Virus record (IMG/VR): IMGVR_UViG_3300042922_000661
Location: 1-64,000 of that record
Source: a virus
Length of the DNA: 64,000 bases
Reading direction: 5' to 3' (one strand)
Part shown: positions 1-64,000 of the stretch, piece after piece
Position numbering within the stretch: the stretch's first letter is position 1
Layout of the letters: the number at the start of each line of letters is the position of its first letter
The notes under the pieces: model-generated
What the model was told of the DNA's origin: nothing
The model's input: only the letters and a program-made list of their open reading frames with translations
Databases searched by the model: none
Position numbers and translations under genes: made by a program

Positions 1-31
1 GTCAAAGTTCAGCAGGACATAGGTTTTAGGA

Positions 32-481
32 TTAGACACTGTATTCCCCCTGTTCTGACTTCTTCAGGTGGTACTTTTTGGACACGGTGTCCTCCAGCGG
101 GAAGATGCGATAAAGAGGATTCAGGCGGCTGTTGCCGTGTGTTACGCGCACCGTCAGATACCATTCGCCCGGTTCGAGATAGCGCGTATCAATGAGCAGA
201 AATTCTTCACTCACTCCTTTAGGTGAGAGATCCAGCGTGCGCTGCTTACCGGAAATAACCACTGTCGGGTCGTTGCTGTCGCGCAACCAGTACTCAATCT
301 TTGCTCCCGCCAGTTTGCCTGCGCAGGAAATATCCAGACGCACCGGGAACGCAAGCGCGTTATCACGCACTACTGCTGTACCGCATCCCAGTAATGCCAC
401 TTTTTTTCGGGCAAATACGCAGCGATCAACCACCATCGCCGCCGCCATCGCCGTAATAAACAGGTTCTGGTAATCAATCAT
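32..481 (-). CDS. lydB: Antiholin / lysis regulator, LydB-like
   Basis: 149 aa with N-terminal hydrophobic segment; overlaps the holin stop (ATGA); size and position match P1 lydB. Confidence 0.65.
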   Translation of the reverse strand: MIDYQNLFITAMAAAMVVDRCVFARKKVALLGCGTAVVRDNALAFPVRLDISCAGKLAGAKIEYWLRDSNDPTVVISGKQRTLDLSPKGVSEEFLLIDTRYLEPGEWYLTVRVTHGNSRLNPLYRIFPLEDTVSKKYHLKKSEQGEYSV

Positions 482-795
482 TGGCCGGAGCCTCCTTTTG
501 ACCCAAATACGCCGTTTATTGCCGCAATGAGTCGTTCTTTAAATACAGTTGAAAGTTCACGCCAGTTGTTGCTTGCAACCAACACGGCGAGGTAAATCAC
601 GATTTCGTCCAGTCCTTGCTGTCGCGCAAAAAAGTAAGCTGTCAGGCCGGTAATCAGCGCCAGCACCAGCTCAGTGGTAAAATTGAACACGTTCGGTTTA
701 ATGCGGTATTCGCGTACTCCTAATAGGAAAACGCCTGTGCCGCTCAGCAAAGACAGGAGAAGCGAAACCGCGAGCATTTTTTCTACATCGGTCAC
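478..795 (-). CDS. lydA: Holin, LydA-like
   Basis: 105 aa with three hydrophobic helices; follows the tail fibre genes; late-promoter motif upstream. Confidence 0.8.
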   Translation of the reverse strand: MTDVEKMLAVSLLLSLLSGTGVFLLGVREYRIKPNVFNFTTELVLALITGLTAYFFARQQGLDEIVIYLAVLVASNNWRELSTVFKERLIAAINGVFGSKGGSGQ

Positions 796-830
796 ATACC
801 CCCCTTAACACCTGGTTGTCAGGTGGCGAG

Positions 831-851
831 AGAGTACGGAGTCTGTAATTT
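831..851 (-). promoter_or_regulatory. Putative late promoter of the holin operon
   Basis: AAATTACAGAC-TCCG-TACTCT on the minus strand; one of six copies of the motif. Confidence 0.7.
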
Positions 852-863
852 AGAGAGGTAAAG

Positions 864-888
864 AAAAACAGCGCCGGAAAGGCGCTGT
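864..888 (-). terminator. Intrinsic terminator after the tail fibre operon
   Basis: ACAGCGCC-TTTC-CGGCGCTGT hairpin followed by a T run on the minus strand. Confidence 0.7.
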
Positions 889-919
889 GAATGAGATTTT
901 TAAGCGTGTTGGTCAGTGC

Positions 920-1276
920 TTAGTCGGCAATTCTTGTGAAAACCTTGCCGTCATAGGAATAAAAGCCAAATAACTTCATCTTGTCAGTTTCAGGAATGTC
1001 TGCCGGATCAATTTCCCATACGGTGTAGCCTTCAACCGGAATGAAATTCATGGCGTCTTTTTCAAAGGCACCGATATGACCGTCCGGCCAGGTAGCAACT
1101 ACAGCGCCCCACTTATTGTCTTCCCGTTCGTCATACCAATCGCGGCCCTTATCATCAATAAAGCAGGTTACTGGCATACCGGGATAGCCCAATTCCTTAT
1201 TTGCCGGGAATGCTTTGTCATGTAAATTCATCCCAGCGAATTTAACGTTTCTAAATGAACGTTTTGCCTTAGCCAT
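920..1276 (-). CDS. Tail fibre assembly chaperone (gpU/Tfa-like)
   Basis: 118 aa coupled to the tail fibre stop; D.KGRDWY and terminal YDG motifs typical of Tfa-type chaperones. Confidence 0.7.
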   Translation of the reverse strand: MAKAKRSFRNVKFAGMNLHDKAFPANKELGYPGMPVTCFIDDKGRDWYDEREDNKWGAVVATWPDGHIGAFEKDAMNFIPVEGYTVWEIDPADIPETDKMKLFGFYSYDGKVFTRIAD

Positions 1277-4200
1277 TATGCGAAATCTCCAATTCCAAAC
1301 TGACCACCATTAATTTTACGCCCAATCAATTGCCTGAAATAAACACCCATTCCGCGACCATCCGAAACGTTGGTATTAATTCCTGTTAAAACACAACCAC
1401 CAGGAACTTCATACGCCCGCCCTTGGCCAGTGCCTGAACCGCCAGAATACTGTTGGCCGCCACGTCCGAAATCTGACATGGCATTACTCGTCATTTCGTT
1501 GTAGCCTTGGTTACGAATCCATGACAACGCACCGGAAAGACTCGTGTTCCCCCCGAAATTACTGAAAATCGTGTATCCATCAGTAACATTACCCATGCGT
1601 ACAATGTCGCCGTTTTCCTGATAAGTTACCCCTCGACCGCCCCATTGCACGCTAACGTTGCCACCAAACCAACCGCCTCCCGAGACGCTCACATTTTGTC
1701 CGACTGATAACATCCCCCCTACGGATAAACCTCCTCCGACTGTCACATTGTGGGACATAGTTACCGCCCCACTATTGCCATTGAATGCAAATGGTCGCAA
1801 ATTGTTCCATGTGCCATCCGGATCATTTTCATTCGTGACCAGCAAATAATAGTTACTACCATCGAATCGGTGAATCATCCCCATCCGTCCAGAAGCTGGA
1901 CGGATACGCAAACCATCTGCGTCTTCTGCAACTACTCTGCCATAGACATACAACTTATTAACGGTAGTACGAGTCGTTAAAACGTTATTAGCGTAAGAGT
2001 CGAGAATGCCATCACCAGGGCAAACAAAGCCTGTATCAGAGTCACCAATATTGATAGAACCAGAGGTAGTATTAAGATTCCCGGTACCTGCATTTCCAAT
2101 AGAAATACGGTTAATGGCATTTAATGTATTTGCAGTAATTCTGCCATCTACATCGATTGACTTAAGAACGACTAAACCTTGTTCCATCCTGACCGTGCCG
2201 TTAGCCAGGTTAAATGCGATGGGCCGAAGGTCATTATACTTACCGTCAGTATCACCTTTGTTTGTAGCGAGTAAGTAAAAACTCTCATTATCATTTCTGA
2301 GAATGGCCGCATAATCAGCAGACTTCGCACGGAAAGCAAGCCCACCATTTTTTTGAACAATTTCATCCGCAATAGTGACTTTCTTTTCAATAGACACTTG
2401 CCCTTTGAAACGCGCGTCTGTCCGTACATCCAGCCCCACACTGCTAACAGGTAATGCGATATCCGTTCCGCCAATAATGGTCTGTCCGCGCATATAGTTT
2501 GGCGCGGTTCCCTGCATAAATAGGTTCCAGCGGTTTAAACCTTCGCGTGCTGTCTGAAGACCCTCAAAGGCATAGGCCGTTGCAATAACAGGGCTGGCTT
2601 TGTCATGCCCGCGGAACGAAGACATGAGCGCTACAGCTGCATTTTTGTTAACAACACTGCTGTTACCCCAAAATTCAACCACTTCAGCCACGGTTTGTCC
2701 GGTATTACCGTCACCTACTGACATTTCCACACCGAAACCAATGCCGCGTGTAGTCGCATCTGCTCCGATATTTGCATATGCCATCGCAACAATCTGCGAC
2801 GTTCCGGACATATTGCCTTTTCCGGGCGTGGTATTTCCAAGCGTCAGCATGCGGCTAGTACTGTCACTGCCACTACCTAATACAAGATGCCCTTTATCGC
2901 TGAATAGTGCGATATTCTGATTCCACGTTACGCCATTATCACGGCTATCTACGTCAAGACGCAGGCTGCTGCCGTCGCCTCTTAAGCGGAAGCCCGCCGC
3001 GTCCGCGTCACGGTCAATGAAAGTAAGTGTTGGTGCAAAGCTGTTAACCGTGATCCCTTGAGTGCCATCATTACTGCTGCCCGTAACCACAAGCGCAGCA
3101 TTGGTCAAATCGCCTACGGCTGTCGCACCTTTCGCCAGTACTTTTACCGGGCCAGTAAAGTCTGCACCACCAGTCACAGAAAGATTGCCGCCAACAGAAG
3201 CGTTATTGCGGAGGTTCATTGTCGATACGTTGGTTTCACCAGTGCCATCGCCTGACAATGTAAGCCACGTATTAGGAATAGAGTTGCCCCAGGTGACGGT
3301 ATCGGTACTGTCTGTAGACTGGCCCATATACCAGTGCAGAGAGTTATCCGCCTTTCGCCCGCGCAGATAATAGGCTTTGTCTCTGGTTTTAGCCTTCAGC
3401 TGCAGCGCAACCGAGTCCGCAGTAAAAAGTCCCGCGCCGTCAGACGTCAGACCTCCGCCACCAGTGATAGCCAGCCCGCCAGCACCCTGCAGCGTGGCTA
3501 AGCCGTCGCCACTGTTGAGTACAAAGCGCGCCGTGACCGTACCTGATGCCGAGCGCGCATCCAGCGCGATTCTTCCGCCGCCGTGCGTCATGTTAGTAGT
3601 CGTTAAGCCGCCGAGAATCCTGCCACTCCACGCATCGCCTCCCGTGGCCGCAACACGGCCAACGATCTGCATGATGTCTGTTTCGTATGCCGGGGGTTTA
3701 TCGTCAGGCTGATCCGTCCGCAAAAATGTCATTGACGGTACAGACGGCTCAGAGCGGATCACACCAATACGGTATCCAGCGCTGATTTGAGAACCAACGT
3801 CCAGATTTTTTGAGACCGTCAGCTTTGGCGTATTGATATTGGTTAGCTTACTTGTGCTGGTAATATCGTCGTTATCGCCTGCCTTTGCCGCGCCCAGATT
3901 AATCAGGTCCGCCAGCGTCATGCTGGCGCTGTCCATCACCTTCCGCCAGCCGTTTTTATCCGCACCGGCTGACAGCCCGGACCACGCCCAGTCGCCTGAA
4001 ACTTTACCGGCCAAACGCAGATACATCATGCCACCCTGCGCCACAAGCAGCTGTAGAAGTGCAGCGTCGGCATCATATTTACGGCGCATGTTGAATAGCT
4101 GGCCACGCAGTGTCTGCGTGGTTTTGCCAAGATCAATCGGGCCATCACTGAAGGTGCCGCTCAGTGTCCAGAAGGCATTTTGCTCAGTCACAGATACGTC

Positions 4201-5106
4201 AGTCAGTGAGGTGATTTTACTGTCCAGTACCATCGACGGCGTTCCTAGACCAAACGCACCCACGGCCATTAGCGCACCCGGCGTCATATCCATGGGGTTA
4301 GTCTGCTGGTCTGACTGTGCAGCAGTACCGAGGCCTAGATTGTCACGCGCTTCCGGCACGTCCGGCAGGTCCGCCAGGTTCTCACTGGCCACAAGCTGCT
4401 TTGCGTTGATCAGCTGATCCAGCTCGATGTTTTTGCGGAACATCGCTTTGTCTTGAATATCAGAGCCATTGTTATCAATGGCCATGTTGTTATCGATCAT
4501 GCCTTTGAGGATTTTTAGCCCCTTCAGGTTGGCCGCTATAAGCTCGTCATCGCTGGTATAAATTGAATCCAGCGTTATGCCTACCTGCCGGTTAATGCGG
4601 TAGTTTGTGACGATCATCGCCTGTGTAACCTGCGTGGTACCGGTTGGTACAAGCACACGGCAGAGCTCCAGCTGATTCGGTGCCAGCGCCACAGACAGAT
4701 CCTGCGCAAAGACGCGTGCGGCCTGAACCGTGGCGGTGATATCTACCTGATCCGTCTTCACGCCCAGTTTATAGTTCGCTTCCAGCACTATGCGCGTGGT
4801 TTTGCCCGCCTCCACCGGCAATGTGAGATCGGCCAGGTGCTGAACGGTTATCTGATGTGCGTTCACGTCAATGGAGGCCGCACCCTGCCCGCCTTCAGCG
4901 TCTTTTGAAGTGACGACGACATTCAGATCTTTACCGGCCACCGGCGCAAAGCCCAGGTAGAAGCCGGGGCGCACCACGCCTTTAAGTTTTCGGTTGAGCG
5001 CGGAACTGGTGTAAGTCTCCAGGTACTGCATATCCGCCGACAGAGGCGCGGTGCCATACGCCTTTCCTGCCATAACGCCAATGTCGGTGATTTCGTTATC
5101 GGTCAT
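1276..5106 (-). CDS. Long tail fibre protein (gpS-like)
   Basis: 1276 aa, Gly/Ser/Thr-rich; fibre motifs (NLADL...ARDNLGLG, IGDSDTG, two LRP.AFN...G.V.M repeats); directly after the gpR-like gene. Confidence 0.9.
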   Translation of the reverse strand: MTDNEITDIGVMAGKAYGTAPLSADMQYLETYTSSALNRKLKGVVRPGFYLGFAPVAGKDLNVVVTSKDAEGGQGAASIDVNAHQITVQHLADLTLPVEAGKTTRIVLEANYKLGVKTDQVDITATVQAARVFAQDLSVALAPNQLELCRVLVPTGTTQVTQAMIVTNYRINRQVGITLDSIYTSDDELIAANLKGLKILKGMIDNNMAIDNNGSDIQDKAMFRKNIELDQLINAKQLVASENLADLPDVPEARDNLGLGTAAQSDQQTNPMDMTPGALMAVGAFGLGTPSMVLDSKITSLTDVSVTEQNAFWTLSGTFSDGPIDLGKTTQTLRGQLFNMRRKYDADAALLQLLVAQGGMMYLRLAGKVSGDWAWSGLSAGADKNGWRKVMDSASMTLADLINLGAAKAGDNDDITSTSKLTNINTPKLTVSKNLDVGSQISAGYRIGVIRSEPSVPSMTFLRTDQPDDKPPAYETDIMQIVGRVAATGGDAWSGRILGGLTTTNMTHGGGRIALDARSASGTVTARFVLNSGDGLATLQGAGGLAITGGGGLTSDGAGLFTADSVALQLKAKTRDKAYYLRGRKADNSLHWYMGQSTDSTDTVTWGNSIPNTWLTLSGDGTGETNVSTMNLRNNASVGGNLSVTGGADFTGPVKVLAKGATAVGDLTNAALVVTGSSNDGTQGITVNSFAPTLTFIDRDADAAGFRLRGDGSSLRLDVDSRDNGVTWNQNIALFSDKGHLVLGSGSDSTSRMLTLGNTTPGKGNMSGTSQIVAMAYANIGADATTRGIGFGVEMSVGDGNTGQTVAEVVEFWGNSSVVNKNAAVALMSSFRGHDKASPVIATAYAFEGLQTAREGLNRWNLFMQGTAPNYMRGQTIIGGTDIALPVSSVGLDVRTDARFKGQVSIEKKVTIADEIVQKNGGLAFRAKSADYAAILRNDNESFYLLATNKGDTDGKYNDLRPIAFNLANGTVRMEQGLVVLKSIDVDGRITANTLNAINRISIGNAGTGNLNTTSGSINIGDSDTGFVCPGDGILDSYANNVLTTRTTVNKLYVYGRVVAEDADGLRIRPASGRMGMIHRFDGSNYYLLVTNENDPDGTWNNLRPFAFNGNSGAVTMSHNVTVGGGLSVGGMLSVGQNVSVSGGGWFGGNVSVQWGGRGVTYQENGDIVRMGNVTDGYTIFSNFGGNTSLSGALSWIRNQGYNEMTSNAMSDFGRGGQQYSGGSGTGQGRAYEVPGGCVLTGINTNVSDGRGMGVYFRQLIGRKINGGQFGIGDFA

Positions 5107-5111
5107 GAGCG

Positions 5112-5555
5112 TTACGCCGTTTTCTGTTCGATGGTGACAATAAGGCGATAGGCCTTACCGCGGAATACGGAATCCTGCTGCAGACAAAGCACCGCAAAGG
5201 CGTTGCCGTCACCGTCCACCAGTGTCAGCGTGTTGAGGTCATAGGCTTTGCCTTCCGGCAGTATGGCGTCGTCCAGCTGAATGGTGATTGAGATATCCGC
5301 GCCTGTACTGGTAAGGACCAGTGGCGTTTCAGTGAACTTTCCAGCCAGATCGGCATTGCTGAATGTCGAGGGAATATCCGCAATATTCCAGCCGCCAGCG
5401 GCGTTACTGGTTACAAGTGCTGACTTGCCCCAGTAGGCTTTAACCATCTGGAAGCGGCTACCCTGACCGATGGAGGATTCAGCGCGACGGATGTAGTAGT
5501 AATCAAGCAGCTTTGCTTTAAACAGCTTGCTGCTGACGGAGATAGTATCAGCCAT
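5112..5555 (-). CDS. Tail fibre attachment protein gpR-like
   Basis: 147 aa between the gp16-like gene and the fibre, as in P1. Confidence 0.65.
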   Translation of the reverse strand: MADTISVSSKLFKAKLLDYYYIRRAESSIGQGSRFQMVKAYWGKSALVTSNAAGGWNIADIPSTFSNADLAGKFTETPLVLTSTGADISITIQLDDAILPEGKAYDLNTLTLVDGDGNAFAVLCLQQDSVFRGKAYRLIVTIEQKTA

Positions 5556-5584
5556 AAAAAAGCCTCTCAGAGTTAAGAGGCCAG

Positions 5585-5605
5585 AGGGTACGGAGTTTGT
5601 AATTT
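5585..5605 (-). promoter_or_regulatory. Putative late promoter of the R-S-U operon
   Basis: AAATTACAAAC-TCCG-TACCCT on the minus strand. Confidence 0.7.
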
Positions 5606-5616
5606 CCGAAGGTCAA

Positions 5617-6702
5617 CTAAGAGATAAACTGCTCGTAAAAAAGCGCTGAAATTGTACTGGTGCCGCCGCCAGGCAGTGCCAGAATAAATTCTGGCGTACC
5701 GTCATGGGGAAATGCCATCGTCACGCTGCTGCCGTCCGTACTGGTGGCGGTAATGCCCTGGCTGTCGCCTTTCTGGATCCCGATATACTGCACGCCCCCT
5801 TCCGTGAATAACCTTGCGCGGCTGTCGCTATCGGCGCTGGCAATGACAACCGGCGCTGGTGCTGCATCAGGCCTGCTGCGATAGTCGTTCCACCAGGCAT
5901 CAGCGGCAAATATATCGTAGCGTTCACACCGTCTCACCTGCCGCACCGGTACCGCGGGAATGTCGAACTGCTGCTGTGTTGCCATGTGCAGGTTTTTGAT
6001 TTCCGACTGGAGATCGGCGTATGACATTTTGGCTTGGTAGTCGATGCCCGCACTTATCAGCCGGATGCTATCGGCGTCTGCTGTCATTTCAAACGAGATA
6101 AAGAGTGCCACGCCGTCGAACACGATGTGGAGCGGCAGCAGGGGCGCAATGATCTGATCAAACTGTGTCAGCAGTTTGTTAACCGCCACATCCTGCTCCA
6201 GATAGCCGTATCGCCTGTACAGCTCATTCAGCGCAACCGAAACTTGAGCGCGTGATGTCAGGAAGAACTCGCCATACTTCGCCTCTGCAATCGGCAGACC
6301 TTCTTTCGTGGTAAAAAATGAGCCGTATGGTGCCTTCTCCTGATCTATCGGCGCATACAGCTGTTGCCAGGTCACGGGCAGATTATCGAACTCACGCCAG
6401 AATGTAGACGTGATTGGTTTTTCCGTTCCTTTAAAATGCACTTCATCCAGGCGCTGTGCCAGCAGCACGGGCCTGCTGGTGTCCGTAGTTTCAGCCACGA
6501 TGAAGAAGCGGCCATATTCGCCCATACGCAGCGTCAGATCGTCTTTGTTCATCGTGTAGTAGCTTTTGCGATTGGTAATGCGGTCCAGAATTGGCTCTAC
6601 CGTGTACTCAAATACCGACTGAATTGTATTGGCGAACCCCGACCATAGCTCCGACCCTTGCTTTTCTTTGGTGAGCCGGTCTTTTACCCAATTTTTGATC
6701 AT
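5617..6702 (-). CDS. Baseplate wedge protein gp16-like
   Basis: 361 aa following the BplA-like gene; P1 synteny. Confidence 0.7.
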   Translation of the reverse strand: MIKNWVKDRLTKEKQGSELWSGFANTIQSVFEYTVEPILDRITNRKSYYTMNKDDLTLRMGEYGRFFIVAETTDTSRPVLLAQRLDEVHFKGTEKPITSTFWREFDNLPVTWQQLYAPIDQEKAPYGSFFTTKEGLPIAEAKYGEFFLTSRAQVSVALNELYRRYGYLEQDVAVNKLLTQFDQIIAPLLPLHIVFDGVALFISFEMTADADSIRLISAGIDYQAKMSYADLQSEIKNLHMATQQQFDIPAVPVRQVRRCERYDIFAADAWWNDYRSRPDAAPAPVVIASADSDSRARLFTEGGVQYIGIQKGDSQGITATSTDGSSVTMAFPHDGTPEFILALPGGGTSTISALFYEQFIS

Positions 6703-6711
6703 GGCCGTGCC

Positions 6712-8145
6712 TTACAGGTAGTTAATTTCAAAGGTGGAATTAGCCACATCGAGATAAATAAAATCATTCAGCTGCAATGCCGTTTTCATGTCATGTGTGG
6801 TTAGCTCATATGAGATAAACAAGTTCAGCTCTTCAATGACGCGCCACAGGTCTTTAACCTGCACCTGTGAGAAGTGTTTACCTGCCTCAACGTCATTCTG
6901 ATCGCTATCGCCAAACGCTGTTGCATCACGTCCGAAACGGGCTTGAAGGGCTTCTTGCACTTCTTTTTTGGCATCAGAAATAATGACGTTCTTTTTCGCA
7001 ATCGCGGTAAGTGAGATCGTGAATGGTTCCTCCTGCGTGCGAACGTAACGGAATTTTTTATTCAACTCATTGGGGATGGATGTGACAGCCGTCATAAGCA
7101 TGGTTTCCAGCTCTGCCTGCGTGTATCCCGGCTTATGCCCGCAAAAGAAGATCGTGTTGATGTTGGCCAGCGACTTAATGCCTGTAGAGATCTCCTGCTC
7201 CTGTTCACCCCAGGCGCTGATCCATGACATACCTGGTACGGCGCGATTGAGGAAGTACTTATAGTCGCCGCCCCACACAACCTGCTCGTCATACGCCACG
7301 TAATACTGCGCACGGTTACGGGTTTCTTCAGTACTTTCAAAGCCGCTGCCGCCCGTTATTGGCGTCGTAGTCACGACTTCAATTTTATTGTTCATGTCGG
7401 CAATATTGCCCGCTGGCGTCAGCTTCTGGCCCTGCGTCAGTGTGGTATCGCCCCGGCTGCACCATACGTCCAGATCAACTTTACTGCCGGTTGTCGGCAT
7501 CTTGCCAATCGCACCGTCGCCAAAGCGTACGCCCAGCTGTTCGGACGGCTTGTAAACCATCACGTAATGCTGGCTGGAACCGCGTGAGAGGCGAAACAGC
7601 GGGTTGTTTTCCCACAGGGTTTTATGCTCGTTTTCAGTAACAAACACGTCCATCGAGACAGTTTCTTCGGTAATATCACGCGGCAGCATTACAGTGTAAA
7701 AAGGCGCTTCAGCTTCAATCGTTGATGACACGTTGACGCGCTCCATCTGACGGACGTCGTTCACCACAACACTACGGCCAGCGGGGATTGTTACCACGTC
7801 GGTAGTGACATAAGGCAGCTGCGCATTCGACAGGAACTCCGAATAGATCGGCAGCTGAATTTCCTCCGCCGTTTTATTGGTGATCATCACACTGCCCCAC
7901 GACGGCGTGATTAAGTGACCGATGTAATTGCGGTCTTCGGCAGCAGCCAGAATGCTTGAGCGCTTAGTAGCCGTAGAGATAAAACCCTCAGTCAGCCCTC
8001 GCTCAGCGGTAGTCTGCGCGGCATAGATGATCTGTGCGCCAAACACAGCCATCATCTGAATGAACTGGCTGTTGGTAAACTTTCTCCACCAGCTGTTTGC
8101 TTGCAGCAGACCGTTAAATTTTTCCAGTAATTCCTGAATATTCAC
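6712..8145 (-). CDS. bplA: Baseplate wedge protein BplA (baseplate J / T4 gp6-like)
   Basis: 477 aa; FGDG..G and GG...ES.EE.R.RA motifs of baseplate wedge proteins. Confidence 0.85.
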   Translation of the reverse strand: MNIQELLEKFNGLLQANSWWRKFTNSQFIQMMAVFGAQIIYAAQTTAERGLTEGFISTATKRSSILAAAEDRNYIGHLITPSWGSVMITNKTAEEIQLPIYSEFLSNAQLPYVTTDVVTIPAGRSVVVNDVRQMERVNVSSTIEAEAPFYTVMLPRDITEETVSMDVFVTENEHKTLWENNPLFRLSRGSSQHYVMVYKPSEQLGVRFGDGAIGKMPTTGSKVDLDVWCSRGDTTLTQGQKLTPAGNIADMNNKIEVVTTTPITGGSGFESTEETRNRAQYYVAYDEQVVWGGDYKYFLNRAVPGMSWISAWGEQEQEISTGIKSLANINTIFFCGHKPGYTQAELETMLMTAVTSIPNELNKKFRYVRTQEEPFTISLTAIAKKNVIISDAKKEVQEALQARFGRDATAFGDSDQNDVEAGKHFSQVQVKDLWRVIEELNLFISYELTTHDMKTALQLNDFIYLDVANSTFEINYL

Positions 8146-8157
8146 GTTTTCCCTCGA

Positions 8158-8517
8158 TTAACTTTTGTTCATGGATACGGCCAGCGTGCCGTTTGATGTA
8201 ACGAATGTGATTTGCCAGGTATCGACATTCTCCGGCGCGCAGCGGATAGCACGCAGGCCCAGTGCTGGTAGATCAATGCGCAGCTTGCGGATCAGCGCGG
8301 CCTCAATGGCAACTTCGGTTAAGTGGCCGGTTTCAGAACCGACCGGCTCATGCTTATAGTCCTGCATGGTGTTGCCCCATCCGGGCAGGCCATAAATGCT
8401 GCCCTGCGGAGTTCTCAGCCATTCCTCAAGACGGGCAAGCCAGGCATCTGAATCTCCGAGCTTTACCACTACGCCGCCCTGATCAACGCGCATCAGGCAG
8501 TCAATTTCGTTTTGCAT
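8158..8517 (-). CDS. pmgA: Sheath initiator / T4 gp25-like baseplate protein
   Basis: 119 aa; TP.GS....P.WG motif of the gpW/gp25 family; lies between sit and bplA. Confidence 0.8.
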   Translation of the reverse strand: MQNEIDCLMRVDQGGVVVKLGDSDAWLARLEEWLRTPQGSIYGLPGWGNTMQDYKHEPVGSETGHLTEVAIEAALIRKLRIDLPALGLRAIRCAPENVDTWQITFVTSNGTLAVSMNKS

Positions 8518-8520
8518 GCG

Positions 8521-11500
8521 TTAGTCCTGCAGTAGTTCGTTGAGCGCCGGATCGTTGATGCTCAGTGTTGATGACTGGCGCGGCGCCGGCTGTGCTGTGT
8601 TGACCACTTTGTCCGGTGCGGTATCGCCTTTTTTCTTTGTGACGCCCAACAATGCCTCCAGCTGGGTGCGCATACCTTTGAGTTCCTTAAGCATGTCCTG
8701 CTCATGGTTGCCGTTGTCGCCGTTCATCATCGGGCGCACGCCGCTGCGCGGTAGATCGGTGACGTTCGGTATCTGCGCCGGGTGACTCAGCAGCGGCTGC
8801 TGTGTGGTTTGAGCTTTAGTCACGCTGCCGCCGCTCAGATATGCCTTACCGGCACTGGCCAGCGACTCTGTGCCGCTATCGAGCCAGCCGCCAGCCTTGC
8901 TGGTGAGCGGAGAAATGGCGCGCAGAATGCCCGGATCGGCAATGCCTGCCTGATCCAGTACACTGCTGATCATGTCGTTGCCGCTGAAGCCGCCAAGCGT
9001 CTGGCTGAAGGTGTCTCCCACGGCAGGCATAATTGAAGCGCCAACGGCTTTCACGCCGTCCATTGCACCAGCCATTACGCGATCAAACATGCCGCTGCCA
9101 CCCTGTGCCTGTGCAGCTGGCTTTGACGTGGCCATGGTGCTGGCCATGTTGATCGGGGTGTCTGACGTGGCAGAGTTTGGACGGGGACTGACGTTGCCGG
9201 ATGAGACGCGAGAGTTGGCGGCGGGCCGAGCATGGCTGGCAATCTGATCCGGCGACAGTGCTGCCAGCTGAAGGCCTGCCGGTAGCGATGCACCAGCGGG
9301 AAGAGACAGGCCGCTGGTGGGACGTTTTCGGGTCATACCGGCAACGCCTAATGATTCAGTCGCACCTTGCACTTTCCGGTCAGCCCACTCGTTAATTGCT
9401 TTAACCTGACCCCAGGCCCCCGCTCCGGCGTGTTTGATTTTGTCCACTGTTCCGGATGCAGGGAGATCTTTAGCCTTCTGCGCGGGTTTGTGTGTAGCTG
9501 ATGCTGCCGGTGCCAGTGCCGGTGCCGGTGCCGGTGCTGCTGCGGGTGCCGGTGCTGCTGCTGCTGGTGCTGCGGGTGCGGGTGCGCCAGCTGTCAGCTT
9601 CACTTTATCCCCAGCGGAGTAGAGCGAGTCCGCTGCCACTGGTGCCTGCCCTTTCTTAGCGCGTGCTTCGTTTACCGATTTAAGGGATTCGTCACTGAAT
9701 TTACCGCCAACCCACTTACCATTTTCGTTGTGGCCAATGGCGTTCATCATGAAGTCATTAGTGACCTGCGGGTTGCCGCCCTCGATGGTGGCGATACCGC
9801 GCATCATCTGTGTCATGACTTTTGGATCTTTCAGGTCCAGTTGCTGATCGCCCCGCACGCCCAGCTTTTTAGAGAGCGAATCCACGTATTGTGAGGAGTT
9901 GTTTTCGCTCTCAGGTGCATACAGCTTGATGATGTCCTGTACGGTATTGAGCTTCTTGTAACCTGCTGCTTTAGAGGTGCCTTCTGAATAGCTTGTCAGC
10001 TGATTGGCCAGCGCCCTGAATCCTTCCTCCGGCGTGTTGAATTTAGCAAAACGCGCTTCACCTTTGCCGTTCGGAGCTTCCAGGCTTGCGCCCTCTTGTC
10101 CGACATAATTCAGGTTGCCAAAGTTGTTGTTGCGGAAGGAACGGACCTTAGCATTTGCGCCGCCCACATTGAGATCCGCACCGATACTGTTTTTCGCAAC
10201 ATCGGCATAGTCAGCAGTGCTTTTACCCTGGGTACCTACGCCATCCTCGCCCCATTCGCCGCCCTGAAGCTGTGAGCCCAGCCGGTTAATCGCAGTGACG
10301 GTTTTCGTTGTGCCATCGGTGATAGCTTTCGTCTGCTCAGTACTGGTACCGGTCAGCTTGTCATACGCGCCAGCTGCGCTGGTTGAGAAGGCGCTGAACA
10401 TGTCGCCAACCTTCCCAAGCCCTGTATCCAGCCCCTTTGCTATATCACCGGTGTCGAACGTGAGCGCCTTCGCAACGCCATTCATACCCAGTGCCGATGC
10501 TCCGGATGCCAACAGGCCAGACGCGCCCGATACCAGCCCGCCCATGTTAAGCACGTTAGCGCCTGTGTATGCGCCCTTCTGTCTGCCGCTGACCGTCTGG
10601 CCGTCTTTAAGACCAAAGGCCTCTTTCTGGCCTGCCGTATCGTTATAACCCTCGTAGGCATCCATGCCCGCGCCGATTGCTGTACCCACCAGCGGGATAG
10701 CTTTAAGCATGGTTTTTCCGGCGACCTTCCCGGCCACCTTCAAACCGCCTTTTTCCGTGGCCTTTCCTGCCGCGCCTTCTGTGGCCTTCTCCGCTACTTT
10801 CGCCCCCTCCTTTCCGGCAATTCCGCCTGCAGCAATCGTTGCGCCGGCAGTAGTAGTTGTGGCTGCTGCACCGGCGACCGTTGCCGCCTTATTGCCACCC
10901 TTCAGCACATCCAGCGCCTTTGAAAGCAGGCCTTTCTTTTTGGGCTTAGGTTTTGACTTTGAGCCATCCGGCTTGTTTTTGCCGTCCGGAAGCAGATCAC
11001 CGGCAACGTCAGCCATATCGGCAGCAGCAGACAGCGCCCCGCGTTTACGGTTGCGGCGTTTGCGCCTGCCGGGGATCAGAGAGTCCATCAGCCCGCCGCC
11101 GCTTTTTCCGGAAGCGTGAGACAGCTTTTTGATTTCTTCCCGCACATCGTCCAGGCCATCCACAATGCGATCGTCATTAGCAGCGAGCACTTTGGTCTGT
11201 TCCTGCGTGACCAGGATTGCCTTAGCCTGTTGTGCGTTTTTGAAGCCGTCAGCGGATTTCGGTTTACCGATTTCTGGTGGCGTTTTGGCTTCAGTGGTCA
11301 CAGGCGGGTGCGTTAATGGCGGCTCCATTTTCAGCGCAGCGTTGCCTTCGGTTTTTCCTTGGATGAAGTTTTTCAGTGTGACGACGTTCTTCCCGACTTC
11401 AGCGGATATGTCATACATACCTTTACCCATCAGCCACAGCGGACCACCAGCAGCCGTACCTGCAATGTCAGCGCCGGACGACATGCCATCACTGTTAGTT

Positions 11501-12192
11501 TCGGTGGCAGACTCCAGCATGCTACTTAATGAGCGAAAAAATCCCTGCTGCTGTTTGTTTTCGGCTCGCCGTGCGTTCTTTTCCTGCTGTGCAGCTGATG
11601 CGTCTGCGGAATCATTACGGGCTTTAAACCGCCCGTCACGGCCTCTCCCCGGCATTTCGCCTTTAGGATTTTCGCTTTTCTCCTGGGTATCTTTTGGTGC
11701 TTTTTTTGGTCTATTTAAGGGTTTAAATGGTTCACTTTTAAGACCAAAACCACCATTAACTGTTAAATCTGACCTTAATGATTCTTTTATTGACCTTTTA
11801 AGGTCCGTTTCTGGACCTTTTTTAGACCTAAAGTCAGACAAACTTACAGAGCGAGCTATTTCAGGTCTTTTTTCGGTACTTTTATGGTCCTTATCTGGTT
11901 TTATTTGGCCCGATTTCGGTCTATTTTTAATTTCAGACCTTTTTTGGTTTGATTCAGGACCAATATTAGACCCAAAAACTACCTGACCACCCCCTTTTAA
12001 AGCGCCATCTTTTTCAGTGCCGCGCCCAGTCAGAGAGCGCCTTACCGTCATACCGGACGTGTTTTCATTGCCGCTCTGTACCTGGGATTTATAACCAGAG
12101 AGTGCATTACGAATTAGCGTTAGCTGTTTAAGCTCGGCCTCGCTGGCTTTTTCAATTGCATCAATGATGCTGGCCTGATCCTGTTGCTTCAT
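8521..12192 (-). CDS. sit: Tape measure protein with lytic transglycosylase-like domain (Sit)
   Basis: 1223 aa, Ala/Gly-rich; RNNNFGNL...F.TPEEGFRAL...YAPESENN lysozyme-like segment; Ala-Pro linker. Confidence 0.85.
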   Translation of the reverse strand: MKQQDQASIIDAIEKASEAELKQLTLIRNALSGYKSQVQSGNENTSGMTVRRSLTGRGTEKDGALKGGGQVVFGSNIGPESNQKRSEIKNRPKSGQIKPDKDHKSTEKRPEIARSVSLSDFRSKKGPETDLKRSIKESLRSDLTVNGGFGLKSEPFKPLNRPKKAPKDTQEKSENPKGEMPGRGRDGRFKARNDSADASAAQQEKNARRAENKQQQGFFRSLSSMLESATETNSDGMSSGADIAGTAAGGPLWLMGKGMYDISAEVGKNVVTLKNFIQGKTEGNAALKMEPPLTHPPVTTEAKTPPEIGKPKSADGFKNAQQAKAILVTQEQTKVLAANDDRIVDGLDDVREEIKKLSHASGKSGGGLMDSLIPGRRKRRNRKRGALSAAADMADVAGDLLPDGKNKPDGSKSKPKPKKKGLLSKALDVLKGGNKAATVAGAAATTTTAGATIAAGGIAGKEGAKVAEKATEGAAGKATEKGGLKVAGKVAGKTMLKAIPLVGTAIGAGMDAYEGYNDTAGQKEAFGLKDGQTVSGRQKGAYTGANVLNMGGLVSGASGLLASGASALGMNGVAKALTFDTGDIAKGLDTGLGKVGDMFSAFSTSAAGAYDKLTGTSTEQTKAITDGTTKTVTAINRLGSQLQGGEWGEDGVGTQGKSTADYADVAKNSIGADLNVGGANAKVRSFRNNNFGNLNYVGQEGASLEAPNGKGEARFAKFNTPEEGFRALANQLTSYSEGTSKAAGYKKLNTVQDIIKLYAPESENNSSQYVDSLSKKLGVRGDQQLDLKDPKVMTQMMRGIATIEGGNPQVTNDFMMNAIGHNENGKWVGGKFSDESLKSVNEARAKKGQAPVAADSLYSAGDKVKLTAGAPAPAAPAAAAPAPAAAPAPAPALAPAASATHKPAQKAKDLPASGTVDKIKHAGAGAWGQVKAINEWADRKVQGATESLGVAGMTRKRPTSGLSLPAGASLPAGLQLAALSPDQIASHARPAANSRVSSGNVSPRPNSATSDTPINMASTMATSKPAAQAQGGSGMFDRVMAGAMDGVKAVGASIMPAVGDTFSQTLGGFSGNDMISSVLDQAGIADPGILRAISPLTSKAGGWLDSGTESLASAGKAYLSGGSVTKAQTTQQPLLSHPAQIPNVTDLPRSGVRPMMNGDNGNHEQDMLKELKGMRTQLEALLGVTKKKGDTAPDKVVNTAQPAPRQSSTLSINDPALNELLQD
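11700..11990. repeat. Helically phased GACC/GGTC plus A/T-tract array inside sit
   Basis: About 20 GG/CC-centred cores, 14 of them exact GACC/GGTC, mostly 10-12 bp apart and separated by A/T tracts; AT-rich island in a GC-rich gene. Confidence 0.75.
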
Positions 12193-12363
12193 TATTCGGA
12201 CCTGCTGTTAGTCTTTCTCAGTTGCTCAGTGAGCGTGTTATTCATCTGAATGGCACGCCACAGTGGCAGCGCGTCAACGTCACCGACAGGCTGGCGGGCT
12301 GTCAGCGTCAGGTTATCAATGATGGTTAGCCATCCACTGAGGTGAAAATCGTGGAACAAAAAA
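12192..12363 (-). CDS. Putative frameshift extension of the PmgB-like protein
   Basis: Open +1 frame (..FLFHDFHLSGWLTIIDNL..LPLWRAIQM..) fills the gap and its stop overlaps the sit start; no good start of its own; U6 run at 12358-12363. Confidence 0.55.
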
Positions 12364-13134
12364 TCCAGAGCGAAATGGGATAAACAGTTGAGTCGTATTC
12401 TTCTGCATGCCCTCCTTTTCGCAGGCGCACGGCGGAAGCAACAGGCGAACTTCACCCTGTACGATTTGCATCAGAAGGCCGTGACGCAGGTTTCTCTGCA
12501 TCAGCTGGATGTGAGCCACCAGCGGCGCAAACTCCAGATCGGGAACCATATTTTCCATAAGGTCAAAGCGACGATTCGCGGCTTGCTCATAGTCTTCCGG
12601 ATCGTCATCGAGCGCAGTACATAGCGCGAACTCAGCGATGCGCATTCGCATAATCGCAGCGTCATACTCCGGCGCGTCGGCGTCTGGAAGGCCGACGCGC
12701 ATACGTTCCAACATTTCTTGCCCGCGGCCGGTCAGCGGCTTAAGCGTCCATTCCATTGGCACGCCGTTTACCGGAACGTTTACGCGCTCGAAAGGTGCGA
12801 TAGTCAGGAGCTCGACGGTCTCCGCCAGGTCAGACAGATCGAAGTCGTAGGTATGCAGCTCTTTACAGTGCTCACAGCTGTAGTGAAACGCCTCAAGATT
12901 ATCGGCGCGGCTGTTAATCATGATCCACCACAGCGCTGTACGGCGTTCCTGCGCGGTCCAGTCGCGGCTGTCATCAACCGGGCCTTCCTGCAAGGCATTC
13001 AGGTATTCAGTTACGCGCCGCTCATCACCGATCACGTCAGGGGCGCAATACTTCAGCGCGTCTTTCATCACCGGCTGGCGAAAGATGATTTCGGTAGAGG
13101 GCCGCGACGCCAGCGGCAGTGGAGGAATGATCAC
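12316..13134 (-). CDS. pmgB: Tail/baseplate hub assembly chaperone PmgB-like
   Basis: 272 aa directly upstream of the tape measure; CEHC motif followed by FDLSDL, reminiscent of T4 gp26-type hub proteins. Confidence 0.7.
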   Translation of the reverse strand: MIIPPLPLASRPSTEIIFRQPVMKDALKYCAPDVIGDERRVTEYLNALQEGPVDDSRDWTAQERRTALWWIMINSRADNLEAFHYSCEHCKELHTYDFDLSDLAETVELLTIAPFERVNVPVNGVPMEWTLKPLTGRGQEMLERMRVGLPDADAPEYDAAIMRMRIAEFALCTALDDDPEDYEQAANRRFDLMENMVPDLEFAPLVAHIQLMQRNLRHGLLMQIVQGEVRLLLPPCACEKEGMQKNTTQLFIPFRSGFFVPRFSPQWMANHH

Positions 13135-13145
13135 GGTATTGTCCT

Positions 13146-13868
13146 TCAGAATTTAATGAGATTTGATGCGGACGATTGAACCTGGTTTGTAATTCCTCCG
13201 GTTACTCCTTTTAGCAATCCGTTTGCGAGGCTTCCGGTACTGGTGTACTTCACGAACGTCACCGGAATGGTGGCAAACTCGCCCACGGCATCACGGGCGC
13301 GGGAGATCTCGCCAATGGTGGTGATAAAGCCTTTCATTTCCTCTTCAAGCGTGGCGCGGCCATCCTGCGAGACACGGTATATCCGGATATTAAGCAGGTA
13401 GGATGGAGGAAGATTAAAGGTGCCGTCGCCGTTGGAAATGCGCGCACGACGCTCCTTGAACTTCTGCAGGATTTCGCCATCCTCGTTATCACGAACGGTC
13501 ATCGAGACAGAGCCTGCTGTGACGTGTGTCGGCTTCACAAACTCATTACCGCCAATCAGCTTGCTTTCAGTCTCCACGTTGCCCGTGCTGTAGGTAATGT
13601 CCTTCACGTACATGTCTATGCGGGAGAAGCCATCTATCTCGATGTTCCACTGCCAGCCCTGTGCGTAGCGGATACGCATAGCCATTTCGAGCAGCGTCTT
13701 TGCGTTGGCCAGCTCTGGCGGCAGGCCTGCATACGACGCACCGCCGCCGCCGCTCATGGATGCGGAAGCACGCGACAGAATGTTGGATATCAGGTTGCTT
13801 CCGGCCTGTTTCGCCGTGCTGGAGGCAAAGCCTTTGATGTTCCCGGCCAGACCGTTAAAAAAGCTCAT
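13146..13868 (-). CDS. tub: Tail tube initiator / tube-like protein Tub
   Basis: 240 aa; tube-fold-like beta pattern; P1 order pmgC-tub-pmgB-sit. Confidence 0.7.
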   Translation of the reverse strand: MSFFNGLAGNIKGFASSTAKQAGSNLISNILSRASASMSGGGGASYAGLPPELANAKTLLEMAMRIRYAQGWQWNIEIDGFSRIDMYVKDITYSTGNVETESKLIGGNEFVKPTHVTAGSVSMTVRDNEDGEILQKFKERRARISNGDGTFNLPPSYLLNIRIYRVSQDGRATLEEEMKGFITTIGEISRARDAVGEFATIPVTFVKYTSTGSLANGLLKGVTGGITNQVQSSASNLIKF

Positions 13869-13877
13869 AACGCCCCC

Positions 13878-14429
13878 TTACCAGGTGCTCATTGCGGGGA
13901 TAATTGCCCGGCTTGCAGAGATCTGCGCTTCCAAATCAGTTTTACGCTGGTGTAGCGTGGCCTCGTCTGGCAAAAAAGACGCGTCGAACTTCCCGGCGAT
14001 GTGCAGGCGGCGCAGGCGTTCTACGTTCGGAATGGCAATCAGCGCTTCCAGATAGTCTTCAAGCAGCCCGGTACTGTCTGGCGGTAGCTGTGCCTCGTTG
14101 TAATCGCAGTCGCGGATATTGCGAAAGTAAAGCAGGATAAGCGGCCATTTCTCGCGGCCAGTCAGCTCAAGCTCAATGGTAGATTCGTAGGGATCGGCAT
14201 ACACCAGCGCACCATTGAAATCGTTCACGTTTACCAGAGACAGGTAATCAGACGGAAAAGGGAGGCTTACGCCCCCCGTTTTTTCAATGCGTTTGCGGCC
14301 TGGTACACCGGCACGATCCTGATAAACGCCTAATGCCTGACGAAGAAGGCTTTTTAATACCGCCTCTTCATCCACCAGCAGCGTCGTGAAGCGCGCTTTC
14401 ACGGCTTCAAGCAGTTCGACCGGCGTCAT
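13878..14429 (-). CDS. pmgC: Head-tail adaptor PmgC-like
   Basis: 183 aa; helical adaptor-like pattern; synteny. Confidence 0.6.
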   Translation of the reverse strand: MTPVELLEAVKARFTTLLVDEEAVLKSLLRQALGVYQDRAGVPGRKRIEKTGGVSLPFPSDYLSLVNVNDFNGALVYADPYESTIELELTGREKWPLILLYFRNIRDCDYNEAQLPPDSTGLLEDYLEALIAIPNVERLRRLHIAGKFDASFLPDEATLHQRKTDLEAQISASRAIIPAMSTW

Positions 14430-14431
14430 AT

Positions 14432-14923
14432 TTATTCAGCCCAGTTGTAAACGACGCGCAGCGGCAGCTTCACAGCAGCAGTGGTGTCTTCAGAACCAAA
14501 ATCCACGGCGTCTGAGTACACTTTGCAGTGCAGGTAGCTGCGCGTCAGCCCAGCGTTTTCGCCGCTGTTCGACTCTGCTGCAGCGGAGAAGGTGATATCC
14601 AGATATTCCTTGTTGAGAACCATCTGGCGGACAGATGCAAATACGTCGCCCTTAATGGTTTCAACGCAGGTCATCTGGAACTCACCGGAGTTTTTCAGGA
14701 CGCCGTGCTGGTTGAACTTCATGCCACCTGGTGCCACGTCTTCAACGTCTTCGCGGGCCATTTCTGGCAGCTGCGTAGTACGGATCAGGATCGACAGGTT
14801 TGGGTAGCCTTTAACGGTCATCCAGTACTCAGAGCCGACAAGTTTTTCACCCGCGGCAAGGTTCTGGTTAAAGCGTTTTTTCAGGAAAGCCACGTCGGCT
14901 TTCGTATTGGAAAATCCGGACAT
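14432..14923 (-). CDS. bplB: Tail tube protein BplB-like
   Basis: 163 aa; tube-protein size and pattern; order 23-22-21-pmgG-bplB. Confidence 0.75.
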   Translation of the reverse strand: MSGFSNTKADVAFLKKRFNQNLAAGEKLVGSEYWMTVKGYPNLSILIRTTQLPEMAREDVEDVAPGGMKFNQHGVLKNSGEFQMTCVETIKGDVFASVRQMVLNKEYLDITFSAAAESNSGENAGLTRSYLHCKVYSDAVDFGSEDTTAAVKLPLRVVYNWAE

Positions 14924-14933
14924 ATTTTGTTCC

Positions 14934-15524
14934 TCAGATAAACATATATGGAATATCAGACTGGTTCTGGACGCTCAGGCCGGAGCACTGGAGCGTGACG
15001 GTGTTGTGGGTGTAATACCCCTCAGCGGTGCGCGGTGCGTCCAGCTGGTAGCTGACGCTGCGTATAACCACGTCCATGATTTTCAGGCGACGACCAACGT
15101 CCAGAATTACGGGAAGAGGACGGCGACCACCCGGAAGCGCGGCGTTCAGCTCAGGCGAAGCCATTTGCTGCAGCGTCATGATCGCGTCCATGACTTCCAC
15201 CTTCGCGTTAGTTGTGGCCATTAGGTCTACAACGATGCTGAACTCAGGCGGCTGCTGGCCCTCCCAGATAAGCAGGGAGTTAAACTCAGACTTTGAAGTA
15301 CTGCCGCTCACTGCCTGCACGCCGCCCGCCAGCTTGCCGCCAGCCGCGCTCACAGCACCGGCAACGCCGCCCAGCGAGTCATTGGCAAACGGGGATTCCC
15401 ACATGGATTCAATGCTGGCGCTGGAGCCTTCCCCGATATAGCCCACGACCATCGCCGTTTCTGACGTGATGTAGGTCTTCAGGAAGGGGCTGACCCCATC
15501 CGGCATGATTGCACCGCAAATCAT
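14934..15524 (-). CDS. pmgG: Baseplate tube initiator PmgG-like
   Basis: 196 aa; synteny with P1. Confidence 0.7.
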   Translation of the reverse strand: MICGAIMPDGVSPFLKTYITSETAMVVGYIGEGSSASIESMWESPFANDSLGGVAGAVSAAGGKLAGGVQAVSGSTSKSEFNSLLIWEGQQPPEFSIVVDLMATTNAKVEVMDAIMTLQQMASPELNAALPGGRRPLPVILDVGRRLKIMDVVIRSVSYQLDAPRTAEGYYTHNTVTLQCSGLSVQNQSDIPYMFI

Positions 15525-15567
15525 CGCGCTATCCTCATTGCAGCCGGTTTTACCCGGCTGCTATCCC

Positions 15568-16278
15568 TTACAGGCCGCGTTTTTTGCGCAGTTTTAGTGA
15601 TTTTTTACGGTGCGCATTTGCCATTGAGCTATGCGCCTTCATGCGGGCTTTTTTAAGCGCCTGCTTCTGGAGTGACGTCATACGGCGCTTCTTCGGACGT
15701 TTGCGGATCAGCGTTACCACGCCGTCACGAACGGCTTTGAAGGTGGCTGATTCCATCATGGCTTCACCGCCTTCACCGCCAGCAACTGTGTAGTCCGCGA
15801 TCGCTTCGTCATCGTCGCCCAGGCCAGAAAGCGCCTCGAAAACGCTCTCAGCAGCGCTGTCGTCGTCGTCGTCGATCATGCTGGTGACATCATCCTGATC
15901 CGCACCCAGGGCAATAGCAGCGTTTGCCAGCTGGCCCAGCGCGACGTTGAATGCGTCTACCTGATCGTCATCCAGATCGTCGTCTTCGGAAAGTGAGTCC
16001 AGACCAGCCAGGACCAGCGCCAGCGCTTCAAAACTGTCAGCGTCAGCTTCGCCATCGGCTACCCAGCCAGACAGCAGAGAGGCGGCAACCGAGCGGGCAT
16101 CTTCACCAGTGCGACGCTCCACGGCTTCAAACATCGCTACGATGCGCGCCGAAGCCGCAGAGGCTTCGCCAGCGCTTTCGAGCATTGAATCTTTCTTGCC
16201 TGGCATTTCAGCTGGTGCAGGTGCTGCGAATGCCGCGCCCAGCAGGCCATGAGCGGTGTGATTAAAAATATTGTTCAT
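15568..16278 (-). CDS. Morphogenesis protein gp21-like
   Basis: ATG at 16278 with GAGG SD (the ORF-track start at 16365 overlaps the sheath gene); acidic middle and very basic C-terminus. Confidence 0.7.
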   Translation of the reverse strand: MNNIFNHTAHGLLGAAFAAPAPAEMPGKKDSMLESAGEASAASARIVAMFEAVERRTGEDARSVAASLLSGWVADGEADADSFEALALVLAGLDSLSEDDDLDDDQVDAFNVALGQLANAAIALGADQDDVTSMIDDDDDSAAESVFEALSGLGDDDEAIADYTVAGGEGGEAMMESATFKAVRDGVVTLIRKRPKKRRMTSLQKQALKKARMKAHSSMANAHRKKSLKLRKKRGL

Positions 16279-16289
16279 AATTTCCTCTG

Positions 16290-17867
16290 TTAGCGGAACA
16301 GCGTTGGCTTGCCGACGATGCGGCGGGAAGAACCGGTAGGGCAGACAGACCAGGTGGCTTCCCACAGATCGATATCCTTCTGCACAACGGTTACTACGAA
16401 TGGCTGCGTGCCTTGTGTGACGTCACGCGGTTTGACCAGCGCCTCAGCAGCTACGAAGCGCTCCAGCAGGTCGGTTAACCCGTCATACAGGCCTTTGAAG
16501 GTAATACCGTCCGGCTCATGCTTCAGTGCTTCTGCCACGTCATAAAAACCGCGCGCGATCGCGTTCATCAGCGAACTGATGTGCTGCAGGCGCAGGTAGT
16601 TGTTTTTGGCAAACGTGGTCAGGGAGTCATCGATATACATGTTTCCGGATTTATCGAGGCTGACCGGGTTGATGCGCGCCGTTACAAAGGCTTCGCGATC
16701 GATTTCGTCCAGGTTTGGGATCGGCTTGATGTTCTGACGCGCAATAATGGCGCGTGACACGCCAGCCGGTGCGTAGTGCCAGCCGCCAACGTCGGAGACC
16801 AGTGCCACGCCTTTCGCTTTCGCCACAAACGCGTCACAGGAGATACCCCAGTTAACGTTTGTTCCGGTAAACGCGTCGCGTGCGGTGTACGGCCAGTAAT
16901 AGCGCGCAGGTTGGTGTGAACCGCCGAGGCCATGGCCAAGCGCTTCTGCCATCGCTGCTGCTGACAGCTGCGCGCCATGCACGTCGTAGAACATGTCGGT
17001 ACGGGTGTCTTCGGCCAGCTTAACCAATGCGGCGATCACGGTTGCGTCATAGCAGCCCAGCGACAGTACAGCCGTCCAGGTGAACATGGATTTACGCAAT
17101 ACCGTCAGTGCCTTGGTGTAGTCCGCCGTAGCGATAGCAGACAGATCGCCATCGGTGCCGCCACTGAACTGAATATCTTCGAAGCCTTCGGTGATCTGCT
17201 GCATTTTCGTTTCAACATCATCCGCCACGATAGCGCGTAGACGGGTTGAGCCGTTTTCCAGCGCAGTAGGTAGGAAAGCAGGGGATCCCATGTCGCTGGT
17301 GGCGTTGGTGTTGAACGAAATCTGGTGTGATTCGAGAACCGATTCACCGCCGGCCGCATCCACTTCCTTAAGCGTCAGAATGTAGAAGCCCGGTGCAGTA
17401 GGATCGGCCTGCATGCTCAGCTTGCGGTCCACTGACGCGTCGCCGTCGTCGATGTAAATCATTGCCGCAGAGCCTGCTTCCAGTACCGGATCGGTAGATG
17501 GAGCAAAGTTGCTGGCCACTAAGCTCAGTTCCTTCATGGTGGTGTCTACCATCAGGGACAGGGCAGGGATCTTCATTCCCGGCGCCGGCACGCGAACCAC
17601 ATAGCCGTCGCCGCCGTTAACCGCTGTCGCTACATGGCGCAATGGTTCAAACGCCGCGCCGCTGCGCGGGTGGATAGCTTCGCCCAGTACGGACTGATAA
17701 TTATCAGCGGTCACGCGCAGGACAGTGCCGATTTTGCCGCGACGGGAAATGACCAGACCGGCAAAGACGGACGCGCCGCCAGATGCAACGGAAGTTGTAG
17801 CGTCAGCATTAACCTCCTGCACCGCAATGCCGGACGCCTGGCCCACTGAAAAAGCAATTTTATTCAT
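16290..17867 (-). CDS. Contractile tail sheath protein (gp22-like)
   Basis: 525 aa; FSGGTDG, W.APAG..R and INP sheath motifs. Confidence 0.9.
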   Translation of the reverse strand: MNKIAFSVGQASGIAVQEVNADATTSVASGGASVFAGLVISRRGKIGTVLRVTADNYQSVLGEAIHPRSGAAFEPLRHVATAVNGGDGYVVRVPAPGMKIPALSLMVDTTMKELSLVASNFAPSTDPVLEAGSAAMIYIDDGDASVDRKLSMQADPTAPGFYILTLKEVDAAGGESVLESHQISFNTNATSDMGSPAFLPTALENGSTRLRAIVADDVETKMQQITEGFEDIQFSGGTDGDLSAIATADYTKALTVLRKSMFTWTAVLSLGCYDATVIAALVKLAEDTRTDMFYDVHGAQLSAAAMAEALGHGLGGSHQPARYYWPYTARDAFTGTNVNWGISCDAFVAKAKGVALVSDVGGWHYAPAGVSRAIIARQNIKPIPNLDEIDREAFVTARINPVSLDKSGNMYIDDSLTTFAKNNYLRLQHISSLMNAIARGFYDVAEALKHEPDGITFKGLYDGLTDLLERFVAAEALVKPRDVTQGTQPFVVTVVQKDIDLWEATWSVCPTGSSRRIVGKPTLFR

Positions 17868-17915
17868 GCGGAAAGTCCATGAAATGCCCCCTTAACGGGG
17901 GCGCGTTAAGGAGGA

Positions 17916-19658
17916 TTAGCTTGCAGCGACTGGGGCAGCAGCGGCTTCAGGTGCGGCTTCGCCTTCGATCTTCAGGCCGGTCAGCATGTCGTATGAGCCA
18001 ACTTTGGCGTTGGTCAGCGTCAGCTTGGCGAAGTAGTTTTCGCCGTTACGCGGGTGCAGCTCGTTGAGGGAAGAGCCCCATAGCGTGGTGCGGTTGACCA
18101 GCGACGGGTTGGTTTCGTGGACATACGGGATAGCCGGTACAGCGTCACCCGCGATCAGGCCAGCGTCACCGATGGAATCACCGCGGCCGTAGAACAGAAT
18201 GTCTTCTTTACCCAGCGCCACGCCGTTCTTCACGAACTGCTCACAGATAGCGGCAGGCACTTCGAAGATCTGGTAAATACCAAACAGGGTGCCGATGCGC
18301 TGGATGTATGGCGACTGCACGAAGTTAGGGTCTGCCTGGAAGACATTTGACGGCAGGCTTTTCAGGAAATTAGCCGCCTCACCACCAGCAAAGCCGCCAC
18401 GGATACCGGCCTTACGGGTACGGTTCACCATATCGGTGCTCAGCTGGGTAACGACGTGCTTCAGCAGTCCTACCCACGATTCGTAGGTCTGGCCCTCTGG
18501 CAGCGCTACGTCAAATGCACGGGAATAAACGTTGTGGAACGCCATAGTGCGCAGACGCATCATGTCCTGCTCATGGCTCAGCCAGTTACGCATAGCGGTG
18601 AACTGGGTAGATGAGAGGTTGATACCAAACTCACGGCTCAGATCGGACGCGGCCATAACAGTGTGCTCAGACGCGATAACGAACTGCGAAGGTTTGATGG
18701 TGAACTCACGCATGGACTGGTTAATTACCGGGATCAGACCTGGCGATTTCTCGACGTTGATCTCAACCTGTGCAGCCAGCTCGGTGCCTTTAGCCGGTGC
18801 GTCCGTGAAGGTCACAGCGATGGTGCCTTTGTCGTAATCGACCTTACAGGTAGCCGAAAACACGTTGCCTTTAACGTCGGAATCGGAGAAGTACAGGTTG
18901 CCGTCGCCGTCATCGACTTTGCCCGGACGACGGTTGATCAGCAGCTTGGAGCGACCCATACGGATCGGCATATCCGCACCTTCAACGGCTTTCATTGAGA
19001 AGGTGAAGGTTTTCTTGGTGCCGTCTGGCTGCATAGCAGCAGGGAACAGGTACAGGCGCTTCATCTGCGAGTAAACAGCAGCTGACTGCATGTGCATTTC
19101 ATCGCCCTGCTCAAATGAGCCGAACTTGGTACCAGCAACGTTCAGCAGTTCGTAGATCTTCGCTTCGTCACGCTCACACGGGACAAAGGTACATGCGTCG
19201 CTGGTAGCAGCGCCCAGCACCGCAGGCAGGATTAGCGCGGCAAACTGCGCCTGGCGCATAACGCCATCAGAGGTGCGCATGTCAGCTGCCACAGACTCAA
19301 ACATCGCCTTGCCGTTGCCTTCGTGCTTGTCAGCCGCTGATTCGATCATCAGGTTTTCCAGCGCACGGCTGGCGTTGGCCAGCTGGTCAGCTGGTGGATA
19401 GTGACCATGGCGCTCTTTGTACTCGATCATGCTCGACGCCCACGCAGTACCTACCACACGGCAGAACTCCGGGTTAGCGCCTTCAAACATCGGATCCTGG
19501 CTTGCAGCTGCGCCAATGTTCACGGACAGCTCACGACGATCAGCGATCACCGCGCCTGACGCATTGCGCTGCGCATCAACGGTAAAAGCCATAACGCGCG
19601 AGGCGCGGGTCATGATGTCCTGCTCACGCAAACGTGCAGGGGTAATATCTTTGCTCAC
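17916..19658 (-). CDS. Major capsid protein precursor (gp23-like)
   Basis: 580 aa; first gene of the late operon upstream of the sheath; MFES motif shared with the gp21-like protein (possible protease site). Confidence 0.85.
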   Translation of the reverse strand: MSKDITPARLREQDIMTRASRVMAFTVDAQRNASGAVIADRRELSVNIGAAASQDPMFEGANPEFCRVVGTAWASSMIEYKERHGHYPPADQLANASRALENLMIESAADKHEGNGKAMFESVAADMRTSDGVMRQAQFAALILPAVLGAATSDACTFVPCERDEAKIYELLNVAGTKFGSFEQGDEMHMQSAAVYSQMKRLYLFPAAMQPDGTKKTFTFSMKAVEGADMPIRMGRSKLLINRRPGKVDDGDGNLYFSDSDVKGNVFSATCKVDYDKGTIAVTFTDAPAKGTELAAQVEINVEKSPGLIPVINQSMREFTIKPSQFVIASEHTVMAASDLSREFGINLSSTQFTAMRNWLSHEQDMMRLRTMAFHNVYSRAFDVALPEGQTYESWVGLLKHVVTQLSTDMVNRTRKAGIRGGFAGGEAANFLKSLPSNVFQADPNFVQSPYIQRIGTLFGIYQIFEVPAAICEQFVKNGVALGKEDILFYGRGDSIGDAGLIAGDAVPAIPYVHETNPSLVNRTTLWGSSLNELHPRNGENYFAKLTLTNAKVGSYDMLTGLKIEGEAAPEAAAAPVAAS

Positions 19659-19709
19659 ATTTCAGCCCTTTATTCAGGGCGCGGCTGCGAGGGAATTTTT
19701 GACGAGGCA

Positions 19710-19730
19710 AATTTATTCGGTTTGTACTTT
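19710..19730 (-). promoter_or_regulatory. Putative late promoter of the capsid/tail operon
   Basis: AAAGTACAAAC-CGAA-TAAATT on the minus strand. Confidence 0.65.
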
Positions 19731-19760
19731 GCGATGTGAAAGAGGCAAGAGAAAGTTTTA

Positions 19761-19785
19761 AATTCTAAGGAAAGTTTTTAGATTT
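19761..19785. promoter_or_regulatory. Candidate C1-type operator pair
   Basis: AATTCTAA-GGAAAGTTT-TTAGATTT inverted TCTAA cores upstream of ORF 19828; AATTCTAAGGA recurs upstream of c1. Confidence 0.4.
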
Positions 19786-19827
19786 TGATGTACCTTTCCG
19801 GCATGTAATTGACCACTGGTAAACCTC

Positions 19828-20232
19828 ATGTCTTATAAGCTCTATTTTCAGTACGCAAACGGCTCTAAATCTCACACATTAGCGACTGGTAGCCAGCGCG
19901 ATGCACGCCATCACTTGGACTATTTATTAAGCGAAAAAGAGCCTCGTTCGCTGGCTAAGCAGATCATCATCATGTACGGCGCTGAAATCATCATGGAGGC
20001 ATGCCCAACATTAGAAGACGACGCTATCCGTGACATGGCCCGCTGGCGCAGGGCAGGCAATACGCAGCAGATGCACAATCCGGTAACGGCCTCGATCTAC
20101 ATGCCTTTGGTAGCACGAGAATTTCTGATCAAAGAGGGTGACGGTTCCCTGGCGGCGGGCATGCGTAAAATCATGTTGGATATTGGCGGGCCAGACGTGG
20201 CGACAGCATACATGGCGGAAAAAACTTTTTAG
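19828..20232 (+). CDS. Hypothetical protein, possible C-terminal ribbon-helix-helix domain
   Basis: 134 aa; SIYMP...EGDGSLAAGMRK pattern; hairpin downstream at ~20284-20308. Confidence 0.55.
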   Translation: MSYKLYFQYANGSKSHTLATGSQRDARHHLDYLLSEKEPRSLAKQIIIMYGAEIIMEACPTLEDDAIRDMARWRRAGNTQQMHNPVTASIYMPLVAREFLIKEGDGSLAAGMRKIMLDIGGPDVATAYMAEKTF

Positions 20233-20319
20233 TTTGAACGCAAATCAGCCTGAAAAGTGATTTTAGTAATTAATTTGTTGTTGAAAAAAGCCGCTATTAC
20301 AGCGGCTATAATTATTCTA

Positions 20320-21975
20320 TTAAAGAACCTTGTTAGGAGTAACAATTTCAAAGTCATCAGGTGAGACACCAAACGTTTGAATAAACGCACTTTTAGCCCA
20401 ATCCTCCATTTCTTCGCTACTATAGCTTTTGGAAAGCCAATTATAGTTATATTTAAATTCTCCTGGCGCTGAAATCCATTGCTGGCAAAGATCGAAAAGA
20501 GCCACAGCGAGATAGAAATCCCCGGCAGTATCTTCAAGTGTTCTCTCATCTATACCAGGCAGCATGGAAGGAGCAATATCCATATTGATATTTTCTTTAA
20601 ACAATGCTTGATGCTTAACATAAAGATAATCGGAAACATTACTCCTTCTTTCACCCTCTATATATGCACCAGGCCAACAAAAGAACTCAGGATTATTTGC
20701 CTTATCTCTTTGGAAACTTAGAAATCTTGCAAAAATTAAACGGACCAGTAGATTTCCCTGTTCAAAAGAAAACTCTTCATTCTCTTTCATCAATTTTTCA
20801 ATACTCTCTTCAGTTTCAAACCACTCTTCGAACTTGCTCAAATATTCTATTGGTGGGACTACGCCGATGGCCTCACATAGCAGGGTAGAAATAACCCAGT
20901 ACTTTTCTGCTGAATAGTCATCAATCAATTCTTTAAATTCAGGAAATTGATTTTTAACCACGGCGCAAAGATGAATGAACCTTATACCAGGATCTGTATG
21001 TTCAATAAAAAGCTCAAAATTATCAATACCACAAGGAAAACCCTCTGCAGGATTTATTGCAATGTCAATTAGCAATAAAAAAAGCGCCACTAACGGACTA
21101 TCGACACTCTTAGGTTTTTTTTCATCAAGAATGTCTAAGAAAACATTGAATGCAGAGATATAAACGCCATGCAACATGCCAGCCTGTTTAAACTGATAAA
21201 AATCTAAACTTTTATTCGAAATAATATGAAGATAAAGCATCTGGTTGAATCTGGCTTGACCTTCATATAGATCTGACAAACCAATAGGAGGAATCCCTAT
21301 ATTTTCCCCTTGATAAAAACCACTTACCTTTCTATCGATCAAATCATTGAAATTTTCTTCCCATGAAGTGGGATTGGGAAGGAATGAAAATTTATTATCA
21401 AAAGTAGTTGCAAGAATCCCTATGGCTGCTCCGTATGCTATGCTATAGGAGTGCCCAACTGAATGAAAGCCTGGATCGTTGCATACCTGAGCGATAAGAC
21501 TCGGCCTTTTCATCCTTATTATATAATAATTTATATCATGATAATTATTTAATATTTGATTGAGCACCATAAACTCACGAACATCAGTATTATCTGGCCT
21601 AGGGTGATTATCGCTATAAATCACGATAGGCTTTTTATTTCCACTTAATACAATATGCTCTTTCAAAAACTGCAGGTTGAACATTGTTTGCGCTGGCATA
21701 CTTAGGCTCATAATTAAGCCCGATGTTGAACCAATGAACTGCCACCAATGCATTGTTTCGTGAAAGAGAGTAGATAATGCCTGATGAATTTCACCGGGCG
21801 TTAAATCACCTGTATCTTTTGCTTCAACTTGGTAAAGAATATCATGGACCTTGGGATTTAATCGTAATACAAAAATAACATGGTTATAGACACCATGAAT
21901 CGAAGTCGTGGGGTCTATCGGGTCACGTGCATCGTTGAGCTGTGCGTCGTTCAGTAATGCAGGATCAAGTTGCAT
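20320..21975 (-). CDS. AT-rich accessory protein with HExxH metallopeptidase motif
   Basis: 551 aa; HETMH plus downstream YEGQA (gluzincin-like third ligand); AAGGA SD. Confidence 0.7.
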   Translation of the reverse strand: MQLDPALLNDAQLNDARDPIDPTTSIHGVYNHVIFVLRLNPKVHDILYQVEAKDTGDLTPGEIHQALSTLFHETMHWWQFIGSTSGLIMSLSMPAQTMFNLQFLKEHIVLSGNKKPIVIYSDNHPRPDNTDVREFMVLNQILNNYHDINYYIIRMKRPSLIAQVCNDPGFHSVGHSYSIAYGAAIGILATTFDNKFSFLPNPTSWEENFNDLIDRKVSGFYQGENIGIPPIGLSDLYEGQARFNQMLYLHIISNKSLDFYQFKQAGMLHGVYISAFNVFLDILDEKKPKSVDSPLVALFLLLIDIAINPAEGFPCGIDNFELFIEHTDPGIRFIHLCAVVKNQFPEFKELIDDYSAEKYWVISTLLCEAIGVVPPIEYLSKFEEWFETEESIEKLMKENEEFSFEQGNLLVRLIFARFLSFQRDKANNPEFFCWPGAYIEGERRSNVSDYLYVKHQALFKENINMDIAPSMLPGIDERTLEDTAGDFYLAVALFDLCQQWISAPGEFKYNYNWLSKSYSSEEMEDWAKSAFIQTFGVSPDDFEIVTPNKVL

Positions 21976-22123
21976 GTCATCATCCTTGTATGAAATAAAG
22001 TTTTAATCACTCTACTCACAAAATCTGAAAAACTAAAGCATTAGAGGTTTTAATAAATAAAGCCGTTCACAGACACTAATCGTTGCCTGTTGATCTGTGA
22101 GCGGCTTCAAAATTTACAGTGAG

Positions 22124-22426
22124 TTACAGGCGGGAGTTGTGGTCCGATATCAGCTCATTGCGCCGGTTGCACTCATCGACTATTGTCAGGATTCCCGCCA
22201 CATAAGCGGGCAGCTTGTCGGTGAATCCGGGTATATTTTCATCCACCTGGCACGGCTGGTAAGCCTGCGCTTTTTGAGGCGGCAGCTCCACCAACTTTGT
22301 TACCGTCACGACTTCGGGAATTAACGGCGCGGGCTTTGTCCCGGAGCATGCGAATAACGCTGGCAGGCAAAGCAGTATGGCTAATGCCAGAAAGCAATAT
22401 CGCACGGTTGATCTCTTCAATTTCAT
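22124..22426 (-). CDS. mlp: Outer-membrane spanin-like lipoprotein (Mlp-like)
   Basis: ATG at 22426 with GAGGA SD; signal peptide ending in lipobox LFA-C; Pro-rich; overlaps the upstream gene in another frame. Confidence 0.75.
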   Translation of the reverse strand: MKLKRSTVRYCFLALAILLCLPALFACSGTKPAPLIPEVVTVTKLVELPPQKAQAYQPCQVDENIPGFTDKLPAYVAGILTIVDECNRRNELISDHNSRL

Positions 22427-22763
22427 TTTGACTATCCTCTTTGAGTTTCTGTAGATCCTGCTCCAGCTGCGCCTGTTTCTGCGCGTATTCCAGACGTTCC
22501 TTTTCCCGCTTATCCAGCGTCTGCTGCAGCGTGACCAGTTGCGCCTGCTGCTCTGAAAGCGAGGATTTAAGGGTGCTGTTATTGCCGGTGAGCGTTTGGT
22601 TATTGGCGGTAAGCGTGCTGTTAGCTGATTCCAGTTGTGCCACGTGCGCAAAATGGTCCTTAACGGTCACGTAAACCTTGTGGCCCAGCATCAGCAGAGC
22701 CGTGCAGAGCGCCACGGCTACGGCGCGTTTAAGCCAGCCGGTGAGAGAGATTTCACTGAACAT
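22239..22763 (-). CDS. ppfA: Inner-membrane spanin-like protein (PpfA-like)
   Basis: 174 aa; N-terminal TM helix followed by a long coiled coil. Confidence 0.75.
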   Translation of the reverse strand: MFSEISLTGWLKRAVAVALCTALLMLGHKVYVTVKDHFAHVAQLESANSTLTANNQTLTGNNSTLKSSLSEQQAQLVTLQQTLDKREKERLEYAQKQAQLEQDLQKLKEDSQNEIEEINRAILLSGISHTALPASVIRMLRDKARAVNSRSRDGNKVGGAAASKSAGLPAVPGG

Positions 22764-22765
22764 GG

Positions 22766-23539
22766 TTATTCCTGTTTAAGCGCAGCCATAACGGCTGCGG
22801 GCATGATGGTGCTGACTGCCGGACCCATAACAGGATCGGTAATCAGGCTGGCAGTCAACGCAATAGCAATGGCATCAGACAGCGCCTTTCTGGCCGTGCT
22901 GGTGGAGGTGTTTACCTGATCGGCAATGCCGGTTAGCGCCGTTGCACTGGCCGGAAGGGGAGAAAACAACGCATCAAGCACGGCGGTGGCGTTTTTCAGT
23001 GCGGCAATCTCGTCATCGGTAAGCGCCGGTGCGACTACAGGTGAGGCAGCACTCGCATCCGCTGGCGCGGCAGCTGCACCGACCTTTGCGTTTACCGCAT
23101 TCATTGCCGCGGTGAGCGCGGACAGCGATACGCCCAGTAGCAGTTCGTTTAACGCATCCGGAGTCGTCTGATCCCCCATTGCCGCCACCAGCGCGAACGG
23201 TGGCGACGGAGACAGGCGATTACCCTTCACATGGCATTCCCATCCGTTTTTCAGCTGCACCAGCTCTGACGGGGTGCTGAACGGCTTAACGGCGGCAACA
23301 AAAGCCGCAGCAGCGTCCGCAACCCCGTCAATAACCGTCGCATAGCCCACCAGTTTTGCCGCATCATCAGAGACGCTGGCCGGGTAGGTTGCGCCCGCCA
23401 GCGGCAGCGCCCGGACAGACTCCGCCAGCTGGGTAGCAACAGCCTGGAGACCTTCACACACTACAACCGGTGCAGGCGTCACCACGCCAGATGCGGAAAG
23501 GGCAGCGAAGGCGCTTATCTGGTTGTCGTTATCGAGCAT
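22766..23539 (-). CDS. upfB: Ala-rich UpfB-like protein
   Basis: 257 aa between the PAAR gene and the ppfA-like gene, as in P1. Confidence 0.6.
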   Translation of the reverse strand: MLDNDNQISAFAALSASGVVTPAPVVVCEGLQAVATQLAESVRALPLAGATYPASVSDDAAKLVGYATVIDGVADAAAAFVAAVKPFSTPSELVQLKNGWECHVKGNRLSPSPPFALVAAMGDQTTPDALNELLLGVSLSALTAAMNAVNAKVGAAAAPADASAASPVVAPALTDDEIAALKNATAVLDALFSPLPASATALTGIADQVNTSTSTARKALSDAIAIALTASLITDPVMGPAVSTIMPAAVMAALKQE

Positions 23540-23824
23540 CTACTTAACCTCAAATCCGGCTTCGCCTGTGGCAACAACGGATCCGCATGAAACCGGATCG
23601 TTGACACAAACAATGCCCTTGCCGTTGATGGTGAACCACGGACGGCCTGTAACCGCCGTGCCGTTATGAGTGCTATTGCCGTCTGTGTGATCCGGAAACA
23701 GCTTGCCGTCCACCAGCACGGGTTTGCCGTTGATAGTGAGTCCCGCGTCAGCCTCGGCGGTCTGGCGCGAGGGGAAGCTGTCGTGTCCGGAACATACGGA
23801 ATCCAGCGTACCGGCAGCAGGCAT
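23540..23824 (-). CDS. upfC: PAAR-like spike tip protein (UpfC-like)
   Basis: 94 aa; C.GH, INGKP, H....STH and D.VSCGS motifs. Confidence 0.85.
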   Translation of the reverse strand: MPAAGTLDSVCSGHDSFPSRQTAEADAGLTINGKPVLVDGKLFPDHTDGNSTHNGTAVTGRPWFTINGKGIVCVNDPVSCGSVVATGEAGFEVK

Positions 23825-23861
23825 CAGACCGCCCCGGCGCCGGAGCGCATTTGATTGGCCA

Positions 23862-24440
23862 TTACGACTCCATCAGCTCGTAGAAATCATCCGGGCTATC
23901 GCTGAAGGTTACGAAGAGGCCCAGCCAGACAGCGCGGCTTGCATCAGTGATGTAGCGCGACAGTTTTACGGTACTCAGTACCTTCTCAACCCACTTGGTC
24001 TGCGTGTGCTGGTCAGCAGGTGACATTTCATTCCATTTATCTGTAGGCATTTCACGGGCCAGGTTAAGGGCACAAATAGCGGACCACATGACTGGCATCA
24101 GCTGGATAATTTCCGGTTCGTCAGGCAGGGAGTCTTTCATGTCGATATAGAACTCAGTCGCCGCCTGGCACACGTAGGTAGGGACCAGCATGTAACGGTG
24201 CTCAGGACGCATGGCCATCATGCGCACGCGGGTATCTTCCGCCGTGGCATTCGCCATAACCTGTTCGATCATGGTATTGCGCGTGGAGCGCTGCGACGGA
24301 GTGAGACGCCAGTACGGCGTTTCAATCAGCATCAGCATTTCACGGGAATAGCTGTATTCGTACTGAAACTGAGGATCTTCGCGCAATGCCATTGTCAGGT
24401 TATGGAATAGCTCAAAATGCGTTGTTTTACGGTTGCTCAT
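23862..24440 (-). CDS. Hypothetical phage protein
   Basis: 192-aa ORF with GGA SD, first gene after a late-promoter motif. Confidence 0.6.
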   Translation of the reverse strand: MSNRKTTHFELFHNLTMALREDPQFQYEYSYSREMLMLIETPYWRLTPSQRSTRNTMIEQVMANATAEDTRVRMMAMRPEHRYMLVPTYVCQAATEFYIDMKDSLPDEPEIIQLMPVMWSAICALNLAREMPTDKWNEMSPADQHTQTKWVEKVLSTVKLSRYITDASRAVWLGLFVTFSDSPDDFYELMES

Positions 24441-24471
24441 AATTCATCCGTTCAAGGTTTGATGAGCAGGC

Positions 24472-24492
24472 AGAATAAGGGGTTTGTAATTT
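24472..24492 (-). promoter_or_regulatory. Putative late promoter of the PAAR/spanin operon
   Basis: AAATTACAAAC-CCCT-TATTCT on the minus strand. Confidence 0.7.
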
Positions 24493-24634
24493 AGGATGGA
24501 TAACGGCTCCTATCCGGAAAGATTTTAAAGTATAAAAGTTTTATAAAAATCACTTCATGTTTTCGGTATTTTCCCCGTATAGTCTGGCTTCGCGGCAGGT
24601 GGTGCCGACGCTTACAGAGGAAGAGGAACGTAAA

Positions 24635-25024
24635 ATGAACGATGTTTATGGAAGAATGATCCCCACTGCTGGCCTGCCTATCAACAAGACTATAATGGCG
24701 TCATCCGAAAGGACCGGCGTGCAGCTGCTGGACTGCGGCAAAGACTGCCTGGGGCGTTATGAAGTGATTGCTAACAATGTGCTGGTGGCCTGCACTGACG
24801 ATTACACAAAAGCGCGTGACTACTATTTCAGTGAAACCAGCCGTATCAGCGCTGAAAGTCAGACCGCTTACAATGTAAGGGTCAGAGAGGCGCAAGCAGC
24901 AGGCCTCACCGGCTACCTGTTTCGGGATTATGCCTGTGAACGCATGACGCTGAGCGAGGCGCTGATACTACTTAATACGCCGAGCGGCATCCCGGCTGGA
25001 TTATTACCTGTTAATCAGCCCTAA
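24635..25024 (+). CDS. Hypothetical protein
   Basis: ATG at 24635 preceded by GAGGAA; the ORF track starts it at 24557. Confidence 0.55.
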   Translation: MNDVYGRMIPTAGLPINKTIMASSERTGVQLLDCGKDCLGRYEVIANNVLVACTDDYTKARDYYFSETSRISAESQTAYNVRVREAQAAGLTGYLFRDYACERMTLSEALILLNTPSGIPAGLLPVNQP

Positions 25025-25299
25025 TGCTCTATATCGTCATTCACACTCTTAACCGGATCTGTCATTTACTCAAAAATGCTTATAGCTAAAAAATGTAGTA
25101 TACAATTTGTATATACTAGTAACGCAGATAAGATAATGTTAAAAGATGGAGAGTGTACTGAGAAAAATTATTTTTTCTCTTCTGTGTGGTAACTTGAGTC
25201 ATTAGTATTTCCCGACTAAAACTTTCAAAATTACCACATAAAGTCTAACAGGTTAAAATAAAAAAGAACGATGGGTTTACACACTGTAATCTATCAATA

Positions 25300-26700
25300 G
25301 TGAAATCTTACAAGGTAGTTAAAATGAGCCAACTAAACAGTCAATCTGATTTCCTTAAAGGCTTTACCCATGAAAATGATATTTTTAAAAGAGTAAACTT
25401 CTATCAAAGCCTACTTAAAATAATAATAAACTCACCGGAAAAAAATCTAGTTTTTGCACTTGATGACCGGTGGGGGCAAGGAAAGACAAGTTTTGTAAAA
25501 ATGATGCACGGAGAAATAAATAAAGACCCAGAAAGCAATCTCAATGTGATATATTTTGATGCATATGAAAACGACTATTACTCAGACCCATTCATTCCTA
25601 TAGTTGCTGAATTTCATGCGCTTTTTAGCGAGCCAAATAGTAAGCTGAATGCTTATAAAGATTCTTTCTTGTCAGTGTCCAAACGGGTAGGGGCTGCAGC
25701 ACTTATTGGAACATTAAAAGCTGTAATCACGACATCAACCGCTAGTATAGTTGATGGTGGCAAGGTGATTGATGCTGCCGTTGATGCTGCTAAAAGCACC
25801 TCAGATGACTTGACAAACAGCCTCCAGGCTTACGTTGAAAAGAAAATAACTGCAGCAAAAGAAGAGAAAGCTGACATAGCTACCTTTAAAAAAACTCTGA
25901 GTGATATTCACGAAAAATCAGGGAAGAAAACTATTTTTATCATCGATGAGTTAGATAGAGCAAAACCTGATTTTTCCCTTGATTTGCTTGAGAAAATAAA
26001 ACATCTTTTTTCTGTGGAGGGGGTTATTTTTATATTAGTTATGAATAAAGGACAGTTTGAAAAATGCATTGAAAAAAGATACGGAAGCATTGATTCAAAA
26101 TTATACCTTAATAAATTCATAAACTATTTCATAACTTTGCCAAAAACTAAAAACTCTGACATTGACATTAATGATCCGACGATTAAGACAACTATATATA
26201 ATTATATAAGAGTCATGCCAGAAGCGAACAAGCTTTTTGATATAGGTTCAGTTATTCACATTAGTTTAAGTTACCTAATTGAAATTAACAACTGTTCGCT
26301 TAGAGAAGCTGAGCGGTGCATTTCCTTAATGAATTTATTTTCTAACAAAAGCGGCAAAATAGAATATAACATGACCTATTCAGTCGCTCTGTCAATGATG
26401 ATTTTTTTGAAAGTATATGACCCAACGCTCCTTGAAAATTTTCTAGCCAAAAAAGATCAAGCCGGTTTCATTTTGCGGCAGTTACAGCTTGAGTCAGCCC
26501 AAGAGTTAATTCCATCAACTGCAAAAATACATAGCATCATGCAAAATTTAATAAAGTTCCATTACTACACCCGTTCTGAAGTAGAAACGAATATAAAGAG
26601 AATAACAGAAACCTTACGCGACTTGCTGGCCCATTCCCATTATCCGTCTAATCCATTTCTATATTTTAAAGATAGCTTTGATAAATTTTCAATTGAGTAG
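25300..26700 (+). CDS. KAP-family P-loop NTPase
   Basis: Walker A DDRWGQGKTS, FDAYENDY, Walker B IFIIDELDR, YLNKFI; AT-rich; the start may be ATG 25324. Confidence 0.9.
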   Translation: MKSYKVVKMSQLNSQSDFLKGFTHENDIFKRVNFYQSLLKIIINSPEKNLVFALDDRWGQGKTSFVKMMHGEINKDPESNLNVIYFDAYENDYYSDPFIPIVAEFHALFSEPNSKLNAYKDSFLSVSKRVGAAALIGTLKAVITTSTASIVDGGKVIDAAVDAAKSTSDDLTNSLQAYVEKKITAAKEEKADIATFKKTLSDIHEKSGKKTIFIIDELDRAKPDFSLDLLEKIKHLFSVEGVIFILVMNKGQFEKCIEKRYGSIDSKLYLNKFINYFITLPKTKNSDIDINDPTIKTTIYNYIRVMPEANKLFDIGSVIHISLSYLIEINNCSLREAERCISLMNLFSNKSGKIEYNMTYSVALSMMIFLKVYDPTLLENFLAKKDQAGFILRQLQLESAQELIPSTAKIHSIMQNLIKFHYYTRSEVETNIKRITETLRDLLAHSHYPSNPFLYFKDSFDKFSIE

Positions 26701-26740
26701 GGTGCATTAAAGAATCCCCGCCAGCAGCGGGGACTCTTGT

Positions 26741-29167
26741 TTAAAGCGTGGCAATTATGTCGTTGACCGTTTTGCGCGTCTCACTTTTGCAGGACACGGA
26801 ACGGCGCGTGGCCAGCGGGGTTATTCTGAAGCCGTTGCTGATATACAGATGCAAAATGGCAGGCGCACTGCTGTTTGTGATCACCACTTTTGCGCCACGG
26901 TCACGCGTAGCCACCAGGCATTCCACCAGCCGAACCTGATCCGCAAACGTGAATGAGGTGCCGCTGTAGGCCGTAAACCCGGTTTCGTCCGGCAGAGGCT
27001 CATACGGCGGATCGCAAAACACTACGTCACCTTCACCCGCCTGCGCGATTACATCCTCAAACCCGGCACACATGAACGCCAATTCTTTCTGCATGCCGGT
27101 GAAGTGCGCCAGTTCATCCATCGGGAAATAGTTCGCCTCGCCCTTCTTATTCCAGCCCACGTTAAACAGGCCTTTCTGGTTATATCGGCACAGTCCGTTA
27201 TAGCTGGTGCGCATTAGCGCCAGAAAAAGCGCTGCATGGCGAACAGCGTGTGCCTTGCGCCCGTTAAACTCGGTCCGAATTTCTTTATGCGCTTCACCAG
27301 ACATACAGCCACGCTCCAGCTGGTAGGCCGTCTTAATTACGGCATCAGGATTGCCCTGCAGCTGATTGAACAGGTTAATCAGGTCCGGGTTAACGTCACC
27401 CAGCAGATTGCGCTTAAAACCTGCGTTGATGAAAACCGTGCCACTGCCGACGAACGGCTCAATCAGGCGATTTCCTGCGGGCAGCATTGCCAATACTTCA
27501 TCCAGAACGGAGTATTTACCGCCCGCCCATTTCAGGAATGAACGGGGGTACTTGTCGTCCGAAACCTTTCGCGCCGGCGCACGCTTTTTCTTTGCCGATT
27601 GCGGCGCGGGTAGGGTAGCTGGCTGCGGTTCAGTTTCGCCATTCACCACCATGATCTGATTGGCAATGCGGTTGCCAATCCAGCGCATAACCGGCACGGG
27701 CATAGAGTTGCCGATCGCTTTATAGCGTGGACCATCAGCCGCCAGCCGGTGCGCCTCTTCTTCTGGCATGTCGGGGTGCATCAGGTGGAGGTATGCCAGT
27801 TCATCAGCGGCAAGAGTATTGCGCTTCTTATCCGGGATCAGGGTCCAGCCATCCGGGAAGCCCTGCAGACGCTCACACTCCTTTGGAGTAAGGCGGCGAA
27901 CTTCGCAATGACTGACTACAGACGGGAAGCCCTGGCCGGGTTTCCCGCCACCAGCTGACAGCGCGCCCGTGATCTGGCCATCACCATTAAACAACCGGAG
28001 CTCACCACGGGTGTTTTCAGCAAACGCAGCATGTTCCACGCAACGGGCCACGCATGGTGCAGCATCACCTTTGCCGCTTTCCCCGGATTCAGCGCTAAGC
28101 GCGTGGCAAACATCAGCCATGTCACCGCGGCCGTTACGCGCTATGCGTGTCTGGAAACCATAAGCAACGGTCGGCGTGCCGCGCCCGGAGCCATCCTCTG
28201 AGGCGTCGTGACCTTCAGCGGTCAATGTGTGGCTAACCTCGCCCGTGGCGCTCTGCACAGCAAATGTCTCGACGTCAAAATCATTGCGCTGACCTTTAGC
28301 CGTTAGGCACGCGGCCACGTTGAGCGCTCCGGAGCAGTTGCCGCCGCCAAACGCAGAAATTAAATAACCGGCTGCGGCATGGGAGAAGTCAGGGCCACCG
28401 ACTCCAGAGCCGTTAGCAGTAAGGGGGGCAACTGCCTGCCCCGTTTCTCTGCGCGGCGGAGAATCCCGGCGCACGCCGTCGAACTCAAGAAGTACTTCTG
28501 CGGGATCAACGTCGTTTCGAGCACTTGAGACAACGAACACACGGCGGCGGCGTTGGGCCACTCCGAAGTATTGGGCATCGAGCAGTCGCCAGGCGAGTTT
28601 GCGCTGTCGTCCGTAAACACAACCAGACTTTGGCCACTTCGCCACATGCTTACCTTCGCTTTTTTTCCAGCGCCAGCCGTGGCCGTTTTTGCCGGGTTCA
28701 GGTCGTGGACCTGGTTCGAACGCTTCATCTTCGCCAGCCATTCCGGCAAGGAAGTATCCAAATGCGTTGTCGTCGGTACTGAGACTTCCCGGCACGTTTT
28801 CCCACAGGTGGACGGCTGGTGGCTCGCCGTTTGAGACTCGTTTTTCATCAATGGCATTCGCTAAATCTACATAGGCAAGAGTGAGTTGACCGCGTGGGTC
28901 ATCAAGGCTTTTACGGAGTCCGGCGATCGAGAACGCCTGGCACGGGGTACCGCCAACCATCACGGCTGGGGCAGGGATAGAGCCAGCGCGAACGCTGGCA
29001 GCAATCTTGGTCATGTCGCCCAGGTTAGTGACGTCGGGATAGCGGTGCGCCAGCACGGCCGCGGGAAACTTTTCGATCTCCGCAAACCATGCGGCTTTCC
29101 ATCCCAGCCCTTCCCACGCCACGCTGGCCGCTTCTATGCCCGAACAAACGGAGCCGTAGGTGATCAT
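26741..29167 (-). CDS. dmt: Bifunctional DNA cytosine-C5 / adenine-N6 methyltransferase (Dmt)
   Basis: N-terminal C5 motifs (CSGIEA, GTPCQ, ENV, Q.RRR, GNS); C-terminal Dam motifs (KWAGGK, EPFVGSG, DPPY). Confidence 0.93.
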   Translation of the reverse strand: MITYGSVCSGIEAASVAWEGLGWKAAWFAEIEKFPAAVLAHRYPDVTNLGDMTKIAASVRAGSIPAPAVMVGGTPCQAFSIAGLRKSLDDPRGQLTLAYVDLANAIDEKRVSNGEPPAVHLWENVPGSLSTDDNAFGYFLAGMAGEDEAFEPGPRPEPGKNGHGWRWKKSEGKHVAKWPKSGCVYGRQRKLAWRLLDAQYFGVAQRRRRVFVVSSARNDVDPAEVLLEFDGVRRDSPPRRETGQAVAPLTANGSGVGGPDFSHAAAGYLISAFGGGNCSGALNVAACLTAKGQRNDFDVETFAVQSATGEVSHTLTAEGHDASEDGSGRGTPTVAYGFQTRIARNGRGDMADVCHALSAESGESGKGDAAPCVARCVEHAAFAENTRGELRLFNGDGQITGALSAGGGKPGQGFPSVVSHCEVRRLTPKECERLQGFPDGWTLIPDKKRNTLAADELAYLHLMHPDMPEEEAHRLAADGPRYKAIGNSMPVPVMRWIGNRIANQIMVVNGETEPQPATLPAPQSAKKKRAPARKVSDDKYPRSFLKWAGGKYSVLDEVLAMLPAGNRLIEPFVGSGTVFINAGFKRNLLGDVNPDLINLFNQLQGNPDAVIKTAYQLERGCMSGEAHKEIRTEFNGRKAHAVRHAALFLALMRTSYNGLCRYNQKGLFNVGWNKKGEANYFPMDELAHFTGMQKELAFMCAGFEDVIAQAGEGDVVFCDPPYEPLPDETGFTAYSGTSFTFADQVRLVECLVATRDRGAKVVITNSSAPAILHLYISNGFRITPLATRRSVSCKSETRKTVNDIIATL

Positions 29168-30072
29168 CGGTGCGCCTCGCCGCCCAGCGCTTCCATCAGC
29201 TCGGAGAAGAAGGCGGAAAACTCGGACGTGAAGAGCATGAAATCAGCCAGCATGCGTGCGCGCTGATCCTCGCGGTCGATATCATCATTCTGTTGAGTGA
29301 GCATGTCAGCGTACTTAATGCTCTTGATACTCAGGTCTTCCGACACGCGGCAGAAAATGCGCTCCTGCCAGTCAAGGCTAAGCTGTGTAACCAGTTTCCC
29401 GGCCTCAATGTGCGTGCGCACCTCGTCGCTCAGTAAATCCTGCTTTTTGCAGCGGATCTTGCCGCCTTCCTCCAGTATGGCCACCAGCTCGGCCTCGTCG
29501 CCCAGCGCAAAACCGGCAGGCAGTTCTGCAGCACGCAGCCATTCAGTCAGCGTCAGTTCAATGGATTCACTGGTCATCATCGGAACAACCGGCAGGGAGC
29601 AGATGCTTTTGCGCAGCAGGGCCAGCATATTTTCAGCGGATTTAGCGCTGGCCGCGTCAACGTAGATACGGTTATTAACACTGTCTATCCAGATATAGGC
29701 CTGTGAGCGGCGGGAAAAGGCACGCGGAAGAAGCACATATAACGCTTCGTCTCTTAGACTTACTCTTTCGCTACGGCGTACTTTTCGCGCCTGTTCACGC
29801 TCTATTTTCTCAACTTTCTCGGCAACATAATCGTTGAGCGTGGGCGCTGGCATAATTTTTGTTTCATGCTGGCAACACAGCAGGTATTGACCTTTTTCAG
29901 CCAGCAGAAGGCCGTCTGAAGTTACGTTGATCCAGCCTGATTTAGCCATGTCCTGCACGGTGCAGGGAGAAAACGCCATAGCCTGCAACTGCTGCTCCAG
30001 TTCCTCCGCATCGAGCGGGATATCCCGGTTCAGGCTGTAGACCATGACGTTTTTAAAGAAGGGTGATTTCAT
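29164..30072 (-). CDS. rdgC: Recombination-associated protein RdgC (P1 HrdC-like)
   Basis: 302 aa; FKN..VY, LLPRAFSR, LLRKS..SLPV and ADF.L motifs. Confidence 0.92.
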   Translation of the reverse strand: MKSPFFKNVMVYSLNRDIPLDAEELEQQLQAMAFSPCTVQDMAKSGWINVTSDGLLLAEKGQYLLCCQHETKIMPAPTLNDYVAEKVEKIEREQARKVRRSERVSLRDEALYVLLPRAFSRRSQAYIWIDSVNNRIYVDAASAKSAENMLALLRKSICSLPVVPMMTSESIELTLTEWLRAAELPAGFALGDEAELVAILEEGGKIRCKKQDLLSDEVRTHIEAGKLVTQLSLDWQERIFCRVSEDLSIKSIKYADMLTQQNDDIDREDQRARMLADFMLFTSEFSAFFSELMEALGGEAHR

Positions 30073-30102
30073 TCAGGAATGTCTCAACTTAAAGAGTTGA
30101 TA

Positions 30103-30126
30103 CATTCTAAATAAAATTTTAGAATT
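30103..30126. promoter_or_regulatory. Candidate C1-type operator pair overlapping the rdgC promoter
   Basis: ATTCTAA-ATAAAATT-TTAGAAT; the 16-mer AATAAAATTTTAGAAT is identical at 42177-42192. Confidence 0.5.
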
Positions 30127-30136
30127 TAAATATACA

Positions 30137-30745
30137 TTACTGACTGAACTCAAACTGCGGCGCAGTAGCGCTGAACGGTCCGTCAGACTGGAACACGATT
30201 TTCCCGCCACTCTTGATAGTGAGATTCCCGCCCACATCGATCACCAGATTCCCCGGCCCCAGCAGATAGATATCTCCGCCTTCATTCATACCGATACGCG
30301 AACCGCTGGCCGTATTGGTTATCTCATACCCGCCACCAGCAGAACGGATCTCCAGCAGATTATTGCGGTGCGATACAAAATCAGCGGTCGCATTCAGAGT
30401 AGGGCGCGCAGGCGCACCGTCTACAGCTGGTGGTTCATACCCGCTACCTTGCCCGGAGGCTTCAGGCGCAACGTTTGGCACGCCACCAGGTGCTGACTGC
30501 GCCGCGCCGGTGATCAGCGGGCGACGCGTATCCGGGCGCCCGCGGCCATCGATGTACGGAAATTCCACCCATACCTGATCGCCTATAATGCCGGGAACAA
30601 ACGTGTTGCCAATCGGAAGCTGATACTCCGCCCACGGCAGCGTAGCGGCATCCACGTCCGCCCATTGCGGCGTAAGGCGGATCTGCGCTCGCATCTGTCC
30701 TGCAGGGTCATTGGTGGCCGTGATAATGGCGCGTTGCTTACTCAC
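30137..30745 (-). CDS. Baseplate central spike (gp5/gpV-like)
   Basis: 202 aa; OB-fold motif LPWA...P..GDQVWVEF..G...P and a beta-helix C-terminus. Confidence 0.85.
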   Translation of the reverse strand: MSKQRAIITATNDPAGQMRAQIRLTPQWADVDAATLPWAEYQLPIGNTFVPGIIGDQVWVEFPYIDGRGRPDTRRPLITGAAQSAPGGVPNVAPEASGQGSGYEPPAVDGAPARPTLNATADFVSHRNNLLEIRSAGGGYEITNTASGSRIGMNEGGDIYLLGPGNLVIDVGGNLTIKSGGKIVFQSDGPFSATAPQFEFSQ

Positions 30746-31731
30746 TGGTTGGGTACTCCTAAAATCATGCGCGTGGTGTAGCCAATTCGGTCCTCATGGT
30801 GAATGACCGCAAGGGCGATAAAGTTTTTCGGCAATGTTTCGTCTACCTGGTTTTCCGGGTCATAGCGATGGATCTGCACGCCTATAACCATGCCAGCGGT
30901 AATGTCCGCGTTGCCGCTAACCTCAATATCCAGCTTGGGAATCATCACCCGCGCCATGTTAGTGAGCGTGGCTACATCGGCGTCGGAAATGTATTTGACC
31001 GGTTTGGTCTTATCGCCCACGGCAACGTAACCATCTGTCATTGAGTAGCCCACATACTGATAATCACGGCTGCTGGTGGCGGCGGCGTCCTGGTTGATGT
31101 TGCTCAGCTTGCTGATCGTGTACTCGGCCTGCGGGTTATTAGCCTCATAGACAAACGTCGCCTTTGTACCAACCAGCTTGACCATATCCTTCATGCAGAA
31201 TTTACCGCGGGCGCACCAGACCAGTGCGCCATGGTCTTCTGCCATCTGGCGCAGCACGCCGGACGGCTTCTCGCCCATATTCAGGTGATAGGTCATCGCT
31301 TTGCGGAAAGCGTCAGCCTCAATCGTCATTGGACCGGCAAACTCTGTCATCACGTCGCCTGGCTGGCGATCGGCATACAGACGCACGCGGGCTGAAGGAG
31401 TTTTGAGGCGCTTTAAATCTGCTGATACGGCGATGATGCGCACTACGTCACCGCTGGCGGGCGCGGACGTCACGAAAAACGTCTCTTTGTACGCGCCGCG
31501 CTGCCCGGTCGGATCGCCCAACTCAGCCACCAGCGTAGCGCCGTGGCGTGCGCCCATTTCATCCACCAGCTTTCCTGCTGGATCGTGTACCTCAAGCACC
31601 AGCAGCGGCGCAGTCAGGGAAGTCTTCTCAATGTAGAGTGCCGACGTTACCCAGCTACGCGGCATTTCCCCGCCGTTGATGGTCACGGATTGCAGAAAGT
31701 ACTGCATGGCTGTTTTTTGCTGATCAGCCAT
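30742..31731 (-). CDS. Baseplate hub protein (gp6-like)
   Basis: 329 aa; hub-like C-terminus G...I.AG.VI...V.H; synteny. Confidence 0.8.
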   Translation of the reverse strand: MADQQKTAMQYFLQSVTINGGEMPRSWVTSALYIEKTSLTAPLLVLEVHDPAGKLVDEMGARHGATLVAELGDPTGQRGAYKETFFVTSAPASGDVVRIIAVSADLKRLKTPSARVRLYADRQPGDVMTEFAGPMTIEADAFRKAMTYHLNMGEKPSGVLRQMAEDHGALVWCARGKFCMKDMVKLVGTKATFVYEANNPQAEYTISKLSNINQDAAATSSRDYQYVGYSMTDGYVAVGDKTKPVKYISDADVATLTNMARVMIPKLDIEVSGNADITAGMVIGVQIHRYDPENQVDETLPKNFIALAVIHHEDRIGYTTRMILGVPNQ

Positions 31732-32504
31732 CAGTTGCCCTCCGGTGCCAGCTGGGTGTCATGACGGACGCTGCGGGCTGTGACCTCATGCGCGGTCAGC
31801 ACATCCACCATGACGATCATGGACGCCTGACAGGCGTAAATGCGCTCCTGTGTGAACGGCGGCGACATATCGCTGAACATGATGGATTTAGCATCCTGAA
31901 TGCTGCAGTTGATCTCAACAGGCCAGCGAACCAGCTTTTCATGTGCAATGAAGTTGGTTGCGAGGCGGGATCGGAAGTTCGCGGCCAGCGTGTTGCACAT
32001 CAGCGACAGCGTATCCTTGTCGCTGGCCAGCAGCGTGATTGAGTAGTTAAGCGAGGCCTGTGTGGCTTCAATCTCCGCCAGTGGCATATTGTCCTGCGAC
32101 TGGTCGGTAAAGCTGCCGTACCGGTGGCGGTCAATCTCCTGATCGTTGTTGTCGTAGGTGATATCAAACCCACGCGACAGGTTAATCAGCGGCAGGGCAT
32201 CACGGTTCAGCTCCGGCATGTCCGACGCCTTCACGCTGCGGCGTCCGGCGCCCGCCTGGCGCACGGCGCGCAGAAACTCCATGACGTCATCAAATTTGCC
32301 GACGAAAACCCGATCTTCCGGTTTTCGCGCCAGGAATGAGGCGTAGCGCTGCTCATGCTGGCGCGGTTCCTCCTTTACGGCGCTGCTGAATACGTCATTC
32401 AGCGCCGTTGCTACGGCGGCATCGGCGGCGGTAAAGCCCGTACTCTCCACCTTGCCGGTACGTGTAGTCTTCCATTCGCGGGTACGAGCAAGCAGCTGTT
32501 TCAT
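31731..32504 (-). CDS. Tail terminator protein (gp24-like)
   Basis: 257 aa; LP.I.L.R.F...YD motif like T4 gp15-type proteins; synteny. Confidence 0.7.
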   Translation of the reverse strand: MKQLLARTREWKTTRTGKVESTGFTAADAAVATALNDVFSSAVKEEPRQHEQRYASFLARKPEDRVFVGKFDDVMEFLRAVRQAGAGRRSVKASDMPELNRDALPLINLSRGFDITYDNNDQEIDRHRYGSFTDQSQDNMPLAEIEATQASLNYSITLLASDKDTLSLMCNTLAANFRSRLATNFIAHEKLVRWPVEINCSIQDAKSIMFSDMSPPFTQERIYACQASMIVMVDVLTAHEVTARSVRHDTQLAPEGN

Positions 32505-33262
32505 TCGATTCGTCCGTTGCTGGTGGTGTCAAAGTTGCGGGCAGGAATGCAGTAGTAAAGCGATCCGACGTTCTGCGTACCGAAGCCGTAAATGCGGTGG
32601 ACGTACCACCAGCGACGCGCCAGATTGCCGCTGGCCATCTCTTCATTCCACTCAAGGATTGAGCCAACCGGCACACCTTCAGCGGCAATACGCAAAATCA
32701 GCACGTCGTCGGTCAGCCCGTCCTGTTCGCTATCGGCATCGAGCACCTGGAAGCTCTCGCGCTCGTCCGGACAATCCAGCACCGTGACAATGACCGGTTC
32801 GGCATCTTCATAGCTCAGGTGGCGCTGGTTATTGTTCAGCTCGGTAAACGACGGCTGTTCAAAACCGGTTTCGTCGTCAACCTCGCCCACATCGTGCATA
32901 TCTGGCAGGTACAGCAGCGCCTGAAACGCGCTGAAATCGCTCTCTATCGCCTTAATCCAGTCACGGCGGACCATGTTGTTAAATGGGGCGTGACCTTTGT
33001 AGCGCGGCTTCAGCGCCGTGCTCTGTTCGCGTGCGGCAAGTGTCTCCGGTAGCGGGGCGCTCAGCGGGTCATAATCCTCACGGCTACCGCCGTCAGCGTC
33101 ATCGGGTGGCGTGGCGGCGGACGTCGGGGCTGTGTCCAGATCGATAACCGCGTTGCTGCTGTCCGGCATATCTGCGGCGGGAGTGTGTTGCTCAGTTTCA
33201 CTGCTGGTGGCCTCGTTGATCGTGGGGGGATTGTCAGCCAGAAATTCGTCGTAGCGTCCCAT
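32501..33262 (-). CDS. Neck/stopper protein (gp7-like)
   Basis: 253 aa; P1 order 26-25-7-24-6-5. Confidence 0.6.
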   Translation of the reverse strand: MGRYDEFLADNPPTINEATSSETEQHTPAADMPDSSNAVIDLDTAPTSAATPPDDADGGSREDYDPLSAPLPETLAAREQSTALKPRYKGHAPFNNMVRRDWIKAIESDFSAFQALLYLPDMHDVGEVDDETGFEQPSFTELNNNQRHLSYEDAEPVIVTVLDCPDERESFQVLDADSEQDGLTDDVLILRIAAEGVPVGSILEWNEEMASGNLARRWWYVHRIYGFGTQNVGSLYYCIPARNFDTTSNGRIE

Positions 33263-34479
33263 TACTGATTACCTGCTTTTGTCTGGTTCTTTGCGTATTC
33301 AATGAACATCTTTTCAGCCTGGGCGCGGGGTGTGCCGCTCAGCACCAAGACATCAATGAACGTCTGGCGCTGGATCTTCGCCTGGTCGGCCAGCTGCTGA
33401 CGCAGAAGGGCATTTTTAGCCTTTTCGTCCACCAGCTCGGCCTGCTTCTTAGCTGCACGGGCGCGCTCAGCTGCCGTCACCTTTTTGGCGCGTGTCAGTT
33501 GGCCGCGCAGTTTGTCGATCCGCCCGTCGTCGTTATCCAGCCGCTTAGCCAGCGCACCCATGCGCTTCTGATACTTCTCATGCTCACGCTTAACGGCCGC
33601 GGCATTGGTCTGCGAACTGCGGTTACGGTTGAACTTAGCCTTGTCGGCGTCGGTGAAGTGCTCAGTGGTTTTGCGCGGATCGTCGCCATAGGCGTTGTTA
33701 CCGGCGCTTTTGTGCAGTGCCTGGCCTATGCGCACCTGCCATGAGGCCGATTGCAGGCGAGTGAATGCATGAATGACGTGCTTACAGGCGACGCCTTTCA
33801 GGTTCGGGTTTTTTTCTTTCGGGTAGGCATACTCTTTTGGCGGGGCAAGGGCAAAGTTGCCAGCTGTTGCAATGTAGCGATACCAGTACTGGTGACGGCC
33901 ACAATCGCAATCAAAAGAGACGCGGCCTGCGCAGAGGCGCTTAGCAACTTTGGCTGCGCTGTCTTTGGCATCGGTAACTTCCTCGATCAGCTGATCCCAC
34001 TCTTCAAATCGGAATTTCACGCGGTGATGTTTATCCAGCGACACAGAGGACGCTTCCACACTCACCGTCAACACGTTGTGTTTGAGCGTGGTGGGCGTGG
34101 CGCGCTTAATGCCAGATCCATCGTCTACGCGGTTGTTGGCGCGTTTAATGTCAATCTGCTGACTACTGGCCACCAGCTGCGCATACGTGATACCTGCCTG
34201 GGAGGAATTGAATTGCTGACGTGCGCCGGCGCGGTTCGCCTCAAACCCTTTCAAATCCTCTTTCGTGTAGAACGTGCCGGACTTCTTTTTGCCCAGGGCA
34301 ATGATGTCGTCCAGCGCCTTGTTCTTCAGAGTCAGCGGATTGAGCGTGCGCCGCGCTATGCGCCGGGATTTACGGCGGTCTTTATCGATCTGGTCGAATA
34401 CGCGGGAGAACTCTTTGGAAGAAAGCCCCCTGGTTGAGTAGCGCCCCGATTCGGTGCGGGTAAACGGAGTATCAGCCAC
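33262..34479 (-). CDS. Tail stability protein gp25-like with SWIM-type zinc finger
   Basis: 405 aa; CDC...CKH motif; coiled-coil C-terminus. Confidence 0.7.
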   Translation of the reverse strand: MADTPFTRTESGRYSTRGLSSKEFSRVFDQIDKDRRKSRRIARRTLNPLTLKNKALDDIIALGKKKSGTFYTKEDLKGFEANRAGARQQFNSSQAGITYAQLVASSQQIDIKRANNRVDDGSGIKRATPTTLKHNVLTVSVEASSVSLDKHHRVKFRFEEWDQLIEEVTDAKDSAAKVAKRLCAGRVSFDCDCGRHQYWYRYIATAGNFALAPPKEYAYPKEKNPNLKGVACKHVIHAFTRLQSASWQVRIGQALHKSAGNNAYGDDPRKTTEHFTDADKAKFNRNRSSQTNAAAVKREHEKYQKRMGALAKRLDNDDGRIDKLRGQLTRAKKVTAAERARAAKKQAELVDEKAKNALLRQQLADQAKIQRQTFIDVLVLSGTPRAQAEKMFIEYAKNQTKAGNQ

Positions 34480-34804
34480 TGATCAGCTCCGGCTTTCCGC
34501 CAGCGAAGTCGCGTATGCGCCCGCGTATCCACGCCATATCCGGCAGGGAAAGCGTCTGGCCAGCTGGCAGCGGCTCCATTTCTGACTCTATTCCACACAA
34601 CAGGCGGAATACCCAGCGCAGGTCTGCGTTTCCTTCATAGGCGCGGTATGCCGCCAGGTCAGCACGGAATATCTCGTCAAGGCGGATGGTGTAGTCGCTA
34701 TTATCTTCGTGAAATGCGGCAGAGCGTTTGATCACTTCCTGGTGGAAGAGACTGCGCAGCACTACGTCACTGATGGAACGATCGTCGAGGCGGTTATAAC
34801 TCAC
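34472..34804 (-). CDS. Baseplate wedge LysM-like protein (gp26-like)
   Basis: 110 aa; R.DL.AYR.Y....LRWV...L..G..L.LP pattern. Confidence 0.75.
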   Translation of the reverse strand: MSYNRLDDRSISDVVLRSLFHQEVIKRSAAFHEDNSDYTIRLDEIFRADLAAYRAYEGNADLRWVFRLLCGIESEMEPLPAGQTLSLPDMAWIRGRIRDFAGGKPELISG

Positions 34805-35454
34805 AGAATGCGTTCCTCGTCGCTGATGCGCTTTCCTGCCAGCGACTCCGGCACGTCCTCAACCGCTTTGAACTTCTCATAGCCGATGATGCGTTTAAGG
34901 GAGTCCATAACGGACGGCTTCGCCTCAGCGGTCGCTGCTGTCATGGCATTGATGTAGTCCGCTGACGCCACGTTGTTGTAGCCCACAGCAAAACAGCACA
35001 AGATGGTGAGCACCTGCTCCGGGCGAATCTCGCGCCAGTTGATCCTGTAGACCTCTTCGCCGCTGGCGTTGTATTCCACTTCAACAATGGTGTCGGGCAG
35101 TTCAAATGAACCTTTGTTCTCCACTGGCAGAGCAATATTGTCCTGCAGTAAGAGCTCGTTGTATCGCTCGATGCCGGTGATCACCGCTGCGCGTCCGTCA
35201 CTTCCCCGCGTTTTGAGTGACACATGGTTGCCACCCACAGCATTTGCCACCTTGCCGGTGGCTTCATCCACCAGCACTTTAAAGCCCTGCTTACGCAGCG
35301 CTTCAACGTAGGGGGTAAGTTTGACCAGCTGCGCACGCATGCCTTTTGGCAGCTTCTGCGCTTTTGACATAACGAGCGTGTGCTCTTCGTAAATGGCAGT
35401 GATCGCCATTGGCTGGTTGGTCGAAAGACTGATTACTGCAATTTTCTGTTTCAC
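34801..35454 (-). CDS. Hypothetical late-operon protein
   Basis: 217 aa; GTG start; stop overlaps the gp26-like start. Confidence 0.65.
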   Translation of the reverse strand: MKQKIAVISLSTNQPMAITAIYEEHTLVMSKAQKLPKGMRAQLVKLTPYVEALRKQGFKVLVDEATGKVANAVGGNHVSLKTRGSDGRAAVITGIERYNELLLQDNIALPVENKGSFELPDTIVEVEYNASGEEVYRINWREIRPEQVLTILCCFAVGYNNVASADYINAMTAATAEAKPSVMDSLKRIIGYEKFKAVEDVPESLAGKRISDEERIL

Positions 35455-35583
35455 GTCTGTACCCCTGAAAAGACGAAAGGCCGCTAATAGCGGCCTCTCT
35501 GGCTTTTAACGTTCCCAACCGCGCGTTGCAGATTAGGTAAGTTGTCAAAAATTCCATCAGGGAACCGCTAACAGCTTGGGGCG

Positions 35584-35604
35584 ACTGTAAGCGGTTTGTA
35601 CTTT
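35584..35604 (-). promoter_or_regulatory. Putative late promoter of the gp26-gp5 operon
   Basis: AAAGTACAAAC-CGCT-TACAGT on the minus strand. Confidence 0.65.
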
Positions 35605-35639
35605 ACGAAGTTAGTGTCAATCACTCTTTTAGAATTTTT

Positions 35640-36506
35640 TTAAAAGCCAACTTCCTGCTCTTGTTGAGTCTTCTCAGCATTGATTTGGTCTACTTTACTA
35701 CTCACTTTATCAAGCCAGTTGAAAAGCTCACCAACATACTGTTTTATTGCTTCTATGTATTCGTTAATCAAAGACTCAGTAATTTTTATTTCCTTCCCAT
35801 CTTTATCACGACCATTTCTATGAGCCACGTGATGTCTTAAGGCCATGGCTTTATTAATTTTTTTATTTACATCGTGAGGTATATTAAGTATATGCACGTT
35901 ATGCACACCTAATATTTTAGCATAGTAAGTATTTACTTTTGGTATATTGTGATACAGCATTTCCGTTAATTGATAGTGGATTTTTTCATCTATAAAATCA
36001 GTAGAATTTTTTCTTAAAACTTCATTCAGCGTGAATTTTTGAGTAGCCAGTTCATCTATTCCATTAATCGCATTTTTCCTAAAGAAATCATCGGATAGAG
36101 TGACGTTTTTTAACATATCACCCAAACAAGATTCCATGAGGGTTACTGCATAAGAGAAACGCATCTTTAGGGCTATATCTATCAGGGTAGGATCTGAAGG
36201 TACAGGAAGGCTAAGTAGTTTATCTAGCTGATACTTGAATTCATAATAAAATTCGCTGAAATCATTTTCTTTTGACCAAACTATGTCATCTTCATAGAAA
36301 TAACTAGCCTCATCAATATATAACTCTTCGTCTATCTCACCTTGCTCCATTTTTTTGTCATATAGCTCAGCACACTCCGCCCATTCATCAGAATCTTCTA
36401 ATACTCCTTCAGCTAAATGTGCTTCAATCCAATTTCTTTTTTGTGTTTCTTCTAAATGGTCCATTATTCGATCTTTCGTTGCACCCATTAAACTATCCTT
36501 ATCCAA
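35640..36506 (-). CDS. HEPN-domain protein, putative RNase / anti-phage effector
   Basis: 288 aa, AT-rich; RHHVAH (Rx4H) followed by RNG; upstream T.ME..L motif; acidic N-terminus. Confidence 0.75.
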   Translation of the reverse strand: MDKDSLMGATKDRIMDHLEETQKRNWIEAHLAEGVLEDSDEWAECAELYDKKMEQGEIDEELYIDEASYFYEDDIVWSKENDFSEFYYEFKYQLDKLLSLPVPSDPTLIDIALKMRFSYAVTLMESCLGDMLKNVTLSDDFFRKNAINGIDELATQKFTLNEVLRKNSTDFIDEKIHYQLTEMLYHNIPKVNTYYAKILGVHNVHILNIPHDVNKKINKAMALRHHVAHRNGRDKDGKEIKITESLINEYIEAIKQYVGELFNWLDKVSSKVDQINAEKTQQEQEVGF

Positions 36507-36611
36507 TTATAAAGCCGCATTAGAGCAGTCTATGTAGCTACGACAATATTTAAACATTTGAGTTTTTCTTAACATTACTTTAAGTGATATCACCATAAAG
36601 GTCATCGGGAT

Positions 36612-37274
36612 TTAGCTAATGATCTCACTCAATCGAGTGATTCCTGCCAGTACATAGGCTTTAGCCATCAATTCCCTTTCCGTGCCGTTGTGCTTACTGA
36701 ACTCTGACTTACCGCCAGTAATGCCGTCTGCATGCACCGGCACCAGCCAAGGGAACTCTGCCCGGATTGCTGCCGGTGCAGCATGCTGGTGGTGATTATT
36801 GCAAAGGGGGATTTGTAGCAAGTGTGCGCCGGGTTTGGTTCTGCCCTCGATGTGATGAAGGCTGATAATCGGTGATTCCTTTCCGTGTTGTAGGCAGGCA
36901 ATGCAGGGGAGTTTACCCAAAGCATCCATAACCACTCGTTCCGCTGCGGTCGGTGTGCGTCCTTTAAGGCCTCTACTGGACGCGCTGACACGTGTTTGCC
37001 GCTTCGTTGCTGCTGGTGTGGGCTTTTTCTCTTTCAGACGTTCAGAAGCGCTCACAGCGCGTTTTACTGCTTTCAGCTTTTGCTCTGCTTTCCACTCCGG
37101 GGAGTTGCGGCGCTCAATTTGCCTCGCAAGCATTCTGCTGTTGCTGGCCTGCTGCTTCTCATACTGCTGCTGCCTATATTCTGGATCTGCCAGTTTGGTT
37201 GCGTGCCGCTCGCGCTGGCGCTGTTGCGCTCTGGACTGTTTTTCCCGTGCTACCTGATAATTTGCGGTTTCCAT
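36612..37274 (-). CDS. ref: Ref RecA-dependent HNH endonuclease
   Basis: GRTPTAAE...LPCIAC...SLHHI.GRT...AH...PLC..HHQ; long basic N-terminus. Confidence 0.9.
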   Translation of the reverse strand: METANYQVAREKQSRAQQRQRERHATKLADPEYRQQQYEKQQASNSRMLARQIERRNSPEWKAEQKLKAVKRAVSASERLKEKKPTPAATKRQTRVSASSRGLKGRTPTAAERVVMDALGKLPCIACLQHGKESPIISLHHIEGRTKPGAHLLQIPLCNNHHQHAAPAAIRAEFPWLVPVHADGITGGKSEFSKHNGTERELMAKAYVLAGITRLSEIIS

Positions 37275-37283
37275 GATTTAACC

Positions 37284-37306
37284 AAATCTAAAATATTTTT
37301 TAGATT
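37284..37306. promoter_or_regulatory. Candidate C1-type operator pair upstream of ref
   Basis: AATCTAA-AATATTTT-TTAGATT, same 8-bp spacer as the rdgC site. Confidence 0.5.
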
Positions 37307-37384
37307 GTTGATCACATCCGGTAATCAGTAAAGCACTATGAAATTGTCCACTGGTAATGGCTTATAGCTAATCTGCTCAAGGGG

Positions 37385-37603
37385 TTATCCACTTATCCAC
37401 TGGATAGATCATATAAATCGATCCTATAGAGATCATATATAGATCAAATAAGATCACTGTTGCTACAACCCAATGATTTTAATAGCAAATAATGCATTTT
37501 GCGTTGCTGGTTTCATGGTAAATGTTGTTGGTTTCATGGTAAATGTTGCTGGATTCATGGTGAATGTTGTTGGTTTCATGGTAGGGTGTTGCTGGTTTCA
37601 TGG
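37385..37603 (+). other. Plasmid replication origin (oriR-like)
   Basis: Tandem DnaA-box-like TTATCCAC (37385-37401), five GATC sites (37407-37455), an AT-rich spacer, then five iterons; same layout as P1 oriR. Confidence 0.9.
37503..37603 (+). repeat. Origin iterons (5 direct copies)
   Basis: GTTG(C/T)TGG(T/A)TTCATGG at 37503, 37524, 37545, 37566 and 37588 (21-22-bp period). Confidence 0.95.
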
Positions 37604-37647
37604 CAGGACCCTAAATTACCCACATTGACCGAGAGAAGGCTCTTTCG

Positions 37648-38529
37648 ATGGAAAATGACGACGAAATCAAGACGATAGGTGATGCTCTTGTATACAGCTC
37701 TGAGCAAGAAGAAAAAAGTTATACACTGACACCTACCTCTAATCGGACTGTCCAGCCGATCGCGTTGATGCGTTTGGGTGTATTTGTGCCTGCTGTTCGC
37801 AATAAGCCCCAGCGCGGTAATGCCGTTATCGATGCCTCCGCAGATTTCGGGCAGCTTGAAATCGCTAAAGCTGAGGGTTACACCAATATCATGATCAAGG
37901 GCAGCAGACTTGATATGAGCACTGATTTTAAGACATGGATTGGTGCTATCCGGGCGTTCAGCAAATATGGTGCTGATAGTAATCGCATTAAGTTACCATT
38001 TACCGAATTTGCGAAGCTATGCGGAATTGCCGTAGATGATATCAACCAGCGTTCGCGTGATCGCTTCTTCAACTCCTTTCTAAGACTGGCCTCGCTTGTT
38101 ATCTCGTTTAAAAACAAAGACGGCAGCAAGGTGACAATAACGCATCTGCTTAATAGCGCTCATTTTGACACTGAGAAGGACGTGATTACTTTGGAAGGGG
38201 ATTCCCGACTATGGGAGCTTTATGCCTTCGATCACAAGGTATTACTGCAGTTAAAGGCTATCCAGGCACTGCCGCGTAAAGAGTCCGCCCAGGCGCTCTA
38301 CGTCTACATCGAGAGCCTGCCTACTGGATTCCTTCAAGTGTCTCTGGAGCGCCTTCGTGATCGCCTCAACCTGAACTCCACTATCAGCACACAGAACAAC
38401 GTCGTCCGTAAGGCCATGAAAGAGCTGGCTGACATTGGTTACTTGTCGTTTACGGAAGTTAAGAAGAATGGCGTGGTCTATTTCCAGATTCACTCACGTA
38501 AGCCTGACCTTCTGCCTAACAAAGAATAA
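37648..38529 (+). CDS. repA: Replication initiator RepA (P1/RepFIB family)
   Basis: 293 aa; TVQP.ALMRLGVFVP, G.RLDM.TDFK.W.G and AQALY..IESLP motifs; flanked by iterons. Confidence 0.95.
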   Translation: MENDDEIKTIGDALVYSSEQEEKSYTLTPTSNRTVQPIALMRLGVFVPAVRNKPQRGNAVIDASADFGQLEIAKAEGYTNIMIKGSRLDMSTDFKTWIGAIRAFSKYGADSNRIKLPFTEFAKLCGIAVDDINQRSRDRFFNSFLRLASLVISFKNKDGSKVTITHLLNSAHFDTEKDVITLEGDSRLWELYAFDHKVLLQLKAIQALPRKESAQALYVYIESLPTGFLQVSLERLRDRLNLNSTISTQNNVVRKAMKELADIGYLSFTEVKKNGVVYFQIHSRKPDLLPNKE

Positions 38530-38532
38530 TCA

Positions 38533-39003
38533 TTGCTGGTTTCATGGCAGGTGTTGTTGGTTTCATGGCAGCATTGCTGGAATACCGGCGATTAATGCTG
38601 GTGACTTGTGGTTTTAGAGTGTTTTTTGCTCGAAAGCCGCTTGTTACCATGAAACCAACAATATTTACTGTGACATAGCCACCGAATTACCATGAAACCA
38701 GCAATGTCCCTAAGCACCTGACTAACTCACCATGAAACCAGCAACCGTCTTACTGCAGCGGCTATGTCAGTAATAGTATGACGCTATGGCCGTGACTGAA
38801 GCAGGGGAAGGAGTATTGATGCCTCATGGTAAATGTTGCTGGTTTCATGGTTGGCGTTGCTGGTTTCATGATAAGCCCACCAACTGTGGCAGGTATTGAG
38901 CTTCATTCGAGGGGATAGGGGCTGTTTACCATGAATAGAGCAACGCCATAACAGGGTTTTTTGGCAACAATGATTTAAGCAATATTAGCCATGAAACCAG
39001 CAA
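38533..39003. repeat. Copy-control iterons (incA-like)
   Basis: Eight good and one degenerate copy of TTG(C/T)TGGTTTCATG in both orientations (38533, 38554, 38647, 38690, 38730, 38836, 38857, 38929, 38989). Confidence 0.92.
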
Positions 39004-39107
39004 TAAGCTGGCTTAATTATTCTGATAAAAATAGAGAGCTACTCCCAACAAAAAAGCCTCCGAAAAGACTTTTTTGTTAGCCGAGAAGAGCAAAAGCGCA
39101 GAAGCGA

Positions 39108-39908
39108 CTATCTTGACTTAAAGGGATATCCAAACGGCTGTAATCCAGGCCAAGCTCTACCAGATAGAGAAGGATGATCTGACGGATGCTCATCGTCTAC
39201 CGCATGGATATTTATAGGCTCAATACGGCTCGTCTCAGGATTCTGCACATTCAGCGTCAAGCTGATTTTTGTGAGGTCAGCACCTTTAGCAATAGCCAGA
39301 GTTAGCTGATGTTCCAACTGTGATACAAGCGAATCTTTGGCTGCCATGTTCTCAGTATTGGATGTTGGAACATACGCTGCGGCCATGCGTTCGGCTAGAG
39401 TTGGCACGTTTAAAATCTGCCACAGCTTATCAGTTCTCTTTGATCCATATGGTATACCTAGCATGCCGGGCAAATGTGCTTGAACACCTCGTAACACTTG
39501 AGCTTGACGACGTAGGTCGTCTATATTCAAAAACTGTGTAGTGAAATGATATTCTTCTTTCGAGGTTGCACCTTCTTCATCCTCTTCGCCTCGTTCGCTG
39601 CTCGTTAGGATGGAATACAAAGTTTGTGTGCTTAAAGCGTCAGTGTCGGTAATTAGTAAATCTTCCGGACTGATAGTTTTCATCGTGCCAATAGGTATAC
39701 CGTTAAGATCACTTCCTGATGCAGCATTTAGGGACGCTTCTTCTTTAGAATCAGGTTTAGTAGCCGCATTGATCACTACAGCCATCTCGTCCATAGAGCG
39801 CTCTGCAGCTCTTTTTACGATATCTTGCGCCTGCGGCGATGCCTCTGGGCCAAACAGGTCCAGAAGCGAATACTCATCAGGTGCAAAGGCTTCAGATTCA
39901 AATGACAT
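39108..39908 (-). CDS. Hypothetical acidic protein downstream of the zeta toxin gene
   Basis: 266 aa; AGGAG SD; 25 bp after the zeta stop; terminator at ~39047-39078. Confidence 0.7.
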   Translation of the reverse strand: MSFESEAFAPDEYSLLDLFGPEASPQAQDIVKRAAERSMDEMAVVINAATKPDSKEEASLNAASGSDLNGIPIGTMKTISPEDLLITDTDALSTQTLYSILTSSERGEEDEEGATSKEEYHFTTQFLNIDDLRRQAQVLRGVQAHLPGMLGIPYGSKRTDKLWQILNVPTLAERMAAAYVPTSNTENMAAKDSLVSQLEHQLTLAIAKGADLTKISLTLNVQNPETSRIEPINIHAVDDEHPSDHPSLSGRAWPGLQPFGYPFKSR

Positions 39909-39933
39909 ATAAACTCCTATAACTGGCTATTAA

Positions 39934-40653
39934 TTATACGCCTATATGTGCCAAGTCATCAATGCAAGTGTAAGGGCAATGATGGGAGTCAGCCCAGGTA
40001 TCTTTTGTCACGTTTCGAATTGTCTCAATGCTGAAGCCCGTAGGATTGGCTGGTTCTCTATAACGACGGAAAACGTTCAATGTGAATTGACCATCATACT
40101 TTTCAAGAACATGCTTTATAACTTTCCTGCCGTTGATAAAGTTATTCTTCAGCACAGCAAGTGGGACAACGCGTGATCTCTGCTGCGCGTATACCCAAGC
40201 AATTGCCGGATCTAGGTATACATAATTTAGGATTAATGTGTAACCAGCTGCGATAGCAGCATCAAAGTTACTATCAGCGATACCTTTACTAGCAAACGTT
40301 GAGTCCATGATTATCTGATAGCGATTATCAAGAGCGCGAGCGTAAATGGCATTAACCATACTGGATGCAGGCTTTTGAAAGCAAACAGAATTTGCTTCGT
40401 TGTAATAGGGGAACCACCAGCGGAAATCATCGGCGTCAATACGGACAAAGTTCGTCTGCTTACCACCGAGGATGACATTATTTATTAATTCAGTCTTTCC
40501 GGATGCAGGTGAGCCAGCCATAAAAACTATCCCGCGTGCGCCCTCATTGATAGGCTTTTTTTCTTTAGTCAGATGGCTATATAAAACATCTTCTACAGCG
40601 TCTTTTACCTGTAGCCCCAGAGGCTCAAGCAAAGTTTTATCCATAAAATCCAT
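39934..40653 (-). CDS. Zeta toxin family P-loop kinase
   Basis: MAGSPASGKT Walker A, IDADDFR, I.DST, R.R.VP. Start moved to ATG 40653 (AGGA SD) because the longer ORF runs through a terminator. Confidence 0.85.
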   Translation of the reverse strand: MDFMDKTLLEPLGLQVKDAVEDVLYSHLTKEKKPINEGARGIVFMAGSPASGKTELINNVILGGKQTNFVRIDADDFRWWFPYYNEANSVCFQKPASSMVNAIYARALDNRYQIIMDSTFASKGIADSNFDAAIAAGYTLILNYVYLDPAIAWVYAQQRSRVVPLAVLKNNFINGRKVIKHVLEKYDGQFTLNVFRRYREPANPTGFSIETIRNVTKDTWADSHHCPYTCIDDLAHIGV

Positions 40654-40727
40654 GATTTCATCCTGACTGTGTGAATAGCTTAATATCGGCAAAAGTAGAT
40701 ATTTGTTCAAGTCGCTCGATTGAGAAT

Positions 40728-40753
40728 AAAAAAAACCGCCCGAAGGCGGCTTC
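40728..40753 (-). terminator. Intrinsic terminator of the small-peptide mRNA
   Basis: GCCGCC-TTCG-GGCGG followed by T8, a few nt after the peptide stop codon. Confidence 0.85.
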
Positions 40754-40756
40754 ATA

Positions 40757-40879
40757 TCAGTTGCTATGGATGACTGTCACCGGCACGTGGATGTAGGTAA
40801 TGATGTTCATACCTTCACCTCCGTTTGGGTGCAGTAATGCCACCAGCAACGACACAACGTAAAATGCTTTACGTGTCAT
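40757..40879 (-). CDS. 40-aa hydrophobic peptide, putative type I toxin
   Basis: MTRKAFYVVSLLVALLHPNGGEGMNIITYIHVPVTVIHSN; TAAGG SD 8 nt upstream; own terminator; absent from the ORF track because of its size. Confidence 0.7.
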   Translation of the reverse strand: MTRKAFYVVSLLVALLHPNGGEGMNIITYIHVPVTVIHSN

Positions 40880-41159
40880 TGTTTAGGCCTTACAGGTTCT
40901 GACCAGTGGCGTTCGGTGCGCCCCGCAAGACATAAAACGCATGCTTGTGTTCGGTCGAAGTTAATCGGGCAAGTAAGGTACCGAATCGGCTGAGAATCCA
41001 CCTCACTGCTTCGTCTCTACTAAGGATGCCACAACCACACAGGTGGTTTCATTGCCTTTCTTCCCATGCGTGAATAATTTGCCGAAAAAAGTATCATTCT
41101 GATGTTTTTGGCTTTTCCTACAGCACAACTTTCCTGAAAGAGTTTTTTCAAAAGTCGGG

Positions 41160-41187
41160 TTGCAAAGGAGGTCATGGGACGTATACT
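41160..41187 (+). promoter_or_regulatory. Sigma70 promoter of the sRNA
   Basis: TTGCAA-16 bp-TATACT, 7 nt upstream of the 18-nt antisense segment. Confidence 0.7.
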
Positions 41188-41193
41188 GGCGTT

Positions 41194-41330
41194 GAAAACG
41201 CATGCTTGTGTTTGCTGTTTTTAGCAAATCAGCAGTGGTGAAAATTGCCTGAGAACAATTTTCGCCTTCTGGAGAAATGCCTGAGAACATTTTTCTGGAT
41301 TCAATAAAGCCGCCTACGGGCGGTTTTTTT
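41194..41330 (+). ncRNA. Putative antitoxin sRNA (~135 nt)
   Basis: Bounded by a promoter and a terminator; its 5' 18 nt equal 40934-40951 (antisense to the peptide mRNA leader); three hairpins, two with an identical CCUGAGAA loop. Confidence 0.75.
41307..41330 (+). terminator. sRNA intrinsic terminator
   Basis: GCCGCC-TACG-GGCGG-T7. Confidence 0.85.
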
Positions 41331-41948
41331 GTATCTATAACAAGCATATCGCAACCACGCTTCCCGTTCATAGCCCTTGAAGGCAGAGCAATATTACTTT
41401 GGAAGCTACTACTCAAAATCTCATCCACCAGACGTTTTCGCGCCTGAGTCATATCGTAGGTTCAACACGCCACACGCCTCAAACACTATCGCTTCTATTG
41501 TGAGTGTTAATACACAAAGCAAAGCAACCTTCTGACGCATTCTACCACGCTGGCTTGCGTGACTCACAATTTTGAGATGCACGCTTACAGCAAGAATATG
41601 TTGGCAATTTCTACATCTTACCTGTGTTTTTTTACAGCTTTCAACTCCATGCAATGAATAGCCTCGCACACCGTGCATGCCCTTCATACCGTGGCTTAGC
41701 CAGAATCATAGATGTAAAGATTCCCGCTTAACAAGCACACCCTGGTAAGGGTTGTATGATTTGTATTTGCGCAACAACTGTAAAGCCAGCAACGCTGGGC
41801 CTTGTAGCCCGAAAAAATTTTTTGTAAATGTCACTGGCCAGAAAAAGGGCTTAAAAAGCCCCTAATGATTAGCCTTGAGGAAGGTAGCGCAAGCTATGAG
41901 AGCATGACTTGCGCAGGCAAAGATAAAATGCGGGATGATGGCGGGTTC

Positions 41949-42164
41949 TTAGATATTGTGCTTCAGCAGAGCGAAGAGCATTGGCCTGCTATCAATGGTG
42001 TTTCCCTTCAGGTCTTTACATACCCAATTCTTTTTCAAGAACGTGATATAGCAATCTGTACGGTTTATGCGTAAGGGTTCGGTTCTACCCGCTTCTACAA
42101 AGCCTTTTGCCTTCCAAATGCCGCGCATCTTATCCAATTCGATCTGCTTCAAACCTAATTTCAT
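41949..42164 (-). CDS. Small basic hypothetical protein
   Basis: 71-aa ATG ORF preceded by a candidate operator (42177-42192), divergent from umuD. Confidence 0.5.
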   Translation of the reverse strand: MKLGLKQIELDKMRGIWKAKGFVEAGRTEPLRINRTDCYITFLKKNWVCKDLKGNTIDSRPMLFALLKHNI

Positions 42165-42246
42165 AGTGGTGAAATTAATAAAATTTTAGAATGTACTTAT
42201 TCTTATATGAAATCGCCCACTGGTCAATTCCATACTTCTAATCTTA

Positions 42247-42266
42247 TACTGTATTTTTGTACAGTA
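42247..42266. promoter_or_regulatory. LexA (SOS) box
   Basis: TACTGTATTTTTGTACAGTA (CTGT-N8-ACAG) just upstream of the umuD SD. Confidence 0.92.
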
Positions 42267-42279
42267 ATAGGGAGGGGCT

Positions 42280-42723
42280 ATGATGCGATTAGAAGTGATA
42301 GCAATACCGGACGAAGCCGCGCCACGACAGGCTTTTAAACAATTTCTCGAAACGGTTGCAGCAGGCTTCCCGTCTCCGGCCATTGGATATGAAGACACAC
42401 CCCTGGACCTAAATGATTATTGTGTCCGGGCCAAAACGGCGACTTATTTCGTGCGATGTGAGGGTGAGTCGATGATAGGGGCCGGTATTTTTGACGGTGA
42501 TTTGCTGGTGGTGGATAAATCGAAGGCAGCGGCAGACGGGCAGATCGTAATTGCCTCAGTAGACGGAGAATTTACGGTAAAAAAGCTGCAGCTTAGGCCG
42601 GTGCCGATGCTGCTGGCCATGAACCCGCGCTATAAGCCGATCCCTATCGAGCCTGATTTACTGGAAATTTGGGGGGTGGTTACTTATGTGATCCACCGTA
42701 CTGACAATGTTCCTGCACAGTGA
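42280..42723 (+). CDS. umuD: DNA polymerase V subunit UmuD (cleavable)
   Basis: VAA-GFPSPA cleavage site, GESM catalytic Ser, FTVKKL catalytic Lys. Confidence 0.95.
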   Translation: MMRLEVIAIPDEAAPRQAFKQFLETVAAGFPSPAIGYEDTPLDLNDYCVRAKTATYFVRCEGESMIGAGIFDGDLLVVDKSKAAADGQIVIASVDGEFTVKKLQLRPVPMLLAMNPRYKPIPIEPDLLEIWGVVTYVIHRTDNVPAQ

Positions 42724-43972
42724 CGTTAACGCCTTCTACGTTTCGGCGGAGCTGGCATTTAGGCCGGACCTTTACGGGCGTCCTGTCGTCGTGGCGACGA
42801 ACAACGATGGCTGTATTGCGGCACTGAACCGCGAGGCTAATTACGTGGGCCTGAAGCGGGGCGATCCACTGTTTAAAATTCGAGACACCATCCGGCGCTA
42901 TAATGTGGTGGTATTCAGCAGCAACTACACGCTGTACGACTCATTCAGTAAGCGTTTCCATACGATTGTGGGTGAGTATGTCCCTAACCTGGAAGCGTAC
43001 TCAATTGACGAGGTGTTTGGCTCACTGGACGGCATGGAGAAGCTGGTGGACTTCCAGACATTCGGGGAAGAGATCAGGCGCACCGTCATCCAGCACACCA
43101 CGATGAAGTGTGGCATAGGGATAGCGGAGACCAAGACGCTCTGTAAGGTTGCCACGCACGCGGCAAAGACCTGGCCTAAAACAGGCGGCGTAGTGGTGCT
43201 GACCGATCCGGTGCGGCGCGATAAGCTGCTGTCGCTGCTGGACGTCTCAGAGACGTGGGGTGTCGGCAGAAAGATTGGTGCCAGGCTGCAACTGATGAAC
43301 ATCAAGACGATGCTCGACCTTGCCCGTGCCGACACAACCATGATCCGTAAAAACTTCAACGTGATGCTGGAGCGCACCGTCCGGGAGCTGCGCGGTGAGC
43401 GTTGTTTCGAGCTCGAAGAGAACCCGCCCACCAAACAGCAGATTGTCGTAAGCCGTTCATTCGGCAAACGGCTCACCAGCCTGGATGAAGTGAGCAACGC
43501 TGTTTGCTTCTTTGCCACCAGCGCCGGTGAAAAGCTGCGGCGTGAAAAGCAGTATTGCCGGAACATAACGGTATTCATCCAGACCAGCAAACATGACTCG
43601 CGTCACCCGTATTACTCACGCGGGGCCAGCCACTCGTTTACCACGGCCACACAGGACACGCGTGATCTGATTGATGCCGCCGTGCGCGGCCTCAGAGCTA
43701 TCTGGCGCAATGGCTACGAGTATGCAAAGGCTGGCGTGATGTTGGGGGAGTTCTGCGGCTCGGAGCAGCAGCTGAACCTGTTTGACGAGGCTCCGCCGCG
43801 TCCAGGCAGCGATAAACTGATGGAGTTGATGGATAAGCTGAACAGCTACCAGCGCGGCACGCTATTTATCGCCGGTCAGGGCGTTAATCCGGCCTATCAG
43901 ATGAAGCGGGAAATGTTATCTCCGCGCTATCTGACGCGTTGGGAAGAGCTACCTATTGTCAAAATGAAGTGA
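42707..43972 (+). CDS. umuC: DNA polymerase V subunit UmuC
   Basis: D.N.FY.S.E..FRPDL, NNDGC, YSIDE and MKREMLSPRY motifs. Confidence 0.96.
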   Translation: MFLHSDVNAFYVSAELAFRPDLYGRPVVVATNNDGCIAALNREANYVGLKRGDPLFKIRDTIRRYNVVVFSSNYTLYDSFSKRFHTIVGEYVPNLEAYSIDEVFGSLDGMEKLVDFQTFGEEIRRTVIQHTTMKCGIGIAETKTLCKVATHAAKTWPKTGGVVVLTDPVRRDKLLSLLDVSETWGVGRKIGARLQLMNIKTMLDLARADTTMIRKNFNVMLERTVRELRGERCFELEENPPTKQQIVVSRSFGKRLTSLDEVSNAVCFFATSAGEKLRREKQYCRNITVFIQTSKHDSRHPYYSRGASHSFTTATQDTRDLIDAAVRGLRAIWRNGYEYAKAGVMLGEFCGSEQQLNLFDEAPPRPGSDKLMELMDKLNSYQRGTLFIAGQGVNPAYQMKREMLSPRYLTRWEELPIVKMK

Positions 43973-44033
43973 GTGAACGCTGGTGGTGAACGATAAACAT
44001 CTAAAATGAACGAAATTTAGATACTGGCTATAA

Positions 44034-44753
44034 TTAAAGCTTAGAAAGCTCTTCAATCAATTGTGGGTTCTTTGACATGAATGTTATATATGATTTTCCC
44101 ATTGACGTGAGTTTGAAAAAATTATCTTCTTCATAAATAAGCCCATTACTAACTGGATACGCAATATATGTTATCCAATCCCAGTCAGCAAAAGCTTTGG
44201 CATTTTCATTTTTTATTTTATCGAAATGAGTAATTATATCTTCCTTGCTAATGCAACCACCAATAATTTTTATTTTAAAGAATAAATCATATTGTGAGCG
44301 GAATAAAACTTTGTTTACATCAAGGTATTTTATAGTGCTTTGATAAAGCGATACTTCACGTGACAAGATATCGATTTTTTCTTTATTATCAATATTCAGT
44401 GAAAGTGCGTGCTTTAATATTGATTGATATAATTCCTCACTGTATTCAGTTTTAAATCTATCATGTCTTTCTTTTATGGCTTCAGCGCTTAGATTTTCCG
44501 ATAAGTACGCTGAGTTGGCGCTAGACATTTCTAATACTTTAGCCGACTCTTGTGCCGTTATAAACTTGGCCGATAAGCCAGTTATCGTAGCGGATATCTC
44601 TGAAACCGTATTTTTTGTAAAAAAAGAACGAATTACATCAAAGATTCTAATTCGAAAGCTGAGTCCAATGAAAAGAGCAACAACAGGCCAAGCAATATTT
44701 TTCACAAGTTCAACGATCAGGTTTGGTGACCATTCACACACTGAAATCCCCAT
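44034..44753 (-). CDS. Membrane-anchored accessory protein with C-terminal wHTH-like motif
   Basis: ATG 44753 with AGGAG SD; N-terminal IAWPVVALFIG TM segment; C-terminal GLI......LT..GK pattern; AT-rich. Confidence 0.65.
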   Translation of the reverse strand: MGISVCEWSPNLIVELVKNIAWPVVALFIGLSFRIRIFDVIRSFFTKNTVSEISATITGLSAKFITAQESAKVLEMSSANSAYLSENLSAEAIKERHDRFKTEYSEELYQSILKHALSLNIDNKEKIDILSREVSLYQSTIKYLDVNKVLFRSQYDLFFKIKIIGGCISKEDIITHFDKIKNENAKAFADWDWITYIAYPVSNGLIYEEDNFFKLTSMGKSYITFMSKNPQLIEELSKL

Positions 44754-45046
44754 TGGTACTCCTGTTAAAATTTTTATCAAAAGCAATGCGCACGTTCAAA
44801 GTCGATTCTTTCGTTGCTTCACTTTTGGGGAAGCAGTTTTACATCTGAAAGTTTTGTATGCATGTTGTTGATTCTAAGCTAATTAATAAAAAATAATTTT
44901 CAACAGAGCACTACCTGCTATGAATGAAAGCAGGCAGTTAATGAATGAAAATTAAAAATCTATGGCTAAAATTAAATTAATTTAATCCACCTCTAATTAT
45001 GATGAGGTGCAAAACGAAATTAATTTAAATACTGGCATATATGAAC

Positions 45047-45808
45047 CTAGCTCCTTAATCTAGCTGAAACAACTTTTTGATAAGAAGATATTGCTTCATC
45101 TACAATGGCTAATGGATAGAGGCTTTTAATAGGTGAGCCAGATGGGCATGGCACTTTTTCTGAACCATGTTCACTACGCAACTTTTCGCACCATAACCAA
45201 ATTTCATATTCTGAAAGATCTTGAAGTTTTAGTTCGATCAATCGATCAGTAACATTACTAAAATTGGATAAATCGCGAAGGCTTGATAAAGAATTAACCT
45301 TTGCTTCAACTTCATTAACTCTACTTTCCAGTGCTTCACGCTTTTCAATTTCCATAACTAAAGCTTGAACTGTTTGTTGTAGCGAGTTTGCGAAGGCACT
45401 AAGTTCTGATCGTTCTTTTCTAATAGGTGCTGGATAAATACCAAACTCACGGATTGCTGGCAAAACACTATGGAAAAGCCAACGTTGAAATTTTTTACCA
45501 GCAGGTGTCGTATCTTGTGCGAGAACACGATAAAGACCAGGTTCTGTAAGAAAAACTTCAGAAGTTTTATTTCCATCAATAACTAAAGGGATATTCTTAA
45601 GCTCATCAGAATCTAATGTTTTAATCACAGCTTGGAGGACTACAGCCATGTTGGCTGTGCTTTTTCCCTCTATTTTGCGATTTTCAGCAGCAAGAGTTCT
45701 AAGCACGTCTGATAAAGAAACTAAAAGCCCTTCTTGATCGTTCATGCTTCGAATGTAACTTTCGCCGCACTCGCCCTCATAGCAAAGCTGCAATAGATTT
45801 TTGTTCAT
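45047..45808 (-). CDS. BRO-N domain protein (antirepressor-like)
   Basis: FLTEPGLYRVL...KKFQRWLF..VLPAIR..G.Y BRO-N signature followed by a coiled coil. Confidence 0.85.
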   Translation of the reverse strand: MNKNLLQLCYEGECGESYIRSMNDQEGLLVSLSDVLRTLAAENRKIEGKSTANMAVVLQAVIKTLDSDELKNIPLVIDGNKTSEVFLTEPGLYRVLAQDTTPAGKKFQRWLFHSVLPAIREFGIYPAPIRKERSELSAFANSLQQTVQALVMEIEKREALESRVNEVEAKVNSLSSLRDLSNFSNVTDRLIELKLQDLSEYEIWLWCEKLRSEHGSEKVPCPSGSPIKSLYPLAIVDEAISSYQKVVSARLRS

Positions 45809-46068
45809 ACATTCCCCTTATATTTTTTACAATTATACATTGGGTTTACATGTTGTCATTGATATCTTTCTTGATTTATTTCTAGGGGGATTGCACTCTT
45901 TTAACTAAAACAGACGTAGCCGATGCACTGAACACCATGCCAAGCTACGATCCTAATTAGGAATAGGAGACCATATGCGAAGCGTGTCAGCTGGTTACGA
46001 GCATGGCTTACCAGTATCACTGATGAAGTGCGATCATCTGGTGCGCAACCAGCAACACAAAAGTAATA

Positions 46069-46626
46069 TCAGGCGTGAGCAGCGCGGCGACGTTCGATCA
46101 GTCTGGTGGCGATAGACTCGACTTCCGCAAAGTCTTTTGAAGCACTGGCTCTTAGTGCCAGATTCCACTTGCTGAGGGTACGGGCGTTAACAGCCAGTTC
46201 ACTGCCTGCTTTGAGTCGTCCATTTTCTGCCAGCCATTCAGCAACGTCAGCCCAATCCCAAAGCGGCGACTGACCTTTGATGCGCTGGATAGGGCAAGGG
46301 AAATCACCGTTACCGCGCTTGCCGTCTTTCAGCATAGCGATGGCCTGGCGGGACATTTCCGTGATATCTGCAATGTCACTTAACCCGACTAATGCAGAAT
46401 CTACAGACGCTACTGTAGCGCCGATACCGGCAGACTCCACGTTATCAATTGCTGATGCAATAGCGTCGTCCAGTGAGTCAGCTTCACGGTCAAATTCTAA
46501 GTAAACAGAGTGACCATATGCGCAAATCAACGCATCGTCACAGCCGCTTTCGAACAGCGCATCTTCCAGTCCTTCGGTCTCATACGTTACGCCTGAGAGT
46601 GTCAGAGTGAAGTTATAAAGCGCCAT
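46069..46626 (-). CDS. HicB-like / HTH DNA-binding protein, putative antitoxin
   Basis: 185 aa; F.REA.SL.DAI..A N-domain; HTH LVGLSDIA....MSRQAI; FP.P and W.W..V..W motifs. Confidence 0.65.
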   Translation of the reverse strand: MALYNFTLTLSGVTYETEGLEDALFESGCDDALICAYGHSVYLEFDREADSLDDAIASAIDNVESAGIGATVASVDSALVGLSDIADITEMSRQAIAMLKDGKRGNGDFPCPIQRIKGQSPLWDWADVAEWLAENGRLKAGSELAVNARTLSKWNLALRASASKDFAEVESIATRLIERRRAAHA

Positions 46627-46708
46627 AGTACCTCTTCGTTTTTATATGGTTTTACGATGTTTTATGACTCGGTAAGAAGTGGCGTTAACCACTCCTTACC
46701 GGGCAAAA

Positions 46709-46933
46709 TCAAGGGCAGTGACCTACCTTCCGCTTGATTTGCTTGGCGTGGTTCTCCGGACTTCGTGGAGTAGACCACACACTCATATGATGATCTCGGT
46801 GCTCATCTTCTGGATTACCACAACGCAGCTTGCAAAAGCAGTGGGCTGAATCGCCCGGTGGAACCCAAACCCAGCCATGCTCTAACGCATAATCAATGGC
46901 TGCTTGAATATGCTTGTTCGGATGTTTCTTCAT
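46709..46933 (-). CDS. HicA-like putative toxin
   Basis: 74 aa; A...GW......SAH...L and SV.STP pattern; GGAGG SD; precedes the HicB-like gene. Confidence 0.6.
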   Translation of the reverse strand: MKKHPNKHIQAAIDYALEHGWVWVPPGDSAHCFCKLRCGNPEDEHRDHHMSVWSTPRSPENHAKQIKRKVGHCP

Positions 46934-47084
46934 TCGCCTCCGAGTAATACTATTCTATTCTCTGTGTTGACAATCGTCAACGCTGAATGAAATTCATCCG
47001 TTGATGCCCGCACCCCTAACTACTTGGTCAGGTACTGTCTACGGCCAGCCCGGACTAAAGATAAGATAATCTATTTTGCTTGTA

Positions 47085-47113
47085 TTGACAAACAAAATCA
47101 CTAACTGTATATT
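47085..47113 (+). promoter_or_regulatory. Strong sigma70 promoter
   Basis: TTGACA-17 bp-TATATT upstream of 47177. Confidence 0.75.
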
Positions 47114-47176
47114 GCACTTCATGGCGCTGCTTTAGCGTCACCGCCCTGGCGGCTCCAGGCACTAAGGAATAATTTC

Positions 47177-47857
47177 ATGTCTATCTCTTCAATGACCGCT
47201 ACCGCTGCTATCCAGCACATGTCTTACACCCTCACTGGCCTGATCGAGCAGAGCAATAAGCCTGGTTTTGTCTCAGCTGAAGCCTATGCGGATATCAAAA
47301 CCAATTACGAGCTGATTGCCACCAGTTGCACCGACCTGGCGACCGTTGTCTGGCTGCGTAACCACCTCTGCTTTGGCTACATTGGCGATGAATGCACCTT
47401 TGAAGAGATCAACCTGGGCTACCTTGACCACTTCAACTTCATCCTTAAATCAGGCTGGCGTCCAGGCACCGCACCAGCGCACAAGGTGACGCTTAACAAC
47501 ATGTTTGAGCTGGACTGGTGGGAACCTCAACAGATCGCGGTGACAGCGCACACTGCTGATACCGTTACCGGCACAGCCACCATGACAGATACCGAAGGCG
47601 AATATCAGATAGCCTTTGAATGGCAGATGCAGATGGGGGAAAAGGCAGAGCAATATAACCTGCCATTCATGGTAAACATTACGACAGCGCGGTTTACGCT
47701 GCCATATGAGTTCTCACTGTATGAGTGCGATGGAAGCCCGCTCGATGCACTGGAAGCCATTCAGGAAATGGATTGCGCCCTGGGATTTTGCATCGAGTTT
47801 TTCACCGATGTTTACAACAAATATGCCCCGGCAGAAGGGGCAGTTAACCGAGGCTAA
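47177..47857 (+). CDS. Hypothetical protein
   Basis: 226 aa; TAAGGA SD; first gene of a coupled operon. Confidence 0.75.
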   Translation: MSISSMTATAAIQHMSYTLTGLIEQSNKPGFVSAEAYADIKTNYELIATSCTDLATVVWLRNHLCFGYIGDECTFEEINLGYLDHFNFILKSGWRPGTAPAHKVTLNNMFELDWWEPQQIAVTAHTADTVTGTATMTDTEGEYQIAFEWQMQMGEKAEQYNLPFMVNITTARFTLPYEFSLYECDGSPLDALEAIQEMDCALGFCIEFFTDVYNKYAPAEGAVNRG

Positions 47858-47859
47858 TT

Positions 47860-48084
47860 ATGACCGATAAAGCACGCGATCCACGGGCTTTAAACTCAGT
47901 TAAACGAGCCGCCCCCGCGACGGCTCAGATTCAGATGCGTGTTGTTCCTGAAGTTAAAAACCGCTATGTCGTGCAGGCACGGCGGGAAGGGATGAAGCTG
48001 TCAGAGTGGATTCAGCATCACCTTGATGCGGTTTGCCAGTCGGCAGGTGACGCAAAGCTACAGGACAAGAACACCAGTGATTAA
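47860..48084 (+). CDS. Ribbon-helix-helix DNA-binding protein
   Basis: QIQMRV.PE.K..Y...A...G..LSEWI RHH pattern. Confidence 0.75.
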   Translation: MTDKARDPRALNSVKRAAPATAQIQMRVVPEVKNRYVVQARREGMKLSEWIQHHLDAVCQSAGDAKLQDKNTSD

Positions 48085-48385
48085 ACAGGAAATCAGGGCG
48101 CTGTTTTTGGCGCACGGCTTCAAAATGCAGCAGCAGCCTGATGGAAGTACAGATTTAGATCCCGCTTGCTACAGCATCGCTCAGGCGCTTGCAGAGCGAT
48201 TCAGTGATATTTACGGGCAACCGGCAGGAATTGTTGAGATCGCCGCTGCTGGTGGCGCAGAGGCACGCAAAATGCCGCGGTTTCACGATAAGGCTGCGAG
48301 TATTGAGTTTCCGACCTACATCATTCGCCAGCCATCGCAAACCCCCGCGCTGGCCACCAGCAATAAGCAGGCATCCGGGCGCTGA
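48077..48385 (+). CDS. Hypothetical phage protein
   Basis: Probable GTG start overlapping the upstream gene end; IRALFLAHGF...QPDG..DL.P motif. Confidence 0.55.
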   Translation: MIKQEIRALFLAHGFKMQQQPDGSTDLDPACYSIAQALAERFSDIYGQPAGIVEIAAAGGAEARKMPRFHDKAASIEFPTYIIRQPSQTPALATSNKQASGR

Positions 48386-48747
48386 TGGACGACCGGCTAA
48401 GACAATATGGCTGGCACTCATTTGAGAACTGGCCGGAGAGTGAAGTACACGACTATCTCACCACTAAATGCGGCATAATCCATGCCCGCCAGTTACCGGA
48501 CGGAAGCTGGGCTGGTCTTATGCAGCTGCTGTACACGCTAAGTGTCTGTATGGGTATCAGCCCTACAGACTCTTATCAGTATCGCTGGTGTTTTGAAGAT
48601 CCGGCTGAGGCAGTTCACCTGTATAAAACCGCCGTGGAGTTTGACGAGATACCGGATCGCCGGGATTCACTGGTGGGGCATCGGCACAGCACCGGCACTC
48701 CGCTTTACGTAGAGTTTGATCAGCTGGGCCTGCCAAAATGGCGTTAA
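48385..48747 (+). CDS. Hypothetical phage protein
   Basis: 120 aa, TGATG-coupled; Y.YRWCFE motif. Confidence 0.65.
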   Translation: MDDRLRQYGWHSFENWPESEVHDYLTTKCGIIHARQLPDGSWAGLMQLLYTLSVCMGISPTDSYQYRWCFEDPAEAVHLYKTAVEFDEIPDRRDSLVGHRHSTGTPLYVEFDQLGLPKWR

Positions 48748-48822
48748 GACTTCTCATAGACTGACCACCAGCTATCCGGCTGGTGGCCGGTTATCAATTT
48801 AAGCAATTCAGAACGACAGAAA

Positions 48823-49248
48823 ATGGAAATCAGGATTAAATGCCCGCACTGCGGATCGGGAAGCGTTAAGAGCAGCAGGGCGGTCTATGAGCAGGGAACC
48901 TTAAACACGCACAGCGTCAGCCACACAGGATGGATATCGAATCGCGGATCGGGTGGCAACAGGCGGCAGGGCAAATCAACGCGCCAGTCGGTTGCTGCTT
49001 CACGCAATGCGCCAGCTGGCCGCAAGCTTGAGTGGCTTACATTCGTCGCCTCATTTGTGCTGTCTAGCTGGCTGATACTCGATATACCGGCAACTACAGT
49101 TACTGGATCGGTAATAGCAGGCGTAATCATTGCATTGCTGATAACCGCGCTGGTGGCGCACCTCAACCGGCACAACCGGCGCAGAGCACGGGAGAATTAC
49201 CACAGGCAATGGTATTGCATTAAGTGTGGTAATAATTTCATTCACTGA
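48823..49248 (+). CDS. Zinc-ribbon membrane protein
   Basis: CPHCGS at the N-terminus, CIKCG at the C-terminus, two TM helices between. Confidence 0.7.
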   Translation: MEIRIKCPHCGSGSVKSSRAVYEQGTLNTHSVSHTGWISNRGSGGNRRQGKSTRQSVAASRNAPAGRKLEWLTFVASFVLSSWLILDIPATTVTGSVIAGVIIALLITALVAHLNRHNRRRARENYHRQWYCIKCGNNFIH

Positions 49249-49273
49249 GAATGGTAGTTAGTTTTCTTTAAAA

Positions 49274-50074
49274 ATGAAGGCAATTAAGAAGGGGAGTATT
49301 GTGCTTTATAAATACATAGGAAATAAAGACCCTGTTAAGACAGTTGATTATCTTAAGCGGTTTGTAAAAGATGGTACGATTAAAGCTACTATTCCAATTG
49401 AGTTTAATGATCCCGCTGAATTTAAAGTTAAGTTTGAGTTTGATGCTACTGAACAGGAGAAAGCAAACAGATTTTGTCAACTCTGGCCTAATCATATTGA
49501 AGAATGTGATGATTGGGTAAGAAATAGAACCGCGCACGCTGAGTCCTATGATTCCTTGCTGTTACGTGCAGGGCTTCTGCGTAAAGCCGGGGTTATATGC
49601 CTAACTCTAAATCCATCTGATTTCTTGATGTGGTCACATTATGCTCATTCTCACACTGGTTTTTGTATTGGATTTCATGCGACATTGTTAAATGATTTGG
49701 TTTCAAGAGATTGTGTTGGTTATGACTATGTTATATATACAAAAGAACCGGCAACGGTGAATTTCTATAAAGCGAGTGAAGAAGAAATTGGGCGAGCTAT
49801 ATTTTCGCACAAAAGCCCTGTGTGGGAATATGAAAAGGAGTATCGCTTAATATTCGAAAATTCTGGCGTCAGGAAATTCGACACTTCATCAATAAAAGAG
49901 GTTGTAATTGGTTGTCGAGCAAGTAAAGAATTAAGAGATTATGCCAGAGGTTTAGTTGGAACAGGGATTCGTATCTTTGAAATGAGAGAATCACAACATG
50001 ATTATGAGCAAGTAAAAATAGAATTGCTGGAAGATGGACGCGAGGTGCCCGTTGTCATAACAAGCGCCTTATGA
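49274..50074 (+). CDS. DUF2971 family protein
   Basis: LYKY, FNDP.E, LMWSHYA..H.GFCIGF and KS..W.YE.EYR motifs. Confidence 0.88.
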   Translation: MKAIKKGSIVLYKYIGNKDPVKTVDYLKRFVKDGTIKATIPIEFNDPAEFKVKFEFDATEQEKANRFCQLWPNHIEECDDWVRNRTAHAESYDSLLLRAGLLRKAGVICLTLNPSDFLMWSHYAHSHTGFCIGFHATLLNDLVSRDCVGYDYVIYTKEPATVNFYKASEEEIGRAIFSHKSPVWEYEKEYRLIFENSGVRKFDTSSIKEVVIGCRASKELRDYARGLVGTGIRIFEMRESQHDYEQVKIELLEDGREVPVVITSAL

Positions 50075-50167
50075 TTATTATCAGTTGTAGGAAAGTAAAT
50101 GTTTTTGAGTTGTAGTCATGATAAAGCTGGTGGCCCTAACTTCGCCAGCACATTAGGAAATCCATAA

Positions 50168-50198
50168 AATAAAACCCGCATTGAGCGGGCTTTATTTT
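50168..50198. terminator. Bidirectional terminator
   Basis: AATAAAACCCGC-ATTGA-GCGGGCTTTATT between convergent genes. Confidence 0.75.
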
Positions 50199-50204
50199 GT
50201 GTGC

Positions 50205-51092
50205 TTAACGCTTTATGAAATCATCAAACCGGGCCTGATTAACCACTAGCCAGGCGGGCATGTATTCACGCGTAATTGGCCGGATAACCATCTTCCGCGG
50301 CCGGTTCCAGATATCAATATTCTGCTCAACACAGCGACGGATGTGATCCGGATTGTTGAACTCCGGAAGATTGTTCTCTGTGTGAGATATGGTCTCCATC
50401 TTCTCGCTGATCCGGGTGTCTGTCATTACCCATGAAAAGTGCCAGCCAGCGTCTTCAACTATCTTGGTGCGCATCTTCAGCAGCTTCCAGCGCCACCAGC
50501 TATCCCTGATTGGCGTACCTCTGCGCTTAACGTTACGCAGCAGCTCTGGCTGGCCGTAGAAGAAGCCTTTCAGGTTTTTCATAGTGGTCATCTTTGGAAG
50601 TCGGCAAAGACGCGCAGAACCATCGTCATTAAGCACCTGGACGTTGAACTTATAGTTATAGAAATTCAGGTAAAGCGTAGTGCAGAGGTGACGTGGGCTG
50701 TACTGCTTCAGGGCTTCCGGGCGTGGGATTTCATCAACGTCCGATACCATGATGATATCGTCGTCCTGGGCGAAATTTAAGCCACGCATAATGGAGTTAC
50801 GCGCTATCGTTTCGTTTTCCCACGGGTCTGACTCACCGGCTTTTACTACTGAACTGCCGGAAACGAACTCATTCTGATAAATGGTCGGTATCGAGTCATT
50901 AACGACGTAGATAATCTTGTCACGAAACGCCGCAAACTTTTCGATATCAAAGTTGAGTTTATCGCGGAGTTTGCCGGTAAAGGTGTAGAGGGATTCTACG
51001 ATCACGAACCGATCAACATGCTCATAAAGCGTATTGAGGCGGAGCTCTAAAAGCATGTCTTCATCGTAGTACAGGAAACAGTCGTAAATCAT
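50205..51092 (-). CDS. Glycosyltransferase family 17 (beta-1,4-GlcNAc transferase-like)
   Basis: IYDCF.Y..E...LELRL..L...VD.FVIVES..TFTG, SDVDEIP (DxD) and AGWHFSW motifs. Confidence 0.88.
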   Translation of the reverse strand: MIYDCFLYYDEDMLLELRLNTLYEHVDRFVIVESLYTFTGKLRDKLNFDIEKFAAFRDKIIYVVNDSIPTIYQNEFVSGSSVVKAGESDPWENETIARNSIMRGLNFAQDDDIIMVSDVDEIPRPEALKQYSPRHLCTTLYLNFYNYKFNVQVLNDDGSARLCRLPKMTTMKNLKGFFYGQPELLRNVKRRGTPIRDSWWRWKLLKMRTKIVEDAGWHFSWVMTDTRISEKMETISHTENNLPEFNNPDHIRRCVEQNIDIWNRPRKMVIRPITREYMPAWLVVNQARFDDFIKR

Positions 51093-51197
51093 TGGCGGGA
51101 AAACCTTTCTGGCATCATTTTTAAAAGCTATATGGCTGAATTGTACCGTATGCTTAAGCCAGTTTTTACAATTTCCTTACGATTTCCGTAAGTGCCA

Positions 51198-51222
51198 TAA
51201 AAAAGCCTGCCATGACAGGCTT
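51198..51222 (-). terminator. Terminator after the bacteriocin genes
   Basis: AAGCCTG-TCATGG-CAGGC followed by a T run on the minus strand. Confidence 0.7.
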
Positions 51223-51242
51223 AACATAAACTCAGAATGACA

Positions 51243-52055
51243 TTAATGGCCTGACATCGTGACAGGTAAGTCGCCATTAATATTGATTGGGAATGGCATA
51301 CTTCCACCAGTCAGTGATTCCAGGAATCGCCCTGCAGTAGTGAGCTGTTCCGCTGCTTTTGTACGATGGGTACTGGCGTTAAAATCGTAAGTGTCCTGGA
51401 ATCCCCGAACATTAGCATTAAGCGTCCAGGTTCCATCCGCTGCACGATTCAATGTTCCTTCAATTTTCAGCGTAATATTCCCCAGGTACAGGTTAGCCGC
51501 TACACTGTCGTTTCCAGTGTTATATGCAAATTGATGGGTGAAGTTATAAACGCCGGGAGCACTCATACTGGCTAACTGGTCCTGGAAGCCATTAATACCC
51601 GCAGGCTGGAGATTGAGGCCAATCTTGTTGATATCGACATTCATCGGGCGTCCATTTCCCCAGAGGAAATTAGCCATAGCGGAGAATGGACTCCACATGC
51701 TGCCACTCAGCTGATCGCCCATATCGCTAATTTGATAGGATTTTCTCACTTGCGGTGTTGATAGCCAGTCCATAACTCCGGCTGGATTATTATTGGCAAG
51801 ACACTGATCGAAGTAGATGCTCTGGCGGAAGTTGTTCAGCACGACATCTGCATTTTTTTCATTCGAATAGCGTTCAATAATGTCGCAAGTGCCGTCAAAA
51901 CCTCCGCCATTAATGATACTCGTAGCTTGCATTGCCATAGCCTGACCGGGAGGAACGCCCGTTGCGCCACCTGGGTTATAAGAGCCGAATGCTCCACCAG
52001 CTCCCGCATCGCCTGTTCCCACAGGTGCTGTTACGACCATAGTGCCTTCACTCAT
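51243..52055 (-). CDS. cma: Colicin M-like lipid II-degrading bacteriocin, paralog 2
   Basis: 270 aa; TonB-box-like TMVVTA; WGNG, YLGNITL..EGTL and catalytic D.YD.....HR (DTYDFNASTHR). Confidence 0.92.
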   Translation of the reverse strand: MSEGTMVVTAPVGTGDAGAGGAFGSYNPGGATGVPPGQAMAMQATSIINGGGFDGTCDIIERYSNEKNADVVLNNFRQSIYFDQCLANNNPAGVMDWLSTPQVRKSYQISDMGDQLSGSMWSPFSAMANFLWGNGRPMNVDINKIGLNLQPAGINGFQDQLASMSAPGVYNFTHQFAYNTGNDSVAANLYLGNITLKIEGTLNRAADGTWTLNANVRGFQDTYDFNASTHRTKAAEQLTTAGRFLESLTGGSMPFPININGDLPVTMSGH

Positions 52056-52162
52056 AACCTTCTCCTTAATAAAAAATGATGTTGATTTGCTCGCACAACA
52101 GACTGACCCCCTATAGTTAGCCGTCAGAATTAAGGGGTGCAGTCCGTTTAAAAGATTGTTTA

Positions 52163-52966
52163 TTACTGGCCGGAGAAAGAACTATTTAAGTCGCCATTGA
52201 TATTGATTGGGTAATTAACACCCTGGAAGTGTTGACCAAGGAAGTTGCCAATCGTCGTCATATCTTCATTAGTCTTAGTGCGGTGAGTGGATGCATTGAA
52301 GTCATAGTTATCCTGATAACCGCGAACAACGCCGTTGAATGTCCACTGTCCAGAAGCATCACGATTCAACGTACCTTCCATCTGAAGCGTGATGTTGCCG
52401 AGGTAGTAATTAGAAACCAGGCTATCGATGCCTGTGTCATAAGCAAACTTTAGGCTGAAGTTGTAACTGCCTGGTGCGCTCATAGCCATTAACTGATCAT
52501 TAAATCCAGCGATTTTCTGCGGTGCGAGCTGAAGACCAATTTTGTTGATATCAACATTCATTGGACGACCGTTACCCCAAAAGAAATTAGCCAGGGCAGA
52601 AACAACACTGTAAGGGCCACCGCTTAACTGATCGCTCATGTTGTTAAGCTGCCAGTTTTTAAATGAATCTCGATGTTCAAACATATCGGTCATACCACGG
52701 CTATTGTTTGAAGAAACACAATTATCGAGATACACACAGTTTTTAAACCAACCTAAAAGATCATCCAGGTTGTTTTTATTAACTGCATCAACTCCCTCAG
52801 CACTGTTGAATGTCTGGCCTGCGAAGATTTGTTGCATGAGCATTGCTTGTGCTTGACCGACCGGCACCCCTGTTGCTCCGCCTGGGTTATAACTACCATA
52901 TCCAGTAGGTGCTGAATTTCCGAAGCTGACCGGAGGTGCTGTTACAACCATAGTGCCTTCACTCAT
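52163..52966 (-). CDS. cma: Colicin M-like lipid II-degrading bacteriocin, paralog 1
   Basis: 267 aa; same N-terminal MSEGTMVVTAP; YLGNITL..EGTL; DNYDFNASTHR; AAGGAG SD. Confidence 0.92.
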   Translation of the reverse strand: MSEGTMVVTAPPVSFGNSAPTGYGSYNPGGATGVPVGQAQAMLMQQIFAGQTFNSAEGVDAVNKNNLDDLLGWFKNCVYLDNCVSSNNSRGMTDMFEHRDSFKNWQLNNMSDQLSGGPYSVVSALANFFWGNGRPMNVDINKIGLQLAPQKIAGFNDQLMAMSAPGSYNFSLKFAYDTGIDSLVSNYYLGNITLQMEGTLNRDASGQWTFNGVVRGYQDNYDFNASTHRTKTNEDMTTIGNFLGQHFQGVNYPININGDLNSSFSGQ

Positions 52967-53044
52967 ATGTATCTCCTTATGTTTATCATTGTGTTAACGC
53001 GGTATAGAGGATAACAATTCAGACTTAATACCGGCCAGAAACAT

Positions 53045-53060
53045 ATGGTTTTTTATACAG
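53045..53060 (-). promoter_or_regulatory. Degenerate LexA box upstream of the bacteriocin genes
   Basis: CTGTATAAAAAACCAT: ends CAT rather than CAG. Confidence 0.5.
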
Positions 53061-53170
53061 TATTAATTAGCATATTTAACTGCTTGCAAAGCGAGGCGAC
53101 AAGCTTTGATAATTCTAAAAATAATTTAATCATTAAATACAGTTGGTTATAGCAGTGCTTTTGTCTGCAA

Positions 53171-53198
53171 TTGATAACGATTGCTATTTGTATATAAT
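53171..53198 (+). promoter_or_regulatory. Sigma70 promoter of the immunity gene
   Basis: TTGATA-16 bp-TATAAT. Confidence 0.7.
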
Positions 53199-53231
53199 GT
53201 TGCCTAATGAATATCCGTGAGCGAGGGCGTT

Positions 53232-53615
53232 ATGGCAGGAAGAGCAGCAAAAGTGATCGCTTTGGTATTAGCTGGTGGCGTTATATTGGCCCTGGGTGGC
53301 GTCGGTACGCTGGTTTATCTCAGAACTGGCGCTCAGTATTACAGCGTTTCAAATCTGGAAGAGTGTGAAAAATACACAAATGACCAGGCAAAAGAAGCCG
53401 TACTAAGCGCACGACTCAAACAGCCCAATGCTTGGAAAAACTGGAGTGAAGCCTCTGAAGTCGCCAATAAAAATGGCATAAGATTCGTTGATAGCGAAAT
53501 CCAAGGTCCGGATAAGATCTGGCTGGTTCCGTTCTACGAAGCAAAAGCGCCTGATAAAAAGCAGTTCGGTATGCTGGATTGTGGAACATTAACAGTCGAG
53601 TTTGCGTCAGAATAA
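53232..53615 (+). CDS. cmi: Colicin M immunity protein (Cmi/YebF-like)
   Basis: N-terminal TM anchor; periplasmic domain with two Cys, W.VPF and LDC....VEF; divergent from the toxins; ATG 53232 with GAGGG SD. Confidence 0.85.
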   Translation: MAGRAAKVIALVLAGGVILALGGVGTLVYLRTGAQYYSVSNLEECEKYTNDQAKEAVLSARLKQPNAWKNWSEASEVANKNGIRFVDSEIQGPDKIWLVPFYEAKAPDKKQFGMLDCGTLTVEFASE

Positions 53616-53629
53616 TGCGCTTTCGTCCC

Positions 53630-53650
53630 AAATCACAAACCCCTTACCCT
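53630..53650 (+). promoter_or_regulatory. Putative late promoter
   Basis: AAATCACAAAC-CCCT-TACCCT upstream of 53681. Confidence 0.55.
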
Positions 53651-53680
53651 GGCCGTCACGTTTACTAAGAGGCCACCAGC

Positions 53681-54031
53681 ATGACTACCCAAACCGACTC
53701 AAACACCACTACCGCTGATGCGGCCGCACCCACGACAACTGCGAACGCCGGGGAATTGATCGTTTTCGCCGGCGCGACATTTTCCCTGCCGATTATCCCG
53801 GCGCCACTGGTGGTCACATTCAACGGTTCGGACGGTACGCGGGCGCAGCTTACAGTGAATAAGGGCAAGGTGACGTTTGAGGGCGATCCGGACGCAGCAG
53901 CAGAAATGTTTATCGAAGTGATGACACGAAAGCATGCGCAGCAATGGGGCGCACTGCAGGCGCAACTGGAGAAGGCAGAAGCCCAGCTGGCGGCATACTC
54001 ACATCATAACGGCCTGATGATGCTTTCATAG
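53681..54031 (+). CDS. Hypothetical phage protein, possibly truncated by an amber codon
   Basis: 116 aa; the coiled-coil frame continues 21 codons past the TAG to TAA at 54097. Confidence 0.6.
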   Translation: MTTQTDSNTTTADAAAPTTTANAGELIVFAGATFSLPIIPAPLVVTFNGSDGTRAQLTVNKGKVTFEGDPDAAAEMFIEVMTRKHAQQWGALQAQLEKAEAQLAAYSHHNGLMMLS

Positions 54032-54354
54032 CGGCTGGTGGACGCAGAGAAGGAGTGCGACGCATTGCGCCGGGAAGTTAACCGGCTGCGGGGATAAATT
54101 AACCGTAGTGTGGACATGTTATAACAGTTCACTGTAATCAGCTGTTTTCAAGCCGTATGGATCGACTCTTTGCGGCTGAAAAACACCCTCTAAAAAAAAG
54201 GGGGTAAAATTTGTAATAAATATTGCACCCCATCCGGACTTTTGATACCTTATTCACTGAGAGCTTGTGTAGCTGCCATTCTGGCTGGCTGACAATGTTA
54301 AGGAGATGGCAAACAGTCCGCTCTCACTGGGTTGCCAACACTGGAGTAAAAAAG

Positions 54355-54624
54355 ATGACGACGATTTCTCAGAAGTCGGCCCGCGAAATGCTCGGAACAC
54401 CTGAGCAGTTTAGAGGCGGAGTCTTTGTGACAAAAAATGGTGCAGCTGAACTGTTTATCCAGACCGCCGCAGAACGTGAAGCGGAACTGGTAGAACGCGA
54501 ACAGCAGCAGCAGGTAAACGCGATGCTGAAACTGGTTAGCCTGTCTCAGCGTGATTATGAACAAGGTCGCTTTAGCTCAGCCCGAGACCTACTGGCGCGG
54601 AGGCGTGCGGAGCAAATAAAATAG
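54355..54624 (+). CDS. Phd/YefM-like antitoxin
   Basis: ATG 54355 with GGAG SD; VFVTKNG..EL motif; C-terminal S..DYEQGR. Confidence 0.75.
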   Translation: MTTISQKSAREMLGTPEQFRGGVFVTKNGAAELFIQTAAEREAELVEREQQQQVNAMLKLVSLSQRDYEQGRFSSARDLLARRRAEQIK

Positions 54625-54638
54625 AATAGGAGTTATAA

Positions 54639-54977
54639 ATGGCAAAAGCTTTCACAACTTATACAACTGAACTTACCCTTGATATTATCTGGGCTTACAA
54701 AGAAAAACGGATGTCAAAATCCGAGGCGCAGGCTTTTGCCAATGACCTTCTTGAACAAGCTATCGAAGCTATTGAAGAAAATCCCCTCCAATACCGTGAA
54801 GACATTGACGCATTAGAGCGTGGTGTGCGCTTGCGTCGCTGGTTGAATCCAACCGGTGAATACATTTGTCTTTACCGCTACAACGAAGCCACTGACGAGG
54901 CGATACTGGATATTTTCGCCAGCACGCGTCAGGACTGGCAATCACTTCTCTATCTCGTCCAGATTTCCCATCCATAG
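54639..54977 (+). CDS. ParE/RelE-like toxin
   Basis: 112 aa; I..NP..Y, Y...YRY and I..IF.STRQD patterns; 14 bp after the antitoxin. Confidence 0.75.
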   Translation: MAKAFTTYTTELTLDIIWAYKEKRMSKSEAQAFANDLLEQAIEAIEENPLQYREDIDALERGVRLRRWLNPTGEYICLYRYNEATDEAILDIFASTRQDWQSLLYLVQISHP

Positions 54978-55127
54978 GATGTAAAACCACCAGTAAATAA
55001 CGTGCCTCCTGAAAACCGGATACCCGGTGATAAGGGGGGTTGAATACGTTATTGCAGGATAATGTAACTGCTGCCAAAAAAGCCCTGCTAAGGGGCTTGG
55101 TAGCTGTAATGACCATGCGATGTAACG

Positions 55128-56390
55128 TTACTTTATACGTGGGATATCTTTCAGACGTGTTGTGTAACGGGGCGACAGCATTTCCCTTTTCATCTGCCAT
55201 GCGCTGTCCCGCTCTCCCTGGCCCGCGAAAAACACTTTTCCTCGCCCAGAACGATTGATGCCGTCCAGTGCTGCCATTAGCGCGTCAGCGTTTGCACGCG
55301 GCTGCTGCTCACTAAACATGTCAAACTGCGCCACTCCAGACTGGTAAAAATCCCCCAGCATTACGCCTGCTTTTGCATACCGGTAGCCGTCGCGCCAGAT
55401 GGTGCTCAGCCCGCGCAAGGCTGATTCGATAATGTCCCGCGTGTCGCTGGTAGGATAGTCGCAGATACACGATGCAGTATTCGAATACTGTGGCTCATCC
55501 GCGTGCCTGGCGGTGGAAACTGACACGCTGATATGACGACAACGCGAGTTTTGTTCTCTTAGCTTTTCTGCTGCACGGGTGGCATACAGCACTATGGCCT
55601 GCTTCATGTCCTCCAGCTCTGTGATCCTCTCCCCAAATGACCGCGAGTTTAAAATGTTCTGCTTTGGCGGCGGGGCGTCTTCCAGGGCAATGCAGGACTC
55701 ACCATTGAGTTCGCGGGTGGTGCGCTCAACGATGACGTCAAAGTTTTTCCGGATCAAGCTGATATTGCTGTCAGCCAGCTGTAGAGCCGTGGTGATACCC
55801 AGTTGTTGCATACGCTTGGTAATACGCGGACCGATACCCCATATATCGCCGACGTCGGTCAGGTGAAGTAGCTTTCGCTGCCGTGTGCGGCTGGAAAGGT
55901 CTACCACACCCCTTGTCTGCGTCCACTTCTTCGCAGCATGGTTAGCCAGCTTGGCCAGTGTCTTCGTTGGGCCAAATCCCACGCCAATTATCAGCCCGGT
56001 TTCACGCCGGACTCGCTCACGCATCTGGTGTCCGAATGTCTCAAGCGGGATCAGATTGCCAATGCCGGTGACGTCCAGAAATGACTCATCAATGGAGTAA
56101 ACCTCCTGTCCAGCAGCCATCTCGCCCAGTATGGCCATCATGCGTGCAGACATATCGCCGTACAGCTCGTAATTGGAACTGAACACATGCACGCCGTTCT
56201 GCCTGAAAAAACGCTCATTCAGAAACAGCGGCGCCGCCATCTTGATCCCCAGGCGCTTTGCCTCTGCCGAACGTGCGATCACGCAGCCGTCGTTGTTCGA
56301 AACAACGACGATAGGCTTACCGCGCAGATCGGGCCTGAATACGGTTTCACAGGAGGCATAAAAGTTATTGGCATCGGCCAGCGCAAACAT
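55128..56390 (-). CDS. umuC: Second DNA polymerase V subunit UmuC
   Basis: MFALAD.NNFYASCE.VFRPDL, SNNDGC, YSIDE and WQMKREMLSPRYTT motifs. Confidence 0.96.
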   Translation of the reverse strand: MFALADANNFYASCETVFRPDLRGKPIVVVSNNDGCVIARSAEAKRLGIKMAAPLFLNERFFRQNGVHVFSSNYELYGDMSARMMAILGEMAAGQEVYSIDESFLDVTGIGNLIPLETFGHQMRERVRRETGLIIGVGFGPTKTLAKLANHAAKKWTQTRGVVDLSSRTRQRKLLHLTDVGDIWGIGPRITKRMQQLGITTALQLADSNISLIRKNFDVIVERTTRELNGESCIALEDAPPPKQNILNSRSFGERITELEDMKQAIVLYATRAAEKLREQNSRCRHISVSVSTARHADEPQYSNTASCICDYPTSDTRDIIESALRGLSTIWRDGYRYAKAGVMLGDFYQSGVAQFDMFSEQQPRANADALMAALDGINRSGRGKVFFAGQGERDSAWQMKREMLSPRYTTRLKDIPRIK

Positions 56391-56392
56391 GC

Positions 56393-56770
56393 TTATTCTC
56401 CAGCGGGTCCGTTAAAGCCGATCCCGGCCACATCCGTTAAGGCATAAGCCACCACACCCCACACGGGTAGTGCCTGGCTCACATCAAGCAGCGTTACTGT
56501 CTCGTCCGCGTCTAGCGCCTGCAGGGCGGGAACTGGATTGAGCAGTAGCCGCCTTAACGTAAGCTCGCCGTCGAACTCAGCAACGATAAGCTGGCCGTGT
56601 GCCGGTGTCAGGGCGCGATCGATGGACAGCACCGAGCCTTTGACGATACCGGCACTGGGGCAGTCGGACTCGCTGCGCATCAGATATGTAGAGTAGGGGG
56701 AAAGGTATACCAGATCGCCCAGGTTCAGGCGCGTTTCAGTGTAGTTCTGGGCGGGGCTCTGAAAGGCCAT
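56393..56770 (-). CDS. humD: Pre-cleaved UmuD'-like protein (HumD-like)
   Basis: 125 aa starting MAFQSPA, equivalent to the post-cleavage GFPSPA; lacks the G.SM Ser and VK Lys motifs. Confidence 0.8.
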   Translation of the reverse strand: MAFQSPAQNYTETRLNLGDLVYLSPYSTYLMRSESDCPSAGIVKGSVLSIDRALTPAHGQLIVAEFDGELTLRRLLLNPVPALQALDADETVTLLDVSQALPVWGVVAYALTDVAGIGFNGPAGE

Positions 56771-56859
56771 TGCAATGCTCCATTCTCATCTGCGCTATAT
56801 AGCTCCTGACTTGAGTATAAGACGCAACAGACGTTATGCCTGCCGGGTATCAACAGGCA

Positions 56860-56886
56860 TAAAAAAAGCCCCGGTTAAGGGGCTTT
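56860..56886 (-). terminator. Intrinsic terminator
   Basis: AAAGCCCC-TTAACC-GGGGC-T7 on the minus strand. Confidence 0.75.
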
Positions 56887-57023
56887 GGAAAGCAAAGGCT
56901 AATGGCAACATCAATCAAGATACATCCGATTGTTAAATTACCAAACCCTTAGATTTATACAATACATATCAGCGCTGGCCTGAAGCATCTTTACCTACTA
57001 ATTCTGGCAGGTACTAACGCCTT

Positions 57024-57818
57024 TTATTCCGTTTTCTGCGGCTCTGCCGCTGCCGCTGCGGCCACCAGCTCCGGCTCAGGCTGTGGGGCGTCGGTTTTCA
57101 CCTTGGCCAGCAGGATAGTGCGCTGCAGTTGCGCCTTTTCGATGGCATTTTTTACCAGATCTTCATCCAGACCAACGACGGCGTATTTATCCAGGCTTTC
57201 CATACGGAACAGGCTTGTTTCAGGCACTAACTGCTTCAGGCCTTTTTCGTTTTCAGCCGTCACATAGAGCAGCTGCGGCTCACTCTCCGCACTATCCGCG
57301 ATGTACACATAAGCACGCTGGCCAACGCCAATTGCCTGGAGGAACAGGACGCTTACCGCCAGTGGCAGAGAAGTATGCGCATAGCTCATTGGCTGCAGCT
57401 TACCGGCCAGAATGCCATGGGCTTTAACGTCATACGGATTGTGCCGGGTGATGTTCTCTACACGCCACTGGCCTGTCAGGGAGCCTGCTACAAACGCCTC
57501 GCCGGTGACACTCATAGGCAACTGACGCATCAGCACTTGAGAGAAGCTGTTATCCAGTGTCGGTGCCAGAGGGAGTGCGCCGGTTTTCTGGTTGATCGCG
57601 GTGATCGCCTGGTTACGCTCGGCTTCGTCCTGCGGCAGATCCTGCTGATGCAGCAGCCAGAAACGCTCATCTTTATTAGCCCATACAGTCACGCCTTCAG
57701 CGTCCTGTGGCTCAAAACCCAGTGCGGCCACCAGCGCAACTTCAATGTCTTCTGGACGGATTTCGTTTTTCTCGTTCAGCTCAATCGTTGTTTTGCTGCT
57801 GATAATGTATTTAGTCAT
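57024..57818 (-). CDS. Hypothetical phage protein
   Basis: 264-aa ORF in an operon with dUTPase. Confidence 0.7.
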   Translation of the reverse strand: MTKYIISSKTTIELNEKNEIRPEDIEVALVAALGFEPQDAEGVTVWANKDERFWLLHQQDLPQDEAERNQAITAINQKTGALPLAPTLDNSFSQVLMRQLPMSVTGEAFVAGSLTGQWRVENITRHNPYDVKAHGILAGKLQPMSYAHTSLPLAVSVLFLQAIGVGQRAYVYIADSAESEPQLLYVTAENEKGLKQLVPETSLFRMESLDKYAVVGLDEDLVKNAIEKAQLQRTILLAKVKTDAPQPEPELVAAAAAAEPQKTE

Positions 57819-57826
57819 GACAGGCC

Positions 57827-58426
57827 TTATTTGCTGGTGGTTTTCTTGCTAACAGTGGTGGTGGTTTCAGTCGCCGCTACAGGTTCGTCTACCGGAACTG
57901 GCTCCTGTGAAACAGCGGCAGTGGTGTCGTCGGTCGTGCGGTCAGCTTCTGGCGTAGGGTCGGCCTGTACCGCCTTAGTGGAGCCAAAACCGTTATTGCC
58001 GCGACTGGTCTCGGACAGCTCATCGACTTCTTTCCAGGTGACTGTTTCCACCTTCTCGATCATCGCCTGCGCAATGACCATGCCAGATCTCGGCTCAATG
58101 AACTGGCCACCTTCATCGGCAATCATGCGCAATTTGATCTCGCCGCGGTAATCGCTGTCGATAATGGCCACGTCATTTGCCAGGCGCAGGAAATTAGTCG
58201 TAGCCAGGCCGGAACGGGCATAAATCTTCATGCAGTAGCCTGACGGGATCTCCACGGCCAGCCCGGTTGTAATCCACCATGCACGGGGCTGGCGTGCGCC
58301 GCCTTGGGTCGGGACAACGTTCAGTTTCACGTCCAGCGCGGTGATATCCCACGCTGCAGCACCGTCCGAACCACGGAACGGGAGAACGGCGTCAGGGGTA
58401 AGGCGTTTGATCTTAACTTGGGGCAT
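57827..58426 (-). CDS. dut: Trimeric dUTPase
   Basis: Motifs AAWDI, ARSG, IIDSDYRGEI, IAQ and RG.NGFGST. Confidence 0.93.
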   Translation of the reverse strand: MPQVKIKRLTPDAVLPFRGSDGAAAWDITALDVKLNVVPTQGGARQPRAWWITTGLAVEIPSGYCMKIYARSGLATTNFLRLANDVAIIDSDYRGEIKLRMIADEGGQFIEPRSGMVIAQAMIEKVETVTWKEVDELSETSRGNNGFGSTKAVQADPTPEADRTTDDTTAAVSQEPVPVDEPVAATETTTTVSKKTTSK

Positions 58427-58904
58427 GATTTAACTCCGGGGATTTAAAGGTGTAGTGGCGACGCTTGCGGACAGAGTTTTCATACAGAGGGACGTCTGTG
58501 TATTCCACCAGCCCGCGTGCCATAAGGCTTTTGACGGACATAAGGAACAGAGAGTGGCTTACGTCAAACTCATCGCGCACATTCTTGGCGGTGATGAATT
58601 TGCGATCGTTGAGTAGCATCAGAATGTACTCTTCGATCTTCCCCATTTTCAGGGGAGTCAGGCTGGTGGCATACGCGGCAGACACAGCCAGGGAGTACTC
58701 GCCGTCAATGGAGAGTTTGAGCAGCCCGTTTTTTTGCAGGTCCAGCAGCGTTCCCCGGATAACGTGCGACGGGGTGCCGGGAAGGGTGCGGGTAAAGCGT
58801 CGGCGCGTGGCTGTCCGCTCTGCCTTCAGCAGCTCCAGTACCGCTGCCGCCGTTTCCGGATACCGGGCGCGGAAAATTTTAAGTTTTGGTAAAAGGCGCT
58901 TCAA
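58413..58904 (-). CDS. Putative tandem winged-helix DNA-binding protein
   Basis: 163 aa; two L...GL.. wHTH-like repeats; TTG start with AAGGA SD. Confidence 0.55.
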   Translation of the reverse strand: MKRLLPKLKIFRARYPETAAAVLELLKAERTATRRRFTRTLPGTPSHVIRGTLLDLQKNGLLKLSIDGEYSLAVSAAYATSLTPLKMGKIEEYILMLLNDRKFITAKNVRDEFDVSHSLFLMSVKSLMARGLVEYTDVPLYENSVRKRRHYTFKSPELNHAPS

Positions 58905-58983
58905 AGTCTGTTATCCTTGCCAGTGGTTTATTTCATAAGCCGAACAGAACAGAATGAGGGGGCCAGGATGGCCCCCTTTTTCT

Positions 58984-59442
58984 TTAGCCCTGCGTCCACT
59001 TCTCGCCCGTATCTACGCATACCACGCCGTGACACACGCGCCCCTGATCCAGCCTGAAAGCCATGCCGCCCAGCTTGCTGCGCCTGCGGTAGAACTGCGC
59101 GCCGGACAGGTAGGCATGCGGTACGCCAGAATCAATCGCGCCTTCCTCTGTACACAGCCCGTCCTCTGCGTCGCCATAGCCACGCTCAAACTCGCTAAGC
59201 ACTTCGCGCCGGTCTTCAAAGCGGATGATCTCGCCGTGGTCCGGGTCGCGGTCGTACTCGATCGCGCCGTATTTAACGAGTGATGCGATGGTTTTGGGGT
59301 GCCTGAATATTTCCTCACCCCAGTACTGGCCGGTGCAGGAATCAACGTAGGAGCCGCTGGAGTAAGTGCCGATAGGGTTAGAGACGTCGTGCGCCATTGC
59401 CACTGCTACAAAGAAGTTAACGACGTTGCCGGTAACAGACAT
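58984..59442 (-). CDS. Hypothetical phage protein
   Basis: 152 aa, TAATG-coupled to the upstream ORF. Confidence 0.65.
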   Translation of the reverse strand: MSVTGNVVNFFVAVAMAHDVSNPIGTYSSGSYVDSCTGQYWGEEIFRHPKTIASLVKYGAIEYDRDPDHGEIIRFEDRREVLSEFERGYGDAEDGLCTEEGAIDSGVPHAYLSGAQFYRRRSKLGGMAFRLDQGRVCHGVVCVDTGEKWTQG

Positions 59443-59774
59443 TATTTCCCCGCAAATAGCCGTTCACGGCTGCTTAAGGTGTTTGTTTCCTGCCGGGTAA
59501 AAGCGTCGTCCACCAGCCCGACAAAAGCGGCAAATTCCTTCCTGTAATACTCCAGTAGTTTATTTGCGGCTCTGTCGGTGATGTTTTCCACGTAGTAGCA
59601 GGCGCTGTGTCGGTCGCTCCACGGTTTATCGAGGGTAAGCAGGGGAACTGCTTCTGACAGGGTACTGACACAAAACTCCACCAGCACAACTCCGCCGCGC
59701 TCGATGGCGGTGAAGTTCAGCTGGTGGGCGTCAACGTTAAACGTTCGGTTCAGTAAAATCTGTTGCTTGGCCAT
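59442..59774 (-). CDS. Hypothetical phage protein
   Basis: 110 aa, first ORF downstream of cre. Confidence 0.6.
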   Translation of the reverse strand: MAKQQILLNRTFNVDAHQLNFTAIERGGVVLVEFCVSTLSEAVPLLTLDKPWSDRHSACYYVENITDRAANKLLEYYRKEFAAFVGLVDDAFTRQETNTLSSRERLFAGK

Positions 59775-59867
59775 CGGTATTCGCAGGATGCGGGACGGCC
59801 TGAATTGTGGGGGATAAATGATATCGTTACAATTATTATTTCTTTAGATTTCTATAAACTTAAATCT

Positions 59868-60899
59868 CTATTCTCCGTCCAGTATTCCCGACATTTTACC
59901 CTTCTGACTTTCCGAACGGCGCAGGTAGCGCATGACTGTTTTCGGATCCTGCCAGGTGCCTTCCTGCATAATCTGCGTAATAGTCGCGTCGCGCTCCGCC
60001 ATATCCATAGCCGCACCCACGCGTGCGCTGTGACCGGACCATTTGGCATAGCGGCCTTTATTGTCCTGTACAGGCTCTTTACCCAGTAGATCCCATGCGT
60101 CTTTGAAAATCTTTTCGGTAGCCGGTGCTGACATAGGCTTTTCCGATACGCCAGCCGTGTTGTTATGGCGAACCGGCCCAAACACCATGGCATCCGGATG
60201 GTGGATCAGGCCGGACACATCCAGCCACCGCAGCAGATGACTGGCAGCGGCGCGGCTGAGGTGCTTTATCACGCCTGCAGCAGTGACCATCGTTTTAGTG
60301 TGTGACAGGTTAATCACTACATGGCCATTGTCGCTGATATCGAGATCGCGCACCCGGATGCGGCTGAGCTCGGACATTCGGCAGAGTGTGTTGTAGGCAA
60401 CAAACAGGAATGCCAGGTTGCGTTGATCGGTCAGCTTTTCGGAGCGTCCCATCAGGTGCGTCAGCAGTTGCAGATCTGGAAGGCGGAACGGGATCGCCTG
60501 GCCGGTACGTTCACCCTGCAAAACGGCCTCGCGCCGGATGCGTTTCATGGCACGTTTCAGGTCCACGCTTCCTCTGAGATCCGGGAGTCCGCTTTCCCGG
60601 CATAACATGTTCATCATGGCGTAATGTTTGTCGATCGTGCTCGATGCGAGACCGCTCTCCGCCATCTCCAGAAAGTAATCCCGCGCCAGCTCAGGCTCTA
60701 TCGGCAGATAGGCAACGGCACGGTCGTTACACCAGAAAGCCCAGCGCCGGATAACTGCCAGCAGGTCACGGAAAGTATTCTCGGAATAAGCGGCCTTATC
60801 CGCGATGAATCTGCGCAGATTATTAGCGATATCTTCCGGCGTTAATTTGGTTAATTCAGCTGGAAGCGCGCCGGTCTTTATTTGGGCCAGATGTTTCAT
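59868..60899 (-). CDS. cre: Cre-like tyrosine recombinase (Panto/Dre group)
   Basis: 343 aa; YSENT.R.L, AYNTL.R.SE, TKT, WSGHSARVGAA.DMA and VMRYLR catalytic motifs. Confidence 0.96.
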   Translation of the reverse strand: MKHLAQIKTGALPAELTKLTPEDIANNLRRFIADKAAYSENTFRDLLAVIRRWAFWCNDRAVAYLPIEPELARDYFLEMAESGLASSTIDKHYAMMNMLCRESGLPDLRGSVDLKRAMKRIRREAVLQGERTGQAIPFRLPDLQLLTHLMGRSEKLTDQRNLAFLFVAYNTLCRMSELSRIRVRDLDISDNGHVVINLSHTKTMVTAAGVIKHLSRAAASHLLRWLDVSGLIHHPDAMVFGPVRHNNTAGVSEKPMSAPATEKIFKDAWDLLGKEPVQDNKGRYAKWSGHSARVGAAMDMAERDATITQIMQEGTWQDPKTVMRYLRRSESQKGKMSGILDGE

Positions 60900-61089
60900 T
60901 TATATATTCCTTCCAAAATCAGCGAGACAACGCTACGCGAAATCTACAAAAAAAGCAGGGGTCTGGTACGCCAGATTTCACGTAGCGACGCCTGATGCAA
61001 AACCGCTCACAAAGTACGCAGATTGCCAGCAGCTTCGCTAATCTGATCATTTGATCATCAAACACTGATCAAGCATACATGAAACAGGG

Positions 61090-61123
61090 GAAACTTTATA
61101 TAAGGCTTATTATTTAAAGTTTC
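61090..61123. other. 34-bp lox-type recombination site (pox/rox-like)
   Basis: GAAACTTTATATA-AGGCTTAT-TATTTAAAGTTTC: 13-bp arms (12/13 inverted match) around an 8-bp spacer, 190 bp upstream of cre. Confidence 0.92.
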
Positions 61124-61507
61124 ATTTTTTGACATAAAACAGGCGTCATCTGCCTTATGGCTAGAAAAATCGAAAAATTTATAAATTACTTACATGAATG
61201 TTGATGATCGGTTGACTGCCTTCATATATGATCAATTGGCATTCATTTTGATTGCGGACTGAAACTGTTAGCATCGGCAATCTTTGGGCTGTTCGCTTAG
61301 TCCCGGCTAACAGACGCTGATTTACACACACACTTTCGTTAATGAGCGTGTACAGCAGATATATCTGACAGAGGCAGAATACGGACTATTCTTATTATTG
61401 TAATTCTAAGGATATCTAATTTTACATCCCTTCTTTTTCTGTCTATATTCGCGTGCATTAAGTCCAGAGAGACTTGTACCGCTCATTAATATTTTTGGAA
61501 TACATAT

Positions 61508-62581
61508 ATGCCTAACTTTAGCGACGTGGAATTTGAGAAGCGTTATAAACAATTTCTACAGGTACAAACTGAGTGGCTGACTCTCATCACGGACAACAAA
61601 ATTTTCTCTGACAAGAATGCCCTGGGTGAAGAATGCCGTCCTATCGGTTTCATCACTGACAAGACCCTTTTCCTGCGCGCCGAACATCTGCTGAGCGAAT
61701 GGCAGAAGTTTGCCGATCTGGCTGAAGAGAAACGCAAAGAGCGCTCTATTGCGATCACCACGAACCTCTATCTGCCGGTTCCAACAATGGTGGTTAACCC
61801 GAAGCACGTTACCGTAAACCGCTTCCGCGCCACGGCCACTTCTAACCATACCCGCGAAGACATCATCAAGCGTTATGAAAAGCAGATCGGTAAGCTGAAG
61901 AAAGTCCCGTTTGCTGCCGGTGCCATCATGTCACTGGAAGATGAAATGAAGGTATTTGAAGAGGCTGCGCCTGGTAAGATGTACCGCGCTCGCACCAGCA
62001 ACTATTCAGATATTCAGGTCACAGCACGTTACACCGACGATAAGAAAGAGGAAGGCGATAGCTTCCGTTACGGCGCACACGGCCTGCTCATCTTTGGCGA
62101 GACCCTGAACAAGGATCGTGATATCAAGTTGAACGTATCCCGTGGCGGAACCTACACCTCGTCTTACGATGTTATCTCGCCAGTTCCGTGCTCTATCCTG
62201 CCAAATGCGAAGCTCTATACGCTGGAGGATGTGGAGTACAGCAAAACGCTGGCCGCGCAGCGTGCCGCAGTGGCATACACCGTACAGACGCGTCGTTCAC
62301 AGTTTGAACTCCGTTCAAAAACGAAGGTAGCGAAGGCCAAAAACTCGGAAGAAGCCCGCGCATTGAAGGCGGAAATCGCCGCCTCGCGTGATTTGCTGGC
62401 CAGACTGGAAGCCTACGACTGGGCGCTGCTTGATAAGAAGGTAGCAGCTGGCGATACCGAGCAACTGACCATGCCGGAAATCCGCAAGCGTTACGGCAAC
62501 GAAGAGCCTCGCGCCGGTAAAAACATGCGTAACATGTATGATCTGCTGCGCGAGTTAGAGAACAATCAGAGCAAAGATTAA
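61508..62581 (+). CDS. c1: C1-like primary repressor
   Basis: 357 aa; divergent from cre and convergent with pacB, the P1 c1 position; function assigned mainly by synteny. Confidence 0.7.
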   Translation: MPNFSDVEFEKRYKQFLQVQTEWLTLITDNKIFSDKNALGEECRPIGFITDKTLFLRAEHLLSEWQKFADLAEEKRKERSIAITTNLYLPVPTMVVNPKHVTVNRFRATATSNHTREDIIKRYEKQIGKLKKVPFAAGAIMSLEDEMKVFEEAAPGKMYRARTSNYSDIQVTARYTDDKKEEGDSFRYGAHGLLIFGETLNKDRDIKLNVSRGGTYTSSYDVISPVPCSILPNAKLYTLEDVEYSKTLAAQRAAVAYTVQTRRSQFELRSKTKVAKAKNSEEARALKAEIAASRDLLARLEAYDWALLDKKVAAGDTEQLTMPEIRKRYGNEEPRAGKNMRNMYDLLRELENNQSKD

Positions 62582-62610
62582 TCGGTATTCTGCCACCAGC
62601 AGAGCAAAGA

Positions 62611-62638
62611 GAAGGGCGCATAAGCGCCCTTTTTTATT
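62611..62638 (+). terminator. Terminator between c1 and pacB
   Basis: AAGGGCGC-ATAA-GCGCCC followed by a T run. Confidence 0.8.
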
Positions 62639-62693
62639 GTCTGGCTAACACTGAACTGGCCCGATTCTCTCTATAGTGGTTGGCTGCTGGTGG

Positions 62694-64000
62694 TCATCCC
62701 AGCAGCGCGTCCAGCTCCGACAGCTCTTTCAGCTTGCTCTCGGTGAAGTCGGCCATATCTTCGCTTAACTCTGCCTCTGCTGGACGGTAGCCAATCAGGA
62801 AGATAAAGCAGTAGGTATCCCAACGGTCAGGCGACTTGATGTTGAGTTTCTGACGCATCTGCGGCTTAGGCACCATCATGATCCGCCCCATTTCATCCAT
62901 AAAATATGGAATCTTAGCGGCCTGCTCTGCCGTCTGCTGCGACATATCAATGCGCATCCTGCCCGACCGGATAGCGTCAGCGGCCATGATGTTAGCCCAG
63001 GCGCGCTGATTCTTGAATCGCTCCCTCACCTTCTTACTGAATGGCGGCTGGCCCCATCGGATACTGACCGCATTCACGCCTCTGCGCTCCAGCTGCTTGA
63101 GCGTACCCGAGCCCACGCCATCACCATCAACCGCTATCGTAATGCCCGGATAGCGCTCTTGGGTGCATTCGTTGGCGATGAAGTCACCGAACGTGATCGG
63201 GTCCATTGTGCCTGGCATTTCCAGCAGCTTAAACGACACGACGCGGCGTGCATCACCGTACCCGCTTACCTTACAGATATTGAGGATCGACTTATCCCGA
63301 CCGTTACCGACGTCGGCGGTGGCCACCCAGCCCCAGCCCTTCTCCAGATACACACGGCGACGCGCTGCGCGGTCCATTTCGTCACGCCCCAGCAGATAGC
63401 CGCTGACGTTACGCGGGAAGCGCCCCAACACCTTCACCATGTATTCCAGCGAATCGCGCCCGCCGTACTCCACCAGCTTCTCCCGGATAAACTTCAGGGT
63501 AACGTGTGGCGCTTCCTCGGAGTTGAGCACAATGGCATTCCAGAAGCCGTTGGGGTTATCCGGGTTTTTGGCTAACGAATGGTGCGAATCATAGAAATAA
63601 CCACTGGGGCGAGTAGGCTGCGACATCATCAGCATGCGGTTATCGTTCTCTGTCAGCGCACCACGCATGATAGCGATCGCTTTATCAGAGATACCCGACG
63701 CTTCATCCAGGATAAGCAGGATGTGAGCGGCGTGCTCACCGGCCAGCGCTTCTTCATTACCCAGGCGGAAGCCTTTACACAGCACTTCCCAGATGCCCTT
63801 ACGCGACTTCTCATAGAACATGGTATCGGTAAGGGTGAAGTAGTTCTGAAGCCATGGGTGACGTCTGGCGGCGTTCGCCCAGTAGGTTTTGACATACTTG
63901 AATACGCCGGTCTTAACCTGACCGATTTTGTTGGCCACGATGATTACGCGGGCATCCGGGTACATGATCATGTAGATCAGCAGCATCATGGCCGTCAGGG
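62694..64000 (-). CDS. pacB: Terminase large subunit PacB (5' end outside the window)
   Basis: LAGEH...LILDEASG Walker B, ADVG.GRDKS, VDGDGVG and KSPDRWD nuclease motifs; frame open to the window edge. Confidence 0.93.
   Translation of the reverse strand, partial: LTAMMLLIYMIMYPDARVIIVANKIGQVKTGVFKYVKTYWANAARRHPWLQNYFTLTDTMFYEKSRKGIWEVLCKGFRLGNEEALAGEHAAHILLILDEASGISDKAIAIMRGALTENDNRMLMMSQPTRPSGYFYDSHHSLAKNPDNPNGFWNAIVLNSEEAPHVTLKFIREKLVEYGGRDSLEYMVKVLGRFPRNVSGYLLGRDEMDRAARRRVYLEKGWGWVATADVGNGRDKSILNICKVSGYGDARRVVSFKLLEMPGTMDPITFGDFIANECTQERYPGITIAVDGDGVGSGTLKQLERRGVNAVSIRWGQPPFSKKVRERFKNQRAWANIMAADAIRSGRMRIDMSQQTAEQAAKIPYFMDEMGRIMMVPKPQMRQKLNIKSPDRWDTYCFIFLIGYRPAEAELSEDMADFTESKLKELSELDALLG

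Follow-up and report, generated by a model that had tools for sequence, protein, structure and literature searches.

IMGVR_UViG_3300042922_000661 is a complete 95,173-bp IMG/VR virus record with direct terminal repeats, and the window analyzed here is its first 64 kb (64,000 nucleotides). The gene order follows that of phage D6, a P1-like plasmid prophage, and the genome is a Pantoea-type P1/D6-like phage-plasmid. Because plasmids of 87-95 kb from Pantoea agglomerans, P. eucalypti and Pantoea sp. are its nearest relatives in culture (Sit identity 69-76%), its host is probably Pantoea. A long gene on the minus strand of the window (Table 1) encodes a protein with 40% identity to the D6 'tail injection transglycosylase, similar to P1 sit', and its location follows the D6 order pmgB-sit-pmgA-bplA. 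A Pfam search with this Sit protein returned no family, and blastn of the AT-rich island described below and of the whole sit gene against phages and plasmids returned only a 108-bp D6 match. Elsewhere in the genome, AT-rich cargo genes with a defence or addiction look are found at window positions 25300-26700, 35640-36506 and 39934-40755 and at genome positions 84088-86487, their products being a KAP-family P-loop NTPase, a RiboL-PSP HEPN protein, a zeta toxin and an AbiEii-like AAA ATPase adjoining an HNH protein.

Table 1. Positions of the sit array, its coding context and the plasmid replication module in the window.
Feature	Position	Strand	Basis
sit-like gene, 1223 aa, tail injection transglycosylase / tape-measure-like protein	8521..12192	-	ORF; D6 identity; D6 gene order
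AT-rich hypervariable cassette, Sit aa 56-182, predicted disordered	11647..12027	-	GC, nucleotide identity, pN/pS, pLDDT
Iteron block 1: units from 11696, 11708, 11719, 11729, 11741	11696..11751	.	hand alignment and PWM
TVNGGFG codons (VxGGxG in most relatives); array interrupted	11743..11763	-	protein alignment; 29-bp unit gap
Iteron block 2: units 11770, 11791, 11802, 11813, 11824, 11836; contains 14-bp palindrome GACCTTAAAAGGTC	11770..11846	.	TRF, hand alignment
SVSLSDF codons (SVSLxxW/F in most relatives); array irregular up to 11863	11830..11850	-	28-bp unit gap
Iteron block 3: six units 11864, 11875, 11886, 11897, 11907, 11918; strict 10-11 bp register	11864..11928	.	
Iteron block 4: units 11935, 11946, 11957, 11968, 11984	11935..11994	.	
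Plasmid replication module: Rep_3 repA 37648-38529, 21-bp iterons 37492-37604 and 38521-39004	37492..39004	+	Pfam Rep3_N/Rep3_C; repeat families

The original prediction described an AT-rich island in sit with GACC/GGTC motifs or near variants mostly 10-12 bp apart, and both parts of this description were borne out. GC content is 0.35-0.39 in the island and 0.57 in the remainder of sit, and the predicted positions comprise 14 exact GACC/GGTC motifs (11708, 11742, 11771, 11792, 11802, 11814, 11825, 11864, 11886, 11918, 11936, 11958, 11969 and 11985), the rest being one-base variants (for instance GGTT, GGTA, GGCC and GACA). Fourteen exact motifs within 11690-11990 compare with at most 6 in any other 300-bp stretch of the 95-kb genome and with a genome mean of 4.8 per kb. 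Read on the plus strand, each unit consists of a roughly palindromic core (GGTCY, RGACC or GGWCC) followed by a T-tract. Hand alignment of 22 units gave the consensus GGACCTTTTTT with a spacing of 10-12 bp in 16 of the 21 intervals, while TRF reported a period of 11 at 11784-11829. The stricter palindromic pattern RGWCY occurs 11 times in the island against an expectation of about 1, and most of these occurrences are separated by multiples of 11 bp. A search of the island for promoter-like sites came up empty. A restriction-site decoy was considered and rejected, GGWCC being present 64 times genome-wide (Markov expectation 89) with only 4 copies in the island.

The units of block 3 are read in differing codon phases, and the array breaks exactly over the codons of two conserved peptide motifs, SVSLxxW/F and VxGGxG, as expected for two overlapping constraints. 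A test of the periodicity against codon-shuffled controls had been proposed beforehand, and the motif passed it clearly: its Fourier power in the 10-12 bp band exceeded that of codon-order shuffles with a z of 18.8 (0/1000), and that of synonymous swaps and synonymous resampling with z of 5.4 and 6.9, respectively (0/1000 each). Synonymous codon choice thus sharpens the motif. Plain A/T periodicity reached a z of only 2.1-2.7 against the synonymous controls; the amino-acid sequence itself carries most of this A/T signal, and coding and DNA signals are therefore entangled. The earlier claim that the spacing is independent of codon phase needs qualification. Two phases are used by the exact motif (phase 0 six times, phase 1 eight times), but phase 2 never is, so that the motif is bound to no single phase and yet is not independent of coding.

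That the motif avoids phase 2 and that most of the A/T periodicity survives synonymous shuffling would also fit a periodicity imposed by the protein, either through an amphipathic helix (3.6 residues corresponding to 10.8 nucleotides) or through a selected 11-residue peptide repeat. However, the AlphaFold model has no helix over most of aa 56-182 (pLDDT 35-51). Residues 38-177, within the same pLDDT range, have almost no secondary structure, in agreement with the original prediction of a disordered peptide, and this predicted disorder argues against an amphipathic-helix origin. Furthermore, proline and glycine make up 20% of the residues, the peptide cannot be aligned between lineages, and the sit-type unit also occurs in non-coding DNA upstream of parM (see below). 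We therefore regard a protein-level origin as very improbable.

For comparison, 31 related loci were retrieved. The Sit proteins of the relatives are near-identical from 'GRDxxGRF' on and are conserved over the first 50 residues, while residues 56-182 are unalignable across lineages except for the two small motifs noted above. Nucleotide identity between the window and its relatives is 0.38-0.56 within this cassette versus 0.75-0.87 on both flanks, and in close pairs of lineage D pN/pS is 0.5-0.9 within the cassette versus about 0.1 outside. An AT-rich segment of similar length (GC 0.35-0.45) occupies the cassette site in every lineage of the clade; no AT-rich island was found in the sit genes of P1, a ParABS phage, and D6. 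Conservation in sit homologs was another check proposed for the island. A/T phasing at about 10.4-11.9 bp was significant against codon shuffles in lineages A (that of the window), B, C and F, and not in the D group or E. In loci L004-L019, the cassette and the rest of sit do not diverge in step, L019 and L015 having a pS of 0.21 in the cassette and 0.03 outside, and L004 and L019 having 0.07 and 0.12. Such uncoupling points to an exchange of the cassette by recombination. In a more distant lineage represented by Citrobacter freundii NZ_CP114569.1 (L097/L098), the AT-rich stretch in sit is only about 100-150 nucleotides long and carries GGAC/GTAC units resembling its own parM-upstream GGACTTTTTAAGTC; array size therefore varies between clades.

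The only recognisable partition system of the genome lies outside the window. Its parM gene (genome 65679-66803) matched Pfam StbA_N with 5.3e-19 and the ParM C-terminal domain with 3.1e-12, and it is 53.7 kb from the island (41.5 kb the other way round the circle). No match to ParB_N or AAA_31 (ParA-type ATPase) was found in the complete 95-kb genome. The original prediction had remarked that parS is missing from its usual place in the window, which is beside the point in a genome that lacks ParA/ParB and appears to use a ParM/ParR pair located outside it; a site of the P1 parS type, with ParB boxes plus an IHF site, was rejected for the same reason.

The second gene of this pair (genome 66805-67335; L036:2805-3335) starts a few nucleotides past the parM stop, the two being separate codons in all lineages. 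It encodes a protein of 176 aa with a conserved 90-aa N-domain (pLDDT 74-89 in the model), a Pro/Ala-rich disordered linker and a basic tail. The protein had no Pfam hit, a PDB sequence profile search was empty, and comparison of the model with the PDB revealed no ParR or ribbon-helix-helix fold (Foldseek best E 2.8, VIA-align wide best Z 4.6); it is from its position, size and architecture that we infer it to be ParR. The family is annotated as 'hypothetical protein' in RefSeq and adjoins parM in every locus examined, its PLSDB members being confined to Pantoea, Citrobacter, Leclercia and one Acinetobacter-labelled phage-plasmid.

Upstream of parM, four repeats spaced 11 bp apart (GGTGCCTTTTC, GGGTCTTTTTC, GGGCCTTTTTA and GTGGACTTAAT; genome 65574-65617) are followed at about 65650 by an inverted AGACCCGAAA. 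This set of 3-5 units has the same 11-bp unit as the sit array and, situated at the parM promoter, looks more like an operator. A terminator-like hairpin in these repeats was considered and rejected, being weak (three G-C pairs plus G-T pairs) and having no upstream gene on that strand. The parM-upstream segment is itself a variable cassette, located between parM and a conserved pac-like cluster of TGATCA boxes. The latter (Dam sites; genome 65530-65552, L036:1530-1552, outside the window) occupies the stretch from the start of pacA to the parM-upstream repeats. All relatives keep this cluster, and those of the L052 and Citrobacter lineages have four boxes. It recalls the P1 pac site with its arrays of hexamers, except that it is upstream of pacA rather than within it.

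Several genome scans connect the two repeat sets. When 12-mers of the parM-upstream segment were searched in about 940 windows of 300 bp, the sit island ranked at the top with 20 hits versus 16 for the next window. Conversely, when the 22 units of the island were turned into a PWM and the genome was scanned with it, the parM-upstream region had the highest density of any 120-bp window beyond the island itself, and with the RGWCY core the parM-upstream window ranked joint second with 6 hits behind the 11 of the island. The island and the parM-upstream segment are thus reciprocal best matches in this genome, and only 1 of 300 GC-matched random genome segments matched the island as well as the parM-upstream segment did. 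In an 11-mer scan, an unrelated run at 39782 outranked the parM-upstream region, which came second. A strict consensus, GGKBCYTTTTH, derived from three parM-upstream repeats hit the island once without mismatch and four times with one mismatch, so few because it is too rigid for degenerate units. Frame-independent homology between the lineage A and B islands, for which a gapped DNA alignment gave 61% identity with only 63% of columns in the same codon phase, was set aside because that alignment is too dependent on low complexity.

The comparison was extended by whole-genome word scans to eight complete genomes of the relatives, lineage A of the window among them. In four of the eight (A, C, D and D2), the sit cassette was the genome-wide best match to the genome's own parM-upstream segment, and in two (B and E) it was near the top, at about third; in the L012 genome and the L018 lineage, it showed no enrichment of the genome's own parM-upstream words. 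Nor were D6 parM-upstream words enriched in D6 sit. GC-matched random segments that matched the island equally well numbered, out of 300, 1 in A, 2 in B, 0 in C, 2 in D, 0 in D2 and 7 in E. With three word definitions fixed in advance, the diagonal sum of an own-versus-foreign matrix of six ParR lineages was reached in 2, 4 and 56 of 720 permutations, the last of these with exact 8-mer sharing. The repeat core changes from one lineage to another, and the ParR-like protein changes along with it in its N-terminal strand: a GGWCC-like core goes with the strand KLIKLTGL in lineage A, GYGC with KILRIASL in C, TTACC/GGTAC with QVLRLSGL in D, and GGAC/GTCC with QTIKxTGL in E and a Citrobacter plasmid. 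Each lineage carries its own core type in its sit cassette, examples being the AAAAAAGCAC units of C, the TTACCTTTAAAAGGTAA palindromes of D and the AAAAAGTCCCTTA of E.

These lineage-linked cores bear on two explanations in which partition has no part. According to the first, the array is a functionless by-product of an unconstrained, lysine-rich disordered linker that evolves by slippage of 11-bp units (33 bp in frame), its likeness to the parM-upstream repeats being due to chance or occasional gene conversion. The TRF period of 11 bp, with three such units making up 11 codons, is what slippage would leave; pN/pS near 1 and peptide disorder suit an unconstrained linker, and the two lineages without a match to their own parM-upstream words and the weak periodicity of the D group point in the same direction. 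By contrast, slippage leaves unexplained why the core matches the genome's own parM-upstream repeats and changes with the ParR lineage, why synonymous choice sharpens the motif (z 5.4), and why an AT-rich cassette of similar length is present in every lineage of the clade and in neither P1 nor D6. We consider such a by-product unlikely. According to the second, the island is a curved AT-rich site for some other protein (H-NS, IHF, Fis or a phage regulator) that silences or organizes the late tail operon in the lysogen. It is consistent with A-tracts phased at 10.4-11 bp within a GC-rich gene, with the island ranking first and strongest among the periodic windows of the genome, and with a ParR link that consists of no more than sequence resemblance. 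However, host nucleoid proteins need no lineage-specific G/C cores that co-vary with parM-upstream repeats, the island lacks a promoter-like site, and regions of still lower GC in the same genome (0.28-0.31) are without phasing, making this explanation unlikely as well.

A lytic origin was among the options of the original prediction, and an origin or packaging site within sit has the attraction that the island is AT-rich and repeated as origins are, and that P1 oriL provides a precedent of an origin sitting inside a gene. Yet the genome has its replication and packaging functions elsewhere. A RepL-like ORF is located at genome 88640-89527, 17.8 kb from the island (77.4 kb the other way), so that the island is neither within nor beside the RepL-like gene as the P1 oriL type would demand. 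The plasmid origin is located at the Rep_3 repA (Table 1), whose own 21-bp iterons at 37.5-39.0 kb are unrelated to the sit units in length and sequence, which also led us to reject a Rep_3 iteron origin in sit. With regard to packaging, the pac-like TGATCA cluster lies beside pacA (genome ~65530-65552). As the sit units resemble neither the repA iterons nor the RepL-like locus nor the TGATCA boxes, the lytic-origin option is not supported, and an origin or packaging role of any kind appears extremely improbable. The replication module itself is a P1-style replicon, with four or five iterons upstream of repA and at least seven downstream in both orientations, an incA-like arrangement; repA lies between tub and pmgB in D6, while here tub and pmgB are adjacent.

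The reading that we prefer, and that we hold to be rather probable, is that the island is a ParR-bound, parC-type iteron array, centromere-like and overprinted on sit. It agrees with the original proposal of a cis-acting nucleoprotein site on a virion gene, and of its options the parC-type centromere gains support from the 11-bp unit upstream of parM and from the lineage-linked cores. In type II segrosomes, one ParR dimer binds each iteron, with 12 dimers per helical turn, and the centromere is a single locus directly upstream of parMR that overlaps its promoter (PMC5016525); the parC of plasmid R1 (type II ParMRC) has ten 11-bp iterons bound by ParR. Like R1 parC, the array described here is built of short iterons spaced 11 bp apart, one helical turn, in blocks; the replicon encodes an actin-like ParM with a small downstream adaptor gene, and some repeats flank the par promoter. 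The array units match the par promoter repeats in A, C, D and D2, nearly so in B and E, and not in the L012 genome or the L018 lineage. Unlike R1 parC, however, the large array is 54 kb from parMR and within coding sequence rather than at a single locus upstream, its units number about 22, are grouped into four blocks and have a roughly palindromic core that occurs in both orientations, and its putative adaptor has no detectable similarity to known ParR proteins. It would thus work like parC while departing from parC in placement, being far from parMR and overprinted on a structural gene.

Other systems resemble parts of this arrangement. The ribbon-helix-helix protein Omega of pSM19035 serves arrays (parS1-3) of short direct and inverted repeats at several plasmid loci, so that one small repressor/adaptor combines regulation and partition on separate repeat arrays (PMC5016525); unlike here, the Omega arrays consist of 7-bp units, overlap promoters rather than a coding sequence and belong to a type Ib (ParA-like) system rather than to ParM. 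The N15 plasmid prophage likewise has centromere sites away from its partition operon, scattered in the phage genome (Ravin and Lane 1999, as cited in PMC5016525). These are single inverted repeats for a ParB-type protein (type Ia) rather than a phased iteron array, and they are not reported as a hypervariable coding cassette. D6, the closest cultured relative, has the same gene order and a ParM/small-partner module, with at least eight TCTCA-type repeats about 11 bp apart directly upstream of parM. D6 thus keeps its whole array at parM, whereas in the clade of the window parM is preceded by only 3-5 units and the large array is found in sit. No prior description of such an array was found in the literature searched.

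Since the sit repeats match the genome's own parM/parR-upstream repeats, the array probably offers the segregation adaptor a second and large docking site. In the mechanism that we propose, the roughly 22 iterons, arranged in four blocks 11 bp apart over the disordered N-terminal linker of Sit, would each be bound by one dimer of the ParR-like adaptor on one face of already curved DNA, which would be wrapped up as a ring or helix; by analogy, an array of about 22 phased units in 300 bp might form roughly two turns of a ParR helix. The resulting complex would act as a large centromere, second or main, for segregation of the plasmid prophage driven by ParM filaments, with the 3-4-unit set at the parM promoter serving mainly for autoregulation. 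The array may also, or instead, hold ParR in reserve or act as a transcriptional roadblock in the silent late operon. Partition specificity and incompatibility are set by ParR and its sites, so that the cassette would diverge together with ParR, and the peptide variation would be a by-product.

A bolder version, which we put forward only tentatively, is that in this Pantoea clade of phage-plasmids the principal centromere and determinant of partition incompatibility has moved from the par operon into a virion gene as a dual-use, hypervariable 'specificity cassette' co-evolving with ParR, its DNA being dictated by plasmid function and its peptide merely tolerated by the tail protein. On this reading, since the site lies in the late operon, late transcription at induction could also strip the segrosome and thereby couple partition to the lysis-lysogeny state. 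The existence of cultured Pantoea plasmids of the same clade, among them NZ_CP134741.1 and NZ_CP134736.1 of Pantoea agglomerans and CP009882.1 of Pantoea sp. PSNIH1, makes the idea directly testable. Annotators should be cautious, since what looks like a 'hypervariable disordered linker' may turn out to be a DNA element. If the proposal is true, a centromere can move into coding DNA, the demands of plasmid maintenance can make a segment of a virion protein hypervariable, and the partition incompatibility groups of phage-plasmids may be readable from the sit cassette.

Follow-up and report, generated by a model that had tools for sequence, protein, structure and literature searches.

The locus described here lies on IMGVR_UViG_3300042922_000661, within a stretch of 64,000 nt (hereafter the window; coordinates are counted from its first letter unless another record is named), and comprises two small genes transcribed away from each other. 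The minus strand encodes a 40-aa peptide (MTRKAFYVVSLLVALLHPNGGEGMNIITYIHVPVTVIHSN, 40757..40879), a putative toxin whose gene is marked by coding selection and homologs; the plus strand encodes a predicted sRNA of ~140 nt (41194..41334), its putative antitoxin. An earlier note on this DNA had described the peptide, with a basic start, a hydrophobic core, a beta-branched tail, and a terminator behind its gene; a plus-strand promoter, TTGCAA-16-TATACT, with a short transcript and a near-identical terminator; and an 18-nt repeat that makes the sRNA 5′ end exactly complementary to the peptide leader. All of these elements were recovered. The virus record that bears the locus is complete at 95 kb and has terminal repeats; the replicon carries genes for tail sheath, tail tube, baseplate, a plasmid-type Rep, and a Cre-like recombinase. 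By this gene content it is a P1-like phage-plasmid; the same note had placed the locus on a phage-plasmid.

The Peptide ORF Varies as a Coding Gene

The peptide begins with a basic N terminus (R3, K4), followed by a hydrophobic core (F6-L16) and a beta-branched tail. The family pattern is a basic N terminus, VVSLLVALL, x-TY-x-GGEGM, and NINT-x-INAPVTVIHS[NK]. When 11 distinct sequences were compared, the start, stop, and frame of the ORF were maintained, eight codons showed synonymous variation only, and pN/pS was 0.37 overall and 0.19 for codons 9-40; an insertion of two codons in one homolog is in frame. We conclude from this pattern of substitutions that the ORF is a genuine coding gene under purifying selection. 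The gene ends in a Rho-independent terminator that is present at all loci (GAAGCCGCC-UUCG-GGCGGUUUU followed by a U-tract; 40728..40756, minus strand), with a GC-rich stem at 40753-40732.

Hydropathy analysis divides the peptide into 2-3 basic residues, a hydrophobic core of 11-12 residues, a polar Gly/Asn-rich linker, and a short beta-branched patch. This profile is close to that of E. coli TimP. The core is shorter than a standard transmembrane helix. An AlphaFold2 model of low confidence (pLDDT 64) contains a helix at residues 4-16 only. A library-wide HMM search returned just nine proteins, six of them clear relatives. Pfam gave no family for the peptide at E ≤ 1, and searches of NCBIfam and the ESM atlas gave no match.

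Inside the ORF, a perfect SD-like sequence, GGAGGUGAAGGU (window 40808-40822, minus strand), stands 7 nt before Met24, and a start at this internal codon would yield a 17-aa peptide, MNIITYIHVPVTVIHSN. Met24 is kept in most homologs; it is replaced by Phe in P0013 and by Trp in the class F peptides (L033 and L035).

Predicted Leader Architecture and a Candidate Peptide Promoter

The SD of the peptide ORF, UAAGG at 40892-40888 (minus strand), is located 8 nt before the AUG. It lies in a conserved, almost invariant hairpin (40888..40931, minus strand), recognized by fold and conservation, which is predicted to sequester it completely: in the predicted mRNA, P(unpaired) of the SD is 0.00. The SD reported in the earlier note is therefore present, but it is weak and predicted to be fully base-paired. 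Immediately 5′ of the hairpin lies the target of the sRNA tail, which the centroid fold leaves unpaired. Nearer the mRNA 5′ end, the leader stem-loop SL1 (40969..41009, minus strand) displays the 8-nt loop AUUCUCAG (loop core 40990-40996; P(unpaired) = 0.76), and its stems show two compensatory pairs in one analysis and six in another.

A -35/-10 scan of the minus strand found no promoter for the peptide gene. A candidate extended -10 element, TGG-CATCCT (41023..41031, minus strand), was picked out by conservation only: classes A, B, C, E, and F (the seed classes described below) share its TG, -11A, and -7T and differ in the flanks. Class D (pEuc3, L031) has another sequence, GAGTATATT, at this position, so the motif is not universal. 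The peptide mRNA would start near 41017, ~7 nt after TGGCATCCT, and would be ~290 nt long. The spacer between the sRNA and peptide promoters is hypervariable and rich in indels, and both transcribed blocks are conserved. Upstream of the candidate peptide promoter, a block conserved in most classes, AAAGGCAAT(GAAACCAC) (window 41044-41062, minus strand), lies at a varying distance from the -10 element and may be a regulator site.

Two further candidate features of this region were rejected. A mok-like uORF ending in AUGA is present in the window but is not conserved: in classes A (L001) and B, it contains stops or lacks a start. SOS control was rejected as well: no CTG-N10-CAG occurs at either promoter, the nearest boxes being at 41622 and 42249. 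The first of these LexA-box-like sites (41622-41637, CTGTGTTTTTTTACAG) is found in an apparently non-coding stretch ~290 bp to the right of the sRNA terminator, where no gene is assigned to it; the second (42249-42264, CTGTATTTTTGTACAG) is just upstream of umuD (42280).

A Predicted sRNA Gene on the Plus Strand

A promoter scan of the plus strand identified TTGCAA-16-TATACT at 41160..41187. Both hexamers are invariant at all loci, even the most divergent ones. A terminator scan identified AAAGCCGCC-UACG-GGCGGUUUU followed by a U-tract (41306..41334), with the stem at 41306-41327 and U7. From this promoter and this terminator, we derive an sRNA of ~140 nt (about 138-141 nt, with the predicted start at 41194/41195). 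According to its fold and covariation, it would consist of a 5′ tail, SL1, twin hairpins SL2 (41237..41266) and SL3 (41268..41299), and the terminator. Fold and repeat comparison mark SL3 as a tandem duplicate of SL2; the two hairpins present the same loop, CCUGAGAA, at 41248-41255 and 41280-41287, respectively, and the loop is complementary to that of the leader.

The fold z-score of the sRNA is -6.55. Among 11 distinct sequences, compensatory double changes were seen in 10 of 42 sRNA pairs (shuffles: 4.5 ± 1.5, with at least 10 in 1 of 500). Helix positions were paired in 96% of cases, versus 39-53% when partners were slid by 1-3 columns, and the SL2 helix, with five compensatory pairs, was 100% paired. 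A 149-aa ORF antisense to the sRNA (41003-41452, minus strand) was rejected, its frame being broken by indels of the sRNA region in relatives. In L001 (pFC61912-B_D, 1533-1859, minus strand), PGAP lists it as a 108-aa hypothetical CDS, which, given the broken frame, is probably a false gene call.

The terminators of the peptide and sRNA genes are near-identical (a 42-nt inverted repeat, 79%). Family-wide, both (window 40728-40755 and 41304-41345) form about the same hairpin, GCCGCC-UNCG-GGCGGC. This likeness may stem from duplication, from selection for strong termination, or from a third contact between the RNAs.

The best Rfam match of the locus was to RNAI (RF00106), at chance level (27 bits versus a gathering score of 47, E = 0.0095). 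Together with the multi-hairpin shape and its 7-8-nt loops, this match could be taken to place the plus-strand RNA among the countertranscripts of the RNAI/CopA type, which control replication or copy number; the small ORF would then be incidental. The RNA is, however, antisense to no rep gene or primer, and within the 64-kb window (of the 95-kb genome) its complementary partners are found in the peptide leader only. Since, in addition, the ORF is under selection at the protein level and the module travels with two different replicon types (see below), we give such a role hardly any credence and treat the RNA as a partner of the peptide mRNA.

The sRNA Tail and Loops Covary with the Leader

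The 18-nt repeat AAAACGCATGCTTGTGTT occurs at 40934-40951 and 41195-41212. When up to three mismatches were allowed, these were the only two copies in the 64-kb window; the expected number was 0.07, and none of 100 shuffles contained two copies. The copies are direct repeats read from opposite strands, so that the 5′ seed of the sRNA (41195..41212, plus strand) is exactly complementary to a target in the mRNA leader (AACACAAGCAUGCGUUUU, 40934..40951, minus strand), which is marked by the repeat, by covariation, and by the centroid fold. Relative to the AUG, this leader copy lies 54/55 to 71/72 nt upstream, the exact figures varying with the way of counting. Once flanking G-U and G-C pairs are counted, the tail duplex of the window extends to 20 bp.

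Across ~20 loci, we distinguished six seed classes: GAAAACGCAUGC (the window), GGAAACUUAUGC, GAAUGCUUCUGC, GAGAGCUUCUGC, GAAAACUUCUGC, and GAAGGCUAACGC. At every locus, the leader holds the complement of the seed class of its own sRNA. Cognate tail duplexes comprise 20-21 bp from sRNA nt 1-2, with ΔG of -31.8 to -37.9 kcal/mol, compared with a mean of -21.7 kcal/mol for non-cognate combinations of seed and leader. The site is found 54-81 nt upstream of the AUG in all loci (in class F the distance fits if the sixth codon is taken as the peptide start, giving 42 aa), and the duplex ends 54-55 nt before the AUG. Consistently, cofolding of sRNA and leader forms the tail duplex, with a ΔΔG of -19.9 kcal/mol versus -7.2 ± 2.6 kcal/mol for shuffled sRNAs (best, -16.0 kcal/mol). 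The seed classes follow the phylogeny of the loci, and the covariation therefore amounts to ~5 independent events rather than twenty. These comparisons support the view that tail pairing is under selection, being maintained by covariation across the six classes, and they bear out the divergent pair of the earlier note, in which the sRNA 5′ end would bind far upstream of the SD.

A second contact involves the loops. The CUGAGAA of either sRNA loop pairs with UUCUCAG of the leader loop, engaging 7 of the 8 loop nucleotides. In class B, all three copies of the loop motif have switched jointly, to CUGAUAA/UUAUCAG. In class F, the most divergent class (peptide identity, 35%), the loop motif and its closing GGG/CCC stem are retained, and the surrounding leader differs. 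The match in class C is imperfect, with 5 + 3 bp and a bulge of one nucleotide. Judged by these alignments, the loop site covaries as the tail site does.

Covarying repeats could also arise if the 18-nt repeats and CTGAGAA motifs were DNA-level elements, that is, sites for replication, partition, or a repressor, or products of gene conversion, with the "sRNA" being a structured spacer or leader. The Rep gene (37648-38529) is 2.2 kb from the locus, direct repeats are typical of iterons, and gene conversion could in principle make two direct repeats covary. However, the 18-nt repeat is present in two copies and forms no array, and for this reason we reject iterons. One copy begins exactly at the predicted +1 of the invariant promoter in every class. 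The 7-nt motifs are positioned precisely in hairpin loops whose stems show compensatory changes; they are too short for gene conversion, yet their three copies covary. The same module is moreover found on IncF-type plasmids, with a different replication system. We consider DNA-level elements very improbable and retain pairing between two RNAs as the reading of these motifs.

The Module Occurs on Phage-Plasmids and IncF-Type Plasmids

The ~20 related loci come from P1-like phage-plasmids and IncF-type conjugative plasmids of Pantoea, from IMG/VR contigs, and from metagenome contigs. Three Pantoea agglomerans plasmids (~90 kb), five IMG/VR contigs, and eight metagenome contigs carry copies that range from near-identical to diverged; a more sensitive search added P. 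eucalypti pEuc3 and three IncF-type conjugative Pantoea plasmids (P. stewartii, JZ29, and RSPAM1). The GTDB species-representative genomes yielded no locus when searched with the peptide patterns or a 26-nt leader pattern, and a phage collection gave no real match to the module. The genes that flank the module differ by replicon: they are the Rep gene and umuDC on phage-plasmids, and an SRAP-peptidase gene and a DUF6685 gene on IncF-type plasmids. The module is thus not confined to phage-plasmids and occurs on IncF-type conjugative Pantoea plasmids as well. The earlier note had called the locus unannotated. This holds for the sRNA, which is annotated nowhere, but only in part for the ORF, which PGAP lists as a hypothetical protein in two records, both Pantoea plasmids, and leaves without annotation in four.

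In the window, the gene for a Zeta_toxin-domain kinase (PF06414, E = 1.3e-28; 39934-40755, minus strand, with the likely start near 40653) is directly downstream of the peptide terminator and is followed by an ORF of 266 aa (39108-39908, minus strand). Elsewhere, a diverged 3′ half of the peptide gene with its terminator is found near psiB in L034 (Pantoea alhagi pPALTYR11Z, 1501-1624), with no recognizable sRNA gene beside it; this copy may be an orphan or a decayed module.

A run search returned 15 runs containing parts of the stretch, and the contigs of four certain RNA libraries were compared with the locus. These contigs, which are given without strand and may be DNA, cover the peptide leader, the ORF, and the sRNA. 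One is 2.9 kb long; the others start 40-70 nt before the predicted sRNA start and pass the terminator. Because they carry no strand or end information, they are evidence neither for nor against transcription. In a metatranscriptome, an adapter-flanked insert of 131 nt (40819-40949) ends inside the predicted duplex; as it comes from a single low-depth contig, it is an anecdote only.

Proposed Mechanism and Role of the Peptide

As in type I systems by definition, a small protein gene is accompanied at this locus by an adjacent sRNA gene with extended complementarity to its mRNA. On the sequence evidence, we regard the locus as probably belonging to a new sequence family of divergently transcribed, type I toxin-antitoxin-like modules, in which the peptide is the putative toxin. 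Beyond the earlier note, the comparative analysis adds pairing maintained through six seed classes, a second contact that covaries, and the occurrence on conjugative plasmids. Type I families are few, narrowly distributed, and hard to find, since a tiny ORF and its sRNA are normally unannotated. On P1-like phage-plasmids and IncF-type plasmids of Pantoea, the present one is a candidate for a role in addiction or defence.

We infer the following scheme, including its transcript ends, order of binding, standby-site and RNase III steps, relative RNA stabilities, and toxicity. The strong, invariant sigma-70 promoter would produce the ~140-nt sRNA, and a weaker promoter, probably of the extended -10 type, the ~290-nt peptide mRNA. 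Because a conserved hairpin sequesters the SD, we expect translation to require the single-stranded stretch that adjoins this hairpin on the 5′ side, which may act as a ribosome standby site or as a site from which the structure is opened. One of the two sRNA loops (CCUGAGAA, with the YUNR-type CUGA) would first kiss the leader loop AUUCUCAG at the mRNA 5′ end through 7 bp; the 5′ tail of the sRNA would then zip into the duplex of 20-21 bp beside the SD hairpin. This duplex would block access of the 30S subunit and probably create a substrate for RNase III. If the replicon were lost or sRNA synthesis stopped, synthesis of the peptide would begin and the inner membrane would be damaged, and the outcome may be post-segregational killing or abortive defence. 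We propose this sequence of loop nucleation, tail zippering, and 30S block because the geometry is that of standby-site control, as in tisB/IstR-1 and timP/TimR.

The RNA pairing could be real and the peptide nevertheless no toxin. It might be a small protein of the plasmid or phage at the inner membrane or facing the periplasm, for example an exclusion, signaling, or regulatory peptide, whose synthesis the sRNA keeps low or conditional. Its short hydrophobic core and conserved polar, beta-branched tail (xINAPVTVIHS[NK]), which are under strong purifying selection, would suit such a role, and the tail is more sequence-specific than in most pore-forming type I toxins. TimP, the closest analog, still permits growth when expressed endogenously after deletion of timR (PMC7667032). 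A natural case points in the same direction: on pPA-MXU-90 (L003), an IS3-family element (~3066-3120) interrupts the sRNA terminator in its loop and 3′ arm, and the plasmid is maintained. There, the sRNA promoter, seed, and loops and the peptide gene are intact, and the sRNA would read into the IS. However, precisely because promoter, seed, and loops are kept, this sRNA may still work. The overall design, in which the SD is locked and a strong, divergently transcribed sRNA dedicated to the mRNA recognizes it at two sites, is moreover that of known type I pairs, and on two plasmid backbones unrelated to each other the locus has replication and maintenance genes as neighbors. We therefore hold a non-toxic peptide to be unlikely, if far from negligible, and keep the putative toxin as the preferred reading.

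A more specific version of the toxin-antitoxin reading can be put forward tentatively. In this version, recognition would follow an obligatory two-site code of twin YUNR loops and a 5′-tail zipper, the six seed classes would represent orthogonal specificity or incompatibility groups, and the peptide would act as a TimP-like membrane toxin targeted by Sec, with an origin independent of TimP or a kinship so remote that nothing but the logic of the RNAs is left of it. If so, related phage-plasmids and conjugative plasmids of Pantoea could co-reside or exclude each other without cross-neutralizing their toxins, and plasmid addiction modules would be tied to the chromosomal timPR class. The six co-varying seed classes and the loop contact amount to natural compensatory mutants, which predict the nucleotides to be swapped.

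Comparison with Known Systems

Rfam searches at the gathering score, and at E ≤ 10 on an 851-nt region, assigned the locus to no known family, and the same was true of divergent members. Hok/Sok, Ldr/Rdl, TisB/IstR, ShoB/OhsC, Ibs/Sib, and ZorO/OrzO were absent among the 15 sub-threshold matches (E ≤ 10), and the IstR, OhsC, Orz, and Sok models gave no match in the Rfam searches of the locus. The RyfA model (RF00126), to which the earlier note had pointed along with TimR, matched neither at the gathering score, nor at E ≤ 10 in the 851-nt region, nor anywhere in the 95-kb genome, consistent with a locus outside the known families. The NCBIfam model NF040796 (toxic_TimP) gave no match at E ≤ 10 for the window peptide and eight relatives, whereas E. 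coli TimP, the positive control for this HMM, scored 86.8 bits. BLASTP against TimP was null, and hhalign gave a probability of 0.1%.

In tisB/istR-1, zorO/orzO, shoB/ohsC, and dinQ/agrB, the sRNA is encoded divergently and, through ~18-30 complementary nt, binds the 5′ UTR far from the SD. For tisB/IstR-1, occlusion of a ribosome standby site and cleavage of the duplex by RNase III are established. The present locus differs from these four pairs in that its peptide is without a full-length transmembrane helix and the twin kissing loops are an extra feature; tisB and dinQ have a LexA box, unlike both promoters here. In the plasmid-borne hok/sok, CopA/CopT, and RNAI/RNAII systems, YUNR loops provide fast recognition, after which a helix propagates from a single-stranded tail. 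In par (fst) of pAD1, dispersed direct DNA repeats transcribed in opposite directions give rise to several separate contact sites. The RNAs of these plasmid systems are cis-encoded and overlapping, or convergent, whereas those described here are divergent and do not overlap. The mok uORF of hok/sok has no conserved counterpart.

In geometry, the locus comes closest to timP/timR (ryfA/ryfB) of Salmonella and E. coli, a likeness that appears to be one of function, with no detectable sequence homology; the earlier note's view of a new member with an architecture most like timP/timR is supported as far as sequence can show, the models of known families having remained silent. Both are divergent gene pairs, and in both, ~18 nt at the 5′ end of the sRNA are complementary, without interruption, to a 5′ UTR site well upstream of the SD, at 66-81 nt from the AUG in E. 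coli K-12 timP and 54-81 nt in this family. In timP, a stable hairpin, SL4, traps the SD, and the binding site of TimR is upstream of it (PMC11228461); the SD is locked in a hairpin here too. The mRNAs are similar in size (~300 nt for timP, ~290 nt predicted here), and both peptides have 38-41 aa, begin with a hydrophobic core that resembles a signal peptide, and end in a tail that is polar and rich in Asn. The two differ in that timP/timR is chromosomal and this family is borne by plasmids and phage-plasmids, and in that the sRNA is longer than TimR, with twin hairpins whose loops match a second site; the available parts of the timPR literature describe no second loop contact. The locus thus offers a second, unrelated timPR-like layout, with a signal-peptide-like putative toxin, a locked SD, and a distal sRNA site, which can help in testing how an sRNA bound at such a distance from the SD blocks translation.

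What the first reader, a model, noticed from the sequence alone, without database searches (positions are those of the whole stretch)
41237..41299. Twin hairpins displaying the identical 8-nt loop CCUGAGAA
Seen: GGTGAAAATTG-CCTGAGAA-CAATTTTCGCC and TCTGGAGAAATG-CCTGAGAA-CATTTTTCTGGA. The stems differ and use G-U pairs while the loops are invariant, which points to selection on RNA structure. CTGAGAA also occurs at 40990-40996, so both loops are complementary to UUCUCAG further up the putative toxin leader. Inference: either a second kissing contact on the toxin mRNA, or a protein/RNA-binding module (sponge or anti-phage decoy), making the sRNA bifunctional.
Basis: partly seen in the sequence, partly recalled or inferred. 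Interest (0 to 1): 0.72.

Follow-up and report, generated by a model that had tools for sequence, protein, structure and literature searches.

The report
Twin kissing loops on an antitoxin-like sRNA
A small RNA on a Pantoea phage-plasmid displays the same 7-letter sequence on two neighbouring hairpin loops, and comparison of about 30 related loci indicates that these loops base-pair with one matching hairpin loop in the leader of the divergent small-peptide (toxin-like) mRNA, so this is a doubled docking contact in an undescribed but ordinary kind of RNA-controlled toxin-antitoxin-like module.

Summary
Hairpins at 41237-41266 and 41268-41299 both display CCUGAGAA, and CTGAGAA recurs at 40990-40996.

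The hairpins lie in a roughly 140-nt plus-strand sRNA with a promoter at 41160-41187 and a terminator at 41306-41327. It is transcribed divergently from a minus-strand 40-codon ORF (40879-40757).

I collected 38 copies (27 distinct) from Pantoea plasmids, IMG/VR records and metagenomes.
- The stems covary: 96% of cells pair and 10 pairs show double changes.
- The loops are nearly invariant.
- The complementary UUCUCAG sits in the apical loop of a conserved, covarying hairpin of the mRNA leader.
- In one monophyletic clade (6 loci, 5 distinct), both sRNA loops and the mRNA loop carry the same change, CUGAGAA to CUGAUAA. No locus shows an intermediate state.

A protein that read the loop sequence cannot explain a coordinated change in the complementary strand. 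Nothing found supports the sponge or decoy reading.

The module resembles timP/TimR, tisB/IstR-1 and zorO/OrzO in layout. It matches no Rfam, Pfam or NCBIfam family. Toxicity, repression and transcript ends are untested. The scan had noted this locus only on this same window.

I rate it a new variant of a known kind, of moderate interest.

The parts
41160..41187 (+). sigma-70-like promoter of the sRNA (TTGCAA, 16 nt, TATACT)
   Evidence: Consensus scan. The -35 element and CGTATACTG are conserved in all homologues.
41193..41332 (+). Inferred sRNA of about 140 nt. It has a 5' pairing region, a small hairpin, the twin hairpins and a terminator. The ends are inferred, not mapped.
   Evidence: Promoter and terminator positions, fold, conservation. 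Metatranscriptome contigs of relatives cover it, which is only weak evidence.
41195..41212 (+). 5' pairing region. These 18 nt are identical to 40934-40951 and so complementary to the minus-strand mRNA leader. The pairing extends to about 20 bp with one G-U.
   Evidence: In each homologue the sRNA 5' region and the leader copy change together. Duplex energy is -31.9 kcal/mol, but opening costs 6.9 kcal/mol in the sRNA and 5.0 in the mRNA.
41211..41228 (+). Small hairpin (UUUGCU / AGCAAA) between the pairing region and the twin hairpins
   Evidence: Centroid fold. Relatives show UUCGC/GCGAA, a compensatory change.
41237..41266 (+). Twin hairpin 1: 11-bp stem, loop CCUGAGAA at 41248-41255. It lies colinear with the mRNA loop.
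   Evidence: 6 of 11 pairs show double changes. The offset from the 18-mer to the loop is 54 nt in the sRNA gene and 56 nt in the leader.
41268..41299 (+). Twin hairpin 2: 12-bp stem with G-U pairs, loop CCUGAGAA at 41280-41287. It is a 32-nt tandem repeat of hairpin 1.
   Evidence: 4 of 12 pairs show double changes.
41306..41332 (+). Intrinsic terminator of the sRNA
   Evidence: Nearly invariant in homologues.
40972..41007 (-). Leader hairpin SL1 of the small-ORF mRNA. It has an 8-bp outer stem, an inner GG/CC stem, an apical loop AUUCUCAG (7-mer at 40996-40990) and an 8-nt 3' bulge.
   Evidence: Single-sequence folds. The alifold consensus shows covarying stem pairs, for example UA:8 and CG:5 at one pair. 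Opening the loop costs 1.7 kcal/mol.
40934..40951 (-). Target of the sRNA 5' region in the mRNA leader, 55-72 nt upstream of the start codon
40757..40879 (-). 40-codon ORF: basic N-terminus, hydrophobic segment, Gly/Asn-rich linker and a conserved NxPVTVIHSN tail. It is toxin-like, but toxicity is untested.
   Evidence: The peptide motif is conserved across nucleotide-divergent type A and type B loci, with an excess of third-position changes. Pfam and NCBIfam give no match.
40725..40753 (-). Intrinsic terminator of the small-ORF mRNA, nearly identical to the sRNA terminator and in inverted orientation
   Evidence: Model R1 also hits it weakly.

Best explanation
The twin hairpins are the rapid-recognition part of a trans-acting, divergently encoded antitoxin-type sRNA. 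Each displays CUGAGAA, which contains a YUNR-type CUGA, in a fully open 8-nt loop. The leader of the divergent small-peptide mRNA displays the exact complement, UUCUCAG, in the apical loop of a conserved hairpin (SL1). I propose that a 7-bp loop-loop (kissing) contact docks the two RNAs. This brings the sRNA 5' region next to its 18-20-nt target, which lies 38 nt downstream of SL1 in the mRNA. Both of those segments are partly buried in local structure, and the longer duplex then forms. The resulting complex sits 55-72 nt upstream of the start codon. It probably blocks an upstream element needed for ribosome loading, and/or creates an RNase III substrate, as in timP/TimR, tisB/IstR-1 and zorO/OrzO. 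Hairpin 1 is the colinear partner of SL1. Hairpin 2 is a 32-nt tandem duplicate that offers a second, redundant copy of the docking loop, giving a higher association rate and tolerance of a loop mutation. What is shown here: the structures, the complementarity, the conservation and the co-variation. What is inferred: the order of binding, the effect on translation or decay, the toxicity of the peptide, and the transcript ends.
For: (1) The hairpins are real and under selection. On 27 distinct copies, 96.1% of cells pair, 10 pairs have double changes, and no shuffle reached the observed covariation. (2) The loops are far more conserved than the stems. On a masked-alignment tree of 22 type A copies with many long branches (for example 0.32, 0.20, 0.17 and 0.16 substitutions per site), the 21 loop and target positions show only one coordinated triple change and one insertion. 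(3) Every locus with CUGAGAA loops whose leader was held has GG(G)-CTGAGAA-[T/A]CC(C) 243-308 nt upstream, except L140. Every locus with CUGAUAA loops has GGG-CTGATAA-TCCCC; these are L003, L151/L177, L172, L181, L174/L175 and L156. That clade is monophyletic with support 1.0, has diverged internally, and contains no intermediate state. (4) The mRNA 7-mer lies in the apical loop of a hairpin whose stem covaries. The same architecture occurs in type B loci, whose leader and peptide sequences are otherwise different. (5) Energetics fit nucleation at the loops. Opening the sRNA loops costs 0.01-0.02 kcal/mol and the mRNA loop 1.7. The cognate 7-mer duplex is -7.5 (GAG) or -5.4 (GAU) kcal/mol, against -2.8 for non-cognate pairs. 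Opening the long pairing segments costs 6.9 and 5.0. (6) The layout is colinear: the 18-mer and the 7-mer are 56 nt apart in the leader and 54 nt apart in the sRNA gene. (7) One replicon (L151/L177) carries two cassettes side by side, and they differ in both the 5' pairing region and the loop letter (GAU versus GAG). This is what addressing by base pairing would predict. (8) Redundancy: L164 has a mismatch in loop 1 only. L163 has a C-to-U change in loop 2 that keeps a G-U pair. (9) Precedent: TimR pairs by its 5' 18 nt in the timP 5'UTR and acts on an upstream structured element (PMC7667032, PMC11228461).
Against: There is no experimental evidence for either transcript, for binding or for toxicity. 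The only RNA data are metatranscriptome contigs of relatives, which cannot show strand, ends or true transcription. The promoter and 5' end of the small-ORF mRNA could not be identified, so whether SL1 lies inside the transcript is inferred from conservation. The loop/target co-variation comes from a single lineage, so it is one evolutionary episode, although it involves three coordinated substitutions. L140 has a 1-nt insertion in the target (CTGAGTAAC), which allows only an interrupted 5+3 bp contact. Only one complementary loop was found in the mRNA, so the need for two sRNA loops is explained only by inference.
Confidence: 0.68

Rival explanations
1. Anti-tertiary-contact variant of the main model. 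The SL1 loop of the mRNA normally makes an intramolecular contact (a pseudoknot) needed for translation, as SL1-SL3 does in timP. The sRNA loops would imitate that partner and compete with it. The kissing contact would then be the inhibitory step itself rather than only a docking step.
For: In timP a 7-bp SL1-SL3 pseudoknot is essential for translation and is disrupted by TimR (PMC11228461). In the window's mRNA a downstream segment, CUG-GUC-AGAAC, could pair with the loop through CUG and AGAA. In three loci of the GAU clade this segment reads AUAAC, tracking the loop change.
Against: The candidate partner is interrupted by 3 nt. It carries a mismatch in five close relatives (AGUAC) and in L151 (AGAAC with a GAU loop). 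It is absent from the more distant type A loci and was not found in type B. The RNAalifold consensus pairs the adjacent CUGGUC with the 5' part of the sRNA target instead.
Confidence: 0.12
2. Protein-binding module or sponge/decoy. The two identical loops would bind a dimeric RNA-binding protein or titrate another RNA, giving the sRNA a second function.
For: Two identical, well-exposed loops 32 nt apart would suit a dimer. Only one complementary loop exists in the cognate mRNA, so one loop is formally spare.
Against: The mRNA carries the complement of the loop sequence, not the same sequence. A protein that reads CUGAGAA therefore cannot explain why the mRNA site changes together with both loops. 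The loops contain no GGA (CsrA/RsmA-type) motif. One replicon holds both loop alleles, which would need two protein specificities. The loop decamer and its complement have no other exact copy in the 64-kb window.
Confidence: 0.1
3. Purely structural hairpins. They would stabilise the sRNA against nucleases or aid folding and termination, and the identical loops would simply be left over from a recent tandem duplication.
For: The two hairpins are evidently a 32-nt tandem duplicate. Stable 3' hairpins commonly protect sRNAs.
Against: The duplication is old. It is shared by type A and type B cassettes, whose stems have diverged with many compensatory changes, yet the loops stay identical. A leftover would not co-vary with a site about 250 nt away.
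Confidence: 0.05
4. DNA-level sites. The three direct copies of CTGAGAA would be operator half-sites for a DNA-binding protein that controls the divergent promoters.
For: There are three copies in the same orientation, two of them spaced 32 bp apart (about three helical turns). A change in protein specificity could change all three together.
Against: Two of the copies lie inside the transcribed sRNA, 60-100 bp downstream of its promoter. All three sit exactly in loops of hairpins whose stems are kept by compensatory changes, which is selection at the RNA level. No candidate regulator gene travels with the cassette; its neighbours differ between type A and type B contexts.
Confidence: 0.03

Closest known systems
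timP/TimR (ryfA locus) of Salmonella and E. coli
   Same: Both have a peptide of about 40 aa with a basic N-terminus and a signal-like hydrophobic segment. Both have a divergently encoded sRNA whose 5' 18 nt pair within a long structured 5'UTR, well upstream of the start codon. In both, an upstream hairpin (SL1) loop takes part in a 7-bp RNA contact (PMC7667032, PMC11228461).
   Different: No sequence relationship is detectable. Rfam ryfA does not match. BLASTP against E. coli TimP finds nothing, and NCBIfam finds nothing. E. coli TimR folds without twin hairpins. In timP the 7-bp contact is intramolecular, whereas here it is between sRNA and mRNA and is offered twice. The present loci sit on plasmids and phage-plasmids, not on the chromosome.
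tisB/IstR-1, zorO/OrzO, shoB/OhsC and dinQ/AgrB (divergent type I toxin-antitoxin loci of E. coli)
   Same: Divergent gene pair. A short direct repeat in the DNA gives about 18-20 nt of complementarity in the 5'UTR rather than at the ribosome-binding site. The ORF encodes a small hydrophobic peptide (own knowledge; PMC3919570 listed).
   Different: Rfam finds none of these families. No LexA box is present, unlike tisB and dinQ. As far as I know, these systems are described with one linear pairing region and no additional loop-loop contact.
Multi-site antisense recognition that starts at loops: ColE1 RNAI/RNAII, par of pAD1 (RNA I/RNA II), bsrG/SR4, aapA1/IsoA1, OxyS-fhlA
   Same: Recognition starts at exposed hairpin loops, often with a YUNR U-turn, and is followed by further pairing. 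In par, direct DNA repeats transcribed in opposite directions supply the complementarity. Two kissing contacts occur in aapA1/IsoA1 and OxyS-fhlA (own knowledge; PMC5416894, PMC3834814 and PMC7472228 listed).
   Different: In those systems each loop has its own partner. Here two identical loops face one partner loop. The Rfam RNAI model matches only weakly, at 27 bits against a threshold of 47. This reflects the shared shape of three hairpins, not homology. The sRNA here is not antisense to a replication primer.

Membership tests
Type I toxin-antitoxin module (general kind) | Small RNA with sequence complementarity to the mRNA of an adjacent small ORF | tested here: met
   An 18-nt identical direct repeat (41195-41212 and 40934-40951) plus the 7-mer contact. 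Both co-vary across homologues.
Type I toxin-antitoxin module (general kind) | Small, hydrophobic peptide that is toxic when overproduced | not testable with these tools
   The 40-aa ORF is conserved at the protein level with a hydrophobic N-terminal segment. Toxicity is untested.
Type I toxin-antitoxin module (general kind) | The sRNA represses translation or stability of the toxin mRNA | not testable with these tools
   Only inferred from the layout and by analogy.
timP/TimR (Rfam ryfA RF00126; NCBIfam TimP) | The mRNA matches the ryfA covariance model | tested here: not met
   No match at E <= 1 in 38000-44000, and none at E <= 10 in the whole 95-kb record. The E. coli control was found.
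timP/TimR (Rfam ryfA RF00126; NCBIfam TimP) | The peptide is homologous to TimP | tested here: not met
   NCBIfam and Pfam give no family at E <= 10. BLASTP against E. coli TimP gives no alignment at E <= 100.
timP/TimR (Rfam ryfA RF00126; NCBIfam TimP) | Divergent sRNA whose 5' end pairs with about 18 nt of the 5'UTR | tested here: met
   compared with PMC7667032.
timP/TimR (Rfam ryfA RF00126; NCBIfam TimP) | Intramolecular SL1-SL3 pseudoknot in the 5'UTR | tested here: inconclusive
   A weak, interrupted candidate is present in some loci only.
tisB/IstR-1 and dinQ/AgrB | SOS (LexA) control of the toxin gene | tested here: not met
   CTG-N10-CAG is absent from the window's cassette and from all but two relatives. 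In those two it lies at non-homologous places.
ColE1-type RNAI (RF00106) | Score at or above the Rfam gathering threshold; antisense to the replication primer | tested here: not met
   27 bits against a threshold of 47, E = 0.067. The replicon uses a Rep3-type initiator with iterons.
CsrB/RsmZ-type protein sponge | Repeated GGA motifs displayed in hairpin loops | tested here: not met
   The loops read CCUGAGAA. The only GGA lies inside the stem of hairpin 2.

The most novel reading that the evidence does not exclude
The loop letter (CUGAGAA versus CUGAUAA) acts as a short address code, working together with the 5' pairing region. It would keep paralogous cassettes in the same cell or replicon from cross-talking. 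The doubled loop would make the sRNA a bivalent clamp that can hold two mRNA molecules, or dock faster than a single-loop antitoxin. That would be a natural, evolvable two-key design for orthogonal RNA control, and one that could be copied for synthetic RNA devices.
Probability: 0.2. Interest if true: 0.6.

Novelty: new variant of a known kind. Interest (0 to 1): 0.45.

Why it matters
Type I toxin-antitoxin modules are usually described with a single pairing region. In the divergent, trans-encoded class (tisB, zorO, timP) it is still unclear how the antitoxin finds a structured leader quickly. This locus adds an undescribed peptide/sRNA family that is absent from Rfam, Pfam and NCBIfam. It occurs on Pantoea plasmids and a phage-plasmid. 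Natural variation in the family already provides a compensatory-mutation experiment: all three copies of the 7-mer switch together. This makes a two-step mechanism (kissing, then zippering) directly testable with two natural alleles. The duplicated docking loop is an unusual design, and it may be relevant to plasmid incompatibility or orthogonality and to RNA-device engineering. It does not reveal a new kind of biology.

Tried and rejected
None of them had hairpins. It therefore says nothing about distribution.
- BLAST of the locus against E. coli genomes and against the phage collection found nothing.
Erwiniaceae chromosomes were therefore not surveyed.
- Public RNA runs: four metatranscriptome runs hold contigs of relatives covering both arms of the locus. 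Contigs cannot show strand, ends, abundance or even transcription, so I do not count this as evidence of expression. One 131-nt insert flanked by adapters (40819-40949) is a single observation.
- The peptide was searched in Pfam, NCBIfam, the ESM Atlas and the 5.8-billion-protein set. The family libraries and the Atlas returned nothing, and the protein set returned only five close relatives without names.
- A uORF starting inside the sRNA target (19 codons) was rejected because its start codon is not conserved.
- A sigma-54 or clear sigma-70 promoter for the small-ORF mRNA was looked for by eye around the conserved TGGCAT..TTAGT block. I found nothing convincing, so the 5' end of the mRNA is unknown.
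- Sequestration of the Shine-Dalgarno sequence appeared in some single-sequence folds but not in the alignment consensus. I make no claim about it.
- LexA control was rejected.

Full report
**The observation**

Hairpin 1 spans 41237-41266, with an 11-bp stem and the loop CCTGAGAA at 41248-41255. Hairpin 2 spans 41268-41299, with a 12-bp stem containing G-U pairs and the same loop at 41280-41287. CTGAGAA also occurs at 40990-40996.

RNAfold of 41190-41332 predicts both hairpins and a terminator. The energy is -54.7 kcal/mol, with z = -5.5 against shuffles. The decamer GCCTGAGAAC occurs nowhere else in the window.

**The setting**

- The hairpins lie between a sigma-70-like promoter (TTGCAA, 16 nt, TATACT; 41160-41187) and an intrinsic terminator (41306-41327) on the plus strand. 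Together these imply an sRNA of about 140 nt.
- The minus strand carries a 40-codon ORF (40879-40757), followed by a nearly identical terminator at 40753-40732.
- Nucleotides 41195-41212 of the sRNA are identical to 40934-40951. They are therefore complementary to the minus-strand leader, 55-72 nt upstream of the start codon.
- The record is a 95-kb IMG/VR virus record with direct terminal repeats, and it holds one copy of the module.
- All database relatives are Pantoea plasmids.
- Neighbouring genes are a Rep3-type initiator with iterons, a zeta-toxin-family gene and umuD.

**Relatives**

BLAST found eight Pantoea plasmids. I then scanned IMG/VR and the JGI metagenomes with a pattern built from the promoter and the sequence just before the terminator, so that it did not depend on the loop sequence. 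A covariance model of the twin hairpins plus terminator confirmed the matches. This gave 38 copies, 27 of them distinct.

Two cassette types share the twin hairpins.
- Type A encodes peptides like that of the window. In the plasmid records it lies between repB and umuDC.
- Type B has a different leader, a different 5' pairing region and a divergent peptide that keeps the C-terminal N-x-P-V/I-T-V/I-I motif. It lies in conjugative plasmids between an SOS-response-associated peptidase gene and a DUF6685 gene.

**The hairpins are selected as RNA structures**

On the 27 distinct copies, 96.1% of cells form standard pairs. Ten pairs show changes on both sides. None of 500 shuffles reached the observed covariation. 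Sliding the register drops pairing to about 46-54%.

The loops, by contrast, are almost invariant.

**The loops co-vary with the leader site**

- In every locus with CUGAGAA loops whose leader was held, except L140, the leader has GG(G)-CTGAGAA-[T/A]CC(C), 243-308 nt upstream of the hairpin module.
- In every locus whose two loops read CUGAUAA, the leader site reads GGG-CTGATAA-TCCCC. These loci are L003, L151/L177, L172, L181, L174/L175 and L156.
- A tree built with the three 7-mers masked places these loci in one clade with support 1.0. The clade has diverged internally, and no locus shows an intermediate state. This is one evolutionary episode, but it comprises three substitutions at the same position of three 7-mers that are otherwise nearly frozen across long branches.
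- The mRNA carries the complement of the loop sequence. Base pairing explains the coordinated change; a protein that reads the loop sequence does not.
- There are three exceptions:
  - L164 has a mismatch in loop 1 only.
  - L163 has a C-to-U change in loop 2 that keeps a G-U pair.
  - L140 has a 1-nt insertion in the leader site, which leaves an interrupted 5+3 bp contact.

**The leader site is displayed in a loop**

Single-sequence folds and the alignment consensus place UUCUCAG in the apical 8-nt loop of a hairpin, SL1 (41007-40972, minus strand). SL1 has an inner GG/CC stem, an 8-9-nt bulge on its 3' side and an outer stem that covaries. Type B loci keep the same architecture despite unrelated flanking sequence.

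**Energetics and geometry**

| Quantity | kcal/mol |
|---|---|
| Opening either sRNA loop | 0.01-0.02 |
| Opening the mRNA loop | 1.7 |
| Cognate 7-mer duplex, GAG allele | -7.5 |
| Cognate 7-mer duplex, GAU allele | -5.4 |
| Non-cognate 7-mer pairs | -2.8 |
| Long 5' duplex | -31.9 |
| Opening the sRNA 5' pairing segment | 6.9 |
| Opening the mRNA target segment | 5.0 |

The order and spacing of the two contacts are colinear. The 18-mer and the 7-mer are 56 nt apart in the leader and 54 nt apart in the sRNA gene, measured to loop 1. Hairpin 1 is therefore the colinear partner of SL1, and hairpin 2 is a 32-nt tandem duplicate. This layout suggests that the sRNA gene and the leader descend from a longer direct repeat of which only two segments are still held identical. 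That last point is inference.

**Mechanism proposed**

I propose that a loop-loop contact docks the RNAs. The loop contains a YUNR-type CUGA. The 5' region of the sRNA then zippers onto its target. The complex well upstream of the start codon would then block an upstream ribosome-loading element and/or invite RNase III cleavage. TimR, IstR-1 and OrzO are described to act in this way (PMC7667032, PMC11228461; the rest from established knowledge).

The second loop most simply gives a second chance of docking and tolerance of mutation. One replicon carries two cassettes that differ in both keys, GAU with the type A pairing region and GAG with the type B one. This fits addressing by base pairing. 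It is a single case; the other nine whole records searched hold one cassette each.

A variant of the model is that the loops compete with an intramolecular partner of SL1, as in the timP pseudoknot. It has only a weak and inconsistently conserved candidate partner.

**Comparison with known families**

- Rfam gives only a sub-threshold RNAI match, 27 bits against a threshold of 47. This reflects the shared shape of three hairpins.
- The ryfA model does not match the record, while the E. coli control does.
- The peptide matches no Pfam or NCBIfam family.
- It shows no BLASTP similarity to E. coli TimP.
- It has five unnamed close relatives in the large protein set.
- It has no usable neighbour in the ESM Atlas.
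- E. coli TimR has no twin hairpins.
- No LexA box is present.

The locus therefore works like the divergent type I modules, most like timP/TimR, but is not a detectable member of any of them.

**Limits**

- Neither transcript is mapped.
- The mRNA promoter was not found.
- Toxicity and repression are untested.
- The RNA-run data are contigs only.
- Chromosomes of Erwiniaceae could not be surveyed.
- The co-variation rests on one clade.

**Verdict**

The kissing-contact reading is supported, and the sponge or decoy reading is unsupported. This is an undescribed family of a known kind with an unusual doubled docking loop, and it is of moderate interest.

Noticed in passing
window 39934-40662 (-) and 39108-39908 (-): A zeta-toxin-family P-loop gene (Pfam Zeta_toxin, E = 9e-29) begins right after the terminator of the small-ORF mRNA. 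No epsilon-like gene lies upstream. It is followed by a 266-aa ORF with no Pfam match. This pair is absent at this position in the related plasmids.
   Followed up: partly
window 40725-40753 and 41306-41332; L151 cassettes: The cassette is bracketed by nearly identical terminators in inverted orientation. About 20 nt beyond the sRNA terminator (GTATCTGCAAYAAGCATA) is also conserved between type A and type B cassettes. The roughly 600-bp module may therefore move as a unit.
   Followed up: no
L151 168-1179 (same as L177 791-1802): Two cassettes sit in tandem about 900 bp apart on one provirus or plasmid record. One is type A with CUGAUAA loops and the other is type B with CUGAGAA loops.
   Followed up: partly
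L003 about 2110-3534: In plasmid pPA-MXU-90 an IS3-family element is inserted into the terminator of the sRNA gene. The small ORF and the leader are intact.
   Followed up: no
window 41003-41452 (-); L001 1533-1859 (-): A hypothetical protein annotated in a related plasmid, and the matching 149-codon ORF here, run antisense across the sRNA gene and the indel-rich spacer. This is most likely a spurious gene call.
   Followed up: partly
window 40893-40904 (minus-strand mRNA GGUCAGAACC): This leader segment varies among relatives as CAGAAC, CAGUAC or CAUAAC. The variation partly tracks the G/U state of the SL1 loop. It is a possible weak intramolecular partner of the loop, but it is unexplained.
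   Followed up: partly
window 38540-38900: Direct repeats (iteron-like) lie immediately downstream of the Rep3-type initiator gene at 37648-38529. In the ORF list they appear as repeated MKP.. and FHG.. reading frames.
   Followed up: no
window 40810-40824 (-): A strong internal Shine-Dalgarno-like GGAGGUGA lies 5 nt before Met24 of the 40-codon ORF. It could give a 17-aa product. It is conserved in type A, but type B has no Met at this position.
   Followed up: no

Follow-up and report, generated by a model that had tools for sequence, protein, structure and literature searches.

The locus described here raises the question of why a phage-plasmid would carry two colicin M (ColM)-type toxin genes with a single candidate immunity gene, and how such an arrangement arose. 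It lies within the 64,000-nucleotide stretch of DNA that we analysed (the window), which comprises positions 1–64,000 of the IMG/VR record IMGVR_UViG_3300042922_000661; the full record is 95,173 bp long and has terminal repeats. We consider it likely that the two toxins, here called M1 and M2, are both functional, are co-transcribed and use different receptors, that one immunity protein, PeiB, serves for both, and that the genes form a recombinant cassette on a phage-plasmid. As part of the same reading, the cassette most likely occupies a cargo slot of variable content on a Pantoea phage-plasmid of the D6/P1-like type.

By its gene content, the element that carries the cassette is a D6/P1-like phage-plasmid (plasmid-prophage) of Pantoea, complete at 95 kb. 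Its sheath protein is 60% identical to that of D6 and 43% identical to that of P1, and the P1-type virion and packaging genes found on it also include Sit (phrog_7182), a tail fibre, a portal and a PacA/B-like terminase. PmgS-like, Dar-like and Ref-like genes and LydB are present as well, together with genes of the plasmid-maintenance type that encode a partition protein (phrog_691) and a tyrosine recombinase of 343 aa, the size of Cre. A close relative, pEuc3, is a circular plasmid of 94,967 bp. An earlier note, made from the DNA letters of this locus, had described the element as P1-like, and the sheath identity, Sit, the terminase, Ref, LydB and the partition protein all agree with that description.

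Two genes on the minus strand encode the toxins. The promoter-proximal gene, M1 (52163..52966), encodes 267 aa with a central domain that we designate type A, and scored 155.4 bits against the Pfam Colicin_M profile (PF14859). M2 (51243..52055), which is absent from the single-toxin relatives, encodes 270 aa with a central domain of type B and scored 145.6 bits; the gathering score of the profile is 27 bits. The assignment of both genes as ColM-like in the earlier note therefore stands. The two proteins have in common the motifs MSEGTMVVTAP, GSYNPGGATGVP.GQA.AM and D.YD.....HR, and when they were aligned with E. coli Cma (NZ_CP123591.1), the catalytic residues D226, Y228, D229, H235 and R236 (E. 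coli Cma numbering) were invariant. In the same way, MSEGTMVVTAP aligned with ME--TLTVHAP of Cma, with residues M1, T3, V6, A8 and P9 invariant, and by this alignment the N-termini of both toxins are TonB-box-like translocation motifs. M1 and M2 are 55% identical overall, with values of 66% for the N-terminus, 65% for the catalytic domain and only 27% for residues 45–108, so the two were correctly described as paralogs with shared motifs and an intact catalytic site that differ in their central part.

A search of the PDB with M2 yielded ColM structures at E 2e-31. The AF2 model of M2 (pLDDT 84) matched colicin M (3da4_A) over its full length, with a TM score of 0.71 over 277 columns, and matched syringacin M and PaeM at E 1e-16; the modelled M2 has the three-domain ColM fold. 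Compared with the P. ananatis orthologues, dN/dS was 0.05 for M1 and 0.11 for M2, and 0.03 for the catalytic domains of both, ratios that indicate strong purifying selection on both toxins. By these sequence comparisons, M1 and M2 are complete ColM-type toxins that are apparently active and are predicted to degrade lipid II. Each would function independently, with an N-terminus that resembles a TonB box, a central domain made of helices and a phosphatase domain of the ColM type. Since the central domains are only 27% identical, the toxins presumably bind different outer-membrane receptors, and the pair would either broaden the range of strains killed or ensure that resistance through a single receptor step is not enough.

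Several features suggest that the toxin genes form an operon. An intrinsic terminator with an 8-bp stem followed by a T run (51203..51222, minus strand) lies 21 nt past the M2 stop codon and would end the operon. The 107-nt spacer between M1 and M2 (52056..52162, minus strand) contains the M2 ribosome-binding site, AAGGAG, and a GC-rich hairpin with no adjacent U run and a fold z-score of only −1.9. No promoter-like site was found in this spacer, and co-transcription of M1 and M2 is therefore likely. The candidate promoter is a block upstream of M1 (53045..53079, minus strand) that is nearly invariant in five loci and contains TTAAAT (53079–53074) and TATAAA (53057–53052) at a spacing of 16 nt. 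Transcription would thus start from this conserved region and stop after M2. A sigma-70 scan called no promoter on the toxin strand and missed the conserved block, and for this reason we infer the operon and its regulation from conservation.

The candidate M1 promoter is overlapped by TACTGTATAAAAAACCAT, which resembles a LexA site in its left half but not in its right half. We considered SOS control, but the conserved motif TACTGTAT... ahead of M1 amounts to no more than a half-site, and no CTGT-N8-ACAG box was found near the toxins within one mismatch; the only perfect boxes are at 41622 and 42249. We also considered a Fur box. The best intergenic matches, however, reached 12–13 of 19 positions, and with 104 such matches in the window they are attributable to chance. 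Neither a late-promoter motif nor a LexA box was found ahead of the toxin genes, and coupling to phage induction is accordingly not indicated by the sequence. In a plant-metagenome run labelled as RNA, contigs covered only M1 (with 3 differences) and an M2-like gene; the RNA status of this run is a guess, and the contigs are therefore not evidence of toxin expression.

The divergent gene, peiB (53232..53615, plus strand), encodes a candidate ColM immunity protein of 127 aa with an N-terminal transmembrane helix (residues 3–31 in the structure model) and a periplasmic domain. The open reading frame spans 53217–53615, and the GTG at 53217 is an alternative start. The ATG at 53232 is the likelier one, since all 13 full-length homologues (13/13) are 127 aa long and the P. 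ananatis annotation agrees. The consensus-like promoter noted earlier for this gene was confirmed: TTGATA-16-TATAAT (53171..53198, plus strand) matches the consensus at 11 of 12 positions and is invariant in five diverged loci. The number of promoter-like matches in the region equals the shuffle expectation, and it is the conservation rather than the scan that supports the peiB promoter. Transcribed from this promoter of its own, peiB would yield a periplasmic protein with a membrane anchor, and this protein probably shields the lysogen against both toxins.

The relationship of PeiB to the E. coli immunity protein Cmi is distant. C45 and C117 are invariant in the PeiB family and align with C31 and C107 of Cmi. 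When the PDB was searched with a profile of the family, Cmi (E 0.003) and YebF (E 0.025) made up the top three matches, at borderline scores. Foldseek placed Cmi (2xgl_B) at the top for the PeiB model (probability 0.99, E 0.037), and in the VIA comparison Cmi was again the top match, with a Z score of 6.8 and an rmsd of 2.8 over 67 aa, only ≈1 above unrelated folds. The PeiB in the window has no match to the Pfam YebF family (PF13995), while 3 of 15 family members match it weakly (best E 0.005), with no sign that any reaches the curated cut-off. In diverged lineages, members of the PeiB family lie next to ColM genes, and the gene order takes two forms. Taken together, PeiB is probably a remote Cmi homologue, in keeping with the Cmi-like gene proposed earlier, and it is the only one: no second PeiB-like gene was found across the whole 95-kb element.

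PeiB (Pantoea-Erwinia ColM immunity type B) was described, as a candidate only, by Ghequire et al. (2018, mBio, PMC5821083), who also drew tandem ColM genes with an upstream peiB in P. ananatis Sd-1. The gene in the window fits their description, as it lies next to, and upstream of, a ColM-alpha gene, has Cmi-like topology and lacks the YebF Pfam signature. Even with the E. coli proteins, ColM and Cmi have yielded no stable complex (PMC5821083).

The toxin genes are flanked by a gene for a GT17 glycosyltransferase and, on the umuDC side, by an ORF of 116 aa (orf116), and there is no lysis gene next to them, as had been noted. Within the cassette we found neither a second immunity gene nor a lysis gene, and the spacers hold only unremarkable ORFs of 25–53 aa. 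The lysis genes of the element (32..795, minus strand) are located ≈50 kb from the toxin genes. They consist of LydB (32–481; PF16084 at E 7e-23) and, upstream of it, a 105-aa ORF (478–795) with no Pfam match, which is a probable LydA by its P1 lydA-like position and size alone. No lysozyme of the PF00959 family was found in the element. Toxin release would occur through cell lysis, possibly by the element's own LydB and probable LydA; such release by phage lysis is plausible. It is usual for colM to have no lysis gene.

The homologous loci that we found, as the earlier note had suggested should be sought, are a P. ananatis plasmid cassette and a set of phage-plasmid relatives with a single ColM gene. 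The plasmid of P. ananatis PNA 97-1R (NZ_CP020945.2) carries the three genes in the same order and orientation as in the window, with identities of 93% for M1, 86% for M2 and 79% for PeiB, and the two regions are colinear at about 81–83% nucleotide identity over 2.7 kb. The two toxins on this plasmid are both annotated as "lipid II-degrading bacteriocin". There, however, the cassette adjoins repA on an ordinary plasmid of 161 kb, while in the window it sits between umuDC/orf116 and GT17, with peiB and an M1 catalytic domain of the phage-plasmid lineage's own type.

The single-ColM relatives comprise pEuc3 of P. eucalypti (NZ_CP045723.1), three IMG/VR elements (L005–L007), including one with a match to a contig of P. 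conspicua, and the contig of P. conspicua LMG 24534. They have the slot and backbone in common with the window (UmuC 94–98% and orf116 72–80% identical, with GT17 present in L007), and their PeiB and M1 catalytic domain are 82–94% and 94–99% identical, respectively. These relatives encode one toxin with a central domain of type C, whereas the window has type A in M1 and the additional M2. In the comparison with pEuc3 and L005, the catalytic domain of M1 is 99% identical at the amino acid level and the central domain only 44%. Three types of central domain (A, B and C) occur on near-identical catalytic scaffolds.

At the nucleotide level, the locus is a mosaic. The peiB gene and the catalytic part of M1 are 95–100% pEuc3-like, the N-terminal and central parts of M1 are 87–92% P. 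ananatis-like, and M2 is confined to the P. ananatis-like cassette. Between M1 and M2, synonymous substitutions have reached saturation. These patterns indicate that the locus arose when ColM cassettes that circulate in Pantoea recombined with each other; M1 and M2 are not recent duplicates. An isolate contig contains GT17, M2 and the catalytic part of M1, with a different sequence over most of the M1 central domain (52657–52877). Contigs from a food-metagenome run are 100% identical to the tandem locus and tile it except for ≈270 bp in two small gaps. In a fermentation metagenome, 51190 was joined to 53632, with short flanks of 88% likeness; this joint hints at relatives without the whole cassette.

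M2-type proteins of full length occur in P. ananatis, in P. stewartii, where contigs encode them, and in P. agglomerans, where WP_425013408.1 is encoded by a 93-kb contig. Among species-representative genomes, a ColM domain was present in 4 of 75 for Pantoea and 6 of 401 for the family, and none of these genomes had a tandem, which makes the tandem a strain-level trait there. A pattern scan of genome contigs recovered only two loci. In the phage collection, there was no DNA match to the locus, and the only ColM protein match was to a record of a Pseudomonas tailocin region.

We considered other explanations for the second toxin and the single immunity gene. PeiB could protect only against the M1-type catalytic domain. 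Because ColM acts only from the periplasmic side, a producer without the M2 receptor would then be safe; alternatively, immunity to M2 could be chromosomal. The catalytic domains of M1 and M2 are only 65% identical, and one immunity protein may therefore not cover both. In addition, the periplasmic domain of PeiB differs at only 4 residues from that of the elements with an M1-type toxin alone, and thus shows no adaptation upon the arrival of M2. In pectobacteria, moreover, there is no linkage between the cmi homologues and the genes for pectocin M (PMC5821083). Against this, all three genes, with just one PeiB among them, are retained in the cassette on the P. ananatis plasmid, and no second PeiB-like gene is present on the element. 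The C-terminal region of Cmi has been proposed as critical (PMC5821083), and the C-terminal 21 residues of the P. ananatis PeiB differ at one position from the five other PeiBs compared. On balance, we regard protection against M1 alone as unlikely, and favour immunity shared between the two toxins, which would be conferred by PeiB.

One of the toxin genes might instead be silent, an orphan module kept as recombination stock for domain swapping. Domain-level recombination is evident at the locus, and M2 sits behind a hairpin without a promoter of its own. The ORF of M2 is complete, however, and is preceded by a strong ribosome-binding site, and its product retains the catalytic residues and a TonB-box-like N-terminus; the low dN/dS, above all in its catalytic domain, and the full-length M2-type proteins in three Pantoea species also speak against a spare module, which we find improbable. 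The earlier note had raised a two-component toxin as an alternative, and the adjacency, probable co-transcription and common N-terminal motifs of M1 and M2 would suit heteromeric action. Each protein, however, has all three ColM domains; the M2 model can be superposed along its whole length on colicin M, a monomer; and at least four related elements (pEuc3 and the three IMG/VR elements) have an M1-type gene as the only toxin gene beside PeiB. We know of no member of the ColM family that needs a partner, and the chance that this pair does is very slight. Two independently acting toxins with a shared immunity protein thus remain our preferred reading.

The E. coli pColBM colicin M/Cmi pair (2XMX, 3DA4; 2XGL, 4AEQ) is the classical counterpart. 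Its toxin has the same three domains, catalytic motif and fold as those in the window. Cmi and PeiB are both small, with a transmembrane anchor and a two-cysteine periplasmic domain, and are encoded on the strand opposite to the toxin; a lysis gene is lacking from both loci. Overall, however, E. coli ColM is only ≈33% identical to the window toxins, and the central domain has no meaningful alignment, so that binding to FhuA cannot be assumed. The immunity gene is upstream and divergent in the window, whereas that of Cmi is downstream and convergent. The window also has two toxins rather than one, no colicin B partner, and a PeiB with no YebF Pfam match.

A parallel at the level of the carrier is provided by the telocins, bacteriocin–immunity cassettes of Klebsiella telomere (N15-like) phage-plasmids (Sci Adv 2025, PMC12042878). 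These also occupy a variable phage-plasmid locus, at which the alleles differ among otherwise similar phages and some phages lack the cassette (PMC12042878). The telocin phages, however, are linear N15-like siphoviruses of another phage family, with one toxin per locus. ImmA, the one immunity protein treated in detail there, is predicted to have four hydrophobic helices, and the terms "Colicin M" and "lipid II" are absent from the text of that paper (PMC12042878).

The claim of novelty holds in part. Tandem ColM genes with one candidate immunity gene had already been drawn for P. ananatis (PMC5821083), while carriage on a P1-like phage-plasmid is apparently undescribed; the literature that we searched contained nothing linking ColM genes to such carriage. 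Only the phage-plasmid location and the mosaic origin of the cassette thus appear to be new.

A broader picture can be offered tentatively, as one possibility: that the Pantoea P1/D6-like lineage keeps a ColM slot in which receptor domains and toxins are swapped with plasmids, that PeiB neutralises both toxins, and that release by phage lysis kills non-lysogens. If this were true, induction would kill non-lysogenic competitors and free niche space for new lysogens. The finding would also mean that bacteriocin carriage by phage-plasmids, so far seen in the telomere phages of Klebsiella, reaches the P1/D6 group and plant-associated Pantoea. The elements form a natural series in which the backbone is the same, the number of ColM toxins is one or two, the receptor domain is of one of three types and the immunity gene hardly varies. 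Such a series could serve to map the ColM receptors of Pantoea, to test the allele specificity of Cmi-like immunity and to find out whether colicins without a lysis gene are released by phage lysis. Should PeiB indeed protect against both toxins, the pair would offer a natural starting point for working out the still unsolved mechanism of Cmi-type immunity. The practical interest is modest: toxins of the ColM type are candidates for narrow-spectrum control of those Pantoea and Erwinia that cause plant disease.

The window encodes two tandem ColM-type toxins on the minus strand, M2 (270 aa, 51243–52055) and the promoter-proximal M1 (267 aa, 52163–52966), separated by a 107-nt spacer. Both match Pfam Colicin_M far over threshold. 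Of the two, M2 was compared with solved structures, where it matches those of colicin M, syringacin M, PaeM and the pectocins. M1 and M2 are 55% identical overall, with 66% identity in the first 44 residues, 27% in residues 45–108 and 65% in the catalytic domain. In an alignment with E. coli Cma, taken from a pColBM-type plasmid, the N-terminus MSEGTMVVTAP aligns with ME-TLTVHAP, and the catalytic residues D226, Y228, D229, H235 and R236 are invariant. In the AlphaFold model of M2 (pLDDT 84), the N-terminus is disordered, the central domain helical and the C-domain alpha/beta; the model superposes on colicin M from end to end, with a TM of 0.71. The tandem arrangement described in the earlier note was accurate in all details when ORFs, Pfam matches, identities and catalytic residues were checked; its idea of a two-component toxin was set aside.

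Purifying selection on each toxin relative to its P. ananatis orthologue is strong (dN/dS of 0.05 for M1 and 0.11 for M2), and dN/dS falls to 0.03 in both catalytic domains. The sequence evidence suggests that both toxins are kept by selection. Between M1 and M2, synonymous sites are saturated, so the two are old alleles that were brought together and not the product of a recent duplication.

The window belongs to an IMG/VR record of 95,173 bp that has terminal repeats and is rated complete. Its P1-type functions include Sit, tail sheath and tail fibre, as well as terminase, portal, PmgS-like, Dar-like and partition proteins; it also encodes a Ref-like nuclease, a 343-aa tyrosine recombinase and LydB, with a 105-aa ORF before it where P1 has lydA. 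The only phage relatives of the sheath protein are D6 (60%) and P1-group phages (43%), so that the term “P1-like phage-plasmid” was right, although D6-like is more precise. Perfect CTGT-N8-ACAG LexA boxes are found at 41622–41637 and 42249–42264. The second box immediately precedes a 147-aa ORF and, after it, a 421-aa ORF (phrog_1268, DNA polymerase); these two ORFs (42280–43972) could represent a umuDC-like pair. A separate ORF pair at 55128–56770 includes a 420-aa protein that shares 98% identity with the annotated UmuC of the P. eucalypti plasmid pEuc3, and the element may carry two translesion-polymerase modules. At 49200–51092, a low-GC island (0.37–0.39 versus about 0.52) encodes a DUF2971 protein (49274–50074), beside which a family-17 glycosyltransferase, GT17 (50205–51092), lies directly downstream of the toxin genes. 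GT17 is also present in the related contig L007, while pEuc3 has a serine acetyltransferase there; this stretch is a second variable cargo region.

The three-gene cassette is also found beside repA on an ordinary 161-kb plasmid of P. ananatis PNA 97-1R, where two of its genes are annotated as lipid II-degrading bacteriocins and the third as a hypothetical protein (M1 93%, M2 86% and PeiB 79% identical). Whereas the window has two toxins, its own lineage, comprising pEuc3 and three IMG/VR contigs, one of which matches a P. conspicua contig, has one ColM and PeiB at the same slot. The UmuC of these relatives is 94–98% identical to that of the window. The catalytic domain of their toxin shares 94–99% identity with that of M1, but its central domain is of a third type and only 38–44% identical. 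A 100-bp identity scan shows the window locus to be a mosaic: peiB and the catalytic part of M1 resemble pEuc3 (95–100%), the N-terminal and central part of M1 resembles the P. ananatis cassette (87–92% versus 51–77%), M2 is present only in the P. ananatis-like cassette, and the GT17 flank is L007-like. M2-bearing contigs also occur in P. agglomerans and P. stewartii, and 100% identical contigs from a food-metagenome run tile the tandem locus, leaving two small gaps that together span about 270 bp. One isolate contig carries GT17, M2 and the M1 catalytic part, with 227 other letters replacing most of the M1 central domain (52657–52877). Domain exchange of this kind is typical polymorphic-toxin behaviour. 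In one single-ColM relative (L006:6001–6846) and its matching P. conspicua contig, the ColM C-terminus is altered and the protein longer (281 aa), departing from the conserved ...NGDL..FSGQ end; the 3' end may be frameshifted or otherwise changed. A food-fermentation metagenome contig with short flanks of 88% likeness joins 51190 to 53632, the exact outer borders of the M2–M1–peiB cassette, which hints at relatives without it.

For the divergent gene upstream of M1, peiB (53217–53615, plus strand), ATG 53232 is the likelier start and yields 127 aa, since 13 of 13 full-length homologues have this length and the P. ananatis copy is so annotated. In PeiB, a transmembrane helix at the N-terminus is followed by a folded C-terminal domain that contains two invariant cysteines. 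A Pfam search gave no match. Among 1.84 billion proteins, the family comprises 12 representative clusters, a tiny number. The E. coli colicin M immunity protein, Cmi, was the top PDB sequence match, with E of 0.3–0.7 for the single sequence and 0.003 for a profile including distant members, in which YebF came third (E 0.025). Foldseek ranked Cmi (2xgl) first (probability 0.99, E 0.037), as did VIA-align (Z 6.8, rmsd 2.8 over 67 residues; YebF Z 5.4), with unrelated small beta-sheet proteins scoring as high as Z 6. Both Cmi cysteines and the C-terminal VE(F/Y) motif align. PeiB is probably a remote Cmi/YebF homologue, although this is not proven. In Erwinia and several Pantoea-group genomes, PeiB-like genes (26–57% identity) adjoin ColM genes; some lie upstream and divergent, others downstream and on the ColM strand. 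This linkage supports a putative immunity role.

Only one PeiB-like gene is present in the 95-kb element. Its periplasmic domain differs from those of single-toxin elements at four residues, and the last 21 residues have one variable position among six PeiBs compared; with so few differences, there is no tandem-specific PeiB allele. Either PeiB tolerates the 35% catalytic-domain divergence and would cover both toxins, or M2 has no need of it. We favour tolerance of both toxins over the latter, because the single-immunity layout is kept in the P. ananatis cassette.

The peiB promoter, TTGATA-16-TATAAT (53171–53198), scores 11/12 and is invariant in five loci though the surrounding spacer has diverged. 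A consensus promoter scan of the toxin strand found none; a nearly invariant block upstream of M1 contains TTAAAT-16-TATAAA, overlapped by TACTGTATAAAAAACCAT. The latter was rejected as a LexA box, the sole perfect boxes in the window being those at 41622 and 42249, and Fur-box matches were at chance level only. The M1–M2 spacer contains a strong M2 ribosome-binding site and a hairpin that lacks a U tract, and a clean terminator lies 3' of M2; an M1–M2 operon would be the simplest reading. The 5'-UTR element AATTGTTATCC (53011–53021, minus strand), conserved upstream of M1 and unchanged in four of five loci, is identical to one half of the lac operator, possibly a regulator site or a coincidence. 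A candidate late-promoter motif just 3' of peiB (53630–53650) points away from the toxins. This motif, AAA(T/G)(T/C)ACA(A/G)AC...TA...(C/T)T, occurs at six places in the window: 53630–53650 (plus), where it heads a 116-aa ORF (53681–54031), and 831–851, 5585–5605, 19710–19730, 24472–24492 and 35584–35604 (minus).

ColM-type genes in tandem were described in P. ananatis Sd-1, where the upstream candidate immunity gene was named PeiB, and lysis genes are absent from colM loci (Ghequire et al. 2018, PMC5821083); other colicins piggy-back on prophage lysis (Nedialkova et al. 2016, referenced in PMC5821083). Klebsiella telomere phages are phage-plasmids with documented bacteriocin-immunity cassettes (PMC12042878). 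Our literature search found nothing tying ColM to a P1-like element or describing the Pantoea phage-plasmid slot, and ColM was absent from the P1-like phages in the phage collection. Two receptors for M1 and M2, a single immunity gene serving both and lysis-dependent release, as the earlier note proposed, are reasonable suggestions. The feature is real and well-formed, and its kind is already known; the additions are modest, namely the phage-plasmid location, the domain-level mosaic, selection on both toxins and PeiB's probable Cmi ancestry.
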